Positions 1 to 64,000 of a stretch of 64,000 nt of DNA are shown here, in pieces. The stretch is from TPA_inf: Saccharomyces (taxonomy: Eukaryota). Location: contig BK006943.2 of the NCBI GenBank assembly GCA_000146045.2, forward strand, positions 288,001 to 352,000, given 5' to 3'. The stretch's first letter is position 1. Every line of letters begins with the position of its first letter. The notes below the pieces were generated by a model. It saw nothing but the letters and a program-made list of their open reading frames with translations, was not told the DNA's origin and searched no databases. A program made the translations under genes and the position numbers.

Positions 1-1226
1 TTTTTGGCATGGGTCAGATTCTTACTATGAGCCTTGGAAATATCTAAAGATTCAACCACATAGCTCTTTGAAGACGATCTGGCATAGGTGATAGCTTCAC
101 CAACCTTATCGCGCAAACCGACAAATGACACAAGCTCATCATCAGGAGTTGATGGGAAAGTGACAATGACATTGTATTTTTCTTTTAGTTCTTCTGCATC
201 AATCAAAAACTGGAACTTGGATGGAATCTTGACCTTTTCTTCGTCCAAATTAGAAGCTAATTTTTTCAAATAATCTTGAATAGATGTCTTCGTGGCTTTT
301 GCTTTTTCACGAGGACCCAATATGACAATATCACCCGATTTTTTATAGAATTGGACTTTGACCTCTTCATCACCCTCATCGGAGGCAAACTCGGAAACAT
401 CAATGTATGGTAGGTATTTTTCATCTTCAACGACTAATTTGATTGTGGCATTCTTGGTTTCTTCCTTAACAATGGCCAAGATTTTAGCCTTAGCCAAGTT
501 GACCGATTCAAAATCACCAAATAAAGAAACGTTACTTGTAGTATCATCCATGTCTTCATCATATGAGTTTTCATTGACTTCCTTTGAGACATTGATTTTA
601 ACTTCGTAGGCATCACTAATTTCACGAATAGTTCTACCACCTGAACCGATAATACTGGCTTTACATTTGGATGGGACCTCGATGACAGCATTGATTGGTT
701 TTGTTAATTTCTTCACTAACTCTCTCTTTGCTTCATGAACGTTAGCAGCTACACCAGAAACCAAAAAGGTACGAGCATTCTTAGAAAGAGTTGATTCAAC
801 AGAAACATCATGATTTTTCTTAACAGATTGGACAATACGAGATAATTCAGGTTTGGTGATTGACAACTGAGATTGCAGGTCCAAAGTGAAAGCCTCTTGG
901 ATGTTCTTTGAACGCATCCTCTTGGCCCCAAGGCCAGTAGTCAATGAAGGAGCAGAAGGGGAAGGTGATGGCGAGTTAGAGACAGCAGGTTTCATGTTTG
1001 GGCCCCAGCTAACCTTAACGTTCGCGAAGGCAGCATTTGAACCCAAAGAAGGAAGATCCTTCAAAGATGGCAATGGAGTTGGCTTTTTCTCCAACTGAGG
1101 ATGTTCTTCAGCGGTAGCAGCAATAGTGGAGGCAGTAGTACTTGGCGAATCAATGGTAGTTACGGTTTCAACAGATCCTTCGACAGTGGAAGGGGGAGAG
1201 TCAATAGCGGTTTGTTCTTCAGACAT
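1..1226 (-). CDS. SCP160: Scp160, multi-KH-domain RNA-binding protein. 5' part of the gene only (about the first 408 codons); the CDS runs off the left window edge.
   Basis: The reverse complement of 1200-1226 reads ATG TCT GAA GAA CAA ACC GCT ATT GAC, giving MSEEQTAID. The minus-strand frame stays open to position 1, so there is no stop in the window and it is absent from the ORF track. Plus-strand ORFs in the track here (88-273, 358-609, 886-1292) are antisense artefacts. Placement immediately upstream of PRY1 matches chromosome X gene order. Confidence 0.8.
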   Translation of the reverse strand, partial: MSEEQTAIDSPPSTVEGSVETVTTIDSPSTTASTIAATAEEHPQLEKKPTPLPSLKDLPSLGSNAAFANVKVSWGPNMKPAVSNSPSPSPSAPSLTTGLGAKRMRSKNIQEAFTLDLQSQLSITKPELSRIVQSVKKNHDVSVESTLSKNARTFLVSGVAANVHEAKRELVKKLTKPINAVIEVPSKCKASIIGSGGRTIREISDAYEVKINVSKEVNENSYDEDMDDTTSNVSLFGDFESVNLAKAKILAIVKEETKNATIKLVVEDEKYLPYIDVSEFASDEGDEEVKVQFYKKSGDIVILGPREKAKATKTSIQDYLKKLASNLDEEKVKIPSKFQFLIDAEELKEKYNVIVTFPSTPDDELVSFVGLRDKVGEAITYARSSSKSYVVESLDISKAHSKNLTHAK

Positions 1227-1587
1227 TGCAGTTATAATGGAAGGAGGGGGTGTGGGAAGTATATTTTAAGCGTGGTAACCAAAAGACAATAGACGGAAAG
1301 TTAGGAAATCAGAATGATTCACCTTAAAAATTATGCTAGATAAAAGACAGCAATTTCAAAGGAAAATAGAAAGTGCTGTTGTGTACTTAGACGTTCTTTT
1401 TCAAAGACGTTCAATTGAAAAGCTAATAGCCAATGTTTCGAAGGAAGTTCTGTACGAAATGTAAAAACTATAAATTAGTAAATATACTATCCGTTGCAAG
1501 TCTTTAAGAGCTACATTAAATTGAAATTGTCGAGTGTCGCCAACAACAATTCGCGAAAATGAGCGAAAATTTTTCAAGCCCACCGCT

Positions 1588-1612
1588 AAAAAAAAAAAAA
1601 AAAAGAAAAAAA
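1588..1612 (+). repeat. Poly(dA) tract, A17 G A7, between SCP160 and PRY1.
   Basis: Direct read of a homopolymer in the SCP160 promoter / PRY1 terminator region. Confidence 0.9.
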
Positions 1613-1874
1613 GGGACATAAATACGTATATCTCCAGAAAATGCCCAGTGGAGTGGATGAATACCTGATGGGCTATATTACTACATTATTGAAAACGTTT
1701 ACCAAAAGTTTCGTTACTGTATAAAAAAATTGGGGTATATAGGCGGGTATATATGGGTATACTTAGTGAACAAGGAACTGCTGAAGCAGAAAAATCCTCG
1801 TAAAACAATGAAGATAAAACGAACATTAAATGAAGGAATGAGAAAGAAGGATCAATGAAAACTTTTCTTGAAAG

Positions 1875-2774
1875 TTAAGCTAGGGGCTCGACATTATCGG
1901 CGTATTCGCCTTCGTAGTTTCCTGCGGGGTCGTAACTACAGATGACATAGTCACCCCATGCACCGCCACAGGTTTTGATGCCACAACCAACTTGGGTGGT
2001 GGACTTCCAAACGACTTGAGTAAAGTGGCCAGTGTTACTTGAAAAGCCTGGATTCGAGAAGTCGTAGTTGGAAATTTCATTGTACCAAGCGTCGACGGCA
2101 GCTGGGCCGTCATAACCCAAAGCCAAGTTTTCACCGTATGGACCGCCAGAATGGGTCAAAGTGCCGGAGCAATCATAGTTGTCAGCATAGTCTTGAGCGT
2201 AGGAGGCCAAAGTATCGGACCAGGACAAAGCTGGTGTGTCCTTGTGCAAAGCTCTCTTCTTGTTGTGTTCAGCCAACACAGAAGAGGCAAAATCTGACAG
2301 GTCACTATCCGAAGACGATGCTGAGCTAGTAGCAGCGGCTTGAGAAGTGGTGGTGGTAGCAGCGGGTGTGGAAGTGGTGGAAGCAGCAGCGGGTGTAGAA
2401 GTCGTAGTAGCTTGAGCCAACGATTGCGATGTAGATTCAGAAGATGTCAACGTGGTCGTTGAATCGGTAGTTTTACCCCAAACAGAGGCTAAGTTCTTCA
2501 AAGCAGACAAGACCACATCGGAATTGCTGGAAGCAGAGGAAGGAGCGACAGGGGGAGCAACCAAAGCTGTAGCTGTAGAAGTTGGAGTGGCAGTGGAAGC
2601 AGGAGCTAGTGTTTCGTAAGTTGTACGTGTTTGGCCGTTTTCGACATAAACTACGCCTTGCACAGTAACGACTGCAGCCTCATGGGCGTGTTCAGTGACA
2701 GTAACAACGGCAGGAGCGGCCAATGCAGACGTGGCTAAGGCGGAGGTTAAGATCGATAATTTAGAAAGTTTCAT
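1875..2774 (-). CDS. PRY1: Pry1, secreted CAP/SCP/PR-1 family sterol-binding protein (299 aa). Signal peptide, Ser/Thr/Ala-rich linker, C-terminal CAP domain.
   Basis: A 299-aa ORF. The N-terminus MKLSKLSILTSALATSALAAP is signal-peptide-like. The C-terminal CAP domain carries the hallmark HNKKRALH...GHFTQVVWKST...GCG...YVICSY motifs. It lies in tandem with PRY3. Confidence 0.9.
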   Translation of the reverse strand: MKLSKLSILTSALATSALAAPAVVTVTEHAHEAAVVTVQGVVYVENGQTRTTYETLAPASTATPTSTATALVAPPVAPSSASSNSDVVLSALKNLASVWGKTTDSTTTLTSSESTSQSLAQATTTSTPAAASTTSTPAATTTTSQAAATSSASSSDSDLSDFASSVLAEHNKKRALHKDTPALSWSDTLASYAQDYADNYDCSGTLTHSGGPYGENLALGYDGPAAVDAWYNEISNYDFSNPGFSSNTGHFTQVVWKSTTQVGCGIKTCGGAWGDYVICSYDPAGNYEGEYADNVEPLA

Positions 2775-3335
2775 GATTTATCAATTACGGGATATTAAAA
2801 ACGAAGAAAAAGTAATATCAAAGAGCGGAAGAGTGTGGCGGCCTATAAAAAAAGAATGAATTGAAATAGCTTACGACGTAGCGATAGACCTAACGGTAGC
2901 AACTAGGATTGAAAAGAGAGCGCGATTGAAGATTCCTTGCTTGTTTTCAGAATAGAAAAATAGAGAATACGAAAAGAATAAATAATACAATTTCGGGTTC
3001 GTTAACAGAGGTGGGTTTATATATGGTATGGGTAAAATAGAGAAGTTAGAAATTATATAGTTCTAAAGAAGTAGAGAGTCAATAGCTGCAGGAAGCACAC
3101 GAGTGCTACAGTTGTTAACACGCAATAAACGGGTCCCTCTATCTAAAGCGACACAGGTAATGGGTATGCGATCCCTCCCCTTCGAGCAGACAGGCAATTT
3201 TTATCCACATCGGGAAATGACTCTGTGCGTACATATTACCTCTTTAGGAATAATAATTACTGTGATTGGCGCACGGGTGTGGAGGTGTCGCTCGTTTAGG
3301 AAAAAAAATGCATAGTTGGGTGTTGTTCGAGGAGT

Positions 3336-5981
3336 CTAGAAGGCGAACAGAACAGCTACGACAAAAGCGGCAATCGTTCCAGCTAGACTATTGCACTGGA
3401 AAATGGAAAGAGGTGTTGCAGCACCTTCGTATGCAGAAAGTTTTGCGGTGGTTGATGTGCCTTCTTTTAGTTGAGTGTAGATCGAGGAAGTTGGCTGATG
3501 CATGGCAGACCCGTCTTGTTGGCTGGTAGTTGAACGACCGTTGCTACCAGTAGTTGTTCTTGCACCTAGGCTTGTGCTGGAGGGCTTGGCATACAGTGTA
3601 GCAACAGTCTGTTGGTAGGTTGTTGTTGTGGAAGAGGTGCCTTCGTTTGAGGTGGATTTGACAGAAGTGGGCTCGTTTGGCTTTTCAGATGTGGCGAAAT
3701 CGCTAGCGAGAGAAGATGTTTCTCCGGGGTTAATGATAGTTGCGGCGTTGACTTCAGTGTAGATACTAGAAAAGGCAGTGTCATCATTTTCTAGACAAGT
3801 GGTTGTAGTTGAAGGGAAAGAAGAAGCTGGAACCACCGTGTTGGTTTTCATAGGCGATGTGGTTAGCTCACTGGTTTGGGTTGAGGCGCCGTTCAAAGTG
3901 CTACAAGATGTCGAGATTGTTCTAGTGAAGGCCGTCTCATCTGTAGAAGAAGCAGCGGAGGTAGGGAAATTACTATCCGTACTACAAGAAGCTGTGATGG
4001 TGTTTGTGATCAGATTGCTTTCAGTGGTGGTGGCAGTGGAGATGGCGAAGCTAGGACTATCGGAATAATCGCTCTCGGAAGTGCAGGTAGAGACTAACTG
4101 TGTGGTGTTGCTTGAGACACTAATACTGGTGGTTGTGCGTAAGCTATCTAAAGATGCGCCTGTGGAAGAAGATCCATATGTAGAGGTGTGTTTAGCATTG
4201 TCGGTTGGACTAGCTGAGTTGTCGGTAGGGTCCAATGTGGGATCTATGGTTACTGCGGTAGCTGCCCTTGTGGAGTTGTTAGCAGTAGTGGCCAAGGTTG
4301 TAGTACTCTTAGTAATGGCTGTGATGGTTGTGGTACTCGAATTTTCTAAAGTTGTGGTCTTCACGATACTAGAGCAATTTGTAGCAGGCACAGATGTGGC
4401 AAGCGCAGAGGATTGCTCGGATGTAATGGCGTATTCGGCAGCGTATGTTACACCGTGTCCTGACACAGAAGCACTGTTGGAGTAAATGCTACTCGATGTG
4501 GCGGCACTGTTACTAATATTCTTCTCTGTTGAACTTGAAGCCTGAGCAGTTTCCGAAGTGATACTTTCTGAGGCGGTTACTGAAGTGGTGGCGGTGTCCT
4601 TTGTGGTATGGGCTGTGCTACTAACTGAGGTTACAGATACGTCGGTGTTGACGGCTATAACGGAATTCAGAACAGATTGCGACACAGCTGAGGAAGAGAC
4701 GGCCCCGGAAGAACTTCTGGAAGATGACCCAAGTCTCGTTGCATATTGGGCAGCATTAGTTGCACTAGTTACTATACTAGTATGTTCGGAAACTGAGCTT
4801 GTGGCCTCCTTGGAAGTGCTACCCTGAATATCGTCAGCAGCTACAGATGATGATAATGAGGCGCTTACAGAAGAGGTTGTTTGAGCAGAAAACACAGTTG
4901 TGTTTGCAAACTTAACAGAATTAACTGAATTGGAAGTTACACTTCTGGAGCTTGCGGTGGAAGTAGTAAGAGTACTACTCAAAGGAGCAGAAACCATTGA
5001 TGAAGAGCTCGAGATGGCGCTGCTAGAAGAAGCGGCGTTCTCGGTACTCGCGCTGGAGGAAGCGGCAGCGGAACTTGAGGCAGGATCAGAAGAAGAAGCA
5101 GCAGCAGTGCTCGAGGTAGGGTCGGAAGAAGTGGTACTGGACGATGTAGCAACCGATGAGGTGGTGGTAGTGGATGAAGTAGCATCACTAGAGACGACGG
5201 TACTCGAGGAGGTAGCATAGGAAGTAGTGACAGAAGAGCTTGAGGCTGATGAGACAGTGGAGGATCCAACTGATTCTGTGCTACTAGTAATTACGGTAGA
5301 AGAGGACGCAGTGAGGGTAGCGGTCTTGGCAGGGTTTATGGTCGTCGATTTTAAAGAACTGCTGCTAGCCGCAGACGATACCGTTGTTGTATACCCTTGC
5401 GCTACAGCGGGCATAATACTGGATGAGATGGTGGAGACTGTGTCTGATGTAGTTGAGGTAGAAGAGGACGAGGATGAGGACGAGGAAACAGTGCTTATAA
5501 GTGGTTCCACTTCCTCTGCAAACTCACCCAGGTAGTTTCCAGGAGGGTTGTAGGAGCACACAATATAATTGTTCCATGTCGTACCACAATATTTATAACC
5601 ACATCCAATCTCGGCGGTTGACTTCCAAACCACCTGTGTGAAGTGACCCGTGGATTCAGAAAATCCGGGATTTGAATAATTATACTTGCTTATCTCCCCG
5701 TACCAGGCGTCCACCGCTCCCGTGTCTGTGTAACCAAGGGCAAGGTTCTCACCATATGGGCCATCGGAATGCGTTAAGACACCCGAACAATCATATTGGT
5801 CGGCGTAGTTCTGCGCATAGGTGGCCAGAGTGTCGGACCAGGTGAGCGGCGCTGTGTCAACATGTAGCGCTCTGAACTTGTTATGCTCGTTCAGCACATC
5901 GCTCTCGAAGTTTGGAAACGTGGTTTGTGCCTTGACGGCTACTAGGCATCCTAGCAGAACTGATATTGGAAACTCCAGCAT
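3336..5981 (-). CDS. PRY3: Pry3, cell-wall CAP-family protein (881 aa). N-terminal signal peptide and CAP domain, long Ser/Thr-rich region, hydrophobic C-terminus consistent with a GPI signal.
   Basis: An 881-aa ORF. The N-terminal CAP motifs (HNKFRALH, GHFTQVVWKST, GCGYKYC, YIVCSY) are paralogous to PRY1. About 700 aa of S/T/A low complexity follows. The C-terminal tail ...SLAGTIAAFVVAVLFAF is hydrophobic. Confidence 0.9.
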   Translation of the reverse strand: MLEFPISVLLGCLVAVKAQTTFPNFESDVLNEHNKFRALHVDTAPLTWSDTLATYAQNYADQYDCSGVLTHSDGPYGENLALGYTDTGAVDAWYGEISKYNYSNPGFSESTGHFTQVVWKSTAEIGCGYKYCGTTWNNYIVCSYNPPGNYLGEFAEEVEPLISTVSSSSSSSSSTSTTSDTVSTISSSIMPAVAQGYTTTVSSAASSSSLKSTTINPAKTATLTASSSTVITSSTESVGSSTVSSASSSSVTTSYATSSSTVVSSDATSSTTTTSSVATSSSTTSSDPTSSTAAASSSDPASSSAAASSSASTENAASSSSAISSSSSMVSAPLSSTLTTSTASSRSVTSNSVNSVKFANTTVFSAQTTSSVSASLSSSVAADDIQGSTSKEATSSVSEHTSIVTSATNAAQYATRLGSSSRSSSGAVSSSAVSQSVLNSVIAVNTDVSVTSVSSTAHTTKDTATTSVTASESITSETAQASSSTEKNISNSAATSSSIYSNSASVSGHGVTYAAEYAITSEQSSALATSVPATNCSSIVKTTTLENSSTTTITAITKSTTTLATTANNSTRAATAVTIDPTLDPTDNSASPTDNAKHTSTYGSSSTGASLDSLRTTTSISVSSNTTQLVSTCTSESDYSDSPSFAISTATTTESNLITNTITASCSTDSNFPTSAASSTDETAFTRTISTSCSTLNGASTQTSELTTSPMKTNTVVPASSFPSTTTTCLENDDTAFSSIYTEVNAATIINPGETSSLASDFATSEKPNEPTSVKSTSNEGTSSTTTTYQQTVATLYAKPSSTSLGARTTTGSNGRSTTSQQDGSAMHQPTSSIYTQLKEGTSTTAKLSAYEGAATPLSIFQCNSLAGTIAAFVVAVLFAF
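4950..5230 (-). repeat. Imperfect intragenic tandem repeats inside PRY3 encoding SSS(D)P(A/T)SS(T/S)AAASS-type units.
   Basis: DNA-level near-repeats occur such as GGATCAGAAGAAGAAGCAGCAGCAGTGCTCGAGG and GGTCGGAAGAAGTGGTACTGGACGATGTAGCAACCGATGAGG. The encoded protein shows SSTTSSDPTSSTAAASSSDPASSSAAASSSAST. Confidence 0.6.
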
Positions 5982-6665
5982 AAGCGTTTTCGTTTTAAGT
6001 TGTTTTAAGTTGTTTGGAGTTGCAGGGGTGCAGCAATTATAATTTTATGCCGATATTGGTTTGGCAACTACCGAAAAGCAAGAAGCTAAAAACTTTGAAG
6101 TATAGAATATGTTTTAGAGAATTCTTCGACCGAGTTGAAACATGAGAACTGTTTCATCGGCCCTATATAGCAATTACATCCTTCCGTTGCTGGGTCCCTG
6201 CCTAGATACCATATTTGTTGTTGAATTAACCGCGGGAACCCGCAATATACGAAAGACGAACACAAGAGAGCAAGCACACACAGCTAGTGCGTAGCGTTGC
6301 TAGCTATATTGCCATGGTACCTACCTTTCACCTCCTTGTTAAATCCATAAGTGGACGGTTTTCCTAAACCAGTATTTATCAGTTCTCGAGCACGCAGAGA
6401 AAAGTAAACGAAGCGACCTGCATTGCGGTAACTATAAACACCCAGCCGCCTCCAGCAGAACCAGCCATGTGCGAAGAAAAACAATTTTTCGGCCAAACTT
6501 ACCAACAATAGCGACGCGTTCCTCACATCGTTGGGTTTTTTTCGCCTCTCTTCAAGTTTCCTATACCCGAGCTTAACACAACACAACGGACCCTCTTAAT
6601 TAGAGGTATCCTCCGTTCTTTTCTTCCGCTTTCCTAATCGAGATACCAGAGCACGGAACAGGACC

Positions 6666-7061
6666 CTAGTGCATCGGAGAGGAGATCCGTGGCACGCTCA
6701 CTGCGCCTTTCACTATCACCGATTTCGTAATTCGAACAGGAGTATTTCGCTGCAGGGGAATTACTGTTTGTAGACGAGGGAAAGCAATTATCAGATACAT
6801 GCCAGGGATAGCGTTCAAGGGGAAAGACATGGTTAAGGCAATACAGTTTTTAGAAATAGTCGTTCCTTGCCACTGTACGACCTGAACTTTACTCAACGAA
6901 AAAAAAATTGGAAAAAAAATAGTGCATAACGTTGCTATTAACAGATGTAGTACTGATATGTCCCTGATTGGTGAAGAGTCAGAATGATATAAGCCTATTT
7001 GATATGTACGTGTACGTATTCGAAAATAAGATTTGTTTCTCGTAGGGAGCGATATGTGCAT
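6666..7061 (-). CDS. ICS3: Small protein of unknown function (131 aa), taken from the internal Met MHISLPTRNK... of the 152-aa track ORF.
   Basis: The track ORF 6666..7124 (-) occupies the position of ICS3, between PRY3 and NET1 in chromosome X order. The trimmed length is 131 codons plus stop. I see no domain signal, so the call rests on position and length only. Confidence 0.45.
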   Translation of the reverse strand: MHISLPTRNKSYFRIRTRTYQIGLYHSDSSPIRDISVLHLLIATLCTIFFPIFFSLSKVQVVQWQGTTISKNCIALTMSFPLNAIPGMYLIIAFPRLQTVIPLQRNTPVRITKSVIVKGAVSVPRISSPMH

Positions 7062-7244
7062 TATGTTACCCGTTCCACATGTTTTGAACTTTTTTTCTTT
7101 TTCATGGTAAGCGTCAATAATCAATTTGAATAACTAGTGAAGAGTAGCTAGCACGATGAAATAAGTGCCGGAGCTGATCGAATCCCTAGTCTCGGTTCGC
7201 CTGAAACAGAGAGAAGTCGATTACTGTACACCGTGCCTCCTTCT

Positions 7245-10200
7245 ATGTACAAGCTACAAGTGGTCTTGGTGCCTCCGAGTCTTCAGGCGACGATGCCAAT
7301 ACAGTTTGGCTACGGACCAACCATCGCCGAATCTTCTCAATTGTTGCCAAACAGAACTAATATGGCGCAAAGCGCCGGAGATGCCTCTTTGCAGTATGCT
7401 AATCTGAGATCTGCCAATGTGAGTTTCACGCCAAGCTATTTCAACCAGTCTAGGTTTAGGAAGTTTCTTTTGTTTACCAAGCCGACAAACACGCTGTTGA
7501 ACTTGAGTGATGAAATCATCGATAAGTGTGAAAAAATGTACCCGAGTTTGCAAGAAGACATTGAAATTTTGAGTTTGCAAGATAACAGCGGTTGTGACCT
7601 TGATCCGGATTTTTTGGTAAAGGACGTTTTCAATGTAAATAATATCGTAAGAGTTATATTGAAGAATGAGATAGATCTGGACGATTCCGCACCAGTGTCA
7701 CTTTATAAGTCGGTAAAACGATCCAAGTTGAACAACGGGTCGCCCCAGTCGGTGCAGCCGCAACAACAAATCCCGTCCTCTTCAGGTGTTCTTCGGATTG
7801 CCAAGAAGAGGCCACCTACAGGAACCACGACAACAACAACCATTCGTAGTGCCACTAATGGATCCATGAGGGTTTCTACCCCATTGGCTAGGCAAATTTA
7901 TCCTCCACCTTCTTCGAAGATCGTCTCCAACAACTCAGATGACGAAGACGAAGACATTGGTGAAAGATCCTTTTTGCCGCCTCCAACGCAGCCTCAGTCA
8001 CCTCCCATAAGAATTAGTTCGGGCATTGACGCAGGTAAAAAAATAAAATCAAGCATCGTCGAGGAAGATATCGTGTCCAGATCAGCAACCGTGGATCCAG
8101 ATAAAACAAAGCAGCAACGTCTATTGTCCGGAACTCCTATAATGTCCACCATGACTCCAAACAGAGTTACTCTTACCGGTCAGAGAGTGGTTTCTGAACA
8201 CGCACATAAAAACGAATTGGTTTTCTCTGCTTCAGCTTCTTCCTCTTCATTTGCTAATGGTGGCACAGCTGCTGTCACTGCTCAGGACATTAATAGGAAA
8301 CCACCCGTAACCACTCCAAGAATAACATCAGGAATGTTGAAAATCCCCGAGCCAAGAATCTCAGAGATTGAAAAAGAGTTAAAAGAGGGACCTTCCAGTC
8401 CGGCCTCCATTTTACCCGCTAAAGCTGCAAAGATTCCAATGAAAAAACCTTACTTGGAAAATGGCGAGAACTACGAATCCGACGATAGCTCAAGTAGCGA
8501 AAACCAAGAAACTCCTGAAACAGAACCACATTCAAAGGCTTCCTTGCAACGTAGTCAAAGCTCCATCGCAGATAATAATGGCTCTCCGGTGAAAAATAGT
8601 CCTCTCGGTGATGCCATGCCACACAATGTGCATTTAGCAGAACTTCCCAAGGCAAGCAATACCTCGATCACCAAATCTTCAAATGGCGAATCCTGGGGAA
8701 AGCAACAAGAACATCAACCACCAAGAAAGAGTTCACTGGAAACTATAGTGGAAAAGAAATCTCAGGCGGAACCTTCCGGTATTGTGGAACCGAAAAGAAT
8801 GACTAATTTCCTAGATGATAATCAGGTAAGAGAAAAAGAAGATACGAATGATAAACTTTTAGAAAAGGAAATTTTGCCGACAATTCCACATAATGATCAG
8901 CCAATACTTGCATCATCTGATAAGTCTAATGGGACGTTGAAATCACTAGCTGGGAAAGTTAGTTCAAACAACAACGCTTCAAAGGAAGATGGCACTATCA
9001 TTAACGGCACCATTGAGGACGATGGCAATGATAATGATGAAGTTGATACTACGGTTCGTATTGTTCCTCAAGATTCAGATTCCTCTAGTTTCCCAAAGTC
9101 AGATCTTTTCAAAATGATCGAAGGTGATGATACAGATCTACCGCAATGGTTTAAGGGCAAAAATTCGAGAACTTCCGGTAATTCCAAAAATTCAAAGCCT
9201 TACACAACGGTTTTGAATAAAGACATAGACAATTCTAAGCCAGATCCAAGAAATATTTTGCCCCAGCGAACCCCAAGAAGTGCGGCTAAGAGGGCTGCCC
9301 AATTATTGGCAGGTGCCAAGAAAAACGAAGTCCCACAGAAAAGTACTGAAGATTCTAGTTCGGCAGCGTCCACAGACGATGAGTCAGAGAGTGGGATTGA
9401 AACAGATTTCTCATCAGACGATGATTTTAAAAGGAAAAATATGTCGGTGCCTAATAATGGGCCCAAAGACATTTCTTTACATTCTTTGAAAGGCAGTGTT
9501 GTTCCAGTGAAAGACTCAAAGATAATCAATAAAGAAGTTGATGAAGAAAGAAACGACAAAAGAGATAGTCAAAAAAAGTCAGCCGTGAGTGAATCTTCAG
9601 TAACAAATAGCAAAATAAGTGAACAAATGGCGAAAAGCTTTTATCCGAATTCAAACAAGAAGCAAAATGAAGCTACAAAGGTGGAAACTAAGCCAGCAAC
9701 ACAAGCATCGTCTTTTCCTGTTGTTGGTGGGTCTCCTTCTGTTGCTACTAAAGGAACTACCTCTTTCAATGAAGAAGGAAATCGTAAAAATGTTAAAACG
9801 AAGGCCAAGAATGAGTCTGCGCAGATTGATAGGCAGCAGAAGGAAACAACTTCTAGGGTTGCAGATTTGAAAAGCGCAAACATAGGAGGTGAAGACTTGA
9901 ACAAGAAAGCAGAGGGGTCCAAGGAACCAGAAAAAGCATCTGCCAATATACAGGATGCTAACGATAAAAATAACTCGAAGGAAAAAGAAGACTCCAAAAG
10001 CAAACAGGTATCTCAGAAAAAGTTAAAAATGACAGATCACTTAAAAGAAGGCAATGTTCAGCTTCCTAAGCCCAGTGCAAATGATAAATTGAAGGATTTG
10101 AAGGCTAAATTTACTAATAGTAAAACACTCGTGCCACCTGGAATAATTTCTAATGAAAAAAATAATTCTAGTGCAAACGATGATGATTCTAGCTCCTCAG

Positions 10201-10814
10201 GTTCTTCCACAGAAGACGAGTCTAGTTCATCTTCCTCGTCTTCTGATGAGGAAACTTCAACATCCAGGAAGGCTAGAAGAGTTGTTGTAAATACACCAAG
10301 AGAACCAGTTAGATCTTCATCTAAGATTGAAGCCCCCTCTCCATCTGTTAACAAAAAAATCAATGCCACCCCTGATAAAATTCCAGTTACACAGCTAATG
10401 GACATGTCGTCTCCTCCGTCAGTTAAATCCAAGACCACCTCAAATCCGTCTAGTATACTTCATGACCTTCCAAGAAAAGTTCGTCCTTCTTTGAGTTCAT
10501 TATCTGATCTTGTTTCAAGAGGCATCCCAGATGTAAAGGAAAAAACTTCTAAATCGAATGAGAAGTCACAAACAAAAGCCCCTTCAAGTAGTGATGATGA
10601 ATCTAGCTCTGATTCTGACTCTAACTCCAGTTCGGACTCCGTATCGGATTCCAGTTCAGATTCTAAATCTGAGTCAGATTCTGATGACTCAGGGGATTCA
10701 TCTGATGATGGAAAAAGTTTTATTAGTGCGAAATCCGCTAGTGCTGCTTTAGGTAAGAAGAAGAAGCCAAGTGGTGGATTTGCATCATTAATAAAAGATT
10801 TCAAGAAAAAATGA
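7245..10814 (+). CDS. NET1: Net1, nucleolar RENT-complex scaffold that anchors Cdc14 and Sir2 (1189 aa).
   Basis: The track ORF is 1193 aa from 7233. The second Met ([14 protein letters not shown]...) gives 1189 aa. The sequence is serine-rich and low-complexity with an acidic poly-Ser/Asp C-terminus. Position between ICS3 and SMC3 fits. Confidence 0.85.
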
Positions 10815-11156
10815 TACCAGAAAGTCTCAGTAGAATACACGTCACAGAAAGCTAGTAAAAAAAAATAATCAAGCATATAAAAGTATTAATATATTAAAAA
10901 ATCTTCATGTAAACCAATTCTTATTTACCTCTTTTCCCAGCAAGCGGGCAACTTCTTTAAGAAAAGTAATCTTTTTTGTACGTCGAATTATCAAAGCTTG
11001 GTTACTATATTTAACATTATTGTTTAGTAACAGTATCATCTTAAAAGAAAATTTTTTAAAATTCCAATATAGGAGACAATGGTAATAATTACATACAAAT
11101 AGCTATTTATGTAAGCAAAACTGATATTTTTATATACAAATCGTTTCAAATATCTC

Positions 11157-14100
11157 TTAGACTTCAGCGAATTTATTGCTACCTCTAATGAATCCGATTG
11201 CTTCTTCTCTATTGACCTCAATAACCGTGGAAATCTTATTCTCGTACTTAACACGGAAAAATTTGTCTGCAACTTGCAACATATCTGTTCTGAACGTCGT
11301 ACAAATAAACTGGGCATTTTTTGACAGTTCTTTTAGAAGTGTAGCGACTGCAGTTCTATACTGCTTGTCGAGTGCAGCATCAATTTCATCAAACAGATAG
11401 AAGGAAGCAGGGTCAACCATTTGGATTGCCAGAATCAAAGCAATGGCACATACAGTCTTCTGACCACCTGAGAGCTGTTCAACATGCAGTTGTTCGTTTT
11501 GTTTAGAATTGAAGGAAACAGAAATTGAAACACCTGTATACATAATTTCACTATCTTTACCGTTTTGGCTTTCATTGGATTCTGCATCCATGTCAACATC
11601 AATACTTTCATCATGGTCGTTAGCGTTATCATTCTTACGGTGAATAATCAACTTAGCAGTACCTCTGGGAACTAATCTTTCAAAAACAGCTTCAAAGTTT
11701 TCAGAAACCTTTTGGAAAGTAGAATCAACCGCGTTAACCTTTTGTTGTTTTAACTTAACAATTAGATCTTGAATTGAGTCTTTAGATTCATCCAGCTCTG
11801 AAGCTCTCTCCGCAAGGTCTTTGCGTCTTTCGTTAAACTTTTTGAAGTTTTCAAAAGCTCTCTTGTTTACATTCTTCAAACCAGAAATCTCTGTGTTCAT
11901 ATCATTCAGTCTTTGTAATAGCTGATCACTTGTGATGTCGCTAAAATCATTTACTAAAGCATCCTCTGGCAGAAGCCCAATTTCCCTAATCCTTTGCTGT
12001 AATTCTTCTCTTCTAGTAACCAAAGTTGTTTTCTTAATCATCGTTTTTTCAACACTTTTTTGGAAATTGTCAAGCTTCTTTAATAGTAATCGCTGTTGAT
12101 TGTTTGCTTTTTCTAGCAGTTTCTTATTATTAGTTTCTTCAGCAATGAGACTTTCAATTTCTCTTTGAACGGTACCTAGTTCCAACACAGCGTTTTCATG
12201 CTGCTTTTCAACGCTTTCCTTCTCCAATTGTAATTCTTTCAACTCATCTTGTAGACCAAAAATAAATGCGTCACCTACTTCTGACATCTTGGATTCTAGA
12301 TCATTTTCTTGTGGGATAAGTTTGGACTCCAATTCGGCATTCAACGAGTCAATGGTTGTAGTTATACCTTCTAGGGCGTCTGATGTAATATTTAGCTTAT
12401 TGTGCGCTGCACTAATCTCCTTTGTTAAAGATTCTAATCTTTCCTTTTCTTCTTTTGAGAGTTCGCTATCAAACTCCTGAAGCAAATCATTTTCGAATGT
12501 ATTTAGCTTTTCCTGAGCAAATGTACGATTTGTATTCAGCTTTTCTAGTTTTAGTATAATTGCGTTTAATGATTCTTCGAGAATTAATTTTTCATTCTTT
12601 TTGGTGTTTAGCGATGTTCTATATACCTCGATATTTGTTAAGACAGACTCCCTGTCATTAGAAACCTTTCTTATATTCCCGTTTACTTGATCAATCTTAG
12701 TATCAATATCATTTAGTTCATTTCTTACGAAATCTAATTCTTCCAGTATTTTTTTGTGTTGACTTCTTGATTCATTTAAGTTTTTCAATGATTCCAAACG
12801 TGTTCGTTTGTGCTGGTCAAGATACCCACCTGTAAGTACACCTCTTTTGTCTGCTCTATCACCATCTAAAGTGATGGCATTGAGTTTGTGTTTCTTAGCT
12901 AATTTTAAACCTTGACCTAAGTCTTTGACAACAATAGTTTTTCCAAAAACGTGTTTGACAGCCTTCTCAAACCTGGGTTCATATTTTATCTTCTTTATCA
13001 AGGGAGTAAACTGGATTTGTGTAGTAGTGTTTGAGGGGAATTTAACATCACTGTCCAAAGATAACCTGTTCAAGGGAATAAACGTCACTCTCCCACCCTT
13101 CATACGATATAGTTCGTTCATAATCAAAGTGGCCGTTTCTTCGGTATCCACGACAATGTGGAAGAGGGAGTTACCTCCAATTACTTCAGCACATGTCTTG
13201 TACTTATCATTGACTTTAATCAGTTCACCTAATGTCCCAAAGACAGATTCCGGTGATATTTTTAGTTTTTCTGTAATTTCTTTCACATTTATTATACCAT
13301 TTGCCAATGATCTACTCATGGTTTCATTAACATTTCTTTGATTTTGATTGACGTCACTTAATAAAGTTTCCAAGACTGTCTGTAATTTTTGCTCCTTTCT
13401 CCACAATTCCTTACGAGTGTCTAAACTTTCACTCAGCTTCTGTTTGAGGTGTATTAATTCCGAATCAAAATCTTCTAATTGACCCTTGGTATCTGGTCCA
13501 TTGATAGAATCAATTAGCTCTTCAATCTCTTCATCAATCGCAGAGTACTGCTTCCTTAAAGAAGTACGATCCATTTGCAATTGACTTTCCAGTTCATTTA
13601 AGTTTTGTATTGAAGATTTCAGTTCTTCAATTTCTGAATGAATCCACGTATCGCGTTCATCCTTTGATTTAAAACGGGCATATTCTCCTTTCTTTAAGAT
13701 AAGATCTCTCTGCTTTTGTTGCAAGGAGGCCAATTGAAGTTTGTACATTGCTTCTTCCTTTGTGAGTTCTTGATATCTAGGTAAAATTTTAGACAACTTT
13801 TGTTTCCTTTGCTCAATTATAGATTTGATCTCTTTCAAAGTTGCACTATCCAAATTTCTCTGCTCCTCATTTGACTCAATTTGCTGTTGAACATCCTTTA
13901 TTTTTACGTTGACGTTTGTTAATTTCTGAGAAATCTCAGATTCCCGTAGTTTTGCCTGTTGTAAATCAGTCGCATTTTTGATCTTCAGTGAAGCTTCAAT
14001 ACTTGATAGCTTTTTGGAGACTTGGTCAATCATATCCTCTCTTTTATCCAACTCCTGGATGTATTGTTCGGAAGAGTATACCGTGTTATTATAATCACCG

Positions 14101-14849
14101 TCCAGTCTTTCCATTTGATTGATAACCTCATTTAATTCTCGATCATACAATGTGAACTGGTAGATCTTTCTGTTGCGTTCCAACTCGTTGTATTTCTCTA
14201 ATTCCTTACGTTCCTGTTCCATTTCACTCAATTTAGAGTTTAGTTCACCCATTTCCTTGTTAATTTGAATCTTTTTCTGCTCTGTTTCCTCCATTTTTTT
14301 CAATGAAGCTTTCAATTTTACTTCAAATGACTTAGCTCCTACAACATCTTCCAATAACTGCAATCTTTCCTTATCCTTGGCATTAGTTAAGGCGACTATT
14401 TTACCTTGTGGTACTATATTATACGGATTATTCATTGAAAAACCAGCGGTTTCCAACATTCTGACTATGTCCCCTTTGGTCACGTTTCTGTCATTTAATT
14501 GATAGTCATCCTTCTTCAGCCCTACTGTTCTTCTAATGGTCACTTCGTCATCTCCTCTCGAAAGTACACCGGAGGGCAATATCATAGAATGATCTGGATC
14601 GTGGAACACAATTTCTACCGAGGCACTCATCACTGAACCACCAGAACCTTGGTGGATAAGCCCTTGCCTTTCTTCCCTCTTAAGATTAGAGTAATCGTCA
14701 CTAAGAACAAATCTAATCGCAGCGAAGAAATTCGATTTACCTGAACCATTGGAGCCAATAATAACATTCTGATGCGGCGAGAAATTATCAATAATGGTTT
14801 CGTTCCTGTAGGTTTTAAAACCCTTAATTATCACCCTTTTGATATACAT
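11157..14849 (-). CDS. SMC3: Smc3, cohesin ATPase subunit (1230 aa). Walker A N-terminus, long coiled coils with a central hinge, C-terminal signature/Walker B.
   Basis: A 1230-aa ORF. The N-terminus MYIKRVIIKGFKTYRNETIIDNFSPHQNVIIGSNGSGKSN is an SMC Walker A. The C-terminus has LSGGQKTVCAIALILAIQ...YLFDEIDAALD, i.e. the ABC signature plus Walker B/D-loop. Confidence 0.92.
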   Translation of the reverse strand: MYIKRVIIKGFKTYRNETIIDNFSPHQNVIIGSNGSGKSNFFAAIRFVLSDDYSNLKREERQGLIHQGSGGSVMSASVEIVFHDPDHSMILPSGVLSRGDDEVTIRRTVGLKKDDYQLNDRNVTKGDIVRMLETAGFSMNNPYNIVPQGKIVALTNAKDKERLQLLEDVVGAKSFEVKLKASLKKMEETEQKKIQINKEMGELNSKLSEMEQERKELEKYNELERNRKIYQFTLYDRELNEVINQMERLDGDYNNTVYSSEQYIQELDKREDMIDQVSKKLSSIEASLKIKNATDLQQAKLRESEISQKLTNVNVKIKDVQQQIESNEEQRNLDSATLKEIKSIIEQRKQKLSKILPRYQELTKEEAMYKLQLASLQQKQRDLILKKGEYARFKSKDERDTWIHSEIEELKSSIQNLNELESQLQMDRTSLRKQYSAIDEEIEELIDSINGPDTKGQLEDFDSELIHLKQKLSESLDTRKELWRKEQKLQTVLETLLSDVNQNQRNVNETMSRSLANGIINVKEITEKLKISPESVFGTLGELIKVNDKYKTCAEVIGGNSLFHIVVDTEETATLIMNELYRMKGGRVTFIPLNRLSLDSDVKFPSNTTTQIQFTPLIKKIKYEPRFEKAVKHVFGKTIVVKDLGQGLKLAKKHKLNAITLDGDRADKRGVLTGGYLDQHKRTRLESLKNLNESRSQHKKILEELDFVRNELNDIDTKIDQVNGNIRKVSNDRESVLTNIEVYRTSLNTKKNEKLILEESLNAIILKLEKLNTNRTFAQEKLNTFENDLLQEFDSELSKEEKERLESLTKEISAAHNKLNITSDALEGITTTIDSLNAELESKLIPQENDLESKMSEVGDAFIFGLQDELKELQLEKESVEKQHENAVLELGTVQREIESLIAEETNNKKLLEKANNQQRLLLKKLDNFQKSVEKTMIKKTTLVTRREELQQRIREIGLLPEDALVNDFSDITSDQLLQRLNDMNTEISGLKNVNKRAFENFKKFNERRKDLAERASELDESKDSIQDLIVKLKQQKVNAVDSTFQKVSENFEAVFERLVPRGTAKLIIHRKNDNANDHDESIDVDMDAESNESQNGKDSEIMYTGVSISVSFNSKQNEQLHVEQLSGGQKTVCAIALILAIQMVDPASFYLFDEIDAALDKQYRTAVATLLKELSKNAQFICTTFRTDMLQVADKFFRVKYENKISTVIEVNREEAIGFIRGSNKFAEV

Positions 14850-15180
14850 TGCAGACGTGAACTATTACCGTTACTCCAGCAGGTCGTCTTGTAAAAAAAT
14901 GGTGAAACTGTTTAAAGATGAGGTTGAAAACTCATCTTTAATTAGTTTAATCATTTCCTAACGCGTCGCGTCTTTTCCTATTCCTGAGACTTTTTTTCTT
15001 TAGGTTCCTAATAGTGAAATGTGACAGGTGTACACTTCGATGGCAGGCAAAAATAGAGCCAAAACTGCTTATAAGTTATTCCAAGTGAAAGGAGTTGGTT
15101 GCGAGAAGGGCCCAGAAGGTTTCATTCATTGTTGGTTTAGTGTATTACTAAGGCCGATCTTAACGTCTACGAAACGAAGT

Positions 15181-17118
15181 ATGATACTGATCTCGGGATA
15201 CTGTCTTTTAGTGTATAGCGTTATTTTGCCAGTACTGATATCGGCTTCTAAGTTATGTGATTTGGCTGAGTTACAACGATTGAACAAGAATTTAAAAGTA
15301 GACACTGAATCCTTGCCAAAATACCAATGGATCGCTGGGCAGTTGGAACAAAACTGCATGACTGCGGATCCAGCAAGTGAAAATATGTCAGACGTAATTC
15401 AACTAGCCAATCAAATATACTACAAAATTGGGCTGATCCAATTATCCAACGATCAACATCTAAGAGCTATTAACACATTTGAAAAAATCGTTTTTAATGA
15501 AACTTACAAAGGTTCTTTTGGGAAGCTGGCGGAAAAGAGGCTACAAGAGCTGTATGTCGATTTTGGGATGTGGGACAAGGTGCATCAGAAGGATGATCAG
15601 TATGCGAAATATCTGTCCTTGAATGAAACCATCAGAAACAAAATATCATCCAAAGACGTTTCTGTGGAGGAAGATATTTCTGAGCTGCTACGCATAACGC
15701 CGTACGATGTTAACGTCCTCTCCACGCACATCGATGTTCTTTTTCACAAACTAGCTGAAGAAATTGACGTTTCGTTAGCTGCTGCTATCATTTTGGATTA
15801 CGAAACAATCCTCGACAAGCATTTGGCTAGCTTAAGCATAGATACAAGACTTTCGATTCATTATGTCATATCTGTTTTACAGACCTTTGTACTTAACTCA
15901 GATGCGTCGTTCAATATAAGAAAATGCCTTTCCATTGATATGGACTATGATAAATGTAAAAAACTAAGCCTGACTATTTCCAAATTGAACAAGGTGAATC
16001 CATCAAAAAGACAGATCCTGGATCCAGCAACATATGCATTTGAGAACAAAAAGTTTAGAAGTTGGGATAGAATTATTGAATTTTATTTGAAGGATAAGAA
16101 GCCATTTATTACACCAATGAAAATTCTTAACAAAGATACAAACTTTAAAAACAACTACTTCTTTTTAGAGGAAATTATCAAACAATTGATAGAAGACGTT
16201 CAACTGTCGAGACCTTTGGCAAAAAATTTATTCGAAGATCCCCCAATAACCGATGGTTTTGTCAAACCAAAATCATACTATCATACCGATTATCTAGTAT
16301 ACATTGATTCCATTCTTTGTCAGGCTTCTAGCATGAGTCCGGACGTCAAGAGAGCTAAACTGGCTGCGCCGTTCTGTAAAAAGAGTTTGAGGCATTCACT
16401 AACACTAGAAACATGGAAACACTATCAGGATGCTAAGTCCGAGCAAAAACCTTTACCTGAGACGGTATTGAGTGATGTATGGAATTCCAATCCTCATTTG
16501 CTGATGTATATGGTAAACTCAATACTTAATAAAAGTAGGTCTAAACCTCATTCACAGTTCAAAAAGCAATTATATGACCAGATAAACAAATTTTTCCAAG
16601 ATAACGGCCTCTCAGAGTCGACCAATCCATACGTGATGAAGAACTTCCGATTATTACAGAAACAATTACAAACCTATAAAGAGCATAAACATCGGAATTT
16701 CAACCAGCAATATTTCCAACAACAACAACAGCAGCAACAACACCAACGACATCAAGCACCCCCAGCAGCGCCTAACTACGACCCAAAAAAGGACTATTAT
16801 AAAATTCTTGGAGTATCGCCTAGTGCTAGTTCGAAAGAAATAAGGAAAGCATATTTAAATTTAACCAAAAAATACCACCCAGACAAAATAAAGGCCAACC
16901 ATAACGACAAACAAGAATCAATTCACGAAACTATGTCACAAATCAATGAAGCGTACGAAACATTAAGTGATGACGATAAAAGGAAGGAATACGATCTTTC
17001 CAGATCAAACCCCCGCCGCAACACTTTTCCTCAGGGGCCTAGGCAAAATAACATGTTCAAAAATCCAGGAAGTGGCTTCCCATTCGGAAATGGCTTTAAA
17101 ATGAATTTTGGGCTTTGA
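15181..17118 (+). CDS. JEM1: Jem1, ER-lumenal DnaJ-like co-chaperone (645 aa). Signal sequence and C-terminal J domain.
   Basis: The track ORF is 696 aa. The Met at codon 52 ([23 protein letters not shown], signal-like) gives 645 aa. The C-terminal J domain reads [32 protein letters not shown], and a polyQ stretch precedes it. Confidence 0.85.
16716..16755 (+). repeat. CAA/CAG trinucleotide run encoding [12 protein letters not shown] in JEM1.
   Basis: Direct read: caacaacaacaacagcagcaacaacaccaacgacatcaa. Confidence 0.85.
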
Positions 17119-17220
17119 TGAAATACATTCTATGCCCATTAACTAGGATACCACAACAAGTACATATATATACATACGCATATCACTGAAAGTTCTAATT
17201 ATTGCAAAGCCAGCACTTTT

Positions 17221-17862
17221 TTAAATATTGAATTCTTCTTCATCATTTTCAGTACCAGCGGTAAGAGATGCTGTGTGAATTTCTCGCAGTTTATCCATGA
17301 TTTCAGTAATGAACGGCCTCAACTCATTGATTTCTAATAGACTTAAATTATCCAATTGTAAATGAGATTCATTCAAATACTTAAGGCCTTTTAACACTTT
17401 GATCTGCCTTATTTCCCTTAAGTCTTGTATTTTACCACGTAATTCGTGAATGGGGTCATGAAAATCATCCTTAGCTTTATTGAAAAGTATACGTGCCAAG
17501 ACAAGCCAGTTCCACGGCAACTCACTAAACCTATCCGGATGAGTTTTCTCATATTGTATTTTTCTATCAAGCTCTTTCGTCGTTAACCACTGTGGTGCTA
17601 CAATACTGCACTTGGATTGTTGCTTCAGTAATAGAGCGATCCAAAGAACCACTTCTGTAGAACGCATGGCTACCATATTATTTAAAGCTTTGTCATCTGT
17701 AGTAATAAGTTGCCAGCGGGTGTGGTTTCCAGTTCCTCTATCATCGCCACGAATTTTTTGGCGTGTTGTTATTCTGGGAAAAATCTTTATTGGCTCGTTT
17801 TCCACAATGAACTGTATTTCTTCTGGTGAGAAAGTCTGCTGCAAATGTGCCGGTAGTGACAT
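17221..17862 (-). CDS. PSF2: Psf2, GINS-complex subunit of the replicative CMG helicase (213 aa).
   Basis: A 213-aa ORF (MSLPAHLQQTFSPEEIQFIVENEPIKIFPR...) with length and position matching PSF2. Convergent with JEM1. Confidence 0.8.
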   Translation of the reverse strand: MSLPAHLQQTFSPEEIQFIVENEPIKIFPRITTRQKIRGDDRGTGNHTRWQLITTDDKALNNMVAMRSTEVVLWIALLLKQQSKCSIVAPQWLTTKELDRKIQYEKTHPDRFSELPWNWLVLARILFNKAKDDFHDPIHELRGKIQDLREIRQIKVLKGLKYLNESHLQLDNLSLLEINELRPFITEIMDKLREIHTASLTAGTENDEEEFNI

Positions 17863-18131
17863 GCGTCTATGAAACTAGTCTTATTTCAGATCAGCCGTTG
17901 ATCCTCTCTAAGTATAAAACTCTTTTTTGTTAACCATTTCATAGTTACACTTTAGGCGACTGATTTTTCATTAAATGGAAAATATCACAAGAAATTTCAC
18001 GCTGGAGAAAAAAAAGGTTAGTCATCACTGATCTTCCCATGGAGTCATAAGCACGTTCGACATAAATTGTGAAAGTTAACACATTTGAAGCTAGGACCGT
18101 CAATCTAGGACACTAGTCGGTTACTTTTATC

Positions 18132-19856
18132 ATGTGGAGGAGAATATTCGCGCATGAACTCAAGTATGATCAACCCAATGCATCTTCAAAAAACTTGATC
18201 CTTTCAGTTCTGAATACAACCGCTACAAAACGAGAGGCTAAGGATTATCTCTCAAAATATACAAATGATAGTGGGCAGCATAATCATTGTTTGTTTTTTA
18301 TCAGGGACCTGCATAAAGTCGCACCAGCGATTTTGTCCCAGTTTTCAAGTGTCATAAAGAGACTAGGAATGCTAGGTTTGCGACCTATGTTTGTAATTCC
18401 GCCGTCGCCAACTCATGTAAATATACAGGCAGAGTTACTTGACAGTATCGTTACAGAAGCAGATTTAAAGCCACTTCACCTTAAGGAGGGTCTTACTAAA
18501 TCCCGCACTGGGTTATATCATTCTGTTTTTTCGCAAGAGAGTCGTTTCTTTGATATTGGAAATTCCAATTTTATACCAATTGTGAAACCTTATGTGTATA
18601 ATGAAGAGACTGCTTCAGAATTCATGACAAAGGATGTTGTAAAATTTATGGATTGCCTGTGCCAAGGGAATATTCCACACATTGACAAATTCTTCATTCT
18701 AAATAATGCCGGAGGTATACCTTCGGGAGAGAGAAATGATAACGCTCATGTATTCATCAATCTTTCTCAGGAACTCGAGCATTTGTCCTCGTCATTATCT
18801 CACAATATAAGCACTCTAACCAAACGAGAGCCACGCTCCCAAAACCTGTTACACAGAATGGAGGTGTACGTTAAAAAAGATGAGATATCTTCCTTAGAAT
18901 GTGAATACCATGATCATTTAGAAAACCTGTTATTGATGGACAAAGTTTTATCAAATCTAGCGGCTACAGCAACGGGACTGATTACAACTGTCAAAGCTGC
19001 CGCACTATCATCAGATAGGAAAAATCCTTTAGTATATAATTTATTGACAGACCGATCGCTAATTTCTTCTTCTTTACCAAGGTTTAAAAAAAAGGACGGC
19101 GAGATAGACTCACCAGCCAACATGTTTGATGATCACGCATGGTATGAATTGCCTTCCCAACAGGTAAATGCAGCTCCTTCTAACTCAGATGCAGTTTTAG
19201 TGACAACTGTTCTCAAAAAGGGCGTCCATATCAAAACTTATGACTATAAGACGCTGACTCAATTCAACTCAATTGGGCTTCCAAAGAAGTTTCACGTACC
19301 TGAGAAAGGAGCAAAACCCTCGAGCAATAGTCCAAAACTAGATATCAACAAATTTAAATCCATCATCGATCAGAGCTTTAAAAGATCTTTGGATTTGCAT
19401 GACTACATAAAAAGGATTAATGGAAAAATAGCTACAATTATTGTGATAGGTGATTATGAAGGCATTGCAATTCTTACCTATGAAGGCTCGGAGGAAAATT
19501 CCTTTGTTTATCTCGATAAGTTCGCCGTTCTACCACACTTGAAAGGCTCGCTGGGTATATCTGATATAATCTTCAATTTGATGTTCAAAAAATTTCCTAA
19601 TGAGATACTTTGGAGAAGCAGAAAAGACAATGTGGTGAACAAGTGGTATTTTCAACGTAGCGTTGCTGTGCTAGATTTGTCGATTGACTTAGACCCCGAA
19701 CACTGTGATGAAAAGCAAAGCCAATTTAAACTATTTTACTACGGTAACCCTCAATACGCTAAGAGGGCACTACGTGACAAGAAACGTTTAAGAGAATTCA
19801 TGAGGTCTGTCAGGGACATCAAGCCAAGTTGGGAAAATGAAAAAAATATTTCATGA
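18132..19856 (+). CDS. ARG2: Arg2, mitochondrial N-acetylglutamate synthase (574 aa).
   Basis: A 574-aa ORF with the C-terminal GNAT-like acetyltransferase region (ATIIVIGDYEGIAILTYEG...YLDKFAVLPHLKGSLGISD). Position between PSF2 and YJL070C fits. Confidence 0.85.
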   Translation: MWRRIFAHELKYDQPNASSKNLILSVLNTTATKREAKDYLSKYTNDSGQHNHCLFFIRDLHKVAPAILSQFSSVIKRLGMLGLRPMFVIPPSPTHVNIQAELLDSIVTEADLKPLHLKEGLTKSRTGLYHSVFSQESRFFDIGNSNFIPIVKPYVYNEETASEFMTKDVVKFMDCLCQGNIPHIDKFFILNNAGGIPSGERNDNAHVFINLSQELEHLSSSLSHNISTLTKREPRSQNLLHRMEVYVKKDEISSLECEYHDHLENLLLMDKVLSNLAATATGLITTVKAAALSSDRKNPLVYNLLTDRSLISSSLPRFKKKDGEIDSPANMFDDHAWYELPSQQVNAAPSNSDAVLVTTVLKKGVHIKTYDYKTLTQFNSIGLPKKFHVPEKGAKPSSNSPKLDINKFKSIIDQSFKRSLDLHDYIKRINGKIATIIVIGDYEGIAILTYEGSEENSFVYLDKFAVLPHLKGSLGISDIIFNLMFKKFPNEILWRSRKDNVVNKWYFQRSVAVLDLSIDLDPEHCDEKQSQFKLFYYGNPQYAKRALRDKKRLREFMRSVRDIKPSWENEKNIS

Positions 19857-19970
19857 AACAAAGACGCATTCTCCTCCTCCTTAACTTTCAAGTTTTCATT
19901 TTCAGTTTTTAAGGTATCTATATAAATATATATATCTTACTATGCAAAGTTGTTGATATTTCACTTTACC

Positions 19971-29283: not shown

Positions 29284-31776
29284 ATGAACTTGAAGCAGTT
29301 CACGTGCCTATCATGCGCTCAATTACTCGCTATTCTGCTCTTTATCTTTGCTTTTTTCCCTAGAAAAATCGTGCTGACAGGTATATCAAAGCAAGATCCG
29401 GATCAAGACCGTGATCTCCAGCGCGATAGGCCCTTCCAGAAATTGGTGTTTGTGATCATTGATGCTCTCAGATCAGACTTTCTTTTTGATTCGCAGATTT
29501 CCCACTTCAACAACGTGCACCAATGGCTCAATACGGGCGAAGCATGGGGTTACACGTCATTTGCTAATCCGCCTACCGTGACGCTGCCTAGACTCAAAAG
29601 TATTACTACGGGATCTACACCTAGCTTCATTGACTTGCTGCTGAATGTAGCCCAGGACATAGATTCCAACGATCTTTCGGAGCACGATTCCTGGCTGCAG
29701 CAGTTCATCCAACATAATAACACGATTCGTTTCATGGGCGATGACACCTGGCTGAAACTGTTCCCACAGCAATGGTTTGACTTCGCTGACCCGACACACT
29801 CGTTCTTTGTCAGTGATTTCACTCAAGTCGATAATAATGTGACGAGGAACTTGCCCGGGAAATTATTTCAGGAATGGGCCCAGTGGGACGTGGCTATCCT
29901 GCATTACTTGGGTCTTGACCATATCGGGCATAAAGATGGCCCGCATTCAAAGTTTATGGCTGCTAAACATCAAGAAATGGACAGCATTCTGAAGTCAATA
30001 TATGATGAAGTGTTGGAACATGAAGATGACGATGATACACTGATTTGTGTTCTTGGCGACCATGGAATGAACGAACTGGGCAACCATGGTGGCTCTTCAG
30101 CCGGCGAAACATCAGCAGGATTGTTGTTTTTGTCACCTAAGCTGGCGCAATTTGCTAGGCCAGAATCGCAAGTAAACTACACATTGCCCATCAACGCTAG
30201 TCCGGACTGGAATTTCCAGTATTTAGAGACTGTTCAACAAATTGATATCGTCCCCACCATAGCAGCACTGTTTGGTATGCCAATCCCCATGAACAGTGTT
30301 GGGATAATAATACCTGACTTTTTACAACTGTTGCCCAATAAGTTGGCAAGTATGAAAGAAAATTTTATGCATTTGTGGAAATTATCAGACCATCACGGCG
30401 AGGTTGCTCTTGACGATTTCACTGCCGAAGATATTTATACAAAGATGTACACTATTCAAGAAACGTTAACCAAGTCTGCAACAAATTATAATTATCCTCT
30501 TTTGACACTGGCTTTTGTTGGTTTCCTCATAATAACAATCATCGCCATTTATGTATTATTACGTTATTCTGGGCCTGATTTTTGGCAGTTGCGCGTTTCT
30601 TCCCTGTCTGTTCTGTTAGTTTCCATTATACTAGGCGTTTCCACATTTGCAAGTAGTTTCATTGAAGAGGAGCACCAACTGTGGTGGTGGATAGTAACTG
30701 CATTCTCGGCGGTCCCTCTGTTCGTATACCGATTGAATGTGCTCATAATCGTGCGCTGGTTTATAATGATGGCATGCGTACGCTCAATCAAGTTTTGGAA
30801 TAACAGTGGCCAGAAATTCATTTATTCTAACGTTATGTCCAATCTACTTAATCAGAATCCTTCCTGGAAGTGGTGCTTAAATATGTTGACATTTCTAGTG
30901 CTGATAATGGCATCTGCTGGTTTTCAAGTACTACATTTTATTGTCACTACTATTTTGGTGGGGTTGTGTTTCACGTACAAAATCTCGTGGGAAATCGTCA
31001 ATGGTAACCAGGCAGAAATACCGCTCTTTATGCATGATTTACTGGCTAAGATAGACTTTGCACCAACTGAAAGTAACTTGATTGTACTTGCGCGCGTTTT
31101 CTTCCAAGCTTGGGCTATTGTTGTCATTTCAAGGTTGGTCCTGACGAAATTGAAAGTACTTAACAAGAACTACCTCATTAAAGATATGAAAGTTTATATA
31201 ACAATTCTTTTGATGTTCCAAACTTCTTCTCAGAACATAGGTCAATTTCTCGTTTTCCAAATATTAGAGTCCCAAATTTTTTACTTTTTCCAAAATATTC
31301 CAACCGCCTCATTAACATCAACAAGTAAGATTTATTTTTCGAATTTGGTGTCCTTAATTTTACAAAATTTTACATTTTTCCAATTCGGTGGCACAAATTC
31401 CATTTCTACTATAGACCTTGGAAACGCATACCATGGTGTTTCCTCAGACTACAACATCTACGTAGTGGGGATATTAATGTCCGTTGCCAATTTCGCGCCG
31501 GCAATATACTGGTCCATGCTACCGTGGTCAATAAACTACGCCTCTATTCCAGCACAAGTTAAGTTGCAAACGTTCATCAGAAGTAAGTTACCTGCCTTCA
31601 CCTATCATTGTATATTTGGAACTTGTTTGATGACGGCATGCGTCGTTTTGAGATTTCATCTCTTTATTTGGTCCGTTTTCAGTCCAAAATTATGTTATTT
31701 TCTTGGGTGGAATTTTGTGATGGGATTGCTGAATGGCTGGTTACCTGAATTGGCCCTCCTTTGCGCTCTTGATTAA
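29284..31776 (+). CDS. LAS21: Las21/Gpi7, GPI ethanolamine-phosphate transferase (830 aa). N-terminal alkaline-phosphatase-like lumenal domain and C-terminal multi-TM domain.
   Basis: An 830-aa ORF. The N-terminal TM is followed by a phosphatase-superfamily domain (VFVIIDALRSDF...HYLGLDHIGH...GDHGM), then about 12 hydrophobic segments. Confidence 0.85.
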   Translation: MNLKQFTCLSCAQLLAILLFIFAFFPRKIVLTGISKQDPDQDRDLQRDRPFQKLVFVIIDALRSDFLFDSQISHFNNVHQWLNTGEAWGYTSFANPPTVTLPRLKSITTGSTPSFIDLLLNVAQDIDSNDLSEHDSWLQQFIQHNNTIRFMGDDTWLKLFPQQWFDFADPTHSFFVSDFTQVDNNVTRNLPGKLFQEWAQWDVAILHYLGLDHIGHKDGPHSKFMAAKHQEMDSILKSIYDEVLEHEDDDDTLICVLGDHGMNELGNHGGSSAGETSAGLLFLSPKLAQFARPESQVNYTLPINASPDWNFQYLETVQQIDIVPTIAALFGMPIPMNSVGIIIPDFLQLLPNKLASMKENFMHLWKLSDHHGEVALDDFTAEDIYTKMYTIQETLTKSATNYNYPLLTLAFVGFLIITIIAIYVLLRYSGPDFWQLRVSSLSVLLVSIILGVSTFASSFIEEEHQLWWWIVTAFSAVPLFVYRLNVLIIVRWFIMMACVRSIKFWNNSGQKFIYSNVMSNLLNQNPSWKWCLNMLTFLVLIMASAGFQVLHFIVTTILVGLCFTYKISWEIVNGNQAEIPLFMHDLLAKIDFAPTESNLIVLARVFFQAWAIVVISRLVLTKLKVLNKNYLIKDMKVYITILLMFQTSSQNIGQFLVFQILESQIFYFFQNIPTASLTSTSKIYFSNLVSLILQNFTFFQFGGTNSISTIDLGNAYHGVSSDYNIYVVGILMSVANFAPAIYWSMLPWSINYASIPAQVKLQTFIRSKLPAFTYHCIFGTCLMTACVVLRFHLFIWSVFSPKLCYFLGWNFVMGLLNGWLPELALLCALD

Positions 31777-32015
31777 CATAGAATTGTTCACGTGGTCTAA
31801 ATATGTATACATATATGATAGTTTATAGATTCATACTGAGACAAGTGAAAAAAAAAAAATCTACTATCGACCTTCTCTCTTTTCGCGGCAGCAAAAATGA
31901 AAAATTAACTTCAATAAAAAAGTTGAATACTTTCAAATATTCTAATTGCATTTAATATTTAAGCAACAAAAGGACAGCGATAATTGAGTGGTGGCTTAAT
32001 TCTATACTCCAAAGT

Positions 32016-34157
32016 ATGTCCCAATCTAGTAGGTTAAGTGCACTTCCTATTTTCCAAGCATCGCTTTCGGCAAGCCAATCTCCACGTTACATTTTTAGTT
32101 CTCAGAATGGCACAAGGATTGTTTTCATTCAAGATAACATAATAAGGTGGTACAATGTACTCACTGATTCACTTTACCACAGTTTGAACTTTAGTCGTCA
32201 TCTCGTCTTGGATGATACCTTCCATGTAATATCTAGTACGTCTGGTGACCTACTCTGTCTTTTCAATGACAACGAGATTTTTGTAATGGAAGTTCCTTGG
32301 GGCTATTCCAACGTTGAAGACGTTTCCATTCAAGATGCATTCCAAATTTTCCACTATTCAATTGATGAAGAAGAAGTTGGTCCGAAATCGTCCATTAAGA
32401 AAGTTTTGTTTCATCCAAAGAGTTATCGTGATTCTTGTATAGTGGTTTTGAAAGAGGATGACACTATCACGATGTTTGACATCCTTAATTCGCAAGAAAA
32501 GCCTATCGTTTTGAACAAACCGAACAACTCCTTTGGTTTAGATGCACGTGTTAACGACATCACAGATTTAGAATTCAGTAAGGACGGATTGACGTTATAT
32601 TGTCTAAACACCACAGAAGGCGGTGATATCTTTGCATTTTATCCATTTTTACCGTCAGTATTACTGTTAAATGAGAAAGATCTCAACTTGATCCTAAACA
32701 AATCTTTAGTAATGTACGAGTCCCTGGATTCTACAACAGATGTTATAGTTAAAAGGAATGTTATTAAGCAGTTACAGTTTGTGTCAAAACTGCATGAAAA
32801 TTGGAATTCAAGATTTGGCAAAGTCGACATACAAAAGGAATATCGTTTAGCCAAGGTTCAAGGACCATTCACGATAAACCCCTTTCCCGGCGAGCTGTAT
32901 GACTATACTGCTACAAATATTGCAACCATACTAATTGATAATGGGCAAAATGAAATTGTTTGTGTCAGTTTTGATGATGGGTCTTTAATCTTACTCTTCA
33001 AAGATTTGGAAATGTCAATGTCGTGGGATGTTGACAATTACGTGTATAATAATTCTTTGGTTCTAATTGAACGAGTCAAACTACAAAGAGAAATTAAGTC
33101 TCTAATAACGTTACCTGAACAGTTGGGAAAACTTTATGTCATTTCCGATAATATTATACAACAAGTAAATTTTATGAGCTGGGCTTCTACATTGAGTAAA
33201 TGTATCAACGAATCGGATTTGAATCCACTTGCAGGATTGAAATTTGAAAGTAAACTTGAGGATATTGCCACCATAGAAAGAATTCCAAACCTAGCGTATA
33301 TCAACTGGAATGACCAATCTAATTTAGCCTTGATGTCGAATAAAACATTGACTTTTCAAAATATTTCAAGCGATATGAAACCGCAAAGCACCGCAGCTGA
33401 AACAAGTATCAGTACAGAAAAAAGTGACACGGTAGGAGATGGTTTTAAAATGAGTTTCACACAGCCCATAAATGAGATTCTTATTTTGAACGATAATTTT
33501 CAAAAAGCCTGTATTAGTCCATGTGAACGAATTATCCCATCAGCAGACCGCCAGATACCTTTAAAAAACGAAGCTAGTGAAAATCAGTTGGAAATTTTCA
33601 CGGATATTTCCAAAGAATTTTTGCAAAGAATTGTTAAAGCTCAAACTTTGGGTGTTTCTATCCACAATAGAATTCATGAGCAACAGTTCGAATTGACGCG
33701 CCAACTACAATCGACATGCAAAATAATTTCAAAGGATGATGATTTAAGGAGAAAATTCGAAGCACAAAATAAGAAATGGGATGCACAACTAAGCAGACAG
33801 TCAGAATTAATGGAGAGATTTAGTAAATTGAGCAAGAAGCTATCTCAAATCGCCGAATCCAATAAATTTAAAGAAAAGAAAATAAGCCATGGTGAGATGA
33901 AATGGTTCAAAGAGATACGAAACCAAATATTGCAATTCAACAGCTTTGTTCACTCTCAAAAATCCCTTCAACAAGATTTATCGTACTTGAAGAGTGAACT
34001 AACTCGTATCGAGGCAGAAACTATCAAAGTCGATAAAAAGAGCCAAAACGAATGGGATGAGCTACGCAAAATGCTTGAAATAGATTCAAAGATAATTAAA
34101 GAATGCAATGAAGAATTGTTACAAGTTTCTCAGGAATTTACTACTAAAACTCAATGA
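32016..34157 (+). CDS. NUP82: Nup82, nucleoporin (713 aa). N-terminal beta-propeller and C-terminal coiled coil.
   Basis: A 713-aa ORF whose C-terminal third is heptad-rich (LRRKFEAQNKKWDAQLSRQSELMERFSKLSKKLSQIAES...). Length and position fit. Confidence 0.85.
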   Translation: MSQSSRLSALPIFQASLSASQSPRYIFSSQNGTRIVFIQDNIIRWYNVLTDSLYHSLNFSRHLVLDDTFHVISSTSGDLLCLFNDNEIFVMEVPWGYSNVEDVSIQDAFQIFHYSIDEEEVGPKSSIKKVLFHPKSYRDSCIVVLKEDDTITMFDILNSQEKPIVLNKPNNSFGLDARVNDITDLEFSKDGLTLYCLNTTEGGDIFAFYPFLPSVLLLNEKDLNLILNKSLVMYESLDSTTDVIVKRNVIKQLQFVSKLHENWNSRFGKVDIQKEYRLAKVQGPFTINPFPGELYDYTATNIATILIDNGQNEIVCVSFDDGSLILLFKDLEMSMSWDVDNYVYNNSLVLIERVKLQREIKSLITLPEQLGKLYVISDNIIQQVNFMSWASTLSKCINESDLNPLAGLKFESKLEDIATIERIPNLAYINWNDQSNLALMSNKTLTFQNISSDMKPQSTAAETSISTEKSDTVGDGFKMSFTQPINEILILNDNFQKACISPCERIIPSADRQIPLKNEASENQLEIFTDISKEFLQRIVKAQTLGVSIHNRIHEQQFELTRQLQSTCKIISKDDDLRRKFEAQNKKWDAQLSRQSELMERFSKLSKKLSQIAESNKFKEKKISHGEMKWFKEIRNQILQFNSFVHSQKSLQQDLSYLKSELTRIEAETIKVDKKSQNEWDELRKMLEIDSKIIKECNEELLQVSQEFTTKTQ

Positions 34158-35385
34158 GTAAGCGACTTGCATAGTCTGCTATCATATATGTACGCTAAGA
34201 AACAACTGGGCAATGGTATAATATCATGTAGCAAGAGGACATTATATATGAATTGGTCAATATATAAAGCCTTCTGTGCACCAAATCGTTAGGATGATTT
34301 TTCAGTATGCTGTATCATTGTATCGTATATTCATTCGTATCTCTTTTACCTCACTAACCGCTGCCAAAATTTACATGTATACAAAATAAAAGTCTTTTTT
34401 ATGACCTTATTTGGTGAGTAATGCTACTTTTGTAAAGAGTGATGGAAACTATTATTCCAAAGGGTTAGAAGAAGGTGAGGAATACGTTCATATCACCGCT
34501 ACAGATCGTGTCTCTCGGTTATGAGTAATCAAACCCTCTGCAAGCAACACAGTTACTTTTTTTCGGTTTTTTCTTTTCGTGTGAATTTTTATCCAGTGAG
34601 TTTCCTTGTTCACTTTCGAGAATGGAAGGCTGATTTCGAATTTTTATATTCAACAACTGTATTTGTATTAGGCTTTGCAATAGTAGATGAAAAGTGCAGA
34701 AGACGAATCTGCTACCCTCACAATACAAAGAAAAACAAAATCGTCATTTTAATATAGGAAGACACCGCTCAGGTAATTCAATATTGAATCTGGTTGCACT
34801 TTTCTTACGATGTAAATACCCACAAACTTCTTGTACGGTGAGCGTCTGACAACGAAATCAATTTACGGAGCAAGGATTTTGACAGTAGAGCAGATTGTTT
34901 TGAGTAGGATTTAGGAATCAAGACCTCCATCTTTGTCGCATTATTCCTAAATGTAACGTAACTCGTTTGATAAGAGAATGTCTAATCGAAGAGAGTTAAT
35001 AACTTAATAAGCTCTTTAAAAGAACGATGGCATTTATCGTCTCCTATGCCAAGATAATTACTGGCTCAAAATTGTTCAGCGTTCATAAAACTTTGATATC
35101 ACTTTCTGGCGCACAAGCTAACCTTTATGTAGTTCTTACGTAGATTCTTTTTAGCAAGTGCCTGGTAGTGGTTATTACATAAATGTATCTTTTCATTTGA
35201 TAACAATTTCTTCAGTAGCATGTCGTGTCTAGCACGTGACGTAGAACTGTGGCTTTTTTGTTGTCATTATGACAATCAAGATACCAAAATTCAGTCATGT
35301 TTAAAAGGGGAAGGTACGATAGAGATATATATAAAGTGTTCAATTTACTATAATTGCGTATAGAATCCATTGTTACTTGCTCTCA

Positions 35386-36720
35386 ATGAAACAACGATTC
35401 ATTCGTCAATTTACGAACCTAATGTCTACTTCGAGACCGAAAGTTGTTGCCAACAAATATTTCACTTCTAACACTGCCAAAGATGTTTGGTCGCTAACCA
35501 ATGAAGCCGCTGCAAAAGCTGCCAATAACTCCAAAAACCAAGGCCGTGAACTTATTAATTTAGGCCAAGGCTTTTTTTCATATTCCCCTCCTCAATTCGC
35601 CATTAAGGAGGCTCAGAAAGCCCTAGACATTCCAATGGTCAATCAATATTCTCCAACTAGAGGTCGACCTTCATTAATTAATTCCTTGATTAAGTTGTAT
35701 TCTCCTATTTATAACACAGAATTGAAAGCGGAAAATGTTACCGTAACAACAGGTGCCAATGAAGGTATACTTTCTTGCTTGATGGGGCTTTTGAACGCTG
35801 GCGACGAGGTTATTGTTTTTGAACCTTTCTTTGACCAATATATTCCAAATATCGAACTTTGCGGTGGTAAAGTTGTTTACGTCCCCATAAATCCTCCAAA
35901 GGAATTGGATCAAAGGAATACTAGAGGTGAAGAATGGACCATTGACTTTGAGCAGTTCGAAAAAGCGATTACATCCAAGACAAAAGCTGTCATTATCAAT
36001 ACCCCTCACAACCCAATTGGTAAAGTTTTCACGCGCGAGGAATTAACCACTTTAGGTAACATTTGCGTCAAGCACAACGTTGTGATTATATCTGATGAAG
36101 TCTATGAACACCTTTACTTCACTGATTCTTTCACTAGAATTGCCACACTCTCTCCAGAAATTGGGCAACTAACCTTAACGGTCGGTTCTGCCGGTAAATC
36201 GTTTGCTGCTACTGGTTGGAGAATTGGTTGGGTCTTATCCTTGAACGCAGAGTTGTTAAGTTATGCAGCTAAGGCACATACAAGAATTTGTTTTGCATCT
36301 CCATCCCCTCTACAGGAAGCTTGTGCAAACTCTATTAACGACGCTTTAAAAATTGGGTATTTTGAAAAAATGAGACAGGAATATATCAACAAATTCAAAA
36401 TTTTCACATCGATCTTTGATGAATTGGGACTACCATATACAGCTCCAGAGGGTACATATTTTGTCCTCGTTGATTTCTCTAAAGTGAAAATTCCCGAGGA
36501 CTATCCCTACCCAGAGGAGATCCTGAATAAGGGAAAAGATTTTCGCATTTCTCACTGGTTGATCAATGAATTAGGTGTGGTTGCCATTCCACCAACTGAA
36601 TTCTATATCAAAGAGCACGAAAAGGCTGCTGAGAATTTGTTAAGGTTTGCAGTTTGTAAAGATGATGCTTATCTAGAAAATGCCGTAGAGAGATTAAAAC
36701 TACTCAAGGACTACTTATAA
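35386..36720 (+). CDS. BNA3: Bna3, kynurenine aminotransferase, PLP-dependent class I aminotransferase (444 aa).
   Basis: The track ORF is 447 aa. The Met at codon 4 gives 444 aa. It has the class I aminotransferase fold with the PLP lysine context SAGKSFAATGWRIGW, plus NPxG (TPHNPIGKVF). Confidence 0.85.
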   Translation: MKQRFIRQFTNLMSTSRPKVVANKYFTSNTAKDVWSLTNEAAAKAANNSKNQGRELINLGQGFFSYSPPQFAIKEAQKALDIPMVNQYSPTRGRPSLINSLIKLYSPIYNTELKAENVTVTTGANEGILSCLMGLLNAGDEVIVFEPFFDQYIPNIELCGGKVVYVPINPPKELDQRNTRGEEWTIDFEQFEKAITSKTKAVIINTPHNPIGKVFTREELTTLGNICVKHNVVIISDEVYEHLYFTDSFTRIATLSPEIGQLTLTVGSAGKSFAATGWRIGWVLSLNAELLSYAAKAHTRICFASPSPLQEACANSINDALKIGYFEKMRQEYINKFKIFTSIFDELGLPYTAPEGTYFVLVDFSKVKIPEDYPYPEEILNKGKDFRISHWLINELGVVAIPPTEFYIKEHEKAAENLLRFAVCKDDAYLENAVERLKLLKDYL

Positions 36721-36963
36721 GATAAATTTTTTTTTATACTCCTTTTTCTCAATATATAGATTTTATAAAGCATGTATATTTTTATGCAGAAGTGGTAAAT
36801 ATAAACATCAATATTCCAGAATAATTCCATATTTTCTTCGCGTACTACAAGAAAAAGTGAACCCTTAATGAAAAATAGACAATATGAACATTTAGTAATG
36901 TTTTGAACAGTGTATTTATAGAGTACTTAAACACATATGAAGATATAGCGCAAGTAAATATAA

Positions 36964-38190
36964 ATGAGTGACAAATCTCATCAGATATATTGCTACTTTT
37001 GGCTCTTTGGTTTGATCAATAATGTACTTTATGTGGTAATACTTTCAGCAGCTGTTGATATCGTGGGTCCTACCTTGCCTAAATCTCTAGTATTGCTAGC
37101 AGATATATTCCCATCACTCGCCATTAAATTGTGTTCCCCATTCTTTATTGATAGAATCAAGTACAGCTATAGAATATGGTCTTTGATCACGATGAGTTGC
37201 TTAGGAATGTTCTTAGTTTCTTTTAAAAACTTGTTTGTTTGTCTTTTAGGAATATCTTTCGCATCTATATCTTCCGGATTTGGAGAAGTGACATTCCTAC
37301 AGCTAACACACTATTACAAACAAATTTCTTTGAATGGATGGTCGTCAGGTACTGGTGGTGCAGGAATCATTGGCGGAGCATCTTATATGTTCTTAACTTC
37401 AATCTTTAAAGTTCCAGTGAAGCTAACTTTACTAGTATTTAGTCTCCTTCCATTTGCATTTTTGTTTTATTTTAAATTAGAATCCAATGATACCAACCTG
37501 ACTTACCAAAGTCTTCAACAAATTGACGAAGCAGAGGATGACCAGTTGGTGCCCTTTCCTGTCGCCTTTACACATACCAACGCTTCGCAATCCCTGTATT
37601 CTACAAGACAGCACATTTTGCAAACGGTCAAGAGACTTCGAAGATTGGTTTTTCCATACATGGTTCCATTGACCACCGTCTACTTATTCGAATATTTAAT
37701 AAACCAAGCGGTAGCTCCGACCCTATTATTTCCGATTAATGGTGATGAAAGAAGTAAATCGATGCCATTTTTCTTCCATAAATACAGAGATATATACGTA
37801 ACCTATGGAACGCTCTACCAATTAGGTGTCTTTATATCAAGATCCTTTGGACATCTTATGAGAATGAGGAGTTTATACATCTTAGCGTTTTTACAAGGTG
37901 TGAATTTGTGCATAACGGTACTGCAATCATGGTTTTATGTCACACATTCGCCCTGGGCGGTGATGATATTAATATTCTATGAGGGTTTTCTTGGTGGTGC
38001 GTCATATGTTAACACATTCTTAAATATTCTCGAACAAGAGGATCCTGATGAAACAGAGTTCGCCATGGGTGCTGTGTCCATCGCTGATTCCTTTGGCGTT
38101 TTTTTGGCTGCGTTACTTGGTTTGGGGCTAGAACCCAAACTTTGTAGGCATCAAATTGCCGATGACAGACCTTGGTGTAGGATGGAATAA
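36964..38190 (+). CDS. YHC3: Yhc3/Btn1, vacuolar membrane protein, battenin (CLN3) homolog (408 aa).
   Basis: A 408-aa polytopic membrane ORF (MSDKSHQIYCYFWLFGLINNVLYVVILSAAVDIVGP...) with the CLN3-family N-terminus. Confidence 0.85.
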   Translation: MSDKSHQIYCYFWLFGLINNVLYVVILSAAVDIVGPTLPKSLVLLADIFPSLAIKLCSPFFIDRIKYSYRIWSLITMSCLGMFLVSFKNLFVCLLGISFASISSGFGEVTFLQLTHYYKQISLNGWSSGTGGAGIIGGASYMFLTSIFKVPVKLTLLVFSLLPFAFLFYFKLESNDTNLTYQSLQQIDEAEDDQLVPFPVAFTHTNASQSLYSTRQHILQTVKRLRRLVFPYMVPLTTVYLFEYLINQAVAPTLLFPINGDERSKSMPFFFHKYRDIYVTYGTLYQLGVFISRSFGHLMRMRSLYILAFLQGVNLCITVLQSWFYVTHSPWAVMILIFYEGFLGGASYVNTFLNILEQEDPDETEFAMGAVSIADSFGVFLAALLGLGLEPKLCRHQIADDRPWCRME

Positions 38191-38241
38191 AGTTTTGTTG
38201 TGATATTAAATAGGAGATTGAAATAAAGTGTTAGATGCTTT

Positions 38242-39873
38242 CTATATACTCATTCTAATGCCTGCTAATAACTCTTCGATAATTCGTTGATTTCTATCAT
38301 TACTTTGAATGGTACTCAATATGCCAAAACACTGCAGTAATGTCAATTTATCTGTTTCTGTGACATTACTTTCTTCTTCTTGATTGAAAATGTAAAGTTG
38401 AAAACTTTTGCTGATACCATCGTTACTATTTACGAAGTTTTCATAACAAGGTAAGACTATTGAATCTCTAAAGCACATAAGCAAAAGAAACCCAATAGAA
38501 TAATTACCATTAATGTGAGTCCGACTTTCATTGCCTGACTTTAAAACCGTAGAATTACCATCTTCTCTGATACTCTGATCCAACGGTAATAACACAGCGG
38601 CTAAATCATAATATACCTCTTGATAAAATATCCGCCATATAACGCCTAATCTTTTCAATGCGTTATTTATTGTGTCTTCATTAGAATAGTTAAAAACAAT
38701 TTGGTTTTCTAAATTGTATAGGGAACTAACCAAAAATTCTTTCAAATCGCTGATAATTCTATTCATGCCGCTATGTGTGACTCTTGGATCTGTTTTTAAA
38801 ATGCAATAGAATTCTAAAACTTCGTTAAAATTTTCTATTTTGGCCCTGAGTTTCCATATTCTTTGAGTTCTGAATAATTCTGCTACGTTACTACAAAATA
38901 TATTCCAAATATTATTTGTTAGGGTTGTCAGTTCTTGGGAGTTGAAGTGTTTATAGTTAGCTTCCAGAGATGGTAAATTTCTTAAAAGGTCGTGTAACAT
39001 TGAGACCGGATTCGGTGAGGCAGGATCAGTTCCAGAAAGCGGATCCTCAACGATTGTGTTGGGATTGACACCAGATGGATTAACATTCAATGAGTACACA
39101 GAAGTTCCTGAGTCCACAAGTTGCCCCGCATTAGTATGAATAAATTGTGACGGAGATTTATGTCTTCCGTAAGAGGAATGCAGAAATTTACTCAAGGAAT
39201 TTGGAATTGCAGGCTCGATAGCATCTTGACCAATGTGCCTGTGGCTTTTATTTTGGAAAAAGTTCTTAATCACGTTTCGAAATGAATGTGAACTATTATG
39301 TAAGGTGCTTGAATCTGTCAAAAAGGAGGCAGGATCCGATGAAATGGTCGTATGTGCTCTGTTTCTCCTATTAAAAAAGCCAGAAGCCTTTCCTTTCATA
39401 TACCTGCCGGAGGGCGTGGAGTGTAAACTTTTCTGAGTAATGGATATTGCATCAGAAGATAACTTTTTAGATAGATTGTTCGAGCACTCCACCGTGTCAA
39501 CGCTATGAGATTCCCCTATCTGAGAAGAACCAGATTTAGATGTTGCAGCTGAGGCATTGTCATTGCTCCTCAAGGAATGATTTGAGGCCACACTGACCTT
39601 CGATCGAGGATGATCTACTGTATGGAATATGGATTGGAAGCCAACGTTAGAAACACTAGGGCTAATGGGGTTCCTCGAGCCCTTCAAATTCTTGATGGAA
39701 TAAACGTCATCATTTGATGTGTCTACAAGAGTTTGCCGGCTAATCTCGCTTGTAGTCTGAAAATTTTTTACTGGGGCTGTGGCTAATTGCACATTAAGGT
39801 ATTGTTCGCTATTGACAGGGCGTTGTGTCGTAGTAGATGTTCTTTCTCGAAGGAGTATATCTTCTGCTGTCAT
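38242..39873 (-). CDS. BIT61: Bit61, TORC2 subunit (543 aa).
   Basis: A 543-aa ORF with a Ser-rich N-terminal half and a helical C-terminal half. Position and length match. Confidence 0.75.
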   Translation of the reverse strand: MTAEDILLRERTSTTTQRPVNSEQYLNVQLATAPVKNFQTTSEISRQTLVDTSNDDVYSIKNLKGSRNPISPSVSNVGFQSIFHTVDHPRSKVSVASNHSLRSNDNASAATSKSGSSQIGESHSVDTVECSNNLSKKLSSDAISITQKSLHSTPSGRYMKGKASGFFNRRNRAHTTISSDPASFLTDSSTLHNSSHSFRNVIKNFFQNKSHRHIGQDAIEPAIPNSLSKFLHSSYGRHKSPSQFIHTNAGQLVDSGTSVYSLNVNPSGVNPNTIVEDPLSGTDPASPNPVSMLHDLLRNLPSLEANYKHFNSQELTTLTNNIWNIFCSNVAELFRTQRIWKLRAKIENFNEVLEFYCILKTDPRVTHSGMNRIISDLKEFLVSSLYNLENQIVFNYSNEDTINNALKRLGVIWRIFYQEVYYDLAAVLLPLDQSIREDGNSTVLKSGNESRTHINGNYSIGFLLLMCFRDSIVLPCYENFVNSNDGISKSFQLYIFNQEEESNVTETDKLTLLQCFGILSTIQSNDRNQRIIEELLAGIRMSI

Positions 39874-40117
39874 AATGAAAGAACTTTATTTCTACAGAGG
39901 TCAATTGGCGTTTCTGTCACCTAGATCTTTTCATTTGGTTATTCCCTCTATAAATTTACTCATCGGTCAATTTTTCTAACATTATGCACCTTTGTCACCG
40001 GCCCTTAGAAGAGGTGAAGATGATTCGTGAACATTGGTGATAAGCGAGAATATTTTCTATAAATTTGTAAAGTAAAAATAAATTACGTGCTATTTAGTTT
40101 GCAATGTGTACTTATTG

Positions 40118-51786: not shown

Positions 51787-54255
51787 ATGTGCCATAATTC
51801 TGTTAGGAGCGGAAATAAGGCTGGTTTTTTGGGGATCAAGTTCGGAAGTGCTCTTCTCTCAATTGCCACAGGTGCCATTGCTATCGCATTGCTATGCAAG
51901 TTCCACGACCACGAAGCGGTACTGATAGTTATTGTATGCTCGACATTGTTATATGGAATACCGTCACTGATATCGTTTATCACAGAGACTGTTTTTGCGC
52001 CTAGCAAGTTTCATATTGGATACTTTTACAACGTTCTTAATTTTGCATTGCCACTGATCACCATGGGCTGCACAGTGGACTATTTTCATAATACCTTGAG
52101 GAGCCCAATATCGGTACAAAGCGAGTCTCACAGAGTCTATATAACAACTCTGGATTCTTTGTTAATTTTCACACTTTTCATTAATGGCATACAATTAGGA
52201 TTCTTCCTGAAGGATGGCAATGCGAACAATTTCGGCAGCTCATCTAACAATATTAGTACGGATCAATATGACAAAGAAGCAAATGCGGTGGAAAATGGTA
52301 GATTTGTACCCCTTAAGAACTCTTCACAGACCTTAACACCAGATTTGGAATTATTACACGGTAGTCCCAAGAGTATGAATGGGGTAGCGTGGCTGATTAA
52401 TGAACTCTCCACAAATTCAAACACAAACGCAAACAAAACCATATCATCCGATGAAAATTCAAACTCTTCAGTTATTCGACACAAATTAGGACCGATTAGC
52501 ACCAGCAAGTGTCCTAAAAAGCCATCTCATTCGCATTTTTCTAAATTGAAAAAATATAACAGTTTCTTTTTGGGTCCTAAAGAAAATCGATACAAAAGAA
52601 ATACACAACAAGCTACTAAGGTTCCGACAGAAAAGAAAAGCAACCACCGAAGTAGCCAGTATGTATCCAGACTATCAACCATATCTGACATCTCGAAAAG
52701 TTTCCTGAATTTCTTAGCATTAAACGAAAAAAACGGGAATTCGACTTCCACTGCGAGAACACCAAGTGAAGGAAGAGTTTCAATAATAATTAACGAAGGA
52801 AATAATACTTTGAAATACAAAACTCCCCATGATTCGCATACTATTGATTCTCCAAACTTGGAGTTAGAAAGAGAAGCTATTGGGAGAATTAATAGTGCCT
52901 TACTTCCTGCATGTTTGAGAGTAACAGATAAAATGATATCCCCACAGCAAAGCACTCAAAATGAGGACTCATACCAAGCAACACCATTGATACCCCAGGT
53001 GGAAGTTGACGATGATTTCTATGTAGGTGATATCTTAATGACTAATGAACTACAAGACATTCCACAAGTCCCAAGGATATCATCTGATATAGAAGACGAT
53101 TTCGAACAACAATATACCAAACACGTGGATTTGCCAGCCCGTGTCACTTTAGAGATGTGGGAAAAGGATCAGGAGAAAATACTTCAAAAAGTAACCACAA
53201 ACCGGGATAAAAGCAAATTACTACCCCCTTTCAGATTCACCTCTGAAAGTGATATGGATCCAAGTACATCCACCGAATTGGAAGTTGAACTGCATGCCCA
53301 AAACAACTTCAGCTTTCCCTTTAAAAGTGCAGGATTACAAATTGCTACATCAGACCAATTTAACCAACAGGAGTTTAAAACTTCAGATACTATTAGCGAA
53401 CTAGATGAGTATTTACATGATCCCAGCATTCAAGAAGAGGATGCAAGTCAGCTGATTGAAAGCAGTTTGAACCAAAACAACCTATCCTCAACTACTATTG
53501 ACAATGGCCCAAAGGATATGAGTAGATTTAGTACAAGGCATTCACCAACCAAATCGATAATTTCCATGATCAGTGGATCAGGAAGTGTCAAGCACCAACA
53601 TTCACACAGCACCCTAAGCAACTTTTTTACGGGTCATTCAAGAAACAATTCTCAAATAAATCAGCTATTACAGGGTTCTTCTTCTAATATGATGTCCAAC
53701 ACCTCACCGCATTCATCTCCAACCAAGTCGTTGAGAATGAGATTTGGAAAGAAATTGTCATTATCAAATATCTCTGATACAATGTCGCCATATGAGGGTA
53801 GTACAACAGATCCGATAAACTACTCGTTTGGCCATGGTCACAATAAAAACCAGAGTATTGATTTTAGCTACGTACGTACTTTGCAAAGCAGTCATTCACC
53901 TACAAAATCAACCTCGGGAAATTCTCGTCGGGATTCTTTAAACAATGATAGAACCCAGAGTACTGTTAATGAAAGAGCGCTTAGAACTGCAAGTACATTA
54001 TTCTATCTCCAGCACAATAACGCCACATGTACATTGAACGGAGAGGAGCCAGTTCTGGACACACCACAATCTATACAGTCATCATCAAGCGGTTCTGAGC
54101 AAGAATCGGCGGGATCTGGTTCTGGCTATCCAGAAGTAGTGTTCAGCGAGTATGATAGAGAAAAATGGAATGTTTTGAGGAATCTAAAAGAGATAGCGCC
54201 CGAAAAAACTATAGAGAGCGGACCTGTTGAAGAACTAGTCTCTCCCAGTAAATAA
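51787..54255 (+). CDS. IRC8: Irc8, membrane protein of unknown function (822 aa). N-terminal multi-TM block and long S/N/T-rich disordered tail.
   Basis: The track ORF is 840 aa. The Met at codon 19 (MCHNSVRSG...) gives 822 aa. A TATATATATA element sits about 30 bp upstream of this Met and inside the longer ORF, which supports the trimmed start. Confidence 0.7.
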   Translation: MCHNSVRSGNKAGFLGIKFGSALLSIATGAIAIALLCKFHDHEAVLIVIVCSTLLYGIPSLISFITETVFAPSKFHIGYFYNVLNFALPLITMGCTVDYFHNTLRSPISVQSESHRVYITTLDSLLIFTLFINGIQLGFFLKDGNANNFGSSSNNISTDQYDKEANAVENGRFVPLKNSSQTLTPDLELLHGSPKSMNGVAWLINELSTNSNTNANKTISSDENSNSSVIRHKLGPISTSKCPKKPSHSHFSKLKKYNSFFLGPKENRYKRNTQQATKVPTEKKSNHRSSQYVSRLSTISDISKSFLNFLALNEKNGNSTSTARTPSEGRVSIIINEGNNTLKYKTPHDSHTIDSPNLELEREAIGRINSALLPACLRVTDKMISPQQSTQNEDSYQATPLIPQVEVDDDFYVGDILMTNELQDIPQVPRISSDIEDDFEQQYTKHVDLPARVTLEMWEKDQEKILQKVTTNRDKSKLLPPFRFTSESDMDPSTSTELEVELHAQNNFSFPFKSAGLQIATSDQFNQQEFKTSDTISELDEYLHDPSIQEEDASQLIESSLNQNNLSSTTIDNGPKDMSRFSTRHSPTKSIISMISGSGSVKHQHSHSTLSNFFTGHSRNNSQINQLLQGSSSNMMSNTSPHSSPTKSLRMRFGKKLSLSNISDTMSPYEGSTTDPINYSFGHGHNKNQSIDFSYVRTLQSSHSPTKSTSGNSRRDSLNNDRTQSTVNERALRTASTLFYLQHNNATCTLNGEEPVLDTPQSIQSSSSGSEQESAGSGSGYPEVVFSEYDREKWNVLRNLKEIAPEKTIESGPVEELVSPSK

Positions 54256-54348
54256 ACCAACCGACTTATTCATATGTATCAAAGATACCTATGGGAACTG
54301 CTAAAAGCAACTATTTTGATCCCGTAGAACACGATTTATTTCATTAAA

Positions 54349-54371
54349 TTTTTTTTTTTTTTTTTTTTTTT
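54349..54371 (+). repeat. Homopolymeric poly(dT) tract of about 23 nt in the IRC8-MTR4 intergenic region.
   Basis: Direct read: an uninterrupted T run. Poly(dA:dT) tracts are nucleosome-excluding promoter elements in yeast. Confidence 0.9.
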
Positions 54372-54521
54372 CACTTTCTTGCGATGAGATGCACATAGTA
54401 AAAGAAAAGTATACCAGTGTAGTGCGTAAATTAATACCTATATAATAATTCATTTTCGGTGACTCAACATTCCCTGCCTATATTTTAAGCACCTGCAAGA
54501 AATATAGATTATATACGAAGG

Positions 54522-57500
54522 ATGGATTCTACTGATCTGTTCGATGTTTTCGAGGAAACACCTGTTGAGCTTCCTACAGATAGTAATGGAGAAAAAAATG
54601 CTGATACAAACGTAGGAGATACTCCAGATCATACCCAGGATAAGAAGCATGGCCTTGAAGAAGAAAAAGAAGAGCATGAGGAAAACAACAGTGAAAATAA
54701 AAAAATCAAATCCAATAAGAGCAAAACGGAAGATAAAAACAAAAAAGTTGTAGTACCAGTGTTGGCAGATTCGTTCGAACAAGAAGCCTCTAGAGAAGTG
54801 GATGCATCGAAAGGACTGACAAATTCAGAAACCTTACAAGTTGAGCAAGACGGTAAAGTCAGATTATCGCATCAGGTCCGCCACCAGGTTGCACTACCAC
54901 CGAACTATGATTATACGCCTATCGCTGAGCATAAGAGGGTAAATGAGGCTCGTACATATCCATTCACATTAGACCCTTTCCAGGACACTGCAATCTCATG
55001 TATAGATAGAGGCGAATCTGTGTTGGTTTCTGCGCACACATCGGCTGGTAAAACAGTTGTGGCTGAATATGCCATCGCACAATCTTTAAAAAATAAGCAA
55101 AGAGTCATTTATACCTCTCCAATTAAGGCTCTATCAAACCAAAAATACAGAGAACTTTTAGCAGAATTTGGAGATGTCGGTTTGATGACTGGTGATATCA
55201 CGATCAATCCGGATGCAGGCTGTTTGGTCATGACCACTGAGATTTTGAGAAGTATGTTATATAGAGGCAGTGAAGTTATGAGAGAAGTTGCCTGGGTCAT
55301 CTTTGATGAAGTGCATTACATGAGGGATAAAGAAAGAGGTGTTGTGTGGGAAGAAACGATTATTTTACTGCCAGATAAGGTCCGTTACGTGTTTTTATCG
55401 GCCACCATTCCAAATGCAATGGAGTTTGCTGAATGGATATGCAAAATTCATTCTCAGCCATGTCATATTGTCTACACAAATTTCCGTCCAACTCCTTTAC
55501 AACATTACCTGTTTCCAGCCCATGGAGATGGTATTTATCTGGTGGTTGACGAAAAAAGTACCTTCAGAGAGGAAAATTTCCAAAAAGCAATGGCGTCCAT
55601 AAGTAACCAGATAGGTGATGATCCAAATTCCACTGATTCAAGAGGTAAAAAGGGTCAAACCTATAAAGGTGGCTCCGCTAAGGGTGACGCAAAAGGTGAC
55701 ATTTATAAGATAGTGAAAATGATTTGGAAGAAAAAGTACAATCCAGTGATTGTATTTTCGTTCAGTAAACGTGATTGTGAAGAATTAGCATTGAAGATGT
55801 CTAAATTAGATTTTAATTCTGATGATGAAAAGGAGGCTTTGACGAAGATTTTTAACAATGCCATTGCACTATTACCAGAGACAGACAGAGAGCTACCCCA
55901 AATTAAACACATTTTACCATTATTAAGAAGAGGTATCGGTATTCATCATTCCGGTTTACTGCCCATTTTGAAGGAAGTCATTGAAATTCTGTTTCAAGAG
56001 GGATTTTTGAAGGTGTTGTTTGCAACAGAAACATTTTCGATTGGATTAAACATGCCTGCTAAAACTGTTGTCTTTACATCGGTCAGAAAGTGGGATGGTC
56101 AACAATTCCGCTGGGTTTCAGGTGGAGAATATATACAAATGTCTGGTCGTGCAGGTCGTCGTGGTTTAGATGATCGTGGTATTGTTATTATGATGATTGA
56201 TGAAAAAATGGAACCTCAAGTTGCTAAAGGAATGGTTAAGGGCCAAGCAGATAGGCTAGACTCGGCTTTTCACTTAGGATATAATATGATTTTGAACTTA
56301 ATGAGAGTTGAAGGTATCTCTCCGGAGTTTATGTTGGAGCATTCTTTCTTCCAATTTCAAAACGTTATTTCAGTACCAGTTATGGAAAAGAAACTTGCTG
56401 AACTGAAAAAAGACTTTGATGGCATCGAAGTCGAAGATGAAGAAAATGTTAAAGAATACCATGAGATTGAGCAGGCTATCAAAGGTTACCGTGAAGATGT
56501 TCGTCAAGTTGTCACCCATCCGGCAAACGCCTTAAGTTTCCTACAACCAGGCAGATTAGTTGAAATCTCTGTCAATGGTAAGGATAACTATGGCTGGGGT
56601 GCTGTTGTCGATTTTGCTAAAAGAATTAACAAACGCAACCCAAGTGCTGTCTATACAGACCATGAATCCTATATTGTCAATGTGGTCGTCAATACCATGT
56701 ATATAGACTCTCCAGTCAACTTGTTGAAACCTTTCAACCCTACCTTACCAGAAGGGATTCGCCCAGCGGAAGAAGGTGAAAAAAGCATATGTGCTGTTAT
56801 TCCCATAACTTTGGATTCAATCAAGTCGATTGGTAATTTGAGACTATATATGCCCAAAGATATTAGAGCCAGCGGTCAAAAAGAAACTGTTGGGAAGTCT
56901 TTAAGGGAGGTTAATCGGAGGTTCCCGGATGGTATTCCCGTGCTGGATCCTGTTAAAAACATGAAGATCGAAGATGAGGACTTTTTAAAGCTAATGAAGA
57001 AGATTGACGTTTTAAACACAAAGTTATCCTCCAATCCCTTAACCAATTCCATGAGACTAGAAGAACTATATGGTAAATATAGTAGAAAACACGATTTACA
57101 TGAAGATATGAAACAATTGAAACGCAAAATTTCAGAATCACAAGCCGTAATCCAACTGGACGATCTTCGTCGCCGTAAAAGAGTTTTGCGCCGTTTAGGA
57201 TTTTGTACTCCTAATGACATTATTGAACTGAAAGGTAGAGTTGCATGTGAAATATCTAGTGGTGATGAACTGTTACTAACAGAATTGATCTTCAATGGTA
57301 ATTTCAATGAGTTGAAACCGGAACAAGCAGCAGCATTATTATCATGCTTTGCATTCCAAGAACGCTGTAAAGAAGCGCCTAGATTGAAACCAGAGCTTGC
57401 CGAACCTTTGAAGGCTATGAGAGAAATTGCAGCAAAGATCGCTAAGATAATGAAGGATTCTAAAATTGAAGTTGTAGAAAAGGACTACGTTGAAAGCTTC

Positions 57501-57743
57501 AGACATGAACTAATGGAAGTTGTTTACGAATGGTGTAGAGGAGCTACTTTTACGCAAATCTGTAAAATGACCGACGTTTACGAAGGTTCGTTGATCAGAA
57601 TGTTCAAGAGATTAGAGGAATTGGTGAAGGAGCTGGTAGACGTCGCCAATACCATTGGTAACTCTTCACTTAAGGAGAAGATGGAAGCTGTCTTGAAATT
57701 AATTCATAGAGATATCGTATCTGCTGGTTCTTTGTATTTATAG
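54522..57743 (+). CDS. MTR4: Mtr4, DExH-box RNA helicase of the TRAMP/nuclear exosome pathway (1073 aa).
   Basis: A 1073-aa ORF. Motif I is AHTSAGKT, motif II is DEVH (VIFDEVHYM), motif VI is [10 protein letters not shown], and the arch/KOW and Ski2-like C-terminal DSHCT region are present. Confidence 0.92.
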
Positions 57744-57972
57744 TTAATCACACACAATTATGTATTTTTATTGGTATATATAATAAACAAATAGATTTCA
57801 TCAACATTTATTATATAATAACATTTTTGTTTGGGCAAGCACACTATTGATACACCCATACAACTCAATGAAGTGCAGCGTTAGTAGAGACAATAAGAGG
57901 AGTTTTAAATTCTTAAACTATATCTGGCAAAACACCACCAAAGCCAGCCAAATAGTATCTCACTGTATCTGA

Positions 57973-59325
57973 ATGAAAGTAGATTTACCAGAATCCAGAC
58001 TACCATCTTTATATAGAGATTTTAGGCCATTGAAAGATTTAAATCCCGATGGGTACGAAGCAAACATCAGTACATGGAGGGATTTCTTCTTGCAACAATA
58101 CATCAGCAACTCCAACAGAATCATATTTACTATAGGGACAAGGACTTTGCAAGAATTAACTCATGAAGTTTATGGCGTACCGAAAAGCATTGATATAGCA
58201 ATTGACGTTCTTGTTAATGAAGGAAATTTGATACCTATGGAATTATTCAATCTTGGTGGAATGTACACTGACAACAGTAGAAAAGGATTTTGGAAGTGGG
58301 TTAGAAGTTGGAAGGAGTCTACAAACATGTATAAAAGCCGGAAGGATGAAACAAATTTCTACTTGAGAGAAGACAAATTTATTATCAAAGCAAATTTGGA
58401 AAAAGAGTATCAAAGGTTTCATGAATTACTCAAAAGAAGTGTTTTTATGGAGGCTTCATCTATTACAGATTTAGTATTCACAAGGAATGAATTTGTGACC
58501 ACAGAAAGTTTGCAGTCGTTCTTTTCAACCTATGATGAAGAAACGAAAAACGTGTTCCTGCACTTTATAGAGAATTATAAGCACATAATAGTTTCAAAAG
58601 ACAATGTTATCAAAGTCATTGCCGCTGAAGTAGAAGACATTACTAGCAGGTTCTCCAAAGGCATCACAGAAAATGACCTTCGAATTGCTAGTGTTAAAGT
58701 GGGTATTATAAACATCAACAAACAAATTACAAGGCTAAGAAAAGAAATTAATGAATCTAACATTAAACTGAGAGGACCAGAGTTTAATGAGCTGCCGAAG
58801 AGAATAAGGATTGAATATAAACAGGCGAGATTACTATCTGAAAAACATCTTTCTAGGTTACTAAAGTTTCAAAATAACCTCGCTCAAGTAAGAACTCAAA
58901 TAGACACCAGTGCTACTAATGCGGTTTTAATTCAAACTTTAAGTGAATCCAACGAAGTAATTAAGTCAATTAATGGATATATTGGTTCTACCGAAAAAGT
59001 AGAAGACTTACTAGATGAGATTAAAGAGGGTCATGACCGTACCGAAGAGGTCAATGATTTATTAGCTCATTATAATAAAGGTCAAGACGAAGAAGCAGAA
59101 GAAGAAATTGAAAGAGAATTAGAACAATTAGAACTTGATGAAAAGAATAATAATAAGGAAGAAAATAAGAACCAGGATTTGCACGAGCCAAAAGAAAGCA
59201 GTAGCGAGGATCTATTAAAGAGATTGAATAATCTGAAGATAAATACAAATGAAGGACCTGTGCAAGATAATGAAAACCACGATAATGAGATAAGAAAAAT
59301 CATGATGGAAGAACAACCACGTTGA
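57973..59325 (+). CDS. CHM7: Chm7, ESCRT-III-like (CHMP7) protein (450 aa).
   Basis: A 450-aa ORF. The C-terminal half is Snf7-like coiled coil with an acidic tail (DEEAEEEIERELEQLELDE). Confidence 0.75.
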   Translation: MKVDLPESRLPSLYRDFRPLKDLNPDGYEANISTWRDFFLQQYISNSNRIIFTIGTRTLQELTHEVYGVPKSIDIAIDVLVNEGNLIPMELFNLGGMYTDNSRKGFWKWVRSWKESTNMYKSRKDETNFYLREDKFIIKANLEKEYQRFHELLKRSVFMEASSITDLVFTRNEFVTTESLQSFFSTYDEETKNVFLHFIENYKHIIVSKDNVIKVIAAEVEDITSRFSKGITENDLRIASVKVGIININKQITRLRKEINESNIKLRGPEFNELPKRIRIEYKQARLLSEKHLSRLLKFQNNLAQVRTQIDTSATNAVLIQTLSESNEVIKSINGYIGSTEKVEDLLDEIKEGHDRTEEVNDLLAHYNKGQDEEAEEEIERELEQLELDEKNNNKEENKNQDLHEPKESSSEDLLKRLNNLKINTNEGPVQDNENHDNEIRKIMMEEQPR

Positions 59326-59446
59326 CGAACTGAGTGACTAATAAATAAATATATATGTATAAATAAAAAATAAATATGAATATTTTAATAGACGGAAGAA
59401 AGAAAATATGTGTGAATAACCAAATAGGAAATAAACAAAAGCACAT

Positions 59447-60637
59447 TTAATTGTTGCCGTTATTATTAGAGTAACCTAATGTACGAACTTTGGTATTAGA
59501 TGCAGAATTATTGGAAGACAAGTTTAGTTCAGACACGTTTTGTCGCAATTGAGAAGTACCATTAGAAGGATACATCCTTGGGGTAGTATATGCTGAAGGA
59601 GTCATTGAATCACCACCACCTCCTCCTCCCCCGTCCGACACCATGTCTAAGCTAGATAATTTTTGTAAAGAGTAGTTGGCGCTGTTTGACACATTTGTGC
59701 CCAACCTCTGGTAACCAAGACGGGAGGAGGAAGCATCTACTTCCGGTTCTTTCGCCCAAAAAGATGTCAAACCTGAGTAAACCTTGTGTAGAAGAGAAGA
59801 TTGTTCCATGTAGTCGAATGTTTTGTTATTGGCTTCCAGCGGTTCTAAGATGAGAGTCGATCTGGGCAACAGATCCAACTCTTGCAAACTTTTGAGTTCG
59901 TCATTTCGCGTAAGAGTCACTCTTGGTATATTTCTGTGGAAAAGGTAAGGTGTTCCATCATCGTAGCAATTATAGTCTAACCACATCCTTACTTTGTGTA
60001 ATTTTGTTTGAGGAGGGAAAGTATTAGAGATTGTGTAACCATTGGGCAGTTTCAATTGTAGAGTACAGTAGTTCTGGGCGAGAAACCCCTTTTGACTCTT
60101 GTAACTAACATTATCAGTAACTGTCAACTGCTTCCACTTCTGTGGCTTTCTTTGCGGGTCATTAGTATTTTGAAAAACATACTTCCTCTCCAACTTGTCG
60201 TTCTGAATCATTCTTTTGACTCTTTGATATTCTTCATTGCTCTTGGAAAATAACTTCCTCTTTGTTACTTGACCCTTAAAGACTGATTGTAACCCATTGA
60301 TAAAGGTTTCCCAAGGATCCTGCTCACGAGAAAGGCTATTACCTTGGATAGAACATTCGAGTAGACCGTTCTGTAATATGTTAATGCTTGGCGCCGATGA
60401 GGAGGGGAAAATGCTCTTGAAAAGCAAGCACTCTTTAGTACCATTTACTAACCTTACCCACAGTATGTTTTCGCGCTCCTCGTCACTAAGATTTCCTGGT
60501 TTGAACCACTGATGAAGCCAAGAATTGTCCCCGGCTGCTGAACTAATGTAAACGACGATAACCTGCTCACTAGTATGAGAGTAATCATGAACAACTCGAT
60601 CATGAAAGAGGCTGTCTATACCTGACATCTCGTACAT
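59447..60637 (-). CDS. UBX6: Ubx6, UBX-domain Cdc48 cofactor (396 aa).
   Basis: A 396-aa ORF. Its central region has a UBX-like ubiquitin fold ([15 protein letters not shown]...[25 protein letters not shown]). Convergent with CHM7. Confidence 0.75.
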
Positions 60638-61127
60638 TTCTGTTATTCAATACCTGTAATTCACTTCCTTTGAGGGTCAAAAATGTCCCCTGTAAGCAAG
60701 TGTATAAGTATATAATTATATATATGTGCATATATATGTCCCTATACAACTACTAACGAATCTTAAAAGTTGACTATTCATGTGGAAAAAGTCCCTCTTC
60801 TAGGGTTGACGCGCTAGAGGTAAATCCATTAAGGTTCCTCCTGGCTTCGTTAACTCCGAAAAGAATAGCATGTGCAAGATGAGTTACCGAAAGAAGCAAT
60901 AAAGAAAGCACGAGTACATGTAGAACAGGGGCACAGATAATACCAGACAGATGAGCCCACTTTTAAGAGTTTCAAAACTTCCACGAATGCACAGGGAGAA
61001 TAAAGTACGCGCTGGGTCCGTTACGATTCGTGCTGCAAGAGGTTTAAAATCGCTCCACAATGGTCTCGCCCCTCGGCCCTTCTCCAATTACAAGCATATT
61101 ACTAATACAGTTTTCGTTTCTTTTGTA

Positions 61128-61235
61128 ATGTTCAGATAGGAGCGAAAGACTAATTTCGATGGAAATTTTTATCTTCATTTCGATAGTATGTTCAATCAGT
61201 TGAACTATGCATCTTTGGTTATCATCATTAACAAA
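61128..61235 (-). ncRNA. SNR60: C/D-box snoRNA, probably snR60 (about 104-108 nt, 2'-O-methylation guide).
   Basis: The minus-strand RNA is UGUUAAUGAUGAUAACCAAAGAUGCAUAGUUCAACUGAUUGAACAUACUAUCGAAAUGAAGAUAAAAAUUUCCAUCGAAAUUAGUCUUUCGCUCCUAUCUGAACAUU. Box C AUGAUGA lies near the 5' end, an internal D' CUGA and C'-like UGAAGA follow, and box D CUGA lies near the 3' end. The flanking UUUGU / ACAAA can form the terminal stem. It is intergenic between UBX6 and RTT101. The snR60 identity comes from my memory of chrX and is not verified. Confidence 0.6.
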
Positions 61236-61579
61236 TTGAAACGAAAAGCTATCCTGCCAAGAAGGCCGGATAGAGAGATTGAAAAAGATATATAAAGTGT
61301 CCTTGTCACACTCATACAACACCTGTTGTATGTCAGGCATACGGCAAATTGACTACAGTTTGCATTTGCACTAATGTCGTTTGCAGTGTAACTGTTGTAT
61401 TGAACGTGGACAAGGACAAGAAAGATAGTTTTTATCTCTTGATGTTTTTTTATATGGAGGAGAAAGCGACGAAGTCGAAAAAAACGAAAGGAAATAAAAT
61501 GCTGTCGGAAAAAAAGTTAGGGCTGGTACGGATTATAAACTATCTCAGTAGTTAGGTAATATATAAGATGGCACCAGTC

Positions 61580-64000
61580 TTAGTACTTGTAAGTTGCTGT
61601 TGATTCGTCCCTAGTTATGAATTTGTCTCGTAACAACTTGGCCAAGGCGTCTTTGAACTCACCAACACTAAAGCCTTTTATCTGCTGCTTTACCGTTTCA
61701 AATAAATGGTCGTAGTCTAGCCCATTCCTCTCGCTCTTAACGGATCTAGTTATGCATGCCTTTAGTAATTCTTGGGTCCATTGGGAATTACTTCCTTCGT
61801 GGTGTGCAGAACTGGTTCTTTCACCGCCTGTGTTGCTACTTTGGAGAGACGCGGTTCTCGGTAGAACCACACGTAGTTTCCCATTTTTCACTTTTTTCAT
61901 ATCAGGTTTGAAGCTCTCGTTGATACTGTATGTGTTGTCAATATCTCTTGTCAGAATTTTATAATTGCAGAAGGATTTTAAGACTAGCGCTAAGTCTTTG
62001 TACGCCAGTTTCGTTTGCTCTGATATAACTTGCAAGGTCAAATGATCGCTTTCGTTGAATAAAGTCAGCACACATGTTTGGAAAAGGGTCAATTCAAATA
62101 TTAGGTTAGTTCCATCCTGTATGATATAAGGCGACTCCACTTCGCAGTGGTGCAAGTTCCACATCGGATATAGCTCTTTTTTGGAAGCATCTGAATCTTC
62201 CACTTTATTCTGCTCGTGATAATTACGGAGAAATTGGTTCCACGTATCATCCATCTCTTGAGGTAGGACAAAATTTTTCTTTACTTCGTTGGATTGCTGA
62301 AAAACTTTGGGAATTCTTTCTCTATCAAAGATAAGTGGGAAAAATGACTTGCTGTTGTTTTCATTGTATGTCTTCCCGAACTTCACAGCAGCCTCGATAT
62401 TCTCATAAAACGACAAGAACGATGCATATTTGATTCTCAGATCTGCCATAACCTCTACCGGCTGAAAGAATTGCGATAAATAGGGTTGATATTGATCTCG
62501 GTATCGCATTTCATCCTCTTGTGAGACATTTGTTATGATTCTTTGTTTGAAAAGTTCCATGAGGCTGTCTTTGTAAACAGGTAATATATCCTTAATAAAT
62601 GAGGAATTTTGATCACTTTGTAAGATCGTCTTTCTGAAAATTGATCTTTCGAAAAAATTAGGAAATGTGGGAAGGTTAACGAACTTCAGTCTCAATATAG
62701 GAAGATTTTCGTTGAGATACTTTATTTTCATATCTCTGGGTAGGTCTTTTTTAGTTGTTTTTATCTTTCTGACGATGATGAATAAATGTGACTCAAAATA
62801 TTTGACATACTGTTCTATGGCTTTGCTGGTACTTCCAAGTAAATTACATAAATGGTACTCGATGGAATCGGAGTATATTTTGAGGTGATCTACATTAGCT
62901 AGCTGAACTACCTCATCAAATAGCCTTTCAGTATCATGATTGGATCCATATGCTGCCTTTAACTTTTCTGAAACGGCATCATCACAGAATTCCTTGAATT
63001 TTGACAGCATATTTTTTGCTTCAAAAGCATTTCTAAACATCAATAAGCTAAAGTGTGTCTCAGTTTTGAAATATCTCTCTTTTTCTTCATCATAAGTGTC
63101 CTTCCCAATTTCTATGTATTCGCTAATAGACTTCTTGTTCAACAGTAGATGGCTTATAAATAGGTCATTTGCATCGCTGACCCATTCAGGGGAAAATAAA
63201 GATGCTAATAATGCATTCCTCGTCAATAGTACCTTAAAATTCTTGAAAGTTTCCAGCCTCGGCCTTAAATTTGATTCCTCACAGTAATATTGTCTGAGAG
63301 TTTTCATATAAAAATCTTTGGGGCTCAAGCCCTCTATACTAAAATTGCAGTTAGACATTATACGGAGCATAGGAACTTCCTTCTCTAACATTGTATTCGT
63401 TATTGGAAACATATGAATATAGTGATGAATAGTAGCGCTTACAAGGGTGGAAAATTCCCTTCCAAAATGTGACTTCATACATTCGAAAAGTTTGGAATCA
63501 TAATACTGAAATATCGTTAAGGTCTCAAATCCTAGTTCTTTTCTTATCATGGGATAATTTACCGGCACATACGATATAATAGGACCAACGGCACCCATTA
63601 CGTACTGAAATAGCTTGTAAAAAGAGGTCCAATTTTTGGGTATAATTTCATAAGAATAGTCGCATCTGGTCAAAAAGCTAAGGACGTGCGCGTCAATTAT
63701 TAACTTTGCCAATTCATCACAAAATTCTTGAAAACTCAGCACAATTTGGTGTTGATGTAGCAGCTGAAACTTCTTTTGCTTTTCGTCATTCCCATTAAAT
63801 TCTGAGTTGTAAGGAATGTATGATTTCCTTTGCGTTAATTCACGGCAATTGTTCAACATCTTAGGCATTAGCTTTCTAAATTTAGCGGCCTTTTCTTTAT
63901 TACACTCCAATTCTTTCACGTCAGTTTCAGTTATAGTTTCAGCTAAAGTAAGGTGAAAAAACTCGTGCAGCTCAGCAATCATCGTTCGATACCTGGGATT
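61580..64000 (-). CDS. RTT101: Rtt101, cullin family protein (Cul8). Partial: the N-terminal ~42 codons lie beyond the right window edge.
   Basis: The track ORF is 800 aa from an internal Met at 63982. The frame stays open through position 64000 (..NPRYRTMIAELHEF). The C-terminal cullin-homology/winged-helix region is present. Expected full length is 842 aa. Confidence 0.8.
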   Translation of the reverse strand, partial: NPRYRTMIAELHEFFHLTLAETITETDVKELECNKEKAAKFRKLMPKMLNNCRELTQRKSYIPYNSEFNGNDEKQKKFQLLHQHQIVLSFQEFCDELAKLIIDAHVLSFLTRCDYSYEIIPKNWTSFYKLFQYVMGAVGPIISYVPVNYPMIRKELGFETLTIFQYYDSKLFECMKSHFGREFSTLVSATIHHYIHMFPITNTMLEKEVPMLRIMSNCNFSIEGLSPKDFYMKTLRQYYCEESNLRPRLETFKNFKVLLTRNALLASLFSPEWVSDANDLFISHLLLNKKSISEYIEIGKDTYDEEKERYFKTETHFSLLMFRNAFEAKNMLSKFKEFCDDAVSEKLKAAYGSNHDTERLFDEVVQLANVDHLKIYSDSIEYHLCNLLGSTSKAIEQYVKYFESHLFIIVRKIKTTKKDLPRDMKIKYLNENLPILRLKFVNLPTFPNFFERSIFRKTILQSDQNSSFIKDILPVYKDSLMELFKQRIITNVSQEDEMRYRDQYQPYLSQFFQPVEVMADLRIKYASFLSFYENIEAAVKFGKTYNENNSKSFFPLIFDRERIPKVFQQSNEVKKNFVLPQEMDDTWNQFLRNYHEQNKVEDSDASKKELYPMWNLHHCEVESPYIIQDGTNLIFELTLFQTCVLTLFNESDHLTLQVISEQTKLAYKDLALVLKSFCNYKILTRDIDNTYSINESFKPDMKKVKNGKLRVVLPRTASLQSSNTGGERTSSAHHEGSNSQWTQELLKACITRSVKSERNGLDYDHLFETVKQQIKGFSVGEFKDALAKLLRDKFITRDESTATYKY

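Follow-up and report, generated by a model that had tools for sequence, protein, structure and literature searches.

The snoRNA gene SNR60 of Saccharomyces cerevisiae, found on chromosome X between YJL047C and UBX6, has been annotated and experimentally studied since 1999 (PMC5824354). Its product, the box C/D snoRNA snR60, guides the formation of Am817 and Gm908 in 25S rRNA (PMC5199042; PMC2806949), with position 908 assigned to the D guide and position 817 to the D' guide (PMC5824354), and both target sites are ∼90–100% methylated (PMC5199042). The RNA has been detected by northern blotting (PMC2806949) and, in the literature, by qPCR on pre-ribosomes. According to the literature it is almost wholly pre-ribosome-bound, and the helicases Prp43 and Dbp3 are needed for its release (PMC2806949 and further literature). 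Two further box C/D guides for 25S methylation, snR72 and snR78, are placed in one clan with snR60 and are joined to it by inferred target switches, and modifications equivalent to those guided by snR60 exist in human LSU rRNA (PMC5824354).

The DNA analysed here is a single stretch of 64 kb, referred to throughout as the window, and we have next to no doubt that its minus strand carries SNR60, the independently transcribed S. cerevisiae gene for the box C/D snoRNA snR60. When the whole window was scanned with Rfam 15, the family RF00309 (snosnR60_Z15) matched positions 61236..61126 (-) with a score of 70.6 bits against a gathering threshold of 41 and an E-value of 3.1e-10, computed for 64 kb against 4227 families. 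The match spans the full model (positions 1–98 of 98), and the interval 61126..61236 given here for the gene is the extent of this match, not the mature ends of the RNA. RF00309 belongs in Rfam to clan CL00070, which also holds related families, and snR60 was the best family after clan competition. An original prediction for this DNA, made without database searches, had called a C/D-box snoRNA, probably snR60, and had proposed a comparison with yeast snoRNA collections; Rfam returned the family that it had expected. Its further claim that this was the only supportable non-protein gene in the window also held up, as RF00309 was the sole gathering-level Rfam match and a tRNA scan found none within the 64 kb.

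The surroundings of the gene are those published for SNR60. Downstream of it, at 59447-60637 (-), lies a gene for a 396-aa protein with UBX7_N and UBX domains, whose closest named relative in a homologue search (five proteins) was ‘Ubx6p [Saccharomyces paradoxus]’ with 91% identity. NCBI chromosome records also carry the identical 396-aa protein, in the gene order seen here: a cullin (842 aa), the UBX protein, a Snf7-domain protein (450 aa) and an MTR4-type helicase. The neighbour on the other side of the snoRNA, for which the original prediction had given the name RTT101, is the cullin gene, likewise encoding 842 aa with cullin domains. UBX6 begins 489 nt downstream of the 3′ end of the snoRNA, on the same strand, so the predicted location next to UBX6 is borne out in both place and orientation.

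The boxes C, D', C' and D, located by script, are all present on the minus strand in the canonical order, as expected for the class that had been proposed. Box C (AUGAUGA, 61228-61222) aligns to box C of RF00309, while box D' (CUGA, 61199-61196), box C' (AUGAAGA, 61178-61172) and box D (CUGA, 61135-61132) are supported by the sequence and the Rfam alignment alike. The UGAAGA originally described as C'-like corresponds to 61177-61172 (-), and the AUG of box C' doubles as the start codon of YJL047C-A. The snR60 RNA would be about 105–110 nt long, with boxes C and D near its ends and the D'/C' pair internal. The terminal stem that had been proposed, UUUGU (61235-61231) with ACAAA (61126-61122), stands in part: both strings are present on the minus strand and can pair, but this is only one of two possible pairings. 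The Rfam consensus stem instead uses the box-adjacent UGU/ACA (61233-61231 with 61131-61129), which makes three of the five consensus pairs. Both UGU/ACA and UUUGU/ACAAA are pairable and all bases involved are invariant across the orthologues, so that neither pairing has covariation support; the terminal stem of snR60 may be the box-adjacent UGU/ACA instead of UUUGU/ACAAA, and ACAAA would belong to the mature RNA only if its 3′ end lies that far downstream. Folding of the whole RNA was no better than that of shuffled sequences (z −0.76), which is usual for C/D snoRNAs.

The same box architecture and guide cores are found in the plant members of RF00309 (Z15/Z230/Z193/J17) and in human SNORD80 and SNORD77. 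The yeast sequences GCAUAGUUCA and GUCUUUCGCUCCUAU fall into upper-case, conserved columns of the RF00309 consensus. Relative to that consensus, yeast snR60 has three insertions, of 4 nt downstream of box C, 9 nt in the interval from D' to C' and 3 nt within the second spacer. It is also an independent polymerase II gene, unlike its plant and human relatives, which have an intronic or clustered organisation.

Orthologous intergenic regions were fetched via proteins predicted from an ORF of 98 codons that overlaps the snoRNA and via UBX6 (five homologues). The orthologue set stays within Saccharomyces sensu stricto and comprises S. paradoxus, two S. uvarum strains, two further Saccharomyces assemblies and one partial locus; the loci L128–L131 were too short upstream to include the whole snoRNA. 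From box C to box D, only one substitution was found in six Saccharomyces sequences, at a spacer base in L137, and the Rfam interval (∼111 nt) varies at one further position at either end, 61236 and 61128. The flanks upstream and far downstream of the snoRNA diverge, with indels, in the same alignment. In S. paradoxus, the same Rfam match was obtained at the syntenic place.

The ORF of 98 codons (61044..61340, minus strand) bears on a competing reading, in which the locus would be a protein gene instead of, or as well as, an RNA gene, with the 98-aa ORF or its C-terminal part YJL047C-A translated, for example from 3′-extended snR60 transcripts. The original prediction had regarded the ORF as spurious and had warned that it could tempt a wrong protein call. 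Such calls are indeed present in several public Saccharomyces assemblies, S. uvarum among them, and protein databases list the ORF as a ‘hypothetical protein’. The annotated ORF YJL047C-A corresponds to its final 44 codons (61178-61044); a literature listing describes YJL047C-A with the words ‘overlaps with C/D snoRNA snR60’, and a 44-aa gene has been called at the equivalent of these positions in two assemblies (L004 and L006).

We consider translation of either frame very improbable. S. cerevisiae, S. paradoxus and L132 keep the longer frame open, yet in the latter two a pair of compensating 1-nt indels recodes ∼19 of its residues, L134 carries a 1-nt insertion, and S. uvarum is without its ATG. 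Variable sites in the N-terminal 35 codons are distributed 12/13/7 over the three codon positions, with the third position not in excess. Homologues of the ORF reach 80–86% amino-acid identity, but its database relatives are only the same ORF in Saccharomyces assemblies, and their high identity arises because the invariant snoRNA covers 37 codons and the 3′ flank is conserved. A Pfam search of the 98-aa ORF gave no match at E ≤ 0.01. Past the snoRNA, over the remaining 79 nt of the ORF, the variable sites (3/3/8) do lean towards the third position; this lean is not significant (Fisher p = 0.06) and rests on very few sites. The 44-aa frame, for its part, is intact in four of seven sequences, but L137 (S. 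uvarum) and L128 have 1-nt insertions that disrupt it, and its stop is shifted in L136. Its first 16 codons lie inside the mature snoRNA, so that only a precursor that has not been processed would allow the ORF to be read, and the apparent expression of YJL047C-A follows that of snR60, whose overlap with it is the one listed in the literature. As the frames break among orthologues and no Pfam family matches, we judge from this comparison that the 98-aa ORF is no gene but a spurious by-product of the sequence, as had been claimed, and that the 44-aa YJL047C-A is very probably non-coding and not a protein gene.

The locus is best read as the snoRNA gene SNR60, and the pairing of its guides with rRNA supports this reading. 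Both guide regions had been expected to pair with 25S rRNA, with the modified nucleotide 5 nt from the box. Pairing was assessed against one complete rDNA unit of ∼6 kb (L064, LSU at 4085-7422); the 25S numbers 817 and 908 are those of the literature and correspond to LSU positions 811 and 902 in this unit. The D guide UAGUCUUUCGCUCCUAU (61152-61136, minus strand) is part of a paired region extending over 61154-61136, which pairs without interruption with AUAGGGGCGAAAGACUAAU of LSU rRNA from guide position 1 onwards, making 19 pairs of which one is G.U. The energy of this duplex is −31.7 kcal/mol, and in an ungapped scan with G.U allowed, none of 1000 shuffled D guides reached 19 pairs anywhere in the 6-kb unit. 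The D' guide GAUGCAUAGUUCAA (61213-61200, minus strand) contains the core GCAUAGUUCA (61210-61201), which forms 10 Watson-Crick pairs with UGAACUAUGC of LSU rRNA from guide position 2. The fifth nucleotide from box D, C61140, stands opposite G at LSU position 902, and the fifth from box D', U61204, opposite A at 811, as the proposed check on the modified nucleotides had anticipated. These two target nucleotides are 91 nt apart in the rDNA unit, exactly the difference between 908 and 817, and the assignment obtained from the pairing (D to G908, D' to A817) agrees with that published (PMC5824354).

With G.U pairs allowed, a run of 10 pairs did not discriminate the D' guide from its shuffles (623 of 1000 reached it), and the test was therefore redone with Watson-Crick pairs only. 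The 10-pair run was then the best in the L064 unit, the next best being 8, and 52 of 2000 shuffled D' guides reached 10 pairs somewhere in the 6 kb, without anchoring to a position. By itself the D' pairing is modestly unusual; it gains weight because it is anchored beside box D', because the spacing of the two targets is exactly 91 nt and because the literature agrees. Duplex prediction also placed four further pairs (AUCGA region, ∼61160-61157) past a 2-nt bulge on the 5′ side of the D guide, which fits the extra rRNA pairing reported for the snR60 spacer (PMC3116282).

The two guides were also used jointly to search metagenomes, with a pattern consisting of the D' core, a gap of 70–95 nt and the D guide, both guide sequences being reverse-complemented and one wobble position being allowed in the D part. 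At least 120 metagenome contigs matched. Of the 121 environmental rDNA matches listed, 120 had a gap of exactly 80 nt, so the two nucleotides at the fifth guide positions again stand 91 nt apart, and the target sites of snR60 are conserved across eukaryotic LSU rRNA. All three matching loci that were tested with Rfam were eukaryotic LSU rRNA, with SSU and 5.8S rRNA alongside.

These results leave a negligible probability that the RNA belongs to a different C/D family, for example one of those grouped with snR60 in the fungal clan CD_5. Kinship is real enough, in that snR60, snR72 and snR78 form one clan (PMC5824354) and RF00309 lies within CL00070, but snR60 prevailed in the Rfam clan competition, and the targets of the guides are 817 (D') and 908 (D) rather than A876 (snR72) or U2421 (snR78), to which the guides here show no match (PMC5824354). 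The place upstream of UBX6 is, moreover, that of SNR60, and an identity with snR72 or snR78 was rejected on guides and targets, Rfam competition and position together. Nor is there any realistic prospect that the box-like motifs have come together by chance in A+T-rich intergenic sequence that has no RNA gene: the boxes are short (4–7 nt) and the RNA folds no better than its shuffles, but a covariance-model E-value of 3e-10, a 19-pair D guide match that shuffling never reproduced, near-invariance of the Rfam interval between diverging flanks and published detection of the RNA (PMC2806949 and further literature) led us to reject it.

The sequence is consequently SNR60 itself rather than a mere relative: Rfam family, box order, guides, both guide targets, position and orientation upstream of UBX6 and the overlap with YJL047C-A are all those of the S. 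cerevisiae gene, and no difference was found. SNR60 is an already known gene, and the class, the name, the neighbours and the verdict on the ORF that had been given from the sequence were correct.

On the 5′ side of the snoRNA, two hairpins and two candidate promoter motifs stand out on the minus strand. The first hairpin, CAUACAAC-AGGU-GUUGUAUG (61313..61332), folds within the presumed 5′ leader and carries an AGNN tetraloop. Its stem of 8 bp is invariant in five orthologous sequences, with the loop being either AGGU or AGGC. An AGNN tetraloop is the signature recognised by the yeast RNase III, Rnt1. In vitro, snR60 was reported among new Rnt1p substrates (PMC4334505), and this hairpin is a candidate for the Rnt1 cleavage signal of snR60. 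Its perfect stem of 8 bp is shorter than the Rnt1 cutting distance of 14–16 bp, and no convincing conserved lower stem was found when one was sought beneath it.

The second hairpin is G+C-rich (CUAUCCgGCC-UUCUU-GGCaGGAUAG, 61249..61273) and lies 13 nt upstream of the Rfam start. It differs in S. uvarum, where the stem is GACCCC/GGGGUU and the alignment does not bring it into register; each sequence was accordingly folded alone. A hairpin formed in all five orthologues tested, with energies from −7.0 to −17.3 kcal/mol. Relative to shuffled sequences the result was marginal in one S. uvarum strain (z −2.2, with 5 of 200 shuffles folding as well) and showed no gain in the other (z −1.4, 23 of 200), and RNAalifold found no compensatory pairs in the 5′ leader. 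A signal composed jointly of the two hairpins (61332-61313 and 61273-61249) would be one without prior description at nucleotide resolution.

Further upstream, the stretch that separates the snoRNA from the cullin gene contains a single strict TATA consensus, TATAAAAA (61447..61454, minus strand), which is a candidate core promoter. Its TATA core is intact in all six orthologues, with S. uvarum having a G within the A run, while a nearer TATATAT at ∼61296 is absent in S. uvarum. A match to the Tbf1 site ARCCCTAA, AGCCCTAA (61517..61524, minus strand) with a T tract after it, is conserved in six sequences. In a passage citing Preti et al. (2010), Tbf1 is described as a primary snoRNA-gene factor in S. 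cerevisiae, and ARCCCTAA as a mark of snoRNA promoters. Within the window as a whole, ARCCCTAA shows no enrichment, with 3 occurrences against 3.8 expected, and conservation is therefore the sole support for this site. Scans of the intergenic region for sigma-70 promoters and intrinsic terminators gave counts no higher than in shuffled sequences; these models are bacterial and not applicable to yeast. Both TATAAAAA and AGCCCTAA with its T tract are candidate promoter elements of SNR60.

On the 3′ side, the flank at 61085..61131 (-) is nearly invariant in seven sequences and is proposed as a region of 3′-end formation and termination. It contains GUAA at 61102-61099 and 61091-61088 and CUUG at 61094-61091, and further GUAA and UCUUG motifs occur at 61040-61021, all on the minus strand. 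GUAA and CUUG are the Nrd1 and Nab3 motifs, respectively, of snoRNA terminators, and their occurrence here suggests that they may act in the 3′-end formation of SNR60. The literature reports that in npl3-delta, read-through from SNR60 runs into the downstream UBX6, which shows that termination normally takes place between the two genes.

A possible course of snR60 production and action can be outlined from these elements. RNA polymerase II would transcribe SNR60 from the upstream promoter with TATAAAAA and the Tbf1-type ARCCCTAA/T tract, Rnt1 would cleave at the conserved AGNN hairpin, after which the 5′ leader would be removed, and the motifs and conservation of the 3′ flank suggest Nrd1-Nab3-dependent termination and exosome trimming there. 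In C/D snoRNAs, the C/D and C'/D' box pairs form kink-turns, to which Snu13, Nop56, Nop58 and two molecules of the methyltransferase Nop1 bind. The residues immediately 5′ of each D-type box base-pair with pre-25S rRNA, and Nop1 then methylates, at the 2′-OH, the rRNA nucleotide that faces guide position 5. In the pairing found here, the D guide of snR60 places G908 at the +5 position and the D' guide A817, and by analogy with this class Nop1 would be expected to methylate both.

Beyond this outline, there is a slim chance that either the two hairpins of the 5′ leader jointly form a processing or quality-control signal of snR60, or YJL047C-A is translated from 3′-extended read-through transcripts. 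If true, the joint hairpin signal or the translation of YJL047C-A would add detail to a known gene and not a new kind of element. The practical value of the present analysis lies in annotation: protein calls placed over the snoRNA are artefacts of a conserved RNA gene, and the same evidence makes even the annotated 44-aa YJL047C-A doubtful as a protein gene.

The 47 nt lying directly downstream of box D of SNR60, the box C/D snoRNA gene on the minus strand of the window, form a 3′ flank (61085-61131, minus strand) that is as conserved as the snoRNA itself among seven Saccharomyces sequences. Two GUAA motifs and one CUUG are found within it and, together with this conservation, they point to a probable Nrd1/Nab3 terminator and 3′-processing region of SNR60.

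On the promoter side, two elements were located on the minus strand between the cullin gene and SNR60: a conserved Tbf1-type site, AGCCCTAA, with a T-tract at 61517-61524, and TATAAAAA at 61447-61454, the TATA core of which is conserved. A TATA-like sequence closer to SNR60 (~61296) showed no conservation in S. uvarum. The mature 5′ end may therefore lie a long way downstream of the transcription start. The Tbf1-type motif AACCCTAA occurs twice more in the window, at 38919-38926 and 43752-43759 (minus strand), and its count across the window is at chance level.

Public assemblies carry protein annotations over SNR60. A 98-aa protein is annotated at 2298-2594 in three loci from S. cerevisiae strains (L002, L003 and L005), while ‘hypothetical proteins’ of 78 and 123 aa are annotated in two loci from S. 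uvarum (L136, 2501-2737, and L137, 2501-2872, respectively). The annotated lengths differ because of frame shifts, and these annotations of the overlapping open reading frame look like artefacts. Separately, one of the environmental rDNA contigs used to test guide pairing (L103) contains two group I introns (195-521 and 1933-2278; Rfam RF00028, 68.5 and 65.3 bits), one within the LSU rRNA gene and one within the SSU rRNA gene, which bear no relation to the SNR60 finding.

Two hairpins were found on the minus strand upstream of the snoRNA. The nearer, a G+C-rich hairpin 13 nt from SNR60 (61249-61273), has a counterpart at the equivalent position in both S. paradoxus and S. uvarum. In the latter the stem sequence differs (GACCCC/GGGGUU), and the fold was only marginally better than shuffled sequences in one strain and not better in the other. 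The second, at 61313-61332, approximately 80-100 nt upstream of box C, is an AGNN-tetraloop hairpin, with the loop AGGU replaced by AGGC in other Saccharomyces and an invariant stem. Rnt1p substrates in vitro include snR60, according to a published study (PMC4334505), and this hairpin is a likely Rnt1 signal for SNR60.
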